A DNA stretch of 64,000 nt from Epiperipatus broadwayi. Taxonomy: Eukaryota; Animalia; Onychophora. The position numbers were made by a program, and so were the translations under genes. The stretch lies in assembly GCA_028023455.1 (NCBI GenBank), contig JAQFVV010000009.1, positions 4,030,001 to 4,094,000 on the forward strand. Reading direction: 5' to 3'. The notes under the pieces were generated by a model. The model was given only the letters and a program-made list of their open reading frames with translations, had not been told where the DNA came from and did no database searches. Positions 1 through 64,000 of the stretch are shown here, piece by piece (position 1 is the stretch's first letter; every line of letters begins with the position of its first letter).

Positions 1-1852
1 AGAAAAGATGACAATAGAAGTATAACATTCAATCCCAAACAGATTACAAATAACTTAGATATAGACAATATGTAAAATAGATGAATGAGATGAAAAAGTT
101 TATTGGAATGATGTGAAGAAAAAAAAACCCTATAGATTGAAGAAATTAGATTAAACATGGAGATCTTTATCCTGGAATGTTTTGATAGTGGTTGAAAATC
201 CATAGCCATCTTGAATACTATCATATAATGATAAAAATTAAAAAAAGATGCATGAGGGTGTAAAAAATTTCTCTCTTAAATAAATAATAATGATTAGCAT
301 TTCTAATATACTAACTTGTTTTCTTTCAAATCCTAATCTCCTTTCTATTTTTTTTTTCTCTTACATTTTTATGAAATAAGTCTAACACTCATCCATATAT
401 GATTATAAAGATCCATCAATATTTTTAATTTCTTTTGTGAAATAATGTCTTTAAAAGATCACAGTTCACAAAGATGAGTAATGACTCTAAAAGGAAAAAA
501 GAGTGTACAATAAAGACCAAGAAAGATAAAGAAATCAAATGATGTGAATTATTGCAAATAAATGTCAGTAGCGATCTCTGTTCCCAAATGATGGACTACA
601 AAATTTTGTTCTCTTAAAAGAAATTTACTTTAAATCTTTCCAATTCAAATTGTGTTAACCACAAAAATAAACAAATTGTTGCAAAAAATTAAATACTTTT
701 ATGGGAAATCTCAACTGAGTATTCATATTTCATTACTATATGATTTAATATCAGGACTTTTGGATAATTAAAAAGTTGGATCTATACTGCAAAAACAAAA
801 ACTAAAACAAATAATAGGTTTAAGGATTACCTGATATACACTGGACAGATTTTAAAAATTTAATAGTTATGAAATGATTCAAAATAAGATGGGGTTGTTT
901 TTATTAGATGAAAATGCAATAGATGCATTAGTAGAATATAAAACTTCAATGTAAGAATGATGGCAGCCAAATACTTTTTTTAAAAAATTAATATAATTAT
1001 AATCCAAATATCTTTTTATATGCAGATTAATAAAACAATTTTAGTTAAGAAATTGAAATTAATACAAATTAATATGTCTTGAAAAGATATCTTTGAAGAA
1101 GACTTTAAAACTAAAAATGATAATGGAGAATAGTAATATATTATGACCAAATATTTTCATATCTTACTTTAGAATACACGATGACCTATAAAATTACATT
1201 AAAAGATGCCATATGAAAAATATTACAGAAAATGAGCAGTGTGCCAATTTTAAACATTCTACAAGGCAGACATAGATTCAAGTCATAATATAGTAATTGC
1301 AAATATCAGGTTTACCCTTAAAAAATTAAAAAAAGGTCATTTCCAGAAATAAAACGTTCTAATTAAGAAAGTAGTGGCAGAAAGAATGAAAATTCATCAA
1401 TTACAATTATGATTACAAAAATAAATTTAGATTTATGAGTGAAATATCTCAATAACGTTTTTAAAAATATCTTCTATTAAAGCTGTGACAAAAAAAAAAT
1501 TAATGGAAAAAATTAGATCCCATAATTCAGAAAATGAGATAGTTATAACACTTAGGTGATTCCATTTGCTACACTTGTACACAATACACCCTTAAATTAG
1601 TGCTACATAAATAAAACAAGAAAAAGTTCATACTTTTATCTTTATTTTGTAGAGTTTGATTTGTATATGACATACTTTTCCACAACCAATTCCTATTCCT
1701 TTGAAAAGTCCAAATTATACAAAATATCTTCTTTTTTTTTTGTATATCTTTCTTTTTATTTTAAAAAAGGTTAAGATTTCAAAATATTTTTAAATTATTT
1801 TTTGTTTCAGCAGAAACTTTTATATATATATATACACACCCACCCACCCATG

Positions 1853-2341
1853 CACAATATGTTCCAGTGAAAAGATGACTGATTCTCTCTATGAGCTTCT
1901 TGCAATGCCATCTTTGAATCAACAGATTATAAAGTGACATACTTTAGCTATTCACTACAAAATTTTTTTTAAAAGCTAATGTGTCTGGATTGTGAATTAT
2001 ATCATGAAATGTGACAATGTTTTTCCAATCTTCACAGTCTTCAATGCTCTCTATGTCATCATGAAATTTTGCAAATCACTTGAAAACATTTTTGTGACTC
2101 ATGATTTCACTACCATATATAGTCTAAATCACTTCAAATATTTCAGTAATAGTTATGCCCAATTTAAAATAAAATTTAATGTTAGTGCATTGATCCATCA
2201 TAGTTTAAGATATGAAACACAACTATCACATTTCATATCATAATTCATGATTCAGACTCATTAGCATTATTACAATTTTTCTGAATAACTAAATAGCATA
2301 GAAACAGAGAATCAGTCATCTTTTCACTGGAACACACTGTG
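1853..2341 (-). mobile_element. Internally deleted mariner (Tc1/mariner) element
   Basis: Terminal inverted repeats: gttccagtgaaaagatgactgattctct (1861-1888) is the reverse complement of 2306-2333. The minus strand encodes a decayed mariner N-terminus (LGITITEIFEVIQTIYGSEIMSHKNVFK*FAKFHDDIESIED). TA-rich flanks. Confidence 0.8.
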
Positions 2342-3559
2342 TATATATATATAAAATACTCACTAAATAAAATAATAATAAAAGTACCAATTATATTACA
2401 ATTTTAATTATATCTTTTTAAATATTCTGTTATACTAATGATTTTTATTATGATCAAAACATGTAGCATTTAAAATTGAAATTTACTACAATAAAAAGGT
2501 AATAACATAAAAACAGCACAAGAAAGTAAATCATTGAATTATTTTTTTTTTAATCAACTCCAAAAACTATAAAATATAATGCACCAAGAAGTTTGAAATT
2601 GTATTAATTGTAATTCAAATAAAAAAGGGCCTAGTGATAAGTCCTTTTATAATACTTTCCTCTTTTTAAATAAATTAATCATTTTATATACTAGAAGACT
2701 GAAACTTTAACAAAACAAAGTTATTTCTTGTCAGATATGTTTTATCATATTTAAATTTCTTTGAGATGTGGAGCAAAAATAAAGCGAGAAAGGACAATTA
2801 TTTTATCTCCTCAAGGTCATTTGATCTTCTTGTCCCATTTTTTATGCATTTGATACATTTACACCCCCCCCACCCCATATTGTAAATAATAATATTACTT
2901 AAATATAATGAATAAAAATTTACTGCAATGAATAAATTAAACACATGAATATTATACTAATATCTAAAATGTATCCATGGAAAGTGATTGGATTCAGTAC
3001 TAAGTAAATGATTGGTATATGTGGTTGAATAGCTTGCATAGTTAATTTTTTACAAGTTTGAAGTACTTTTCTTTTTAACCTAGCAAACTGTAGTCTTTGG
3101 TTGTTTTTTTTAAGTCAAATATTGATTAGACAAAATTATAAAATATTTTTTCATGCTTGAGAAGGATATTTTAGTCTTATCTTTACACTTACATCATATC
3201 TACAACAGATAGCATCAAAATCAACAAATAAATAATGATTAAACTAACAACAAATTTTATCTTTCTCATAAAAAAGTTAATAATGTCATTGTAAAGAAGA
3301 AAAAAAATTGCTATAAAATGAACTTATAGCAATTGTGATTGTCAGATTCAGTTGATACTATAAATATTATATTAAAAATTTAAAAAGTTATTTTATTATG
3401 CTAGCAGTACTTCATTTTCAGACAGTTTGCCATCAAGACAAAATACATACTATTCAAATGATATCACTTCATTTCAACTTCTATGATTCTGCCTGGTTTC
3501 TCAAAAAAAAATTTTTATCATGAAAATGTTTATCTATTCAGCTATAATTCATCATGCAC

Positions 3560-4620
3560 TGTACAATCAAGACCATTCTGTTTAAACGGTTGATAGCATT
3601 TCTTTTATTTTGAATTACCAACTATGAATAAAGTTATAAGCCAGTTTATTAAATTGTCAATCATTTGCATGATCCATTGTATTGACGATGATGAATGGTA
3701 GTATAGGTGAACTACTTTTAAGCCATTCTTTCATCTGCTTTCCTGCAATCTTCTAATACTATTAACTCTGTCCATTTTGTGATTATTTATCTATGACAAT
3801 TTGGTCATTATTTTTTTCCAAACCACTTACAATTCCAATCATGACATTCTTTTCTAGTATATCTGCTCTCTCACTACATGTCCAAAATATTGTTACTTTT
3901 TTCACAATACCATCTCTTGACTTTACATCTGTCTACAAAGAAACTCTTGCTGACTAAGGTACAGTATGCATTCTTTAGAGAAAAACAACAATCATTGTCT
4001 TTTCATTTCCTTAATATTCATACCTTGCTTTCATATATTGTGATGGACCAAATCAAAACCTGCAATAGTTTTTGTCCATATATCTATGTTCCACATGAGA
4101 ATCCAATTTTATAAATGCCTTTGATTCCAAGAAGAACCATGCATTACCTCAGTATAACATTTTCCATCTTGATTTAATCTGAAGTCAAATAAACAAACTC
4201 CAAAACCTGTTCCGGATGTACACCCTCCATTGTTATATCTTTACTATTACCTCCCAGTTAACTGCACTGCCCTTATTTTGCTTATATTTAGCCTTAATTC
4301 ATTCCCCTCAACTGACTTATTGCCAATCAGACTAATGATCCACTTCAATATAAAGCTAGCTCTAGAATCTTATTCAAAAAAATTTTTGGAAAAGAATTTT
4401 CAGCCCAAATATGTCACAAATATCATTACTTTCAGTTTTGTTGATGATTTAGATATAATAGATAGTCTGACTATTTTATCTTATCATTTAGCTTCACATT
4501 AGCATTCAGCCATCTTTATGATATGAACAATCATTTGAATGTTTTCCAAAGAACTAAGGAAATATGTGGAAAATCAGATTATACAAATACAAAATAAAAC
4601 GATCTAAGACATTATGAAAC
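3560..4620 (-). mobile_element. Highly decayed RTE-type LINE, RT C-terminal part
   Basis: Minus-strand fragments (e.g. ILEKNVMIGIVSGLEK, STKLKVMI) resemble the RTE reverse-transcriptase C-terminus. Many stops and frameshifts. Confidence 0.45.
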
Positions 4621-4627
4621 TCATTCT

Positions 4628-6772
4628 TTAAACTGTGTTAGAAGCATTGTTCACTTTGCATTTGGCATCATTACATTGAGACATCAATTCTAAGAGCAAA
4701 CTATCTTTGCTGTTGTTAATTAGCCAATTCAGTGTGGGAGAGGTGTGAAGCCTGATTTGATGAGTTAAAGCACAGACTTTGATAATACAATGGGTAGCAC
4801 CAGGAATATGAGGCAATGATATCCGGGGTTTGTTATTGTTTGTGATGGATGGATGTTTAATTTTGGAATAACATTTTTTTAACAGTTTGAATGAGAACTA
4901 TATTTTTATTTCCAATGTTGCATAGCTCTGTGATATAAGTTTTGATGTTTTTTTTATATTTTTTATCAGATTCAAATTTATTTAGATAGTGATTCCTATG
5001 CAAAAATGCCCTGAGACCGGTTAATTTAGGAGATTTTGGTATAATATATTCAAGCATATGGTGCCTCAAATGTGAATAGGCTTCACAAGCATTTTATAGT
5101 TGACATGAGTGGTTTCATGCTGCATGTATAAGTCTAGAAATTCAATGCTTTTAATGTTGCTTTCATTTTCTCTGGTCTATTTTAATAGGTTCAGCTGTAT
5201 TTCATCAGGTGCACAAATAAGGACATCGTCCACGTATCGTATATATAACAAGGAAAGAATAAACTCAAAGTATTTGGGTAAGACCTCTTCCTCAAATTTA
5301 TTGAGCCTATATTTGAGATTATACTGTTTGTGGGAAGGCCCACAGGCCAGCTATCATTCATTTTGTAATAAACACAAATTCATTGTGGGTCCAGTTTAAT
5401 CATTCAATAATACATTCAATCCTATGCACATTATACTCAGCTTTATTTAATGCCTCTTTGATGATTTGGATGGATAATATACTTGGAATGAGAATCATAC
5501 AGCTCAGTAATACCCAATGATGCTAAGCGGTCTTGCTTATTGAGTCGAATATTTTTCTGTTAACACATTTGAATGAAGACTTGACAATAAATCTACCAAA
5601 ACTGAATTGATCCATAAGCCATTGGCCTGTCATTTTGAAAGCCTTATAGTAATAGGATCCATTTAATTTGATAATCAAGCATAGGGAGTATTTAACTTTA
5701 TGTAATTTTATATTAGTGAATAGTCTGGGCAGAGTTGCAGCAGATGGGTAGATATTAAAGTATTCGCATTTCGAAATGCTTTATTATAAAACTTGCATAG
5801 AATAGCAGACCTCAATTTATCTTTTATATAAGTCTATTGATTTAAATCTTGGTTTATTAATTTGTATGTGCATCTTAGTGGCAAAATCCTGTTTGGATAA
5901 TAAAACAAACTGATTTTCCTTATCCTCTTTCATACAAACAATGCCCTTTTCATGAAAATATTTCTTGGTAGACTTGATACATTTAAACTACGCCTTACCC
6001 AGCCACCTGACTTGTTTATGAGCAACAGTCTGCACAACTTGACTAATAATAACTTTCCTTTGCTGACTGCCATTATAAATTATTTTGATGTCAGCAGCAA
6101 GCTCTCTCATGGAATATTTCCACATTCCGCTGACAAATTGTGGACCATAATTTAAAATCTTAATATTATTAAGTGGGTTGTATTTTGTAAAGTTGACGAA
6201 GTTTTAAGTGATAAGGGGAGATAACTCTACTTCTTGGCATATTTTGCTTGGTAATTAAGAGCCAAGACTCTGCACTTATTATTAATCTCAGGTGGTATGT
6301 CCTGTAGTCCCCATATTTTACGTCTGCATCAGTCTTCATTTTTCAAAAAAATATTTAGTTGGAAGATGATCTTCTCTTGGTGAAAAATAACCCTAGACAT
6401 GTATATTTGGCAGCAGCTTGGAAAATTTTTTTGAACTAAACAATTTTCAAGGAATTTAATTCTTTCATGTAATATACAGGTCAACTTACAGAGTATGCAA
6501 ACTGATTTAATCTTTAGAAAAGGATTCATTATTTTGTATTATAATGTAACTCCAAGGATTTAGGGAGCTCTATCTTGGAAAATATAATGCAAAATATACA
6601 TACCACTGTATTAGAGATAAGTTTTATATTGTATAATTAGCAAAGTATGCCTGGCATGCTTTCAATTCTTTAATCATAATAGTCACATTCATGGCATTGA
6701 TGATGAGAAGAAAAATGTGGTATTCGTTAAGGAACAAGTCACAATGAAGAATTTACATATGTGAATAATAAA
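4628..6772 (-). mobile_element. Penelope-like element relic, arm A (RT present, GIY-YIG core deleted)
   Basis: Minus-strand IRYVDDVLICAPDE (about 5200-5240) is the PLE RT catalytic motif. The arm is an inverted copy of 6773-8870. About 150 bp present in arm B (about 8695-8840) are missing here. Confidence 0.85.
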
Positions 6773-9120
6773 ATTATGATTAAAGAGTCGAAAGTATGCT
6801 AGACATACTTTGCTAATTATAAAATATAAAACTTAACTCTAATACAGTTGTACATTTATTTTGTATTACATTTTCCAAGATAAAGTTCACTAAATCCTTG
6901 AATTTACATTATAATACAAATGGATACTTATCTAAGAATTAAAACAATTCACAAACTCTATACTATAGGTCGATCTTTTATATTACATGAAATAATTAAA
7001 TTCCACGAAAATTGTTTAGCTCACAAAATCTTTCTAAACTGCTAACAAAATTTACATGTCTCAGGCTATTTTTAACTGAGAGAAGATCACTTTACAGCTA
7101 AAACCTCTCTTTCTAAAAAATATTATTAAAGGCTGTAAGAAATTTTCGAATAATGAAAAGCAACATAAATGTAAAATATAGGGACCACAGGACGAGATTA
7201 ATGATAAGTGCGGAGTTTTGGCTCTTAATTAATAAGCAAAATACGCCAAGAAGTAGAGTTAGCTCCCCGCTATCATTTATAACTTTATTAACTTTACAAA
7301 AACAATGTATCTGATAATATTAAGATTTTAAAGCATGGCCCAAATTTGTTGGCATCAGTCAGCAAAGGAAAGCTACTATTGGTCAAGTTGTGCAGAACGT
7401 CGCTTGTAAACAAGTGAAGGGGCAAGATAAGGCATGGTTTAAATGTACCAAGTCTACCAAGTAATATTTTCATGAAAATGACATTGTTTGTACGAAAGAG
7501 GATAAGGAAAATCGGTTCATTTTATTATTCAAACAGGACATTGCCACTAAGATGCACATACAAATTAATAAGATTTAAACCAAAAGACTCATACAACTTA
7601 AAAAGAAATAAAGATAAGTTTACATTTATCATTCTATGCAAGTTTTGTAATAAAGCATTTTCAAAACACAATACTTTAACATCTACTGCAACTCCATCCA
7701 GACTATTCCCAGATATAAAATACGTAAAATTGCTTGCCCCCTATGCTTAATTATCAAATTCAATGCAGACTATTACTACAAGACTTGGCCAATGATTTAT
7801 GGATCAATTCAGTTTTAATAGATTTACTGTTAAGTTTTCATTCAGAATTAAAAAAGCAAGACCATTTAGCAATCATTCAACATCACTGAATTATAAAGTT
7901 CCATTTCATGAATATTATCCATTCAAATTATCAAAGAGACACTGGATAAAGCTGAGTATAATGTGCACAGGACTGAATTTATCATTGAATGCTTAAACTG
8001 AATCCATAACGAGATTATTGCCTTATCTAATGATGTTTATTACAAAATGGATGACAGCTAGCCTATGGCCTTCCCAAGAGTGTCATAATCTCAAGTATAG
8101 TGCTCAATAAATTTGAGGAAGAGGTCTTGTCCAAATACGAGTTCATTTGTTCCTTGTTATATATATGATATGTAGATGTCCTTACTTGTGCCCCTGATAT
8201 GCAAATCAATGAAATACAGCTGGACCTCTCGAATGCCTCTTCATTAAAATGGATGCAAGAACAAAGACAACCTAAAAGGCATCAAATTCCTAGACTTATA
8301 CATACAGCGTGAAACTACCCAAAATGCTTGTAAAGCCTATTCGTGTTCGACGGGCCTTATGCCCCAAATCTATTATACTAAAATTTTCATAAATTAGCTG
8401 GTCTCAAGGCATGTTTGTATAGAAATCACTATCTATGTAAATTTGATACTGATAGGCTTCACAGATCTATGCACATTTGATATAAAAACATAGCTTTATT
8501 CAAACTGTTAAAATTTTTTATTCCAAAATTAAACATTCATCCATCGCAACCAATGACAATCCCTGGATATCACTGCTTTATATTCTCAAAAATCTGTGCT
8601 TTAACTTATCAAATCGGCTTTCTCTCCACTCCCACACTGAATCAGCTAATTAACAACACCAAAAATACTCCGCCCTTAAAGCTGAAGTCTCAAATAGTTT
8701 ACAAAATTGGATGCAGCTATATCATGCTTTCAATCTAACCGAGCCAAAGTGCATACTGATGCTAAATCAATTTTCTGCAGGCATGAATTTAACCTAGGCC
8801 ATATTTTCGAACCTACTTATTCTAATACTGTCTGCTTTGAACATAATGATGCCAAATGCAAAGTGAAAGAGACCCTGCTACATTGCCAGAGATAAACATG
8901 CAATTAACAAAAACGATTCCTACATCGCCCTTTCAAAAAAATGGCCAATATAATAACTTATTTACTATTCAAATACGCAAATTCTCTATTGTGACTTGTC
9001 CCCTAATAAACATCACAATATCAAGGTCATGAATTTGATTACTATGATTAAAGAATTTGTTAATTATACAATCTAAAGCTTATCTCTAATATGATTGTAC
9101 ATATATTTTGTGTTATCTGA
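6773..9120 (+). mobile_element. Penelope-like element relic, arm B (RT, GIY-YIG, pseudo-LTR-like tail)
   Basis: Decayed RT (YKMDDS*PMAFP, IVLNKFEEEVL). GIY-YIG remnants (KSQIVYKIGCS; GHIFEPTYSNTVCFEHNDAKCKVKETL; HAINKNDSYIALSKKW). About 8955-9120 repeats the element's own 5' start. Confidence 0.85.
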
Positions 9121-10492
9121 AATATATTTTATTATAAAAATGATGATGGTGATTATATACACACAATACATGAACTAAATGAATAATTAAAAAATTATAT
9201 ATTTGGATTGACCATTGAAATACATTCATTGCTTTCATAATTTCTCATGACATATGTTATTCTGGAAAACTATTTGGAATTAGTTTTTCTTTGCTTGCAT
9301 CTTAAAGAAATATCAAGAAGATAATATGGTGAAATTTTATTAACGTTTGGAAAAACAAATGGAAAAAGAGGGGGGGGGGGGATATGAAAATAGAAACTGC
9401 AACAAAAATTTTTAAAAAAGGTTGCACTGAAATGACAGTGAAGTCATTAAATATTTTGGTAGTTGGAGAAATGAGCATAACATTAGGAAAGCAAACTTTT
9501 AATCAAAAGTTTATTATAAAAATTTGTAAAATTAACAAGAAAATAAAGTTTATAAGACATTTGATATGGAATGAATCATTTGCAAAGTAAAAATCTGGAC
9601 AAGAGAAAAAAAGAAATTGAAAGTTTTTGAGATGTAAATATATATAAAAAAAAGAAAATGGAGAGAGGGGTAAAATCAATTTTAAAAAATTAGAAAAAGA
9701 TTAAAGAATGTTTACAATTGTAATAAATATATATAAAAAAAATATGTTAAAAAAAATAGAATGGAGGTTTAACAAAGTGTATGGTAAAACACATAATGAT
9801 ATATATATATAAACACTGATATGTCTGATGATATAAGCTTAATATGTAATAAAACATATCCAAGGGAGTACTAAATTTATGCAAGAGAAATATCAATAAA
9901 ATTATAGATGTGTAGTGCCAATACTTCAATTTTGAGAATTAAATTTATGTAATGGAAAATGCATGTAAAGAATCCAGCTATGGTTTAAATTGAAGAACTC
10001 TTATCACAATCAAGTTTAATCTTGAGGTGATACATTTAAATAATAAGAAATATATGGGCTTGGCATGTAATTTGATTTGTATCTCTAACTATTGTAGAGC
10101 TAATACTTAGTTTTCTTTTACAATTATTATGATCACCAGCGTTATTTACATAGGGCAACATATCAAAATAATGCTTATTGATGAATATGTGAGGTAACCA
10201 AATTGTAACATATATATTATGGATTTTGGTTACTAAATTTCAGCATAGGAACAATGAGATCTCAGTTATCATAAGGCTAATCAAAAATAAAATTAACAAT
10301 ACATTTAATTAATTTTAATAATAATTATATGGTGTACAAGAATTGATTTAATTAAAATTTATCTTGTGAATAGGCAAGAATATTATACAAATATTAAATA
10401 AAGAATGAATTACCATTCTTTATTTAATGATAATCAGTATATCTTTACAAGAACATACTATAATTCAACCTGTAATTTTGATAGGCTTAGAT

Positions 10493-10960
10493 CAGGGGTG
10501 GGCAAATAGCAACACGAGGGCCATATGCGGCCCGCCAAGACAATCAAAAAAATCTGCCTTGAATTGAGATTTCCTTCCCATGCATGACCGAAGATTCGTC
10601 CCATATTTTCCACTAGGATGGCCATGTCAATACACAAGCGCAGTGAAGATACGATGTGCAGTGCTTTTCTAGTTGATCTGGTTAATTTCAATTTTGTCTT
10701 TGCATTAGAAAATATATACATTTCCAACTTTAGTGAAACCATGAATCCTCTGAAAGAATGTAAAATCAGTGATGAATTTTGTGTGTTTAATAAAGAATGG
10801 ACAAACAAATTTTTTTTTTCAGGGAATAAAGCAGTGTGTTTACTGTGTCATGAAAAAAAGGTGCGGCCATTCGCTAACCTTCGCTTCGACAAAATGGTCC
10901 CTGATGCGACCCTCCACCAACTTCTGCGGCTCCCCAAGCCAAAACAATTGCTCACCCCTG
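10493..10960 (+). mobile_element. Internally deleted Buster/SPIN-type hAT transposon (468 bp)
   Basis: TIRs caggggtgggcaa / ttgctcacccctg. Perfect 8-bp TSD gcttagat (10485-10492, 10961-10968) with central TA. The ORF carries a Buster/GTF2IRD2-like N-terminus (KISDEFCVFNKEWTNKFFFSGNKAVCLLC). Confidence 0.92.
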
Positions 10961-13900
10961 GCTTAGATAAAAAAAATAACTAAACATTAAACTAGCAATA
11001 ATTAGACTATTCTAAATTAAATAATTTTCACCAAAATATAAAATAATTTATGTATATATTGTTTGAAAAAAAATCACCAAAAAAAAAAAAAAGGATAACA
11101 AATATTAATAATGTAATTAGTATAAGAAATATTTAAAATAGGGTATTAAAATAAAAAATAGGAAATAAAATACACATCTCTTATCTAGAGTTTGTAAACA
11201 ATAAGTTTGTGAGTACATTAGCTAAATTATTAGACTTGAATTCAAAAATATTTTAGTTTATAAAAGTTCTTCATTGTTTTATATTTATTTAGATAATAAA
11301 CTGATTATGGTATTTCATAGGCCAGAATAAGTTATTGATATAAATTCTTTTTTGTGGATTAATCTCCAGAAGAAATTTTTTGTGCAGCTTTCAAAACAAA
11401 ATGTAAAGATAGTTGAGACTTCAGTGAAGGATAACTATAAGAAAAAACAGTGATGCAAGGTGAGCAAAAGGAGCTCTGTAATACTGGAAACTCTCAATAT
11501 TGATTGCAGGCTTAGTTGACTGTTTTCTAACTTATATTGCTGAAATTCTCTTTACAACTTAAACTACAAGCAATTTAAATTGTTTTTAAAGCTTATTTAT
11601 ATTAGATTTGTTTGTGGAAAAAAACCACATATGAAAAACAACATAATAGATGTTTACCAGTTGTACAATGACTTTCATAAACAATAACTTAACAAATTTA
11701 TAAACATTGAAGTCAACTAATTAAAGATATCCTGGGCAATTATTTTTAAGTTTAAAATAAGTACTGCTTGTAAAAATTAATCTACAAAATAAATAATCAT
11801 AAAAAAAAATAAAAAGCAAAATTAGAACTTGTAGCTCAGAAATACAAGGTAGTAGAAGCAGAAAATCCAAATGTCAAAATTAAACGATTTGAGCCAGTTA
11901 ATGGAGATAAGATTGTGAATGAAGTAAGTATCATCACAAAACTTTCATGAAATGAGATAAGACTTTTAATGAAATGAGACAAGAACAAATAATATAAAAA
12001 AAAACTTAAACAACGGTATTTAGATAAGGAAGATCTAATTGAAAAAGATTATCAAGAAAAGCAAATATCTTTAGTAGATACAATAAATAAAATAAGCAAA
12101 TTGAAAAAGTAGATGAAATGTCAAATAAAGAAAGATGCCAAGCAAAGTAAAGCAAAGTTGAACAATGTTATAAAAAGAAACCAATGTAAAATGAAGGAGA
12201 ATCAAATAAAACAGAATCAAATGAAAATAACTATTTAGATAGATGCATAGACACATTAGAAAAAATGGAAAAATAAAACTTTAATAAAAAGGCAATGATA
12301 GTAAATAATAAAGAGAGCAAATAAGCTAGCTGACTCAGAGAAAATATTAATTCCTTCATTAGACTTAAAAGAGAAAGAGAATAATTCTAATCCAATAATA
12401 GAGAATTTTAAAAAAGCAGATAGTACTGAAGAACAAGTTTATATTAAATTATGTAATTCTAGAGAATAATTTAGATAATAAATAACTTTAAATCTAAGTA
12501 GAGATAAATCTGAATTTGAAGTTAAAAAAAATTTACAAGGAAGGTACAGAAAGAAGTAGGCAGAATAGATGTAGAAAATAAATTAGATGGACAGCATAAA
12601 AGTTAAAAGGTTCAAACTTACTCAAAAAAAAAATAAGTAGCAATGAAAAATCACAAGAAAATGAAAAGATGATAATAGATAAGTTATCAAGATACAGTGA
12701 AAGAGGTAAACAATGAATTACAGTTTGAAGTGGAAAGAATAGAACATAGTATAAAACAAAAATGTAAAACTCAAAGTGAAGATGTTATTTATTTTTCATG
12801 TGTGATTAGCCTTAATAATTGTTTATGAGACATGCCTAGGTATAGTTACTGTGGTTTGGAGCAACTAATTACATAAAGATAGCCAGTTTAACTATTGGTA
12901 CAGTTGTCTTAATATATATATATATATACACAGGCTACAATACTACTACTCATCTGGTACTCTTGGTTTCTGAAACTTACTGTGTCTGCGAAATTTTCAT
13001 ATGCTGTTTGAAATTTAAATTAATATTAAGTAATATACATAATGTGCTAATATATATTAATTTTATATAATCAGAATAAATGAATAAAATTTAGGGGTCA
13101 TTTCTCACTTTTTTTTTTTCATTTGCTAAAAAAAAAAAAATTGATCGAAGGACAAAACAGAAATACATCAATAAGATTTATTAATTTACAGGTATTTATT
13201 TAAATATGTTTTTTCTTTTAATTTTGTTTTAAACTGTCTTTATATCTCTATTTATTTACAGAGCTGTATTTATTTATTTTTTATGTTAAGTAAATCTAAA
13301 ATTCTTGTTAAAATAATTAAGTGTGGTGAGTATAAAATTCCCTTTCATACTTTTGATCAGATGATAGAAGTTGCTGCATTAATAATATTCTACCTGTAAA
13401 AATATATGTATTAAACAAATAAATTCAATATTGTCAATTCATACTTTTTAACATTCACTTATTTACAACAATTATCATTGAATAAATATCTGGATGATAA
13501 ACATTTCTTATTAAATTATTACATGATGTACACTTTAAATCTAATAAATTCAACTATGTTATTATTATTTTCTATAATCTTCACTTTTTAATGTTTCATC
13601 TCTTTCATGCATAGTCCATGACCATACATTTTTAGGGCTTAATAGTTAATATACATTATATTACTCTCAAATTGTAGACAATGGAAAAATCAAGCAAATA
13701 GTTCTCAGGATGCCATTCAATTAAGTCAGATATTTATAAAAGTGACAATCCTGTTTGGCTTTGAGTGAAATATATTTATAATAATTATCTTACAATATCT
13801 GAAAGAATATATATATAATAAAAGTTCTAAGTACAGATGCTAAAACAGTTTCAATTTCTTCCACCACCACCCTCCACCCAATAATTATCATAATTAAATA

Positions 13901-16509
13901 CATTCTACCAAAAAGTCCTTTTAGATCTATAAATACAATAATACTCTTCATAACTTTGTCACCTTTTATTTTTTTAAATTTAAATCTCTAAGATTGAAAA
14001 AAATATATAAATAATTTAAAATCCACTGCTTAAAATTTTTAACAATAATTTTAATGCAAGTAAAATTATCTATACTCTTAAAAATTCCTTTCATTAAACT
14101 TTCCAACTTCTATTGGAATCATAGCTAATGATTTCATACAACTTTTTGACTAGACATCTGAATCACAAATTGCATTAATCTTTCATTATCAAGATCTCAA
14201 AATATTCTTTAAAAACATTTAAAAATATTATGCATCAAATAGCCATGGTCAGTAATAAATAATATAATATTATTCAATAATAAACAATCTACAATACAAA
14301 GAATTATAAAGATATAAATGTGTGTGATCAAGTGTATCAGCAGTATGAGATAGCATGGATGGTTGAGGGTCCTGTGAAAGTCTGAATTCAAATCCTCTAT
14401 GTATTACATATATAAGTGCAGATATGAAAAAGCCTGTACTGTAGAAAAAAAATCATATTTCAAAGATATAAATAGTAAATGTGTAGGAATATCAATGAAA
14501 CAATAAATGAAATGCAGAATGGAAATGTATAAATACTGAAAAAATAAAAATAAATAATAATAAACTAAGAAACAGAAAAAGATAGAAAAGATTGAATGAT
14601 AAGAAAAAAATGCATGGGAAGAGTGTGTGTGAAATTAGTCTACTATTCTTATGTATGATGGAAATATCAGAAACTTATATTAAATTCAACAGTGAGTGCA
14701 ACTGTTTGAACTATGCCCCCACCCCTTATAAATTTCTTCCTAATGGATTTTTTTTTAAAGTCTGAAAAATACTTATTCAGAACTTTCCTTTAAAAAAAAA
14801 TTCTAAATAGATTTGTGTATTCATTAAAATCATTAAATGCATAATGTCAAAATTTACAAATTCGGGACATTCTTTCCTTCAAAAGGACTCATTTATTCAA
14901 ATCTTAAATATTTCTATAAATCTTTATATCCAAATGTGAAATAAATAAATTATCTATTTAAGTTTTTATTTAGTTTCAAAACAAAAATAATAAGGATATA
15001 TCTTTTGACATTTTATTGGCTATATATTATACACTGATAAATATATATACAACATAATGTTTGTGATTATCATATTCTTGAAATTTATTAAAACTAGCTT
15101 TTTTTTTTTTTTTAGTTTTTGTTTACAAACTGACTAAAGTTTTTAAAAAATTTTAAAAATGATGTAATAATTTGTTTAAAAAAAAAAAATCAACAGTTAC
15201 CTTTAAAAATAAACTAATTATTTAATGAGCAATAATGTATTAATCTTTGTTGCAAAAATTATATGAAGAGTTTAAAAAGAGAATAAATTTATATATACAT
15301 ACTGTGACAGTCAGTCTTAAATGACCGCCACAAAGATGGCTGCAAGCATAGTTGCAGCCCAAACAAATGTACATATTATAATTAATTAAGGAGTGGTCTG
15401 TGCAGGTATATTTTCTCTGTTGCTTACACACACAATATATTGTAAATAAATAGGATGAATGGCGATAATACGCTTATAAATAAACAAATGCGGACACCAC
15501 ATGTAAATATATATTTTGCTGCTAATAAATGCTATATATTTTTTTATTTATGATGTGAATAAATATGGTAGGCCATTAAAGAAATTATTGCGGGAAACTT
15601 AAATATATTTGCAAGTAACCCAACAGTAAACATGTTTTATTTTGATTTTATTTTAGATTCTCAAATGTTGTATTTTTCTTTCTGTTGCTTGTTGAATATT
15701 CTTTTTGGAAGACTTAAAAACAATTTTTATGTGACAACAAGTATACAGTTTAAGTTTTATAATTTTTTTTTAGAACTTAATGTTCATGACCGCAGGCAAG
15801 CCAATGACCTCTTTCTTTTATTGTATAATGTTTTTGGGAAAAAATGTAGAAATTGTATCAGTGGTCATCCGGCTTGACACCAAAATTATTTAATTAAATA
15901 AATGTGATTTTATTTTATTGTTTAAAGGAATCAAGGGATTGGAATTTAAATGGTTTGTGAAATTCTGAAATTAATTAAAAGATAAAGTTATCATAAGACA
16001 AATTTTTTCCAAGCAGATAGCTAAAATTAAATCCATTGTTTGGACTTAAGTAATTAAAAACAGGGATTAATAATTTAATTAAAAACAGAAATGTAAAAGC
16101 AATAACTTGTGGAGGGGGTGAGAGAATACACCCTGTAATGGGGGGGGATATATAAAGGCTGGTCAGGTGAAATTTAATTAGTTAGCTGGGTTATATTCGT
16201 TGATACTCACTCGGGCACTCTTACCCGTTCTCTGGTAGTTAGCAGTATATTTTTCGGAGTGGACGGACGGAAAAGCAGAATTATGAGTGTAGAAAAATAT
16301 TTTTTCAGAATGCTGAACAAGTGGAAAAGTTATTAATAGCTGAATGTATTTTAAAGTTGCAGACCAAAAAATATGAGACTTATGGATTAAGAAAGAAAAT
16401 ACAATTGAAATTATTATTATCAGATACATTTCCTAATAAGTATTAACCGAATGAGAAAGAATACTGCCCAATTAAACAAAAGAAAGTGAAATTTAAGCTA
16501 ATGTTTTAT

Positions 16510-16555
16510 ATCGCTAAGGGAATGGAATCAAGATCGCTAAGGGAATGGAATCAAG
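16510..16555. repeat. Perfect 23-bp tandem duplication
   Basis: atcgctaagggaatggaatcaag x2. Confidence 0.95.
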
Positions 16556-17021
16556 ATTTATTTGTGATACAGCAATGGACATGGAGTAGAAGACCAAGTT
16601 CGGTACATTCGTACCGCTCAAAGACCTACATAGCCATCCAGTGATGTGACTTTCTATTTCTTAAAGTGTAGCTGCTATGGACAATTTGCTAACCTCCATT
16701 GAAGCCCTGTTAAGTAATCACCTGCACAGCAGATATATATCGCCCTCAAAATCCTAGCCCAGAGAAGAACGAAACCTTCGGGAAGTATTATTTATGTTTT
16801 TATATCTATTTTTTATGTCATATTATGAGTAATTCGTTATTTTACTAATATTGCTATTATTAAACGACCCAGTGAATTGCGTAATTCAGTTATATTTCTT
16901 TTGTAATTTTAACATAAAGGTACACGTAATTCACTGGAGTATCGGAAATATTTCAAAATAGTTAAAGAGAAATAATTGGGTGGTTTGGTCATTGGATGTA
17001 TGTGTTTCGCCTTGTAATAAG

Positions 17022-17312
17022 AGTAAATTTATTCCATCCGCTACGTGCAGGATAGTTTTCATAAGGAATAAAAGTATGTAGGAAAGTGTTCCAAATAATT
17101 ATTATTGTCCGCCACGTGCAGGACTTCTATTATGGAACTTTTAAGATTCAAATTGTAGTTTAGCACGAGTTTATTCCCCTAGTAAATTTATTCCATCCGC
17201 TACGTGCAGGATTGTCTCCATAAGGAATAAAAGTGTGTTAGAAAGTGTTCCAAATAACTATTATTGTCCGCCACATGCAGGACTCATATTATGGAACATT
17301 TAAGATTCAAAT
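17022..17312. repeat. Tandem duplication, period 159 bp
   Basis: agtaaatttattccatccgctacgtgcagga starts at 17022 and 17181. Each unit contains two tccgcYacRtgcagga submotifs. Confidence 0.9.
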
Positions 17313-18040
17313 ATCATTAACTCCTGGCTAAATCATTTTTTTTTTTATTATGAAACACAAGCATACCATGGTCAATACACATTGTTTTCGAATAAGTAAT
17401 TTATTCTAAGTTGTGGGGTTTAAAGTGTAAGCAGGGGAGAATTTCAGACCATTCCTTTCCCATTTATGAAACTATTTAAAATTTATTTATACGCTTGAAT
17501 TTTAATTAATATTGTTTATGTGTGTGTTTATTCTCTTCTTTATTCTGTAAATATTTATATAATCATAGAGGGCTTAATAAATTTAACATCTAATTTTAAA
17601 GTATGGCGTTGTGCTGTGTATTTGATAATGATATTATTGTTTGACCTTTTCTGTTAACGAAGCAACAAACCACCATCCCGAGATCATGAGTTGATTGAGC
17701 TAGTCAGGGATTAAACTTACTGGGATCGGGAATCATTCGTTAGGCATTCACTTTTCTATTGATTTTATATATAAAAAAAAGAAAATATAAGAGATTATAA
17801 TTCTTTATTAATTACATGATCATATCCCTTAAGCAGGGGAGCAATCTCTTTCTTAAGGTGGCGCGCAAAGGTTGCAGTAAATGAACCTTTCAAAGGTATG
17901 ATTATAGTAATGTATATTTTGGATGCCTTTGAATATTTCTTAATTGCTGCTCGATGTTAGAAAACGCATGTCATGCTCAATGCGTATAGAGATGCAGGCA
18001 TCGACTGTTACAATACAATTAACTAAGTAATAAAACTAAC

Positions 18041-18274
18041 CTCTGAGTAGCCTGCACCAAGATGACTGCAGTCATCTTCATCAAATGCTGTGTATGGACT
18101 GATGCTGGAAATTGCACGTTTTAGTTTTCGAGGAGTTTTAGTAAATGAAAAGGCTCGGCTTACTTTCCGACCAGTTTTAGAAGCAAATCGTAAAGCCTTA
18201 CTAAAAGTATTTGTCATCACATCACTTGTTCCAATATCTAATTCTTGAGGATCTAAAGTTGCAAGAAAATTTCC
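18041..18274 (-). CDS. ECT2: ECT2/pebble exon, C-terminal region after the PH domain (phase 0/0, 78 codons)
   Basis: GNFLATLDPQELDIGTSDVMTNTFSKALRFASKTGRKVSRAFSFTKTPRKLKRAISSISP matches the conserved ECT2 motif (human ...KKVTRAFSFSKTPKRALRR). Acceptor ttttatag, donor gttagt. Confidence 0.93.
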
Positions 18275-20899
18275 CTATAAAAATAAATTGAATTCATTAA
18301 TTCTACAAAATATTTATTTTCAGAAAAATAATGTATACATACTTTCTCATTCTCTAACAATATATATTTTTTAAACCATAATCCATTTCACACCACTCTA
18401 ATCTTGAATCATATCTTTATTCATATCTACTAATTTCTTATGCTTATTTATTATAAATGAATTAATGCTGACACCCCTAAATAAAATATAAACTATGAGG
18501 TCTATGTTATTGTGTAAATATATATCAAAATTTTACATAAATAAAATTAAACAAAACAACAACAAAAAAATATCTGCGAATTAATATAATTTCTGATCTA
18601 GCATCAAAACTATATAATTAAATAAGCAAGTATGACTCTTTTCAAAAGTTTTATTGATTCTGAACTATTTCTTACTATCTTCAGATTATTCAATCTATCT
18701 ACAGAAATGTGTTTTTAGTAAAAAAAAAACTAAATAAATTCATAAGTATTTATTTATATAAAATAAACTCACAAGATATAGAGGGGAAATAATGTGAAAA
18801 TTATATATTAGATAGTCAATTAGGAACAATAGATGATGAAAACTTAGCTTAATAAAAATAAAGTTATTGCTGGATTACCATGGCACACAAAAATATTTCT
18901 CACTAAGAAAAACCAATAGCCAAAAATTAAGGCCCAAACAGTGTTTAACACTATCATATTATATCCATTAATGACAGATATTTCATAAATAATTCTCAAG
19001 AATAGAGTGATCTGAAAATAAATGGAATATAAGCTAAAATAGTTACATTTCTTCCAATCTGCTGAAAAGATCATAGTATGCCGAAACTAAAAATTTTAAT
19101 TTTATCAATATTATTTAAAATCTAAAATTTTAAGCGCTTTATATTAATTTAGAATCATTTATTATTATTATTGAGAGCAACAAAGTGATAATATATATAT
19201 AAAGGGTGTTATTAAATAATAAATAAATAAAAAAGCAAAAAAAAAAGTGAAAAAAATAGAATTAAACTTCAGCTTAAAGAAATGGCGTTTTAATATCATT
19301 TTTAATTAAATGTAATATGGAAAAAAACCACTAGGTAAAAAATTATTTATATAAGAGACCCAATGAAAACAGCAGCTTGAATAGAATGTGAAAGTATGAA
19401 ATACAAATAAACAACATATAAGAATGATGAAAAAGAATAAAATGAATAGATCATATACTACTAGAAGCAGGAGATGGTAAATAAAATTCTGAAATAATTC
19501 TATTTGAATCTATAATCTTGGATTCAATAAACTCTGCTATTTAATATTTCTAAATGATTTTTTTTTATTATTGAAATGGTTTTATCCATGATAAAATCAT
19601 AATTTTCTATTACTAAATACATATGTTCCTTCATAATGTGTTAAAACAGTGATTCTAAAATTGATGTTAAAGCTCATTCAGAGATCCTCAGACCCATTTC
19701 AGAAAGTTCAAATTCATTTATCAAAAAGGATCAGGAATACTTTAATATATTATTTGTAATTTTCAATTACAGTATAAACTATTTTCTATAAATAATGGCA
19801 AATAGATTTAACTAATAAAAGAGTGCAAGTAAATAGTTTAATTTAGTAGCTATAATCTTGACTTATATTAGCAATGTAGTACTAAACTTGTTTTGAAAAA
19901 ATATTTTATTATTTTCAGATAATCAAATAATGTCAATTTACATTTTTTTGCTTTGTAGCCATGAAAAAAGATAACCACTCTTGGTATTCATGTGCAGTTA
20001 AAATACAAACTGCACTAAATCCATGCATGGGGTAATCTTAAAATAGAGCTTTCCTAATTTATAATTATATATAAATTTGAATAATTTATAATCAATAAAA
20101 GATATATGTTTATTAACAAAATTTAACATATAAGATGAATGCAGATATGTTAAACAAAATAAATAACAGGGCTACCAAGAGACATTCTTCTGAAAAAAAC
20201 TGGAAGCATCATTCTTAACTATTACATGCTCTATTATTAAATATATACCTAGAGATTATAAAAGTTTGCTGATCAGAGATGGGACATGTTATTTTTGGTT
20301 TTAGAGAAGATAATAGGTGATATGAAAGATAAGATTTCTGTTTCAAAGTGCACTATTAATGACATAAAAGAAAGTACAGTTTATTGTATTGGGTGAAATA
20401 GATGCTACTTCTTCAACCTCTTTCCCTAATTGTGAGTTCAGTTTAGGGAAAATATTATTCTGGAACTATTATTTTTTCCTAATTAATTAACCTACAAATT
20501 GTGATGTATTATCAGTATAGAAAGCCATACATTTTCCAAAATAAATTTCAAGATTTTTCAAAGTATTTAAACTTCTGTATATTTTATGATGGCTGCAGAA
20601 AGGAGTTTGCTATTAACTGAAAGGAGACCCTTTGATTCCTCTTGGAGGCCTTAAAAAAACCAAGCAGGGAAAATTTCCTAATGTCCATTCCATAGGTTCT
20701 TGTTGTTACAGCTGTTTTACTATGTGATTATTCATATAGTATACGAACATGGATGGGCTGCTCCCCAACATGCATTAGCCAGCTTGGTGAGTTTATTGGC
20801 TTTTTACCTCTGAGTTTAAGATCAAGAAACACCATGATCTTTCTTCTCAGTTGCCTGATAAGGCAGAATGAATGTATGTGTAAATGATATTTTTCCAAT

Positions 20900-22330
20900 A
20901 GATATATACAATCATGACAGACAAAAAATAAATCATGGCCCTTATTCTCGGGAGGCTGTAAAGTCACCAACCAAGGCAGCAATTGGTGGCTGAAGACTGA
21001 GGGTGCTAAGAATCCCTTGATTGTGGACCCAGATGGCCATTTGATGACAACTTTTTATTTTGGTACTTACAACTGCAGGTCACTTTCAAGTGAAGGAAGA
21101 TTGCAAGAATTAGAAAGATTGTCTTATATTAAATGGGACATTATTGGACTTTATAAAGTTAGAAGAAAAGATGAAGAGACGATTTAAAAAGTGAACATGT
21201 ACTTTACTATAAAGGGACAAATATTGGAAATATAAGTGGAGTAAGATTCATTATAAATAAAAAGTGGAAAAACAATATTGTTGAGATTGATGGTGTATTG
21301 GACAGAGTGGCAAGATTAGTTATACAACTTAATAGCAGATACTAAATGCAGATGATTCAGGTTTATGCCCCAACAGGTTCTCATAGTGATGAAGTAGTAG
21401 AAGATTTTTATATAGATGTACAAAAGGCTTTTGATCAGAGTAAACAACATTTTAAAATTGTTATGGGATACTTCAATGCTAGAATTGGTTAACAAATGAA
21501 AGTGCTGTAGGTAATTTTGGTTATGGTAATAGAAATGAGAGAGGATATAGACTTGTGGAGTTTGCAGAAAAAGAAAAACTTTATATTATGAATTCTTTTT
21601 TTGAGAAAAATGTTAAAAGGAAATGGTCATGAAAGCATCTAAATGAAGGTACAGCAAAATTGGATTATATTTTGACAAACAGAAAATACATATTTCAAGA
21701 TTGTAATGTTCTTAATAAATTTAATACAGGAAATGAACATCGATTAATAAGATGTAAGACATGTTAATGCAAAACTAGAGAGTCAAAAATTATTAAGAAA
21801 ACAATATTTATAGTTGATATTCCTAATCTCCAGAAACATTCTAATGAATTTAAATTAGAACTTACAAATCGGTTTCAAGTATTAGTAGATTTTGAACATG
21901 ATTCAAGATTTGAATGAAATTAATAAGAAAATAACTGATACATTTTTAAAAGCTGGACAAAGATAGCTGGTAAAAAAAAGCAGCAATCGACCAATAAAAT
22001 TTCTACTGAGAGTAGGCAATTTATGAAGAAAAGAAGGAATATAAAGATATACAAAAATGATGCATTAAAAAGGATCGAATACCTCGAATTTTGTAAAATG
22101 GTGCGGAAAAGAATTGAAAATGATATAAGAAAGTATAACTGTGAACTAGCAAGGAAAGCTGTAGAAGAGAATAAAAGTCTCAAGAGTGTAAAACAATATT
22201 TTGGTATTGGTAGGAAATTTATATCTGCAATAAGAAAAAAAGATGGAATTATTACTAAAAAGACAGATGGCATCATGAAATGGGTAGAAGACTTCTATCA
22301 AGAATTATATAGTAATAAAGAACAAGTACC
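20900..22330 (+). mobile_element. RTE-clade LINE, 5' part (APE endonuclease and linker, no RT)
   Basis: GAKNP, GTYNCRSLSSEGRLQELE, IKWDIIGL, QVYAPT, VMGYFNARIG and DYILT motifs. The linker ORF at 22023 breaks off near 22330. Confidence 0.85.
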
Positions 22331-24050
22331 TTCTATATCTATTATATCTTCCCTCACCAATACATAATCTATTGTGTGGAATATATTATTTCTAGACCAT
22401 TGTCCTTCATAAATCTTTGATAATTTTACAATGCTCAAATTCACTCTCTGACAAAATTTCTTCAAAAGCTGTCCATTCTTATTATCTACATCATCAATTT
22501 CTTCAATATGTCCATTCATATTCCCTATAACAATTATTCTCTTCCTCTTTTCTTTAAAACTCTGTATATCCTTAACTAGGCATTCATATTTGCTACTGTT
22601 CCACTTCATTATAGTTTAAATACTACCAGCAGCTATATAAACTATAGCCACCACTCATACTTGTCTTCAACCTGATTTCAAATCACAAATGTTCTTGACA
22701 TTTAACAGTATTTAAAATTTTTTTTTTTTTTTTATATTCTTCCAGAATAGGTTCTTCTTCTTCTCTTAGATGTGTTTCCACTACTGCTAATACCTCAAGC
22801 TCTTCATTTTCAATTGATTTGTTTAATTCCAGCCATCACCTTGCATATTCAAATACCCAATTTTAACAATTTCTTCTTTCTTAACTATTCTTTTATAAAT
22901 TTTTTTTGATTCTTTCATCTCTATTACATTTATAAATAACTTGCTTACCATTAATTTTACAGACCCATTCCCTCTCCACATCCACACTTATATCTAATTC
23001 AACTACCCTTTCCTTATTTCTTCATTCCATCCATTCGTCTTCTTTTTGATAACCCTGCAATTTAAAACCCGACCCCCCTTTACAAGTTTCCCGCATTATA
23101 TTTTTTTATAAATCAGACTCCCTAAAACTTCATTTCTTTGTTTTCTTAAGTGCAATCCATCTTTACTATATAACTCATTCTTTCCAATAAATCAATCCCA
23201 CACATCCACAAACATAACATTTCTCTCACACAATTTTTTCAATCTCTCATTTATAGAACATGCCCTATCTAACAAATACCTCTTGTCGATCTTGGTAACA
23301 ATCCAACTATCCTTACTCTTTTTTACTCAAATTCCTAATCAATTTTATGTACTCATCCATTACTCTCTCTGGTGGTTCTGACAAATTATTAGTCCCTACC
23401 ATAACATACACATCTCAACTACCTTGCTTCTTTACATTATCTGTCACACCCCTAATTCTAGCTCCAAGCAAACATACTCTTACATACTTACTTCTATTTT
23501 CCCTTGTAATTATATCCCAAATACTCTAATTAGTGAATCTCCTATCAATATTGTCTCATAGTCTACTTTCTCTGCTCCATCCATAATATTTTCTACCACC
23601 TTCTGGATCTCCTTAGTTACTTCTTCCTTATCTTTCCTACTCAATAATTCCTTTATCTGCTCACACTTCATCTCTAATGATTTTAATTTTGCTTCTACAT
23701 CCTTCACCTCTTCCTTTATCTTACTTATTCTTTAGCTAACCATCTCCATTGCACTACTAATTTCTCCACCCATATCTCCTGACACTCCACTAAAACCATA
23801 CTACATTTTGCTCCCTTTCCCCTGACTTTCTCTTTAGACTATCTACACTTAGAAACCAATTTCTCGCCTCTTTTATCACCTTTAAACACTGTCCACATAA
23901 CCATAAACCTGTTACATCCTTCCTAGTCTTATTCAAACATTTCAAGTGATAAACCTCACCACAGACTGTACACTCTACCAGAGTACGCCTAGTTTCTTTC
24001 TGCCAATTATATATGCATTGCATTCACATTATGCACTGTAATGTTCTCTG
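22330..24050 (-). mobile_element. CR1/L2-type LINE, 5' part (PHD finger and SGNH esterase ORF1, APE)
   Basis: PHD finger CTVCGEVYHLKC...WLCGQC, esterase motif LIGDSLIR, APE motifs IIVIGNMNGH and TIDYVLV. PHD plus esterase ORF1 is known in CR1/L2-like elements. Confidence 0.8.
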
Positions 24051-24099
24051 GCTACTCTCTCTATTGTTCTAGATAATCAGTATTGTTTTAATGACTTAA

Positions 24100-26890
24100 T
24101 TTGCATAAACTTACCTTGTTAAATCTTTGCAAATGAGCATAACTCATTATTTCCACATTTGCATAATTTCTCTTATTATACATACTCATACAACTTTATT
24201 GTTCAAGTTAAATATAACAATAATCTTCCCTTCATTCTAGAATAGGTTAGAATGTAATTGCAGACATAACCTTGCAATTCTACAGGCTTTCTTTGTAATT
24301 CAGCCTTTGTGGCAGTGGTATAGGTCTTCTTCAAAAAGTAGATCACTATTTAATTTAGCAGATATATTCTGTGAATCTAGATTTGAAGATTTTTCTTGTA
24401 TATATAATTCATTATTAATAGATGGATCCTGTTTTAATAATTTGGATGTTTTCTAATAAGTCGTCCACATGAGCCTAACTGAACTTGCTGTTGTTTCTAT
24501 TATATCTATCAGCTCAATAAAATGGACTCTTTAAATGGTAAATATGCCTTTTTATTTCTCTATTATTTTGTTTTAATTATGTCTATTTGCTTGGATAGTA
24601 GCTTAGTTATAAATTAGTTATCCATTTCTTTTTTTAACATGTCTCTTATTCAACAGTTTGTCTTATTTTAAATTTGACACTTTCGGATCTTATCTCTTTT
24701 TCTCTAATTTTGTCTGAAATTAACACAGAAATATGTACTAAAATGGTGTTTCATTAAAAATTCTAATGGAGTTTTCTTGTTTACAACTCTGTGTGACTTA
24801 TTGATAAAACATTGCTGTAGTCAGCGCTTCATTAATATCTACATATTCCATTTGATTCGACATGATAGGGGTTGTAACAAATGATGTATCCCTTCTCATC
24901 TAGAAATTTCTTCAACTGTATTGAATAAAATCTTGCACTGTTGTCAGTAACTATTAGTTCAGGATACCTATGCATTGCAAAAAGTTTATTTAGTACATTT
25001 ATTATATTATCAGTATTGATATTTTTGACCATTCTGTATTTCCTCCATTTGGAGTATGAATTGATATTTACAAAAAATATATATCTATGGAGTGCCCTTG
25101 TATGATCTAACTGAATTCTGTCCCATGCTTTTGTAGCATGGGTTAAGTTCCTTTGCAAATAACTTTGCTGTTTCTTAACATGTCTTTATAGTTTTCTCAA
25201 TATCATTCTTCATATCTGGCCACCAGATTTACGAATGAACTAGTTCTTTCATATCAACTATTCCAGAGTGTCCTTTGTATAGCAACTGCAGTACACATTT
25301 CCCCCCTCAGTTGGAAGTAAAATTTGGTCAGTCATAATAATATCTTATTTACACATAAATTTTCCTGAGCATTCCAGATTTGCAGCACTATGTAGTTTGG
25401 TCATCTTTCAAGCCAATCTTGTTTGAAACAATTTTTTACTAATTGATATCTCTCATTATTTGTCATCCAATCAGCTATAACTTTACTATTTAGTCTCTTT
25501 AGATTTGATTTAAATAGTGGTGGAAATTTATTACAGACTAGTAAATTTTACTATTTAGTCTCTTTAGATTTGATTTAAATAGTAGTGGAAATTTATTACA
25601 GACTTGTAAATTTCAGTTTGGTTCTCTTGATATATTCAATATTTATTCCTAAAGATCGAAACCAGTAAATGTCCCAATATAGGACTGAGATTCTTAGCTA
25701 CTATATATAATGATAAATTTTTTATCCATCTGTTTAATTTTACCAGTACTAGCATTATTCCTTTTATATCAATAGCATTCCTGTTTTATGTCTGTAGCAA
25801 TCAAATTTGCCTATTTAACTTTAATACAGTTACTGTCTCACATGACCCATAAGTCTAATAGCATATCTTCTAGATAATCTTTAAACTGACATTCCTTTGT
25901 TAATTCTCACATTACAATATCATAGACTCGCATGTTTTCATTTGGTTACTGCATTCTATTTTGGAAGCAAACTTGTACTATATAATTTGAAGTTGTTGGT
26001 TTGAAATATAAATTTAACTTTTATAGCAATTTTGGGTCACACAGGCAATTAGCTATTTAAAGCACATCCTTTCCTAGCATCCACATAGGTGGCAACTTTC
26101 AGTTTATTATCCATAATGATGTATATTATCATGTATCTTTCAACATGATTAAATTATATTTGCCATTATGTTGTGTTGTTTACATCAAATGGTGTTACCA
26201 TACTGTTCAGCATTGCCACATTGTATGTTCAGTTGCCAACTGCTACTTTACCCAGGTTCTTGAGACTGCAGCAACTAATATAGGTTTAGAACTGTCGACT
26301 GTGGCAATTGATATATATATAGGGGCCAGATTTGACTTAAGCCAGCCTTACCCTCATTAAATTAATTTAGAAATAATACCCAAAGGAAGTTTTAAACTTA
26401 ATAACAAGTTTATTACTCTGGATATAATATTAGTAAATTGTTAGTATTTCAACTAGCAGCTTATACTGGTTGAATTCCATCAATTAAATCAATCGCAATC
26501 ATGCATGCACAGTTCTTTATAGTATTGAACTATAACACTGCATTATTCCCATTACAGTACTTTATTTTACTGTTAACTCTTCTCCATTAACTTTTCACTA
26601 TAATGTTTTCTTCAGCATATTTTATTGTTTATGGATTGCTGGGTTGCAAGCAGCATACTGCTAGCATTCACATTTTCACACAGTACTACTTTTTACTGCT
26701 GCCCTAGATAGTCAGTAGTGTTTTACATGATCTAATATAGTTTCAATGTGAGATCTTTGCAAATTAGCATATCTACTTTATTTTCACATTTGCATAATTT
26801 CACGTATTATGCATATTAATTATTTCTAGATTGAAATTTTAATGTCCTTTATACGCACATACTCATGCAACTTTATTGTTCTTTATATAT
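24100..26890 (-). mobile_element. Decayed Ty3/gypsy LTR retrotransposon lacking RT and RNase H
   Basis: Integrase core ORF 24832-25158 (WDRIQLDH...PELIVTDNSARF...NPYHVESNG). Protease-like remnant at about 25640-25870. Degenerate direct repeats at about 24100-24220 and 26740-26890 are probable LTR remnants. Confidence 0.72.
25482..25612. repeat. About 65-bp tandem duplication inside the gypsy relic
   Basis: tttactatttagtctctttagatttgatttaaatagt...gtaaatt x2. Confidence 0.9.
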
Positions 26891-27059
26891 TAGAATTTTA
26901 GTAAATATAACATTAACTATTACAAAATAAAAATTTCCATCAAAAACATTATAACAACAAATAAGAAATATTGATATGGGGATAAAATTTCTAAAAGTAA
27001 ATCTGTGCAGTATGTTCTAATAATAAAATACAACACTATTTATATTTTGTTTTCATTAT

Positions 27060-28120
27060 TCATTTTCAAATAGCCTCCTTGCGTTTCAATACACCATTGG
27101 AAATGATCGCAATACTGTTTGAAGCAGTCCTTGAAAACATTAAAATTGGCTGTAGAAACTTTATTGCAAGTTTCTGGTTGTCCTAAATTGAATCATATTT
27201 TTTCATGGCCAACTTTAATTGTGGAAATAGCCAAAAATCTGTGGGAGTTAAACCAGAACGAATGTTCAGCCTACTTTTTGGCTAAAAAATAATGCATAAT
27301 CTTGACACAGTGTACTGATATGTTACCATGCAATAATGACTAAGAGGCATACTCATGGTATTCAGATCACACAAAATCTTTCCCCACAAACAATTCAAAA
27401 ACACCTAAATCACAATTAGAATTTGTCTGATCTTCTAAATACATTCATGCTGAATGACGCTTTTAGAATAAATAAAAAAAATCATGAATAAATTTTTTTA
27501 TTTAGTTCTTTTGCATTTGCAATTTTTTTGGTTTTGTTTCTTCTCGTGATCTTAATTTCCACTCTAGTGGTTTCCTGATGACTCATATTTAGAAACATTG
27601 TGTCTCAACAGCTATTATGAATTCTGGATTCTTAGTTGTGATTCTTTGGGTAACTCTGCAGTGCTCCACACTAGCACCATTTTGATCAATTATCAACAAA
27701 TGAGGCACAAAGCTATACATATCTTCCCTTTTTCCAAATTTTTCATTAAAGTGTGATTGAGTCATATTGAGAATGTTATTGATTTCCTCAATGAGTCTGT
27801 TATACTACATGCCTGGCTTTGGATCATCTTCAACATTTTCCCTGCCATCACTAAAACTTGCAATCTACTTGAAATTCAGTTTGAATCATTTCAAACATTT
27901 TTGTAGCAATTTTGCCCAATTTATAACAAAATTTAATTACAATATATTATTCCATTATGGGTTTTCACCGAAATACTAAACATACTGTTACATTTCATTA
28001 TGTAACTCATGATCCAAACATGCTAGAGCCTTAAAATTTTTATGAATAGCTAAACCATGTCTTATCTAACATATGCATTGATTCAGAAATAATGCTGCAA
28101 GCAGCTTGGAGAGAAATGCT
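27060..28120 (-). mobile_element. Decayed mariner transposase
   Basis: C-terminal FKDCFKQYCDHFQWCIETQGGYFE, a decayed SPDL-region motif and N-terminal HTH remnants. Its 5' region resembles about 59450-59495. Confidence 0.8.
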
Positions 28121-29685
28121 TCCATTAATACAGGGTTTTTCTAATTAAATATATACAAATTCTTAGTCCTAAAATAGCCATAAAAAAACTAAAAATATTC
28201 ATATAAATGACATTTATTATGCATTAAAATTTTAATATGTTAAACAGTCTTAATATGAGTTAATTTACATTATTTTACATATATGTTTAAATTAGATTAT
28301 ATATTTGTAAGCAATGGCAACTTATACAGTTTTAATACATTTCACTATATATTTTAATATTGCTTTGATTTAGTTTTTATATAAAAGTTTGAGAATAAAT
28401 ATTACTCAATTAGTTATGTCTGGCATTACAATTTTTATCTTTGAAATTCTCTTGATTTCTGTGTTACATGTTATATTAAAGAGTTTTATTGTTTTCATTA
28501 TATAATTTTTAGTGGCATAATTTTTTATATGTACACATAAAAAATATAACATTTTATATAATTATTACATTTATAATTCATATGTTATACTTTGAGTAAA
28601 ATTATCTGGAAATAACATTGATATTATGGCATTAAAATAATTAATTCTAAGTTCAATATTAATGTTTACTCATTTTTTGATTTTCTAACTTAAGATATTA
28701 GAATTTACAACTTTATTAAAGTCCATTTTTGATAATTGCTGCCTAAAAAAGAATCTGCAAATGTATTCTTAATGACCTGGTAAAGCAATTACACATGTCA
28801 ATTCAGAATACTATTTTCTTACAGTTCTAACAATTAATTATGTTATTTAAGTATATATATATATAAATTAGTTATAAAAGATTCTTAATAAAAATTATTT
28901 TATGTTTAAGATATTCATATATAAAAACAATATATTGCCTTTTGGAAGTATGAAAATTTCACCATTAAATTTAGAAGGTATATTTTTTGGAGATCATTTC
29001 TAAAATTAATACTAGTATTACAATTTTCACACAAATTTAAAAAAAATATTTTCAAAATTCAGAATATTTACTAATGCAAGACAGAACATTAAACAGTTGT
29101 CATTAGTCTTTTTTTTATTACTATTAATCATTCAAGTATTTTGCAACTTGTTTGCATGTCAAATGAATAAATCAATAATATAAAGTGATGATTACCAACA
29201 AAATTTATACATAACAAAAACTGATAATAAAAATATATTAAAGTGTATATAAAAATAAAAAAGTATATTATTATTCTTATAACATAAACTTAATCTCAAA
29301 ATAATAATAATAATAATTAGAATGCTTTGTAGAAAAACTTTATATATATATATATCAAATTATTACAAATAGTAAAAGTGTAAAAATGTTATAGCTAAAT
29401 ACAAAAAAATTTAACTACAAACTATAATAACAAATAAACTTATAACTTCTTTAATGCTATTTTTGTCAGCTAAAAGTCTCTAAATCTAATTTGTAATTTA
29501 GCATTTTTATGCAAACACAAGATTCCAAATTATCATGTATCAATTGATTTCTTAATGGATTTAAATTATAATTCATTTGAGAAAAGATTTGCTTTCAGAT
29601 ATAATCAAATGTAGTTAAAATAAAAACTGCTATTTTTTTCAGTGTTAAAAACTATTCAAAAGAGAAGGCCAATATTCGAATATAA

Positions 29686-29778
29686 TTTTTTTTTTCATAT
29701 GTCAAAGGTGCTAACCAGGAAGCGAACCTGGGCAAGCTGCTTAGAAGGCAGCTATGCTAACTACTAGGCCACCAATGC
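29686..29778 (-). mobile_element. tRNA-Gly(TCC)-derived short SINE or tRNA pseudogene with A-tail
   Basis: Minus strand gcattggtggcctagtagttagcatagctgccttctaagcagcttgcccaggttcgcttcctgg closely follows eukaryotic tRNA-Gly(TCC). It is followed by gacatatga and poly(A). Confidence 0.65.
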
Positions 29779-32554
29779 ATTGTATTTGCAACTTTTTCCA
29801 ATTTCCTTCACCAAACTTTTAAAACCAATTAATTATATTTCAAAATTATCAATTACCATCAAAATTATCCAGATCAATGACAAAACATTAAAACAATATA
29901 ATATAAATCCACCGAAATATCAGTTAGTTTTAATTTTATAAAGTTACCAATTTGATGTAAAACAATAGTTTTCTACAAAGCAATTAGTAGTTCATCACAA
30001 GTGCTTTTGGTGGACACTTAACATAAGTTGCCAACATTGTACAAGAATATGGACCTAACAGAAAAAATTTGAGATGAATTAATTACTGCATACATATTTC
30101 TTTTCTCTGCAATTTAACATTCTCAATAGTTTATATTTTAGTGGTCTATTAATTAATCATACTTTTTTTTTTTTTGGTATTTCTTTCCCATTTTCTCATA
30201 AAAAGTTAGTTTTATTTACATAATTTAATATAATTATTTTAATGCAATATTTCAAATTCTATCTACTGGATTTATCTGTAGATATCTAAATGATATATAT
30301 ATTGAAATAGTGTGTGTGCATTGTGAAATTCTTTTTTCCAATATTTTTTTTTTGTTTATTAAAGTTACTTTATTTATTTATTTAAAAAAATGACAATAAT
30401 AATAATGAAACATCTAATTAAAAAAAGTTTATTCAATAGCTTTAGAAAGAGCTTTAATGAAGGGGGGGGGGGATATTACAAAGAAATTTATGTTAATACA
30501 TAAACCATCTATCTTTACTAAAAAAAAAAAAGAATTATTATTTTTAAACAAAAATTAAGATATGCTAAAATATTTATTTAAAAATAGTCTATCTACAATA
30601 ATAAAAGAGAGACAAAAAACTTGGCTAAATCATTGCTATATATGCATATTCTCAACTTAAATAAATTATCCATGAAAAAATATGATTTTCTGTATTGTTT
30701 ATTATGCTAAAGTATTAGTATTAATACTAAATACATTTTCAAGCAACAGGATGAAACTATGATATTGTGAAAAAAGAAAAAAGAATTTGAAAAAAGTAGA
30801 ATGCATAAAAATAAAAGTTTTATGTAAATACATTATAATCTTTAAATTATTATTATTATTTTTGGTAGATCAAACATTTAGAAATACTCAGTAAAAAATC
30901 TTTCAATCTGGTTTAGCCTGTTCATCACAAGTCCTTGTAGAATTGATGTTTTATATTCTTTTCTGACTTTTATTTATTTATTTTTAATTACTGCATTATA
31001 ATATAAATGTTACTATGAAATTTGAAACTAATAAACAACTGCCTTTTTATTTTTATAAATATTTTAATAATTAGAAAATCTAATAAAATATTATCACACT
31101 TTAATTTTACAAAGATTTTACACAAAGATATCTCAACTTTGATTAATCACCACAATCCTATCTTGCTCATTTATTTTCTATAGCAAAAAAAAAAAAAACC
31201 TTTAACAAAAGTTGAAAACCTATCTGACAATAATCATCTTAAAAACTAAACAATACTTAAAATATTTTGTTTGCAAATAATTATGGGATATACATTATTA
31301 ATAGTTTTATAAAATATTGAAAACCTTATATATATAAAAGATGAAAACAAACAAAAAATGAAAATTATTTCAGAAACCTTAAACAGTTTTTCCATTTAGC
31401 AACCGAATCACTGCCAAGATTACATCAGAAATCTTTTAAATTTTAGTCAATTAAAATATCATTTTCATAAGGAAAAAAAAATGGTTTCTTCCTAGAGTCT
31501 AAAATAACAAGCACTTTGAACATCAACAGATTTATGAAACTCCTTGCCATAGGAGCCATGCAGGCTAATCAAATAGATATGACAATATAAGAATTATATA
31601 TATGTAAATACATTCACTCAAAGGTCAACTACATCTGCTTTATTTCAAATTTTTAAATATAGGCCACACTCCTAATTTTCCCATTACTAAAATATTAAAA
31701 AATTAGAAATGTATAATTTAAATACTAAGAGAGAGGATGAAACTTTTTTAAAAAAAAGATCAGGTTTAATTAAAAATGAAGAAATATGATACATTCCTAT
31801 ATTATGAAAAATTCTTATTTATTCTCTTTGCTATGTTAGTTGGCTAAAAAAAAAAAAAAAAAACAATTGGGCTCAATTTAAAAGTGTTATCAACTTTCAG
31901 TGTCTACAACTCAGACATACTTGCTATTATTTTAAAAACTGTTGTATCTCTCAAAAATATATTAGCTTTGATGAAGATGAATATAATAAGTTCAATGAAG
32001 TGTCAACTGATGATTTCTGTAAAACTTGATGTTGACAATCCTTGATCTATTTTGTTTTGATAGTGAGACCCTTCAGTGGGATTTCTTTACAATGTTCTAC
32101 ACACATACATATATAGTGAAAATCCATGATAAGAGAATGTATGGGTATAGTTTAAAAAAATTAGAATTCTGTAGGACAAAATTAAAAAATCATGAAGTAA
32201 AATTATAGATTTTATATTCCTTTAAATAATATACATTATCAATTTTAACTTGAAAGAAAAGGAAAACAACTAAAGTATTTTAAAATGTATTTTTTGGTAA
32301 ACTTTAGTTTAATTAATTAAAAAGGGGAGAATAAATAAACAGCTTTGTATAAAGATTAGGCCGATTACAGATAAACAAATTAATTAAGATTAGTTTGAAT
32401 AACATAAAAATAACTAGAGAAAAATATTTATAACCCCCTCCCCTGCCAAATAAAAAATTAATTCAGTTATAGAGTGACATTTAACCTTTCACAAAGTGAG
32501 TTACAAGTTCCAGAGTTAAGCCTAAAAGGTTAATAATATATCATCCACCACTAG

Positions 32555-32820
32555 AATATTACTATACCAAAACTATATTTGACTAAAGAATCAGAAAAGA
32601 TTTTGAACCAGTTGCTTATGCATTCATGGAAGAATAACTATCCCTTACCCCATCATGCTTCTGCCAAGGACTAAAAGACATATACTGAAAATGAAATTTT
32701 AAAGCCACTGTTTATGCTGGAAATTTTTCAATGTCATGCTGGCACTCATTTAGAAAAATAGAATTTGATAATAGAATATGTGAATATAGGCAGATAAATT
32801 CACCTCAATAAAATTTATAA
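32555..32820. repeat. Dispersed repeat, copy 1 (copy 2 at about 36375-36635)
   Basis: Shared blocks such as aatcagaaaagattttRaacca, aaagccactRtttatgMtggaaa and aataaaattta. Confidence 0.65.
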
Positions 32821-32829
32821 TAATCATCA

Positions 32830-33265
32830 TCAACCATTATTAACCCACTACAGGATGAAGGTCTCTCCAAGTTCAATCCGTCTTCTCCAATCTTTAGCTT
32901 CTCTTCTCCACATCACCCCTGCACACTTTCTTATTTCATCCATCCATTTCACTTGTGGTCTCTCGATGGATCCTTTACAATCTCTTGGAATCCAGTTTAA
33001 GATTTCAATTGTCAGTCTATTATCATCTCTTCTAGCAATATGTCCAGCCCAACTCCACTTCAGTCTTTCATTTCTTTCAATGTCAGTAACACCTGTTTGT
33101 TCTCTCACCCATATATTGCATTTTCGATTTCTTATTGTTACTCCCAACATAAACCTCTCCATACTTCTTTAAGTGGTCTGAAGTCTCTGTATTGCTCTTC
33201 TATTAAGTATCCAAGTCTCAGAACCATAAGTAAGAACTGGTAAAACACATTTATTAAAAACTTTC
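32830..33265 (-). mobile_element. RTE-clade LINE 3' end fragment
   Basis: MERFMLGVTIRNRKCNIWVREQTGVTDI...LKWSWAGHIARRDDNR...RPQVKWMDEI is a typical RTE C-terminus. Confidence 0.87.
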
Positions 33266-33329
33266 TTAAAAATAGCATATATACCATGGAGACCAAATTA
33301 ATAATTCATTTTAAAAGAAAATTACTTTA

Positions 33330-33960
33330 TTAGTGATTATTTTAAAAACTTTCCCTTAACTTTCAGTCTGTACATTCACAAATTTAATTTTCAAAAGAAA
33401 TTTTATAACAATTTGATTTTTTAGAACAAAAGAAAAGTTTTTTAAAAGAAAAGTAAAAAAAGAGAGCATTTAAAACCCTGTAACACTACTTGATCTTATC
33501 TTATAAATTTCAATCTGAAAGATAAATGCTAGCATTGTTATTTAAATATAGCAATCAAATTTTTGTGAACTATTAAATATATCTCTAGTAATCAAATGCA
33601 TATTTGTTAATTAATTAAATTTGAACATTTTTGTTTTATTACTTTATTAAATTGTATAATCTATCTTAGTGTCTGAATCTTCAGATTAAGCCAGTCAAAC
33701 ATATGCATATGAAAGGAAATAAAATTATTTTAAAAGGGTCTGATAGATGGGTGTCTTCTCTAGCTTCATCAAGAAGCAAAGAATATTATTTTTATACTTA
33801 TAATAGATGGGTGTCTTCTTTAGTTTCATCAAAAAGCAAAAAAATATTATTTTTATACCTTTGATAGATGCCATGGTACCCTAATAATATTGGATGACTA
33901 AAAATACTACATGTAGATAGTGCAAAGCAAACACACTACAGAAATTAATCATTTAATCAT
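33330..33960. repeat. Dispersed repeat, copy 1 (copy 2 at about 40860-41420), with an internal tandem duplication of about 62 bp
   Basis: Shared blocks agcaatcaaattttt..gaactatta, tgtataatctat.ttagtgtc and atattatttttata. gatagatgggtgtcttct occurs twice at about 33742-33870. Confidence 0.65.
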
Positions 33961-36900
33961 GGATTTTATTTAATTATTAAAATCAATAATATTTATTGGC
34001 ATTTTAAAATAATTACTTCTAATTAAATATATTTAGATACCTATAGCTGAATCTACTGATGCATTTAATTAATGTGTAATCATTCCAGTAAATGACCTAC
34101 ATGTTTTGATCTTGGCTCTCAATATACTTGATCAGTTGGGCGATTATACTGAAGCAGTAACTCATAGCCACTTATCCAATATATTTGATAATCCAAATGT
34201 GGGACTGAATACAACTGCATGCCTTGAAAACAAGATAAACTATGATATTTTTTCTACGATCAAAAATTATATAACTTTATATACAACTATAACCTATTAT
34301 ACACTTGGTTAAGCAAAAATTAAAAAATAAGAAAAAAATTTCAAGAAAGTAATTAAATTTATATGATAGAAAATAAGGATACTCATAAGCAAAAAAGTTA
34401 TTTGTAAAAAAGAAAGCAAGTATAATTTAATACTTAGATAGGATTCATAAGAATTGCTTTTCAAAATCTATACATCATATTGAAAAGTAATAAGTTAAAA
34501 TTTTGAAGAACTAGAATATTATAGTTATTATAAAAAGACATCAAAACCACAAGGCTCATTGAAAAAAAAAATCATTTAAAAAAATCTCTAAATAAAAATA
34601 TGATTCAAATAGTGCAGTTTTTGCTTCATGATAGAAGTAAAGAATGGAAGAATAAAATATGAAGACTAGAGTAAATTCTGGGATAAAAAATTTCAAAAAT
34701 AAGTGAAACAAAAAACTATGAAGCTTGTGAAATATCAAGGAAAAATCAAAAAATGATAAAGATGTTGTTAAAGATTTCATAGATAAAACCTAGAAAGAGT
34801 AAAAAAAAAAACAAAAAAAAAAACATCAATAGATAACAAAATGCAAAAAATACAATTGCTCTTGGGGATTTAAATTTAGTTCAAAAGCTTAAAGTAAATG
34901 CATTAGGAGAGACAAAAATAATAATATTACAGTGGAAAACAGCCAAATTCATCTTTTCTTGAAAACACAAACACTTGTGAAGAAATCTTTTTGTAAATAA
35001 AATGATAGATAAAGTTAAAACTGAGATGATATTAAATTATTCATGACTAAAGCAAGACTTCATAAGCTGAAACAAAATTTTGCAGATAATTGCCAAAATA
35101 CATATTACCACATATTAGTGATGTGTAACAAAAAAATATTCATGTTGAGTGTAATGATGAAAATAAAATAAATAGAGATAATGCAAATAAGGCAAATATT
35201 GATGTTACAAATCAGTTTAATATGAATGTAATGGCAAAAGATAATACAGATAAAGAAGTTATAGATGAAGAGAAAGATAACACAGGAATTGGAGCTTTTA
35301 ATTTGACAAAAATGGATAAGAACACCCAATAAGATATTCAAATTAATTCAGTAATAGTTGAAGGTCTTACATTAGTATCAAAGATTGAAGAAACTGCTAA
35401 AACAAATTAAGAAACCAGGAAAACATCCAAAATTAATTCAATAATAGTGAATGATTGTGAAGTGGATGAAATAGCAAGAAAAAATAAGTTAAAATTAGAT
35501 ACAAGTGCTTCCGAAGATTTGAATAGAAATGTACACATAAAAAATCTTAAAAGGAGTTCTATAATACCTACAATATTTGTGACTTCATTATGCAGGAGAT
35601 AGATTCTTGATATTCCAAAGATCCGTACATGCCACAGAATGAATATAAATGCTGCTGTGTAATGAAAGAATATTTGTTCACAAGTAAAACGAATATCTCA
35701 GATATATGGAGATTCATATAATGTTCTCAGCAATTATTATAAAATTCAACGCAAAAAATATTATCAAGGCATATATAATACACCAAATATATATAGTCAA
35801 AGATAAAAATAGAATTTGTTTTTTGATTGAGAAAGATGGAAAGTCTGATAATTCATCATGTACATGTATGCATATATATATATATATTTTCAAATTTTAA
35901 AAAATAGTTATCAGTATTCTGTAAAATAAAAATTAAAAGGTTATGAAATAGTTATAGATTTTGTATTCCTTTAAAGACTATATATAAATAATTTTAACCT
36001 GAAAGGAAAAAAACAAATTGTTGTTTAACTATTTTTAAAATGCATTTTTAATGAACTTTATTAATTTAAATAATTAAAATAGGAAGAACATGAAAACAGC
36101 TTCATATGAAAATATAGCAGGTTGTAAATAAATTAACCAATTAAGGAGTTGAGTTTCAATAATATAAAAACAAATAAACAAAAAACAATGTAAAAATATA
36201 TAAATGGCAGAAAAGAAAAAATAATTCAGTACAAAGTGACTGCCAAAAATTCAGCACATTATCCATTAATATCAGAGTTGCTTTTAGAGGACAATTAATC
36301 ATTCTATATAAATATCACTAAATTCACTGCTTCCTTTATTTTGCTATATCTTATAAGAATGCAATACTTAGAATGAACCACTATACTAAAGCCATAGCTC
36401 AACTAAAAAATCAGAAAAAGATTTTAAACCATTCATGCATTCCTGTAAAGATAACTATCTTCCAATATCATATATCTGCCAAGAATTAACCAGCCTATAT
36501 TGAAATTAAGATCTTGAAGAGCTTTATTAAAGCCACTATTTATGATGGAAAAATATTAATGATGCACCGGCACATTCCTAATTAAGAGGTTATTTGAATT
36601 TAGGCAAATAAATTTGTTTTAATAAAATTTAACTTTATCTAAATTCACTAAATTAGATCTTTAGATAAATTGCATTTAACTTCCCATAATTATTACATTC
36701 CAATGTTTTTCATATTACAGATTTATATGCCATATATGGTTTATATAATTAACTAGATATGCGGAGTAAATCAGTAAATCATTTTTTTAAAAAAAAAGCT
36801 TTATTATTTAAATTATTTTAAACATTAAAACCATCAAAACATCATATAATCACCATTTCATATGCTTACACATGCTGTTAATAAGAGTAATGTGATGTGA

Positions 36901-36967
36901 TGTACTGCAGTTTCTCCTTAAACGGAGTCAAGAATCTCTCAACAATTATGCCTAGAGAAACCTGTTA

Positions 36968-38007
36968 GCCACTTTATTTTCCATTCCCCAGTCTGTTTTC
37001 CCATATTCTGCTCCATCCCATATCCACAAAATAATCTTTGTCAACTCTATGGCATACAGTAGTGCCACCAAGTGCAAGTCTTTATAATCAATGGATGCAG
37101 AAACGTTTGTGCATAAAATCTCTATCTAGTGCTTACTCAGCCACTTTATTTTCCATTCACCAGTCTGTTTCCCCATATTCTGCTCCATCCCATATCCACA
37201 AAATAATCTTTGTCAACTCTATGGCATACAGTAGTGCCACCAAGTGCAAGCCTTTATAATCAATGGATGCAGAAGTGTTTGTGCATAAAATCTCTATCTA
37301 GTGCTTACTCATCCAACATCTCCAGACTAATTTCTAGTTTGCGGCTTTCATTAACGAGGAGCCTGAATAGACCTTAGGATCTAATGCAATTCTCCAGCAG
37401 CCACCAATTATCTATTTGGTTAACTATAAAGCAGGAGTCCAAGATGAAAACACCATAATGTTTCCAACCCAAGTTCATTCGTTTATATAGTCATATATAT
37501 GTGAACTCATTTCAGCAACCATAGATTTTGGTATCTTTGGTTTTTCAAAATATCACAGGCACCATTATCCTATGAGCAGAATAGGTATTAAACCATCAAT
37601 TATCCCTAGACTAGTTTTTAATTTATGACACTGCTGCACCTTGACCTCAGAATCTAATGCAACCCTCCAGCAGCTATCTTTTACCTATTTCGTTAACTAT
37701 AAAGCTAAGAGCCCAAGATGAAAACACCATAATGTTTCCAACCCAAGCCCATTCGTTTATATAGTCATATAGATCTGAACTCATTTCAGCAACCATACAT
37801 TTTGGTGTCTTTGGTTTTTCAAAAACCACAGTCACCATTATCCTATGAGCAGAATAGATATAAAACCTTCAACTATCCCCAAACTAGTTTCCAACTTATG
37901 ACTTTCATCAGTGAGGAGCCTTGGATTTGAAAGCATTGCTTCACCTTGACCTTAGAAGCTAAAGCAATCCTCCAGCAGCTACCTTTTACCTATTTGGTTA
38001 ACTATAA
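36968..38007 (-). mobile_element. Hammerhead repeat family A, short-unit (about 280 bp) tandem array, plus a 172-bp tandem duplication
   Basis: Homologous to 49069-50287. Three hammerhead remnants (about 37320-37360, 37600-37630, 37876-37917). 36968-37139 is duplicated at 37140-37310. Confidence 0.8.
37876..37917 (-). ncRNA. Minimal type I hammerhead motif (family A), degenerate
   Basis: UCCUCA-CUGAUGA-A-AGU CAUAA GUU-G-GAAAC UA GUU/UGGGGA. Weak helix II. Confidence 0.6.
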
Positions 38008-40454
38008 TGAAACAGTAAGATTTGAATCAAATCTTAGTTTCACCTTAGTTCTATCAATTCGTCACCTCTCACCCATTAGTACCATTTTATCTAAGTTCAA
38101 ACCTCGGATATTAGACTGTGTGCGGGTATTATTATAAAACAGATATACGCACACACTCGGGTATAAGAGATAAGTTTTAAAGTTATATCACGTTATTGAT
38201 AAATTAATACATGCCAATAATATAAAATATGTTTTACAGTTAAGATTTATTTTAACTTAATATCCAAAAGTTATTGAAATTTAAAGCATTATCGATATAA
38301 ATAGAAATCCCCTTGGGTCTTCTGTTAAAATTACAAGTTATAGTGGGAGGGGGGAAAGAGATAGAACTGAAAAATATTCCTGAAACTCGTCATTAAGTAA
38401 AAGCATTTTAAATAGGTCAAATGTAAACAAAAGAAAAAAAGTAAAATAAAAAGTGATCGGAGTGAAATCGCGATTTCACCTGTGCTCCTAATCTATCAAA
38501 TCAAGATAGAAAAAAATGTGGCCAGATTGAAGTTGTGATCTCAACATGTGCCACTATTGCATGTTTTATCTGAGGAAATAATCATAGCGCCGACCTGAGA
38601 GACCTGTTGGTTTTACGACGCCCTGTACAATAGATCCAAAAGATAAGAAAGAAAGTAATAAAGGCTAAAGTTTCGTATCACAAGATAGATAATTCAAAGA
38701 AAAAAAAGTGTTTATTTTGTATAATGTGACAATGTGTGAGGAGTAGAGGCCAGCGCTATAATCCTCCGACCTATGGCTATGGAAATGCTAAACTTCCCAT
38801 TCGATCTAAGTGAAACAAATCAAAGCCGGACTGCTACCTATGGATTCATAATGTGAATGCTTATTGGAATAGAACTGATGCTATTAATGAATGAACCCTA
38901 GATTCTACAAACAGTTTGCACACTTCAGATAATCTAAGGTAAACGATAACCAAGATTAAAGACTTTCTTTAGAACTCTTAGTTTAAATTTCCATTATATT
39001 ATTTTTTTTTTTGTAAATTTGAAATCTTACCCTCATCTCGTAAATGAAATTCTGTTTAACGTATTATGCAAATCTAATTAAGCCTATCCTTGTCTTATCT
39101 ATTTACTTGGGTATCTATTTATTTACTATTTTGTTTTGTGTTATATTTTAGGCCTACATGATTTCCGAGCTGATATTATATCATAAAAAAACTCGTTAAT
39201 AATCGCTGCTCATTGGCACGCATTTCTATTTTGAAACCTTCTTTTATAAACAGTCAGCTCAGGAATTATAAATTGATTATGTTATATTTTATTATAAATG
39301 ATATTGAGCAAGATTTTATAAATTTTAGTACAGCATGCAGGCCATCTTGGCTAGCATCCCATGTTGTGTTGAGTTTTATATTGGATTGTAGTATAATAAT
39401 CTAATTAATCCATAATATCATTACATTTTGGGTAAATCTTAATTTAGTTAAGCGGTGTGGGGGATTGGTGGAAGTGGATGCTATATTTATAAAGCATAAT
39501 AATGATTAATGATTTACTTTGACTTGTGAGATATGCTAGAGCATATAGATGCTAATTATTTAAGCCATGGAAATGAGTAGATGGATCATTCTTATGAATG
39601 AGCTTACAGATAATAGGACATAAATAAATGATCCCGTGAAAGCTGATCTTGTCACGCGGTCGTGAATGGACAGGCAAAGACCTCACACCGATACCGCTCA
39701 TGTGACTACTCTAAAGGGTTTTGGCCCGACGTTCGGCCGCCCTCCCATACTTTCGCAAAAGTGAAGCCCATTCTTCCTAAATATACAGCACCATTTGCAC
39801 CTATCACAGATCATTATATTTGTAGCCATAGATATCTATGCTAAAGTCATTTCCACTCCTTGCACATTAAAGGCTTTATTGATGAACCCAATTTAATAAA
39901 TACTTTTCTCAATATATATATGCGATTATCTCTGGGTTGGCTAATACATGCATGTTTTGATCTTGTCTTATAATCTCGCACAAATTCCATATTTAGCTGT
40001 GAGGTATGGGATGTCATCATATACTGAAACCTGAGTAATGTATAAAATTAAAATGTAGGCTAAAATAAAGGCTATATAGAGTTGTATTTTATTCTTGTAA
40101 GTTAGATGATGAATATTATTAAATATTGTTTGATTTCTATATATGTCTGCTTGTCTATTATTCCTAACATTATGACTCAAGGTATCTCATCGCGATCATG
40201 ATAAGGCATCAAACTACCGTAACCTGTAGTGTTAATGTAATTCATTAGGACCTCTTGTATCTACCTGACCAGTGGGCCTAGAAAGATGTTTTCTATTGTT
40301 GTGTCAGGCCCGTTGTCCTGTAGTTGTTCATTGTGAAATCAGCTGCCTAGGTTCGAATACGGTATCACAGGCCCTGAACCCACCTGCTGTGCTGCTCATC
40401 GAATCTGGTGGAGGAATTCTGTAATAACAAGGCATACGAGTTCTGACCGTTACA
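38008..40454. mobile_element. 2447-bp TG...CA insertion with 4-bp TSD, probable solo LTR
   Basis: Termini tgaaacag / ccgttaca (tgtaacgg on the minus strand). TSD ataa at 38004-38007 and 40455-40458. Removing it restores the family A sequence actataaagct. CpG-rich, no TE ORF seen. Confidence 0.7.
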
Positions 40455-40840
40455 ATAAAGCTAGGAACTCAAGATAAAAACATTGTAATATTTCCAACCC
40501 AAGCTCATTCGCTTATATGGTTAAATAAATCTTATGGTTTTTCAAAAACCGCAGTCATCATTATCCTATGGTCTGGATACGTATAAAACCATCAAAACAT
40601 CACCTGATCACTATTTCATATGATTACACATGCTGGAAGGTTACATTAGATTCTAAGATCTAGGCGCAGTGCTCTCAAATCCAAGGCTTCTCAGTGATGA
40701 CAGCCACAAGCTAGAAACTAGTCTTGGGATGTTGGACGAATAGGCACTAGATAGGGATTTTAGGCCCAAACCTTCCTGTATCCATTGATTACAAAGGCTT
40801 GCAATTATTGGCAATACTGTATGGAGAGTTTGATACTCTT
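40455..40840. mobile_element. Family A continuation (minus sense to about 40625) followed by an inverted plus-sense arm
   Basis: 40455-40625 continues the unit split at 38007. 40630-40840 is the reverse orientation and contains a hammerhead remnant. Confidence 0.75.
40688..40729 (+). ncRNA. Hammerhead motif (family A) with a C3-to-G core mutation
   Basis: UUCUCA-GUGAUGA-C-AGC CACAA GCU-A-GAAAC UA GUC/UUGGGA. Confidence 0.55.
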
Positions 40841-42183
40841 ATATTTTAAACATTCATACATTTATAGTTGAAAATATTTCACAAATATAATTTTCAAAGA
40901 ATGGCTTAAAAAAAAAAAAAAAAAACAATTCTAGAACAATTTGGTTTCTCACATTTAAACAAAAAAAAAGAATTTTAAATACAGTAACAATTACTTGATC
41001 TTATATTAAATATTCAGAATTATTTAGTTAATCTGATGCATAATGATTACTAATAGTATTGTTTAACTCCAGCAATCAAATTTTAATGAACTATTAAGTA
41101 TACCTCAAATAAATTACGTTTATGTTGTTTAATTAATTAATGTGAAGAAATTTCATTTTATTGTTATTTTAGTAAATGTATAATCTATTTTAGTGTCAAA
41201 GTATAGTTTATTCAAATGAGTTTGGTCATATGTATGCAAATGGAAGGGAATAAATTGTTAAAAGGTTTTGATAAGTTAGCATCTTTTATTTGAGAGGCAG
41301 ATATTATTTTTATATCTCTTGACTGATGGCACTGTACCCTTATAATATTTTTTGACTAAAAATGTCATAGGTTTATAGTGTAAAGGAAACACATATTATA
41401 GAAATATAAATGTTTGCCATTTAATTGTATTAATTTAGCTAGACAGCAAATGCATTCTCTTTGAATTTATGTATAATACCAAAATCAATATTCTTGTTAA
41501 ACTACATCAACAAATACATTCAGGTACACCCAGCTGTGGTTATTGACATATATACTCATCATCCCATTATAATCAGTAGATGACCAATACGCTTTAAACT
41601 CAATTCCAAATACTTTTTCACAGATTGATCATCAGTGGATGACACTTTTGTTTCAATTCAATCCATTATAATAAAAAGAGTACAAAATAAAATATATATA
41701 TATAAAAACCTAATTTCAATAAATATTTAACATATACAGTACACAAAAATAAAAACTTAATTATGTAAATAGAATAAGATAAAAAAAAAAACAATAAAAG
41801 TAATGTAAAAAAATAAAAAATATTCATTTTACTTATTTCTAGCTTTCACAATCAGTTTCAACACAATTTATATATAAATAAAATTACTTTACACACTCAA
41901 TTTATTTTTCTTTTCAAACAAAGAAATTGAAAAAAAAAACTTAGTAAAAATTCAAAACTGCACTTGAAAGTTTTCATTCCCTTTTCTTTCTATTAGATTA
42001 CATATTCCTAATAATCTTACTCTATTGTAGGTATGCTAAATCTTCTGCCTGAAGACAGGTTGACATTAAAGGGTAATAGTGTATTACATTGATATTAAAT
42101 GTTAAAATTATTTAGTTTTTTTTTATAGAAATAAAACAACTATTTCTAAAGAAAAAATAAAGGAATAAACAATGAATACTTAC

Positions 42184-42332
42184 AGAGTCAGCACGGCAAA
42201 CTGTGTTAGCTATATGACGACAAAGTATTTTTAAAAAATCTAATTTTGTGAAATCCAATATGCGAAACGTATATAAACGTTCCTTTAATTCACTGTTAGA
42301 ACGACAAATCAATGCAAAAACACTTTTGCAAT
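42184..42332 (-). CDS. ECT2: ECT2/pebble exon, end of PH domain (149 bp)
   Basis: (D)CKSVFALICRSNSELKERLYTFRILDFTKLDFLKILCRHIANTVCRADS, compared with human WLKMLCRHVANTICKADA. Acceptor tttag, donor gtaagt. Splices in frame to 18274. Confidence 0.93.
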
Positions 42333-42428
42333 CTAAAAAAACAAAACAAAAAAAAAAAAAGTCAAATCTCTAAAAAATTTTCAAATCAAAATTACAAAAC
42401 AAAAATTATAATGATAGTATATACTAGC

Positions 42429-42558
42429 CTGCTGTCTCTTTAATATCAACAACTCTCTTGATATGAGAAAGAGGAATAAGTAAAATATGTTTGTAACATT
42501 TTTGGGGAGTCTTTCCTGCACCTGGACTTTTTAAAGCTTTTAAACGTCTTTTGCCAAT
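42429..42558 (-). CDS. ECT2: ECT2/pebble exon, PH domain (130 bp)
   Basis: IGKRRLKALKSPGAGKTPQKCYKHILLIPLSHIKRVVDIKETA, compared with human LKHIHLMPLSQIKKVLDIRETE. Acceptor ttttcag, donor CAG|GCTAGT. Confidence 0.9.
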
Positions 42559-43009
42559 CTGAAAACATAATTACAATATTCATTATATAGAAAACTAAAT
42601 AAAATAAGAATGTAAAATATTCTAGAAGTATGTTTGTCTGTAAATATTACATGAAACTTACTTATAACTATTATTGAGATGTATTAATATTTAACTTTTT
42701 TAAACACTTTTTTCACTAATACATATTTTTTGTGAATGTATTAAAAAAAACCTAACAACTAATCAACATAATAGTAACTGGTTTTTATTATTTTTCAATA
42801 AATTAAATTAAATGTATATATAATGTGATAGTGTTTTCCTGAAGATTTGTGATGATGGTATTTTAGTTATATTTATATATATTGGATTATTTCCATCATC
42901 TAATATTAAATGTCTTTAGAAAAATTAAACTTTATTTAAATTTTCCAATTACATTCAACTGTTAGTAATAGCATACATTAGTGTATGAACAACTTTTAGA
43001 GAGGTATTA

Positions 43010-43140
43010 CTCTCCTCTCTTCTTCAGGTGTTGCTGGACTGACCTATGACAATACTAGCATGGAAATTGAACCTTGACTCGTAAGATTCTTGAATATTAA
43101 ATGTGAAATAACACTTTAACCAAGTGAGCCATCCCACCAA
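43010..43140 (-). mobile_element. Decayed tRNA-derived SINE head
   Basis: A-box-like tggctcacttggtt and B-box-like ggttcaatttcc on the minus strand. Confidence 0.4.
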
Positions 43141-43169
43141 AGGCAACAGTCAATAGAAATTTCACATAT

Positions 43170-44054
43170 TTATCTATGAGGTTCCTCCTGATTTCTCTAC
43201 TTTTTCTTAAGAGCAAAATTGACAAATGGTTTCCATATCTTATGTATAATCACACTAGGATGACTTATGAGGTTATTCACTATTGTTATGTGAGTAGCTT
43301 CTTTGAATTTTCTTCTTTGTATCTTTTCACCTCTAGCCAATATTTTTGTATTTTCCCAATTGAACATATGTTCATTGGTACATAGTCTGCTATCTTAGAC
43401 AAATCTGTTTTCTCTCTTCTAATCATCAGTTTGTGTTCTTGTAATCGCTTTTCAATGGGGCGACTGATCCCACCAATACACATTCTTCCACATTCACATG
43501 GTAATTCATAGATGCAGTTTTTGCTTTTCAGCAATTCAAGTTTAGGCTTGGTTGATGTTAGAATTTCTCGTAGTGTGGTATGGCTCTGGAAAGCTGTTCT
43601 GATATTATACTGATTGCAGATTTCCCTTAACGTCTGCTATTTCTGGTATGTATAGATAGATACACTACAATTGTTTTTACTTTTGCTGCATCTTTTTGTT
43701 GTCTATTTAAGGTTTTTTTAATACCAGCTGATGGATAACCATTTTTCATAAGTTTGTTCTATGTAGATCTTTTTTCCAAATTGCAGGTTTCTGAACAATA
43801 GATTTTGCTATGAGGAAGTCTTATCACGAGAACATCTAAGAATGCCAATTTTTGTTCTTATTCAGACTCTATTGTGAATTTAATTGAAGGGGATATGTTG
43901 TTGATGTGTTTTAAAAAGTCTAGTAGTGCTTCATCATGTAGCCATAGAAGAAATGTATCATCAACATAACAAAGCCAAACTTTAGCTATGGTGAGCTCAC
44001 AGCTATTCCTTGATTTTGTTGGAAGAATTCTGTGTTATACTGAAAGTAGGTTAT
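43170..44054 (-). mobile_element. 5'-truncated Penelope-like element (RT C-terminus and GIY-YIG)
   Basis: YVDDTFL, KHINNISPSIKFTIES, LAFLDVLVIR and the GIY-YIG segment KNCIYELPCECGRMCIG...RLQEH. Confidence 0.87.
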
Positions 44055-44394
44055 CTATTGTTAGAAAAAGATTAAATGGTGATAATAGTTTATAAACCAG
44101 AACAACTCTTTCTATTGATAGTACAATAAAACTATTAACATTCTGCATAACAACCTACCTTCAATATAACACAGAATTCTTCCGACAAAATCAAGGAATC
44201 ACTATCAGCTCAACGTTGTCATTCCGGACTAGCAATATTTACATGGAAGAACTTGAAGCCATAACCATAAAGACTACTCCATATCCCAGCAAACTTTGGC
44301 TTCACTTACATATCTTGTATGGCCACATGATGGAACACTACTACAAACTTTCTGGAAACACATCAACAACATATCCCATTCAATAAAACCTACA
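44055..44394 (+). mobile_element. Inverted second arm of the same Penelope-like element
   Basis: RTTLSIDSTIKLLTFCITTYLQYNTEFFRQNQG...NIYMEELE...KLWL. 44152-44394 is the reverse complement of about 43870-44054. Confidence 0.85.
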
Positions 44395-44895
44395 ACATTC
44401 AATATATCATTTCTCACTAGATATATTTTTAATGCTTTTACATTAACTTGCCCTGACTGTGCATGTTTCTGGCTGTATATCCAGATTTTTGAATTTTTAA
44501 TAATGGGAAAAAAATTGTTCTCATTTAGAACTCTAATTCACATCCTTACATTTCTCAAGAAAATTTCTTAGCAACTAGGCCAACAGAAATATAATCTTCA
44601 TTAATATTGATTAACTCATATTTAATTAAATTAATTAAAATAAAAATATATATATCTGATGAAAACTTTACATTTGTAAAATAAAATTTTGTTAATATTG
44701 ATTTAATTCACATTTAATTATTTAAATTAATTAAAATAAAATAAAAATATATCAGTTTAACATTTATAAAAAGATGACTACAATGACATCATATTGATAA
44801 TATTGTACATAACAAAGACAATTAAAAGAGAATGATGAAAAAAATTATTTTATTTAAATTGAAACTATATGTTTTATTTCTAATTAAAAAGTAAA

Positions 44896-45076
44896 ATGTA
44901 AACAGCCGACTAAAAAGTAGAATTACAAAGTAATCCAACTAAAAAACGTGTTGTTTCATAAAAACATTTGAAGGCATAAACATCAAAAAAGCCTCAAATG
45001 CTTTTATGAAATGACACATGTTTTTTTAGTCTGATTATTTTGTTATTTTTTGACATTTTAAGACAGCTGTTTACAT
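44896..45076. repeat. About 180-bp imperfect fold-back (MITE-like)
   Basis: atgtaaacagc / gctgtttacat termini. Inner arms aaaaaacgtgttgtttcataaaaacatttga / tcaaatgcttttatgaaatgacacatgtttttt. Confidence 0.7.
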
Positions 45077-48000
45077 AAAAACAATATTTAAAAAATTTTT
45101 TTTTAAAAATATTATTTAATTTAAAGTGCTTTAAAGGGCAAACCGTAACTTAATCAATTTGATCAATTTTGAAAATCTTTACCAATGTTGAATTTGTTTT
45201 GTTTTTTTTTAATTCACTTTTACAATAGAAATGTAATGACATTCAGTGTCCTTGAAATTATTACATTAACTAAATATACATAACTAAATTTTCAAAAAAC
45301 TAAGGTATCATTTTAAATGCTTTTAAAAAATTAAATATAATTTAAACACTAAGATTAATTAAAAAAAAATAAAATCTAGCAATTTATATATACATAACTG
45401 TAGAAGTAATTCTGAATTGAATTAAACAAATAAATTGATATAAAAGAAAAAAGTGTAATAAAAATTATTAGTAATCAATTTTTAAAACAATCCAAATTAA
45501 AAAAATAAAATTATAAAAATATAATAAATATTTTTTAAAATAATCCCCAACCCGCAAATTTAAAAACTAAAGGGCATGTGATTGCAAAAATTGATTTATA
45601 ATTATTATGACAGGCAGCAGAGTTTATTACTTACATATGAATATATCAAAAATGGCAATTAAATAGATCAAGATTATCCAGTAGATCTAAATGAGAGATA
45701 GCACAATCACTGAAAAATTATCAGCCTAAATGAAATAACTGAAATCACAATTTTCAAATTAGAAACAAATTTTAAGCAATATTAATTTAATATTACTGTA
45801 TACAAAGGGTGGGCTTTCATATAATTCAAAAACAATTTATGGTAAATGAAATTTAATTTTCTCTTTTCAATAGATAAAGGTAGGCACTGCACAGGAAAAA
45901 TTATGCTGAATGACATGAATTTTTTTAGATTGTTTTAAAGACATTTATAAATAAATATACTACAGTTACAGGCTATAATATATCTGTAACAAACTATCAA
46001 ATACATGAAGAAATCATTAACAATCTTCACACATATAACTTGATATAATTTATTATAGTTAATTGAATGATTTAGATCTAGAAACTTCTTTTCTTAGGAT
46101 TAAATTGTGAATTATTATCAATTGTTTGAGTGCTTTGCACTGAAATGAAAATTAGATAATGGTATATATATATAATCCAGTTTTTCATTGTCATATTAGT
46201 TTTCTGATATTTTATTATTTTGACTTTATTCTTATCCACTTCTGGTCCCATAATCTAGCATAACTAAATATATTTGAACATCATCTAAAAGTGCAAGCAT
46301 CTGAACACTCAATGGTTAGCAAGTAAACACAAGATTTCAGTCCATTGTATTTTAATAAACTTCAATTTTATCCCAATTTATTTACAAGTCTCCATGGTCA
46401 TCTCAATTGGTTTCAGAAATATAATACTGAGATGGTATTTTCTGCCATCTCATATATATATATTTAATTTAATAAAATTGTCCAGTTATAATAAAAATTT
46501 AAAATACTATTATCTTTTAAATGAGTTTAAAGTTTTTTGTATATCTTGAAGAAATCAGAATTTCTTTGTTTGATTAATTTATTTAAATTAATTATAACTC
46601 AAGATAAAATGATATCTTGATATGTTTTTTTAAAAAGCTTTTTTTTGTTTCTTAGAAAAACGTGGATTGGGGGAAAATTAAAGATTTATAATTAACTCCA
46701 TTGTTGAAATTCGAGGTACAATATGTATTTGTAATAAAAAATATTGCTAGTCTATTACACTAATCAATCAATAACTTTTTTGTAAATTAAAAATGTCACA
46801 AGAATAAGAGGACAAAATGTAGCTAAAAATAAACCGAAATGTGTGAATCCTGTTCACAGAAAAGTGTATAAATTACAGTTTTATTTTGTTCATAAATTCA
46901 GAACTTTTCCCTTAAAAGTATTATTATTCATTGTCATTCTCCGGCTAGAGGACGAGAACTTCCCTCCTAGGGAAATACCTGGAATCATGTGAGTGATTTC
47001 CAACTATGGAAAAAATAAAACTAGCTAGCTGAGGATGTGTTCAGGAGCCAGAGGATTCACATTAAGTTACAGACTAAGATCATACATGGATAGTACCCTC
47101 TTGTTGAAAGTTTAAACAGCTGATCAATCAGGGTAAATATGAACAGTTGCTTATGTCAACTTTTATTCTAATTAGCGTGATAGCAAACTAGACTCCATTA
47201 ACTTAGTTTTATTCATTTGATTATGTATATTTTTCAATCATTTTTATTATATTCAAAAGTTTGTATAGGTTAGATTCCCAAAATATTAACTGCTGGATCT
47301 GGAAGACAAACAGGGGTGGGGGTAATGGTCAGTTAAACATTCCACCCATAAGCAAACACTTGGAAACTTATGTCGGAATCAGGAGCATGTAAAAGAATAA
47401 TTGGTCATAAGTCTACAACTGGAAACTTACGCTGTCCTTTAATAAGAATAAAAATTATTTAACATGTGAAGGGAGAGGATTGCAATGGAGCGCAATACCA
47501 TCCACTCTTATAGAAAGTTGCCTTAAAGTTCACCCCTATTTGAACTGATTCTCCATACTAAGCTTTGGCCATTGTTGTTGGTAGGATTTGTGAAGGTGCA
47601 TGTTCCCTCAGGAAAAAGTATAAAATGTTAAATGCTTGGACCGTATTAAAATGATAATGAATTGAGTTAAAATTTACGATGGCATTTTGCCTTAAAAATA
47701 GATAGTCAGTTTGGAGTGCTATAAAGGGAGAATTGAAAATGGAGTTAGCAATGAAAATGAGCATAATAAATATTGTTAAAGCCATACTTAAGTGCCTTTG
47801 TTATTAATTTAATTATAACATTTACAGCTATTGAATCCTCTGGGAAGAACATAAATTATTAGGGTTTGCATTAAGATTACACCTTGAAATTGTGAGTGTA
47901 TACGTAAATAAATGAATACTACGACCATTGAAGAATGTTGTCAAACTAGTGCTAGGCTATATATCTAGTGGCCCCCCATACCGTTTATCATAATATGGGT

Positions 48001-49181
48001 AATCTAAATTTTGCAGTGTCACAGTACAATAACTAAATTTGCAAAGAATAGATGCAAAATTTGTATATGAATAATATTAAAATACTAAAACACACACACA
48101 TATATTAATAGATGTTTAGATGGAAATACAGTTTGTGTTTTCCATTTGTAATTAATTTATTTAGAAAGCTTTTTATTTAGGCCAGTAGCCAATAAAGGTT
48201 CAATGTTCCAGGTTAAGAGTGGAAATAAAACTGACAAGCTACTGCTAACAAAAGAACATAAATACACAACTCTTAAAGCATTTTTTTAAATTGTAGATGT
48301 ACATGTATTTATACTATTTACATATTATAATATAAATAATAATTGATACAATAGTGAATAATTTTTTGGTTATTTTGTTCTAAACATATACATTTTTTCC
48401 TCATAATGTTAAGCAAGTGGGAACTTCCCATTTTCAAAAGGAATGAGGAAGAGGTTAAAGTTATTGTTATATTTTGTTCCTTTATCATGAAATAATTTTT
48501 TTCAGATTTGATTATTAGAAATGAGACTAATTCACTTAGATTAAATATTAATTAATAAGTCAGCAGGAAATATACATTTGGTATAAAAAATCATATGCAT
48601 TGTATGAAATTAAGTGCTAACTTTGTATTTGTCATATTATCATTTTTTCTGAATTTTCTTATTTTTTCATTTATTAGTTAATTTCATTAAATAATTATTA
48701 AAAACAATCAATTTCTGAAATTATTTTTTTGTTGTTGATGTCTTTATTCCTCCAGTTATCTATTCTGTAAATTAGTAGTATGTGTGACCGATTTCATCAC
48801 AGAATTGTGCTTCAATAGATTTGTTGGTTATCCTTGTAAACTTGTTTATCATAAAATAGATTAAATTTATACCTATGTATTTTCTCAAGTTCACAATCAC
48901 TGTCCCTAGGCTCTTGCAATCTCAAGATAGTTTCAAGCATAAGTGTTTACAACATCTAGGTATAATAATAAAAAAGCAAGTCATATATAACATGACATTA
49001 CTTTTATAAGTTTGTATTTACAAAAATGTAATACAGAGTGTACCAATAGCTCAAACAAGCTCTTAATTAAAACAGGCAAAACTCACTATATATATTTTGC
49101 CACACACAGCAAACTAAAGTAATCAATGGATGCCAGAAGGCTTGTGCATAAAATCCCCATCTAGTGCGTACTCATCCGATA

Positions 49182-49223
49182 TCCCCAGATTAGTTTCTGG
49201 CTTATGGTCTTCATCAGTGAGAA
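49182..49223 (-). ncRNA. Minimal type I hammerhead motif (family A) with a helix III mismatch
   Basis: UUCUCA-CUGAUGA-AGACCAUAAGCCA-GAAAC UA AUC/UGGGGA. Confidence 0.6.
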
Positions 49224-49633
49224 GCCTTGGATCTGAGAGCACTTCATCTAGATCTTAGGATCTAGTGCAATCCTCCAGCAACCACCTCTTATCTCCATTT
49301 AACTACAAACCTATGAGTCTTAAACTGAAAACATCTTAATGTTTTCAATCCAAGCCCATTAGCTTATATAGTCATATGAATCTGAACCCAGTTCAGTACC
49401 TATACATTTTGGTATCTTTGGTTCTATAATAACCATAGCCATCATTATCCTATTAGGCAAGATTGGTTTTAAGCCAACAAACATCACATGACCACCTCCT
49501 CTTATGCTTGTGTATAGTTGTTAAAACAGGCAAAACTCACTATATATTTTGCCACACACAGTAAGCTAGAGTAATCAATGAATGCCAAAAGGCTTGTGCA
49601 TAAAATCTCCAGCTAGTGCCTACTCATCCAATA

Positions 49634-49675
49634 TTTCCAAACTAGTTTCTGGCTTATGACCTTCGTCAGTGAGGA
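49634..49675 (-). ncRNA. Minimal type I hammerhead motif (family A) forming the palindrome loop
   Basis: UCCUCA-CUGACGA-A-GGU CAUAA GCC-A-GAAAC UA GUU/UGGAAA. Helix I is partly mismatched. Confidence 0.65.
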
Positions 49676-50079
49676 GTAGGCACTAGATGGGGATTTTATG
49701 CACAAGCCTTCTGGTATCCATTGATTACTCTAGCTTGCTGTGTGTGGCAAAATATATATATAGAGAGAGTTTTGCCTGTTTTAACAACAGCTATACACAA
49801 GCATGAGAGGAGGTGGTCATGTGATGTTTATTGGCTTAAAACCAATCCTGCCTAATAGGATAGTGGTGGTTATGGTTATTATAGAACCAAAGATACCAAA
49901 ATGTATGGGTACTGAACTGGGTTCAGACTCATATGACTATATAAGCTAATGGGCTTGGATTGAAAACATTAAGATGTTTTCAGTTTAAGACTCATAGTTT
50001 TGTAATTAAATGAAGAGGTGGTTGCTGGAGAGTTGCATTAGATCCTAAGATCTAGATGCAGTGCTCTCAGATCCAAGGC

Positions 50080-50121
50080 TCCTCACTGATGAAGGCCATA
50101 AGCCAGAAACTAGTCTGGGGA
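50080..50121 (+). ncRNA. Minimal type I hammerhead ribozyme, best-preserved copy (predicted cleavage after 50115)
   Basis: Helix I UCCUCA/UGGGGA (6 bp, one G-U), core CUGAUGA, helix II GGC-CAUAA-GCC, GAAA, palindromic helix III ACUAGU and a GUC triplet. Confidence 0.8.
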
Positions 50122-51118
50122 TATTGCATGAGTAGGCACTAGATGGAGATTTTATGCACAAGACTTCTGGCATCCATTGATTATTCTAGCTTGCTGTGTG
50201 TGGCAAAATATATATAGCAAATTTTGCCTGTTTCAACAACATATACACAAGCATAAGAGGAGGTGGTCGTGTGATGTTTATTGGCTTAAGCTCTTAATTG
50301 ATAAGTGTGGTAAGTGAAAACATTTAAAATCTCTATCTGGAACATTCTATCTCCAGACCAATTGGTTTTGAGCTAGAATATTCAGACACTAGATCTAAAA
50401 TATCAATTCAAAACCCAGCATTTATTTCATATGTAATATTTAAGTAGAAACTCTGAAATTTTCGGACATGAAAATGTCTTTTACTCCAGCGATCTAACTT
50501 AAATAGCTATATGGGACTGAACCAAATTCAGATCTACTATATATTAATAGCCTCAGCATAGACAAAGCCTTAAAGGTAAAATTATAATAATAATAATAAA
50601 AAAGCAAGTCATATATAACGTGACCTTACTTTTATAAGCTTGTATTTACAAAAATGTAATACAGAGAACATACCAATAGCTCAAACAAGCACTTAATTGA
50701 AAGGTGCAGTAAGAGAAAAAATTTAAAATCTCTATCCAGAATATTCCTATCTCCAGACCAATTCCTATCTCTAAACCAATTGGCCTGGAGATAGGAATGT
50801 TCTGGATAGATTTTAAATGTTTTCTCTTACCACTTATCAATTAAGAGCTTGTTTGAGCTATTGCTATGTTCTCTGTATTACATGCTTTATTATTATTATT
50901 ATTATTATAATTTTATCTTTAAGGCTTTGGCTATGCCGAAGCTATTAATATATGGTAGATCTGAATTTGCTTCAATCCTATATAGCTATTTAAGTTAGAT
51001 AGCTGGAGTAAAAGACATTTTCATGTCTGAAAACTTCAGTTTTTACTTAAATATTACGTATGAAATAAGTGCTGGGTTTTGAGTTGTTATTTTAGATCTA
51101 GTGTCTGAATATTCTAGT

Positions 51119-51163
51119 TCTTCACTGAGGTGAGCCATAATCTTGAAACAATTGGTCTGGAGA
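51119..51163 (+). ncRNA. Minimal type I hammerhead motif (family B)
   Basis: Helix I UCUUCA/UGGAGA, core CUGAGG(U) with A9 apparently lost, helix II GAG/CUU, GAAAC AAUUG GUC. Helix III reads ACCAAUUGGU in the other copy. Confidence 0.65.
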
Positions 51164-51989
51164 TAGGAATATTCTGAATATAGATTTTAAATGTTTTCTC
51201 TTACCGCACTTATCAATTAAGAGCTTGTTTGAGCGCTCCCTGTATAGGTATGAATATGTATGTGTGAACCATTTAGAAAATTCTCTAGATGGTGCAAAGA
51301 TAAAAATTACCATTAAAGTCCAATCACTTATTTTAGAGATTTAACTTTATATAGTATATTCATAATATATGGCCAGAGCAGTGAAGATGATCAGCATGTA
51401 TCAGAATCCCAGCATTTTTATATTTATTATAATAAATATTTTAGCAACCATTTATGTGTATATGCATGTTCAGATAAAATTTTGATGATTATTTTTTTTA
51501 TAACATACCCTAAGTTTGGCATTGGCTAAATGATAACTAGTCTCAGATTTTGTCACTTTAAACCAGTCACAAAGGATGATTGATAAATACCACTGGTAAT
51601 GCTATATTATTAGGCTGTGTTTATAACATATATTGTTTAGTATTTATTTATTGTTTGCTTATCTATTCTCATGCTCAGTGCTATATTTGGATTTATATGG
51701 CGCCAATAAATGATAATTTCAATCTTCCTATATATATCCTATTTCCATACTGTTACAATTTAGTAATAAAATGATTTAAGATTTAGAATAGTGATTCTTA
51801 ATATTTTCAGAATCACTGAACACAATTTTAGAAGACTTTTGCAGAAGAGTCATAAAATAAAACGGTAGATATATTTTTTATATTGCATAATATATTAAAA
51901 ATCACATACATAACAGTTTACATATCAGACAATAGCAAACAAAAATCAGTAAATGAAATTTAAAAAAAAAAAAATTGTCACAATTTTTT

Positions 51990-54163
51990 AATGGGATATT
52001 TGGACCTGATGACTTACAAATTCTTCAATATCTGGTCATATGTGTGAAATAGCTTCTTGCATTTCCTTTTCTATATTTGTCAGCCTTTCACATCTTTGTC
52101 TTAATATTTGTTAATGTTGAAAAACCAAGCTTGCATAAATTTGATGATGAAAATTGTAATAAAATTTGAATTGGTTTTCCAGAAATAGTTTTAAACTCAG
52201 TTTAAACAGAAATCCAAAATTTTTCAACTGTTGATAACATAATGAATTCTGACTCTTCTTGTAATAAAAACTTGATGTGATGACTGTAGAAAATGGATTT
52301 CGTATCCAATCATAATTTTTGATATTGAATGTGGAAAAGTATTTCACATTTTTTTGTTCTAATAATGCTAAAAATAGTGTTATAATAGGAATTATTTCAT
52401 TGATATTGTTATTTTGGACTGAAGGAAACATGTCTACTGTCCTTTTTTGAGTTATGCGCATTCTCCAAAGTGATATTTTTTTTTGAAATGCTGACAGTTT
52501 GTCAGTGGATGTTAGAATATTTTCATTTTTATCTTGCATATCAGTATTCAAGTTATTTAAATAATTGAAGATATCAGCTAAATATGCTATTTTAATATAC
52601 AAAATATTGTTTGTAAGAAAAGTTTTAAAAATATTGTTCCCTTCATTTTGAAAAAACATTGACAATTCATCCGAGTTCCAAAATTTGGTTCAGTACTTTA
52701 TCTTGTGATAATGACCTTATCTCAGTATGTAAAAGTTAAGATTCGTCCTGAGCTTCCATAGATGCACAAAGTTTTTAAATAGACATATTTGTAAGGGTCA
52801 TGATTTGATGTAAGTTTACCATATTTACAATTTGATCTAATACAAATTTTAATGTAGTAGGTAATGTTTACGAGACAAATGATTCTCAGTGTAAATAACA
52901 GTGGGTAAATATATTAGAATTTTTCTTTTTCATAAAAGCCATAAATCCTTTAACAAAATCAACCATTGAAGGAGCACCATCAGTACAGTTTCTTACATAG
53001 TGGTTACATGTTATGTCAAATTTATCTAAATATGATGAGTCAAAAATATCATGTCCTGTTGTGTGTTCAGTAAATTGTCTGCAGCATAAAAATTGATTCA
53101 CTATTTTGTTTTCATCAATAAAATGAATACATCCTAGTGCGTGAGTTGTACCGCTGGTATCATTGTATCATCCGTATGAAAAATTTTCATTTCTTTTTTT
53201 GCATCATCACCAAACATAATTTGAACTATTTCAGAACCTGCTGGTATAATCAGATGCTCTGCTACAGTGTGATTTTAAATTTTTAGCAATTATTTTGGAA
53301 AACTATATGATACAATTTGTACTTTATTAGATATTGTAATTATTTTTTTAAATTTTTTTCTTTGATTAATTTAATTATTCAAACAATCTTTGAATAATAA
53401 TTATTGTCTTTGGACTGAAGATTGGCATGTTTGGATGTAAAATGATGTTTTAATTTTGCTGGTATTATTGTACTATTACAAAGTTTTTCCCCACAAATGA
53501 CACAAAGGGAAATATGACATTCATTTTTGTCAATATAAGTGAGTATTGTCTACTGATTTTTTTTATTTTGTTCTCCCTATTGTATCATTATTGATATTGC
53601 TTGCACTTGCACTATCAGTGCCAGAATTTTTTTTTTTTCCTCATGTGTCACAGCATCGGCCGGGAAGCAAACCCGCTAACCCAGGATAACTACCTGCAAA
53701 GCAGCTGCTTTGACCTCTCAACCACCAATGCTTGACCAGAATCATATTTTTGTTTTAGAAATTTGTACATTTTGCATTTCTAATAATTATTTTTAATTCT
53801 TTGGAGAATAATTAGAGGTATTTTACTTTCTAGAAGACCAATTTGTCACAAATGAACATTTACCTACAATTACACACCCACTGACAATCTATCTAAAAAG
53901 TTGGACTTACTTGAAAAAAAAAAAAATAATAATAACAGTAATCTTTTTAACAAGAAACATGGTTGTTATGATTCAACTGTTTGCACACATTTCCATCCAC
54001 ATGCAAAAACGAAACAATGGCTTTTGCTTTATCGTTTTTGTTTCTTTTATTCATCTTAATAACCGTTTTAATTTTTTACTGATTTTCAAATTTTGGCAGA
54101 ACACTTTCTCTAAGTTCATGGAGCATCAGTGTTCCACAGAACACCAGTTAAAAATGTCTGATT
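51990..54163 (-). mobile_element. Decayed Buster-type (ZBED5/SCAND3-like) hAT transposon
   Basis: IAYLADIFNYLNNLN...DWIRNPF, CTDGAPSM...THCYLH and PDIEEFVSHQVQISH*. Buster-like 5' end cagacatttttaactggtgttctgtggaacac at about 54132-54163. Confidence 0.85.
53628..53735 (-). mobile_element. tRNA-Gly-like short SINE inserted in the Buster element
   Basis: gcattggtgg...gggtttgcttcccggccgatgc followed by gacacatga and poly(A). Candidate 7-bp TSD ccagaat (53621-53627, 53736-53742). Confidence 0.6.
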
Positions 54164-55499
54164 TAGAATATTAAAAACTAAATAATTTATAACAGTATTT
54201 TTTAACTACAGCTATGCAAAAAAATTACTTTTTTATGATCTAATATATTATCAAAATCTAGGCATTCTCAAATAAAACATTCTTTTATACGAAATAAATC
54301 TTTATTAGAATCTTCATATAGTAATATTCCACATTGCTAAAACAAAAAAAAAAATCTTTCTGCTGCAAAGATTTGATAAAACCTCTTTTACAAGATATTC
54401 ACTTTGAAATATTTAGAGGTGCTGTCAAATCAAATCAATATATCTGCCCAATGATATAACTGAATGCCAATTATTTGAAAAAATAAGTCATTAACATTTG
54501 CAATTTAAATCTATGATTAAGTGATATTTCAAAAAAGTTTTAATAGAAAAAACTAAAATGGTAATACAATTTATAACAATTTATTTACATAAAATAGAAT
54601 TCTCGATAATGTCAAATAAGAAAACCAGAAAGATTATTTAGCAGTAGCTTATTTTTTTCACAAGCTTGCAAACAAGCATTAATATAACTGTTGAATGAGA
54701 TCAATGACAAAGATTTCATTAAATATAAAACACATGCATATATAAAATAAAAAGATAAAATGCATTTTATACTTGTATAAAATTCAATTAATTTCCAATG
54801 TTGTTTACTTGCTTTTGGTAGACATATAACAAAAAGAAGTTATGTGAATAAATAATTTTTTGTTTTATAAATTTATTGGTATAATTTTAAAGAGACTTTG
54901 TTAAAGAGATTATTTATTAAAGAGATTATTTCATTTAATTCTACAAAATATACTCTGATACTTATACTACATAATTTTATACATAATATTATACATAATT
55001 TTCAGCTTTTATTATCAGTCTTATGCAGAGAAAATGATAATTGTATTTTAAAATCATTTTACATGTTTTTCTTTTTGTGTGTGAGCTTGGATATCATCAT
55101 TCTGCAAATATTTATCAGGTGTTCTAAAATTATTTTATATTAAATCTGTGAATTTGCATGGAATAATTATTAAGAATGAGGGGGAGGGGACTTTTATTAT
55201 TATTTTTTAAAAAGATACCATTGGCAACACTTGACTTGGTAAACAATATACTATCACTTCATTTTATTTTGCAAGTTTTAATCAGTTCTTTTTTTTATAT
55301 TTGATTTGTTCATGTGACTTAATCATAACCTGAAGAAGCTTCTACAAGATTTGAAAAATAAATAATTTTGAGCCAGTGTTACTATCAAAATGCTAGTCAC
55401 ATCTTTTAGCTAGATATTTAATATATATATAAACTGGACAGAATATTAGTATCAAGCTTCCCAAAAAGAATTTTACTATTATTATTGCTATTGTTATTA

Positions 55500-56200
55500 A
55501 TTATTATATATATTATATCACAAGTAACTCAAACTCACAAACTTGCAGCCCTCTCAGTATTTCTTTTTAGAAACTATTCATCATGCAAATATGAAGCTGA
55601 TATGAGAGATAATCTAATACATCATATAGATGATCTCGTCAAAATAAGACATAAAACAACAATTATCAATAAAAAAGTTAAACTATTTTTCTATAAAATA
55701 AATCATCAACAACAGAAAGCAAACAACCCAAGCATCCTTATTCCATATATCCACTCACTATCCAAACAAATTAATAAACTTTCCAATGAATTTGAAATTG
55801 CCTTTCATTCACTTCCCTCCACTAACAGATTAATAAATAATACTTAAGAAAAAATAAGACCTGAATTAACTCCTCATGTTGTATATAAAATTGCATGCCG
55901 CCACAATAATTGCCAAGCCTCATATTATGGTGAAACCAAGGCAAATATTGTAACTAGATTATCTCAGCACAAATATTTATATAATAGGACAAAAACAAAA
56001 GCACAGAGTAATTCGGTATTTGCAGAACATGAAAAAACTACTGGCCACATTTTTCAACCATTAGTAGCAAGTATTGTTTGTACAGAGAGAAATGATACAA
56101 AAAAAAAAAGATCAAAGAAGCTTGCTACATAGCAAGCAATCTTATAGCAATTAATCGAAGAGAAGCTTGCTTTTTCATTTCAAGAAAATGGAATTTGTGA
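55500..56200 (+). mobile_element. Penelope-like element 3' fragment (GIY-YIG endonuclease)
   Basis: HKLAALSVFLFR, LIPYIHSLSKQI, PHVVYKIACRHNNCQASYYGETK...RLSQHK...SVFAEHEKTTGHIF. Confidence 0.85.
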
Positions 56201-56455
56201 ATGACGAACGTAGGTTTAAATATGTTTGCATAGCATGTGCATAATATATTTTTTTCCATTAAACTTAAAGCTGTGAACATGGGATTATATATTTCCCCCA
56301 AGCACTCAGATGAATATTTTATTAAATTTTATTTTTAAGCTTCATTGTCTGTGTGTAAAGCACTTATAGAATTATATTTTAGTATTGAAGTAAAACTTTA
56401 TTTATTTATATATGAACATAATATTTATTATTGAACTATATTTATGAATATAACA

Positions 56456-56525
56456 CTAAAGCATAAGAAATTGTATTCATCATTGGCTATCTAAAGCATA
56501 AGAAATTGTATTCATCATTGGCTAT
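56456..56525. repeat. Perfect 35-bp tandem duplication
   Basis: ctaaagcataagaaattgtattcatcattggctat x2. Confidence 0.95.
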
Positions 56526-58419
56526 CTCATTAATATGTTTAAAATTATTTTGATAAATAATGTGTTTCATTACTTGATTTCCATGAATTTAGTAAATATT
56601 GTAGTATATCCAATAAAATAAAAAAGCTATTGAATTTATAAGAATATAAAAAATAATTATTAAATTCTATTTAATATTTAGAATTAGAAATTATAATTTT
56701 CATCAATGTATCTCCATGCCATGCCATATTGTTTAAATACAGATGAAATTTGGAAACTTTCATTTCTAAATAAGCTAAGAATTTTCTTTTAGATAGCCAG
56801 TTCAAACTTAGTCCAGCTCATCATTCAATTACTAATAATAGATATCTAACCATTCTCTACTAGAGGGCAAAACAAGAGGAAAAACTATAAATCCTAACCA
56901 AATAAATTTGACTAGTTTATTAAGTATTGTTTTTACCCTGAACAGAATAATTTATCTTCTAATTATATATTTTAAAAAATAATCTCATTTTCTCTCTCTA
57001 TATATATATAATGCTGTCATATTTTTAAAATTTGTAATAAATTTTATTAAAATAAAATTACCAAAATAACTTTTTTTAATATAATTCAAAAATTTAAAGC
57101 AATGTGTGTGTATATATATACATAATAAATAATAAAATGGACATGAAATTTGATATGATTATCCCTGGAGTTTCTACAAAAAAAAATATTTTAATGAGTG
57201 TCTATCTTTTTAAAAAATATAAAAAGCTGGTTCTGTGGTTATATTTTAAAAATATAAAAAAAATTCATACTGGTAAAAAAAAATACTTTTTTTATTATCA
57301 ATTTTATATTTAGCATGATTTTAATTATTGAATTGAATGCCATCAAATTTTACAAAATACAAAAACTGAATTCAGCTATTTAAATTCCTGATGAAACTAT
57401 ATACAGTATATAATAATAATGAGTTAATCAGTTCAAATAGAATAAAAATCAAATATTTAATTTATGTCATGTAAATCAATGTATTCTGAAAACATATTGA
57501 CCAAAAACTCTAGTATTATATATATTTTAATTTAGCCACTATCCTTAGTGGTTCTAGATTCTAATATCAGAAAGTCCATGAATAAGTAGAAGTGGTTGGC
57601 ACAGTATATTAATCATGTAATTTATATATTTCAATCAAAACTTGTGAATAATTCTCTTGCAAAATGACTATATAAATTAAATAGTAAGCCAAAAGACATA
57701 TGAGTTTCATTTAATATATAGTAAAATTTATAAAAAAGGTTTAGGTTTCTTTCTGCTTATAGTTTAGTTTAATTAAACAGTTCATTTTCGAGTTTTTATT
57801 GCTCATATCAATATATGTGTGTGCAAATATTATTTATACCTTTAGTTGAAATACTGAGTTATTAATTTGACACATACATAATTTAATAATTTCTATATAT
57901 TTATCAAGTTTCTAATACTCAGGATGCCTAAGGAAATTAAGTCAAAATGAAATATATAGTGTATCACAGGTGGTAATCACTAAGTTTTCCAGAAGCATTG
58001 ATTAATGTAACATAACTTATATATTTAAGGTTTATTCTATACACATTGGATTGACTGATTATCCATGTTTGCTAGATATTGATATCACAATTATACATTA
58101 AAGTTCTCTGCCTTGATGTATAATTTATATAATGCATTTTATCTCAGTGTGTTTGAATACATGGGATCACCATTTTTATATACTCACTAAGCTTCTGATG
58201 TTAAGGTTTAGAGTGCATAAATAGGCTGGTATAGATCAAAATATATTTCATATTAAACTTAGTGATTGGTTATACATAGTGGATCCTAATAAAAAAAGTG
58301 ACTGATGTGAAAGTGAATCACAAGGCATTATGTTTTGTTTTTATTACTGGTTATTCTAAATTGACTACTTGTAATACAGTACACTGACGAAAATGATTGT
58401 AAAACTGTTTAAAATAATT

Positions 58420-59500
58420 CTTGAAATTCTCCATCAGAATTATCTGCCATAATTTCATCACAAGCTTCTAAAAATCTTGAATTGAATGATCCACAAGGTC
58501 TTTTTATGGTAAATTTACATTTTCAAAATAGCCAAAAATTAGACGAGCTATGTCAGAAGAATGTCAGATGCTCAAACATAACAATCCCTTTTTTGACCAA
58601 AAGATTGCACATATTTTGGCACTGTGAGCCAGCACACTATTATGCAACAATAATCAAAAGAGTTGCTCATAAATTCAGATTACTTGTATAAGATTTCAGC
58701 CCATAATTAATTCAAAATACTCAATTAGTAATTAGCATTTGATCGCTGGACTGTATTTGTGGCAATGCTTTAGATTAAAAAAAAAAACAGTGAACAATTT
58801 TTTGATATGGCTCTTTTGCAATCACATTTTTTTTTGGTTTTCTTTCTTCTGAAGATCTCTAGTACTTAATTTGTGGATCATATTGGCTACACTATATCTC
58901 ACCATCCATTACAATGTTTGATAAGAATTCCACATCTGTAATTGCATTTCTTTGCATGGCTCTGCAATGCTCCACTTGGGCAGCTTTTTGGTTGACTGTC
59001 AAAAAGTAAGGCATAAAGTCCTCACATTTTCCTATTTTCAAATCTTCCATTAAAATACCATGAACACTGATTGTGGGAATAACAGTTAATTCCTCAATGA
59101 ATCTAGCAAACATATAGTGATCAGTTTGAAGAATTTCTGCAATTTTTTGCGCATTTTCTTCATTGTCAGTCATTTTTGATATATTTAGCTATGGATCTTT
59201 TTTAGTGTCATTGTGAACTATTGCAAACCATTGAAGATGTTGTTGAAACTCATGACTTTACTGCTATATTCAGGATGAATATTTTCATATGTTTTAAGAG
59301 CAATTTTGTTCAATTTAAAATACAAGTTCCATTGTAGGTTTCTACAATGATACAAAACACTTTGTCTATTTTCATGTTGTAGCTTGTGGCCCAGATATGT
59401 GCTTTACAATTTTTATATTAAATAATGAATCTATGTCACTGCATAATACATGTATTGATTCAGAGATTAAACTTCAGGCAGCGGAGAAACAGTAACTTTT
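58420..59500 (-). mobile_element. Decayed mariner transposase
   Basis: ORF 58892-59173 (EDLKIGKCEDFMPYFLTVNQK...FLSNIVMDGEI, compared with mariner VPHxLT...IVTGDETW). Same family as 27060-28120. Confidence 0.82.
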
Positions 59501-60625
59501 TCAAAGTCTGCATAATTGGCATTCCATATGTAAGTGGAAATTATAAGATTATATGAAGTTAGAATAAAAAATGAAACAATTTATCTGACAAGGAGAATGG
59601 GATTTATTAGAACATTTTGGAGATTATTAATGATATGACATGTAAAGTAACAAACTTGGTTATTCAATTTCTAATCAAATGTAGATAAATCAATTTATGT
59701 ACCAACATTCTTATGAAGAATTATCTTTCATATAAAGAACATTTTTCAGAAAAAACAATATTTATAACTCATCCTGGGAAATGTTAATGCTAGAATAGTA
59801 TAAAAGTGGAGTGTGTAAATTTGGGCCAAAAAAAAAAAAACTGAGTATTGATGCACCCTTTTTAATATACAACAATTAATTCATATTTTAATAGGAAATA
59901 TATTTTTATGACTTTATTGCACTTAATAGATTCAGCATAGAAAATGGTAGCTCACATAAACGTACAATATGCATTAATGCAAAATTTATTAAAAAAGACT
60001 GAAACAACAGTTACTATCTCTAATCTTTACTGCAATGTATTTTTACTACCACTTGCAATGTGCTACTCATATAGATATCACATATTTATAAAAGATGAAA
60101 ATCTTTATTATTCAATAGAAAAACTGCTGAAACAGACAAATCTAATATATGGTCCCAGTTTAGAGATGCTGTTAAATTCAAACTTAATTTGCAGAAGCAC
60201 AGTACATATGCACAATCTAATCTATTGGCACCATGTCCATCTCCATCAAAGAAATAAACTGCTGTCAATGTCAAAAAAAAATAGTGTGACAAAAGATTAT
60301 CTTGATTAAAGAGAAAAATTTGATTCATCAAGTCATTTATTAGGTTATTATTATTATTATATCTAAAAAATATAGATAAATATATCTTATATCAAAAATC
60401 TTTAATTATATTAGTAATACATATTCTGTCATGTTTTAGTTACAAAGGATATGGTAGGGATATGGTTTGAAATTTACAAGCATATATATATACTTACATT
60501 TATGTGATATTAAATTATAATACAACTATGCGAGAAATTAATATATGAATCAGTAAATATTAAGACTTAAATATTTTTTAATACAAACTTATACCTCAGT
60601 AATACTCTAAGTTGGGAAATATAAT

Positions 60626-60760
60626 CAGGGGTGGCCAAACTTTTAAATGCTGGGGACAAATTTTTTGGTGAAAGTGTACATGAGGGAGACTATGTTTTTT
60701 TTCAGAGCTATGAACTGAAAGTCAGAAAATAAATGTTATTTTTGCAGGAACGGAAAAAAA
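60626..60760 (+). mobile_element. hAT (Buster/Charlie-like) left end only
   Basis: caggggtggccaaacttttaaatgctgggg is a typical hAT terminus. No right TIR found. Confidence 0.45.
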
Positions 60761-63700
60761 AAAAACGGTTCAAAGTCCTGTTTTTTTTTAGAATGTACTT
60801 ATGAATTGGTGGGTTTTTTTTATAATGGTTTTTCAAATACAAATATTGGTATGTTTTTATAAGATACTTACAAAGTGATGAATTATTTTCTTGGATATAT
60901 GAATTGTCGGAAGACATTTACTAACTTTAAAGTGATCATTACAAATAAGAAACATAATTTCTACATTTTGTGTCATCTCTCGGCCATTATTAGTCACATT
61001 TTCGCTATTTTATCGTAAATTTGTAGCTTTATTGGTATTTAAAATTTTAATTCCAAACAAATCCGCTATTGGCAGTATTTTTTCGCAAAAAAATCGATTT
61101 CTGATTGCGGTCAATTGTATATAGACCCACTTCTTTTCCCTTATAAGGTGCCACAAAGCACTGACTGTCAACTTCAGCTATTGTTCTCCAGGCATTTCTA
61201 ACTGTCAAAATCAGAAATCAAACCAAATTTTTTTATGCTTTCATAATAGATTTTGAATGTAAATAAATATATATCTCATAATTTTTTATATTCATAATTA
61301 AGTTTTTACATTAGTTTATCTAAATATAAACTTTGATTAAAAAATTTTTAAATTTTCAAGAAAAATAATCAAAAGAAAATATAGCATTTGACCGCTATTC
61401 AAATCAAGTGAATAACATTGACCGCTATTTGCATATCAATGATATTCGGAGATAATTAGAAAACGCAACTATTTTTTATAAATATTTATAGATTTTATGA
61501 TTACTTTTTATACTATATTAACTAATAATGTGGCTAGATTTAGATTTTTATTTAAAATATTTAATTTTAGACTAAGAAAAAACAACAGAAGTGAATAATC
61601 AGCGATCGCAATTTCTAAGACCCAAGAAATCATTGGCGTTTTCACATTATGATTAGTTGAAATATAATTCCTTTGTTTTACTGCAGACTATTTTTCATAC
61701 ATTTTTCTTATATTTTTCTTAAGTTATTAACATTATTTTAAATTTTTAAAAGCTAAATTAAAACAATTCTGATTATTATACATTAATATATTTCAGAAAG
61801 GAAACAGACTAGATGTATATTTAACGAATCAAATCACCAAAATTTTTACTCAATTTGGCCAATAAGAAAATTCATCAGACAAAAGGTTAAATTACCTCAG
61901 CTCCCTCTAGTATTATAATTTGTTGATGTCGCTTTATAAAATATTTATTAAATTACAATTGTAAATTGCCTATAAATAATTATTTTCTAGAGGTGGTCCT
62001 GAATTTTAAAAAAAATTCAAGAAAAAAAAAAATATTGTTTTAGAATTGTATTAAAATAAATTAGATGCAAATTTTACAAAAAAAATTACGTGGTTGACTT
62101 CCAGACACTTTGCGGTAAACAGTAAAATAATTTCTTTTGCCAATTTCAACCTATATTTTAAAAATTAAATAATTTTATTAAGTAATTAGAATTTTGAACA
62201 ATCCAAGATTAAAATTTAGGTACAATTTTAAAAAAATGTACAGGAATGTACATGTGTATACAAGTTAAATATTTGAATCTTTAGTGTTCTCAATAATGTT
62301 TTTAATGTATGAATTGATTGAATAGTGCCACATATATTGGAGTATAAATTAAATATGTTTTTTCAAATAGAAATTTCATTAAGATCAAATCATATTTTAC
62401 AAGTGGGAAATTTTAAGAAATAATTCCTTAGTTATGCATCCTATCACTACTGTATGGTAGAATTTTGCTTCTGTGTTATGCTTCCTAAGATGATAAAATC
62501 ATCTTTTATTTGGTGTTAAAAAATTCACTTCTGATTTATGTAAAATATTGCTATTATAATTAAATATTACAAGAATCACTTAAATATTTATGTATTATTT
62601 TATACACAAGTTTTAGTTTATTAAGTTATTATTTTCTTTTAGTGAGTTTTAATTTTATATTATTCATAGTTTTACTTGTGCATGATGAATGTGATTATTT
62701 AGGAGTATCATTGAAGGAACAAATAGATATTTTGTTGTATTGTCGCTATTGTCAAACAGTCACCAATAAGACATGAGTATTCTATTTTTAATCAAATGAT
62801 TTTTAAAATGCTAGAAAAGCATTAGGTCATAATTGTACCTAACTAAGATTTACATGCACTTTCAAGATTTATTTCGTTGTTAGAACTCTATAGGAGCTGA
62901 AAAAACACTATGCATGAGCCAAAATTCTATAAAACTCTAGATAGCATTGTTATATCATGAATGCAGTTAACAAAGACTTGTTCAGAGCTATATTTCTCAG
63001 TATTTGAATACACAGTGAAGCTTTGTGGCAGCTAATAGAACACTGCATATGTGCACGTTGAATAATTTGTGAACCAGCATATATATTATGACTGTATTCA
63101 TGAAATGCCTCAATTAATAGAATAAAATCCAAATGATATTGGTTCATTATAAATGCATGTATGGTTAGGGCTATTTCAATTTGCATAATAATTCTCTTTG
63201 ATGATATTTAATATGAATAATATATCTCATAAAATCTCATTTATGATTAACAATGAAAATATTTATTCATTACTATACATCAATTATATCCTCATGATCC
63301 ACAAGAAAAGATATATATAAAAGGTGAGTAACTGATATCTCGTACAAATATACATAATACATGTGAATACAAAATATTTACAATTGAAGAATACTTATTA
63401 ATATTCAAATTCCGATTTTAATAAATTTATAAAAAAATATTTTAAAACATACCAAGTATATAAGATCCATTATCTGAATATAATGCAGTAAATAAACCAA
63501 TAATTTCATAATTGCATTATTAGTTAGTGACAAAATCAATTTAACCTCGTAATATGAAATATAATATGGCAAAGATGCAGTGAATCTCTATTATAAAACG
63601 AGATTATCAACACCAGATGAATACAAATTGGCAAAAAAAGCAAGCTATATTTATCCTGTCTTTATATTAATTCTGCTGTATTTGATTTTTATTTTATTTG

Positions 63701-63774
63701 TTTATTTTTAATTATAGTTTTGTTTTCCAGTTAAATTTTTAATTATTTTAGAAGCTTATAATTTTGTGTATAAG

Positions 63775-64000
63775 ATCTTTGGATCTAATGCAACTCTCCA
63801 GCAGCCACTTTTTACCTTTTTAATTAACTGTAAACTGCGAGTCCAAACTGAAAACACATTAAATGTTTTCAATCCAAGCTCCAAGTTCATTCACTTGTAT
63901 GATTTTACAGATCTGGACCCAGTTCAGTATCTATACATTTTAATGTCTTTGTTTCTTAATAATTGCAATCACTATTATCTTTTGGTCAGGATTAGTTTAA
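63775..64000 (-). mobile_element. Further family A fragment, cut by the window end
   Basis: gatctaatgcaactctccagcagccac...aatgttttcaatccaag...cccagttcagtatctatacatttt matches about 49255-49470. Confidence 0.75.

Follow-up and report, generated by a model that had tools for sequence, protein, structure and literature searches.

Two repeat families, which we call A and B, give a nested palindrome in the window (the whole stretch of 64,000 nt that was analysed). They are probably distantly related, non-autonomous families derived from Penelope-like elements (PLEs), of the animal ‘retrozyme’ type, and inserted by the Penelope machinery. Both families are old and present in high copy number. The unit of each measures 420-460 nt and has no ORF, and a dimer-type type I hammerhead forms its conserved module. 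The initial annotation had already suggested that these are non-autonomous ribozyme retroelements mobilised by PLEs, and this suggestion is now supported by the ORF-less, high-copy, hammerhead-bearing units and by the full PLE insertion signature that accompanies them. What we observe directly is a recurrent genomic architecture with its TSDs, a conserved hammerhead fold, and the same architecture in the coding PLEs of this genome. Because the RT and GIY-YIG ORF is absent, A and B are filed as derivatives and not as PLEs proper.

At the locus itself, the description of two non-coding hammerhead repeat units arranged as head-to-head pairs between 48961 and 51234 was confirmed, with repeats and coordinates as first given (Table 1). 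Family A has a repeat period of 452 nt, and its head-to-head pair (49067-50289) does sit within one arm, the left, of the B head-to-head pair (48962-51234). The A arms are 91-95% complementary, and the phase offset between them equals the tail length. The family B unit measures about 419 nt elsewhere in the genome and 399 nt in the window copy, which is short by about 24 nt, ribozyme core included, at 50356-50369. The nesting, previously considered unexplained, is an ordinary single insertion of A into the left arm of a B pair that was already there. A TSD of 12 bp flanks the A pair, and the B|A junction did not recur among the candidates scored (40 of 632). The two families had also been called unrelated, which does not hold: they align over a stretch of about 210 nt that has the hammerhead as its end (62% identity, E 4e-9). 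We find no ORF of at least 90 aa within 48.9-51.3 kb and, in the sequence scanned, no open frame of at least 80 aa that begins with an ATG located at, or shortly downstream of, a hammerhead-like motif.

Table 1 Features of the nested A and B pairs, their hammerhead motifs and the nearby coding PLE relics. Positions are those of the window.
Feature	Position	Strand	Remarks
GIY-YIG relic, coding family PLE-1	43289-43636	-	Context, outside A/B; 68-86% identical matches, genome-wide, at C-termini of PLE ORFs
Family B left arm, distal piece	48962-49066	-	About +58 to +168 from predicted B ribozyme cut; long (L) 3' terminus at 48962
TSD copy 1 of A insertion, AAGCTCTTAATT	49057-49068	.	
Family A antisense-oriented (left) arm	49067-49676	-	About 1.32 units; short (S) 3' terminus (+125) at 49067; inner end inside hammerhead
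A hammerhead, altered	49179-49225	-	Point changes, helices II and III
A hammerhead, fold-back centre	49631-49677	-	U at position 17, weakened helix I
Family A sense-oriented (right) arm	49674-50289	+	About 1.33 units; inner end +16; long (L) 3' terminus (+180) at 50289
A hammerhead, intact	50078-50124	+	Helix I 6 bp, CUGAUGA, helix II GGC/GCC flanked by A/A, GAAAC, palindromic ACUAGU; predicted cut after C50115
TSD copy 2 of A insertion, AAGCTCTTAATT	50288-50299	.	
Family B left arm, proximal piece	50288-50763	-	Ribozyme core deleted at about 50356-50369
B fold-back centre	50764-50777	.	Both arms start within 3' part of B hammerhead, at 414 and 403 of the 419-nt unit
Family B right arm	50778-51234	+	About 1.1 units; short (S) terminus (+77)
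B hammerhead, sole one left in window B pair	51117-51166	+	CUGAGGU core, helix II GAG/CUU, helix III minus one base
GIY-YIG relic, coding family PLE-2	55848-56129	+	Context; Pfam PF01541 E 3e-4, 21.4 bits vs curated cutoff 22.6 (just under)

The motifs were assessed against the conserved hammerhead core C3 U4 G5 A6 N7 G8 A9 ... G12 A13 A14 A15.1 ... U16.1 H17. Every conserved core base is present in the intact A motif. Family-wide, the B core reads CUGAGGU or CUGAUGU, with U and not A at position 9 in all B subfamilies, so that family B does not carry the complete type I core. The helices of both families agree with a published descriptor of about 6 bp for helix I, about 4 bp for helix II and 1-2 bp with a small palindromic loop for helix III (PMC4209133). 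Helix III has the sequence ACUAGU in A and ACCAAUUGGU in B. In alignment A1, helix pairing reaches 95.7% for helix I, 75% for helix II and 92% for helix III. Across the families the helices are kept, with 88% of cells paired as opposed to 21-44% when the partner is slid, and two pairs, of helices I and II, show compensatory changes (CG/UA and GC/AU). A hammerhead pattern scan gave 41 matches where 12.9 were expected. The Rfam hammerhead models gave no match, whether at the gathering threshold in the window or at E<=10 in 48.8-51.4 kb and in an 81-nt slice. Cofolding of the A motif predicts a double hammerhead with a 6-bp trans helix III as the lowest-energy dimer. Self-cleavage by the A and B motifs is uncertain, because A has an A/A mismatch at 10.1/11.1 and B has U9. 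In ~100-nt contigs from four sequencing runs, depth over the ribozyme region is 5-10 times that over the remainder of A, and related species also have parts of this region (again as ~100-nt contigs).

A first look at the 5.6-Gb genome returned 3,409 candidates for A and 3,221 for B, and about 29 independent loci per family (58 composites in all) were sampled. Pairs in which an antisense arm is followed by a sense arm (‘-+’) dominate, at 22/29 loci for A and 23-24/29 for B, although these fractions may be biased, as the sampled loci are the best full-unit matches. Pairs in the opposite order (‘+-’) were absent from the about 29 loci sampled per family. The fold-back form, which the initial annotation had left without an explanation, is the normal PLE insertion outcome, of a known kind and not new. 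The outer 3' termini fall at two fixed sites, to within about 5 nt, lying at +124 or +180 from the predicted ribozyme cut in A and at +71-116 or +164-174 from the predicted cut in B. All 15 classifiable A pairs and 20 of 21 B pairs have one short and one long end, with a tail (long versus short end) of 55-65 nt. As read from the sequence, these 3' start sites lie in the loops of two small hairpins containing UUAA. TSDs of at least 9 nt were found at 11/29 (A) and 13/29 (B) loci, compared to 4/145 and 5/145 at decoy boundaries, and they enclose the entire pair. Inner ends are variable yet cluster at the ribozyme, with 24/42 (A) and 22/40 (B) falling within -42 to +84, where 27-30% would be expected. 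Arm length ranges from 0.1 to 2.7 units among the sampled loci, and many arms hold two ribozymes one unit apart, as does the left A arm of the window (452 nt apart). Equal arm length as a rule, as in snap-back copying, was suggested by the window pair (610/615) and by locus L004 (716/718), and was rejected on finding that arms at other loci are very unequal. No long tandem arrays were seen in the 58 loci. The units are not always attached to coding PLEs: PLE coding sequence was found inside 0/58 composites, and in the flanks of only 2/58.

PLEs are hugely abundant in this genome, and the PLE RT/GIY-YIG relics reported for the window are indeed present as two GIY-YIG pieces, belonging to the coding families PLE-1 and PLE-2 (Table 1). 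The PLE-1 piece gave no match in Pfam. Another PLE family of the genome has an 817-aa frame and a tandem spacing of 2,847 bp. An RT piece is PLE-like by comparison with a protein atlas. Coding PLE-2 copies show the ‘-+’ order and the short/long end in all three independent head-to-head loci (L079/L082, L080 and L081), with a tail of 30-40 nt. A BLAST comparison of A and B with the 3' regions of PLE-1 and PLE-2 (24 loci, two families) found no similarity, the only exception being a B-like fragment that adjoins a PLE-2 copy. The two coding families sampled yielded no autonomous PLE whose ribozyme-to-tail module resembles that of A or B.

The insertion signature specific to PLEs comprises a partial tandem, an adjacent inverted 5'-truncated copy and a tail on one end (PMC8557442, PMC11167929). 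Both A and B carry it in full: the partial tandem with its adjacent inverted 5'-truncated copy, the two alternative internal 3' ends with the one-sided tail, and TSDs around the whole composite. The insertion process is our inference as regards the enzyme, the priming from two ends and the kind of RNA that served as template. A Penelope RT/GIY-YIG enzyme, acting in trans, would make a staggered double-strand cut, and the 3'-OH on either side of the cut would prime reverse transcription. Synthesis would begin internally on the RNA, from either of two fixed positions 3' of the ribozyme (in A, about +124 or +180). Each of the two cDNAs would extend to a variable 5' point, on a template of more than one unit, before the two are joined head to head. 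The expected product would be an antisense arm, a sense arm, a 55-65-nt ‘tail’ at one end only and a TSD around the whole. The fold-back form would be explained because the Penelope machinery copies from both cut DNA ends. As short/long pairing is near-obligatory and fold-back junctions cluster at the ribozyme, integration may even be performed by one asymmetric dimeric particle, in which two template RNAs would lie antiparallel via the trans (double) hammerhead; in Penelope-type elements the motif would then serve chiefly for template dimerisation (two-ended priming), not cleavage, although we consider this extension unlikely.

The strongest competing account, which we regard as possible but not probable, is the classical retrozyme cycle, wherein two hammerhead cuts and ligation yield a circular monomer template, and reverse transcription round the circle produces arms of more than one unit. 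Arms of 1.1-2.7 units despite an internal start site, and the frequent occurrence of two ribozymes one unit apart, are consistent with such a circle, as is the A monomer, which folds better than shuffles (z -4.1); circular RNAs of similar size are documented for animal retrozymes (PMC7229834). However, the B monomer shows no exceptional folding (z -1.2), and PLE insertion in vitro is independent of ribozyme cleavage (PMC11167929). The clustering of inner ends at the ribozyme also speaks against a circle, so that linear templates with an end or block there fit better than an endless one. It is very unlikely that a LINE-type (apurinic-endonuclease) RT acted instead of the Penelope enzyme, through ‘twin priming’ as in L1 inversions. 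Twin priming also produces inverted 5' segments, and LINE relics are found in the window (Exo_endo_phos_2, 22301-22615), but A and B have no poly(A) or simple-repeat tail, and their 3' ends lie within a repeating unit, one short and one long per pair. In this genome, coding PLE-2 obeys the same pair rule and order, and the hammerhead module is typical of PLEs (PMC4209133).

We find it scarcely plausible that A and B are leftover pseudo-LTRs (pLTRs) of coding Penelope elements, not independently mobile, from which the ORF was lost by deletion or recombination. Both families resemble pLTR-plus-ribozyme modules, and PLE relics are common nearby, but there are thousands of copies with a common unit and termini, each composite has its own TSD, and across the 58 loci the arms and the space between them are free of coding remnants. 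The TSDs and the absent ORF remnants led us to reject solo pLTRs. Palindromes are a known long-read artefact, and a fold-back might in principle derive from chimeric palindromic reads during assembly or, at the DNA level, from replication template switching. We give almost no credence to such an origin, as the arms are imperfectly complementary and out of phase by the tail length, the A pair has its 12-bp TSD, and the architecture is repeated at over 40 independent loci, whose inner junctions all differ.

Insertion by the Penelope machinery would connect two bodies of work. In the retrozyme literature animal hammerhead repeats are tandem arrays, and Penelope enzymes are merely proposed as their mobilisers; in the Penelope literature, inverted and tailed insertions are described mostly for coding copies. 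The complete Penelope insertion signature in ORF-less hammerhead elements, at dozens of independent loci, gives direct structural support for the proposed link. Models of Penelope integration are constrained by the finding that, in our sample, pairs always run from antisense arm to sense arm and nearly always have one short and one long end. For annotation, these results account for the nested-palindrome look of such loci, which are easily taken for artefacts.

Among known systems, the L1 twin-priming inversions attributed to Ostertag and Kazazian in 2001 reportedly arise when both cut ends prime cDNA, giving an inverted 5' segment, as proposed here for A and B. Unlike A and B, those products are said to have a poly(A) end and a single mRNA source, and to be a minority outcome. 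Within PLEs, the inverted 5'-truncated copy and one-sided tail are hallmarks (Craig et al. 2021, PMC8557442); compared to that architecture, A and B lack the RT/GIY-YIG ORF and have a tail of 55-65 nt, not 30-40 nt. The non-autonomous Chlamys elements such as MRC1 (PMC8557442) likewise derive from PLEs, are non-autonomous, and occur as pLTRs and multicopy insertions. They differ in being algal, in lacking canonical hammerheads, and in their 3'-end similarity to a known autonomous family, whereas for A and B none was found in the PLE-1 and PLE-2 3' regions.

That retrozymes are PLE derivatives was proposed and later argued phylogenetically (PMC7229834; bioRxiv 10.64898/2026.07.22.740005). A and B resemble the metazoan non-LTR retrozymes (Cervera and de la Pena 2020, PMC7229834) in their ORF-less, AT-rich units of a few hundred nt, in a type I hammerhead (helix I of 6 bp, helix II of 4 bp, helix III short and palindromic), in TSDs of more than 4 bp and in co-existence with PLEs. 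Those retrozymes form multi-copy tandem arrays that yield circular RNAs, and inverted arrangements are unmentioned in that paper; in contrast, the dominant genomic form of A and B is a head-to-head pair with arms of 0.1-2.7 units. The closest biochemical comparison is with the PAc Poseidon element, whose purified protein cuts and extends both strands and begins reverse transcription at two internal positions, which set the tail (Frangieh et al. 2024, PMC11167929). In vitro the choice of start site is equal between strands, whereas nearly every A or B pair has one short and one long end, and the start there is an AC-rich stem-loop where A and B have their UUAA hairpin loops. The likenesses are the cutting and extension of both strands (which we infer for A and B), two internal RT start sites downstream of the ribozyme that define the tail, AT-rich targets, and an AUG inside the ribozyme core, with the cut, predicted in A and B, about 26-27 nt downstream of that AUG.

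Direct reading of 48.6-51.6 kb, together with a repeat finder, confirmed the layout and location of the inverted pairs formed by the ORF-less repeat families A and B, with a period of 452 nt for family A and a complementarity of 91-95% between the A arms. As the initial annotation had described, the A pair interrupts one arm of the B pair, here the left one, and since the target duplication (TSD) AAGCTCTTAATT brackets it on both sides, the pair entered as one event. Among the 40 of 632 candidates that were scored, an 80-nt probe across the B/A junction gave a full-length match at the window locus only, the remaining matches being confined to one half of the probe. As the full junction is unique among these scored candidates, the nesting, which had been considered unexplained, is a single ordinary insertion rather than a recurrent composite. 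The two families had also been called unrelated, but they can be aligned at 62% identity (E 4e-9) over ~210 nt, ending with the ribozyme included.

Features of the A and B pairs and of other elements in the window
Feature	Position	Strand	Remarks
A left arm	49067-49676	ribozyme sense on -	~1.33 units
A right arm	49674-50289	+	~1.33 units
TSD of A pair, AAGCTCTTAATT	49057-49068 and 50288-50299		brackets whole A pair
B left arm	48962-49066 + 50288-50763		inverted pair with B right arm; host of A insertion
B right arm	50778-51234
A hammerhead	50078-50124	+	predicted cut after C50115
A' family (related to A)	37085-37991	-
A' family	40631-40792	+
A' family	63773-63998	-
GIY-YIG relic (PLE-1)	43289-43636		no Pfam match; matches C-terminal ends of PLE ORFs genome-wide
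RT-like piece	44096-44383		recognised by eye only
GIY-YIG relic (PLE-2)	55848-56129		Pfam E 3e-4; 21.4 bits, slightly below 22.6-bit cutoff
tRNA gene or tRNA-derived repeat	53652-53731	-	sole Rfam gathering-score match in window, 35.4 bits
LINE-type endonuclease fragment, Exo_endo_phos_2	22301-22615	-	E 3e-6
PHD-finger-like open frame	23793-24023	-	E 6e-6

The genome-wide copy count proposed in the initial annotation gave thousands of candidates in the 5.6 Gb assembly (~28% GC), with 3,409 for A and 3,221 for B at first look. Layouts were scored at the 30 best loci per family, which yielded 29 independent loci each. Antisense-then-sense pairs dominate both samples (22 loci for A and 23-24 for B, the others being single arms); the sense-then-antisense order was seen at none of the 29 A and 29 B loci. 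Exact TSDs of at least 9 nt surround the composites at 11/29 A and 13/29 B loci, compared to 4/145 and 5/145 decoy boundaries. Coding sequence of Penelope-like elements (PLEs) was found inside none of the composites at these 58 loci and in the flanks of only 2/58.

Counted in nt from the ribozyme cut, the outer ends of A are fixed within a few nt at ~+124 (...CCUGUUUUAA) or ~+180 (...UUGGCUUAA), and those of B lie at +71-116 or +164-174. Judged from the sequence, both A termini fall in the loops of small hairpins (CUGUU-UUAAC-AACAG and UUGG-CUUAAAA-CCAA). A short arm end was combined with a long one in all 15 classifiable A pairs, which has a probability of ~3e-5 given about equal use of both sites in single arms, and in 20 of 21 B pairs, the lone exception being short + short, with no long + long pair. 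The window pairs follow the same rule (A, +125 and +180; B, ~+165-168 and +77). The inner ends, at the fold-back centre, differ between loci yet are enriched at the ribozyme, with 24/42 for A and 22/40 for B falling within -42 to +84, where 27-30% would be expected. This clustering would favour linear over circular templates, or a block at the ribozyme. Monomer folding divides the two families on the same choice of template: the A monomer folds more strongly than shuffled sequences (z -4.1); the B monomer is not more structured than its shuffles (z -1.2).

The A motif comprises a helix I of UCCUCA paired with UGGGGA, the core CUGAUGA, a helix II (GGC/GCC) next to an A/A mismatch and closed by the loop CAUAA, and GAAAC followed by the palindrome ACUAGU; both minus-strand copies have point changes. 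The B motif genome-wide has the core CUGAGGU or CUGAUGU, and therefore U rather than A at position 9, with helix II GAGC/GCUC, loop CAUAA and GAAAC, then ACCAAUUGGU. Of the B motif copies in the window, one is missing the core and the second is worn. An alignment of 55 motif copies, taken from both families and from a few others, showed pairing in 88% of cells, versus 21-44% with the 3' partner slid, and compensatory changes in helix I (CG/UA) and helix II (GC/AU); as these represent few independent events, the covariation counts as support, though not as strong support. For a dimer of the A motif, the predicted lowest-energy structure is a double hammerhead whose trans helix III is 6 bp long. 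The geometry fits the description by Cervera and de la Pena (PMC4209133), who give a 6-bp helix I, a 4-bp helix II and a short palindromic helix III for the majority of metazoan type I hammerheads. The A and B motifs formally failed the Rfam model search, set beforehand as a refutation test, with no match even for an 81-nt slice at E<=10. We weigh this lightly because published searches for such motifs relied on descriptors, not covariance models, and regard both hammerheads as putative ribozymes.

Within the A ribozyme, A6-U7-G8 form an AUG that starts a 17-codon frame (50086-50139), with the cut 27 nt downstream. The PAc element, whose ORF begins within the ribozyme, has a similar geometry, and the A frame may be what is left of a parental ORF start. 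The A' family and A have the ribozyme module in common to ~+70 and then diverge (GGUGGCACUACUGUAUGG...). The A' copies at 37-41 kb face one another across ~2.6 kb of unrelated sequence, and loose contig ends point to A' being commoner than A. Small shares of 48900-51300 are present in sequencing runs of several other organisms, presumably as the conserved ribozyme module, which may be common to related species.

The coding Penelope families behind the window relics have a C-terminal endonuclease and gave 84,000-104,000 first-look candidates. PLE-2 copies end ~130-200 nt past the stop codon, the two end sites being 30-40 nt apart. Its three independent head-to-head loci (L079/L082, L080 and L081) all have the antisense arm first and the sense arm second, and each combines a short end with a long one. 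Many PLE-1 copies have 98-99% protein identity and 817-aa frames without interruptions; they often lie in tandem with a spacing of 2,847 bp, or as pairs that face each other. A copies are ~92% alike and B copies ~86%; the protein identity and open frames of PLE-1 indicate that it is much younger than either. It is a very young and probably active Penelope family, in a genome that gave ~10^5 candidates. At one sampled locus (L063:1990-2150; G000:C13188), the PLE-1 3' UTR carries a tRNA-like stretch (GGCUCAGUUGGUUAGAGCG...GGUUCGAAUCCC) and then a hammerhead-like CUGAAGA...GAAAC with a weak helix I, a module that differs from that of A and B.

According to Craig et al. (PMC8557442), PLEs insert as partial tandems; an inverted copy with a truncated 5' end often lies on the 5' side, and a 30-40-bp tail occurs on one end only. 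Frangieh et al. (PMC11167929) showed for a purified PLE protein that it cuts both DNA strands, extends them and begins reverse transcription at two internal sites, the spacing of which equals the tail; ribozyme cleavage was dispensable in vitro. Because of this architecture and two-strand activity, the fold-back form, which had been held to be unexplained, matches the outcome expected of Penelope-type two-ended priming: target-primed reverse transcription from both ends on an ORF-less, ribozyme-bearing RNA would yield a fold-back pair. Independent priming at the two ends does not account for the strict short/long pairing, which is the most interesting loose thread. PLEs have been proposed as mobilisers of animal retrozymes (Cervera and de la Pena, PMC7229834), and a 2026 preprint uses phylogeny to argue that retrozymes derive from PLE pLTRs (10.64898/2026.07.22.740005). 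The initial proposal of non-autonomous ribozyme elements moved by PLE-type machinery is essentially right, as A and B show the PLE insertion architecture and coding PLE-2 does likewise. In short, A and B belong to an already known kind of element, not a new one.
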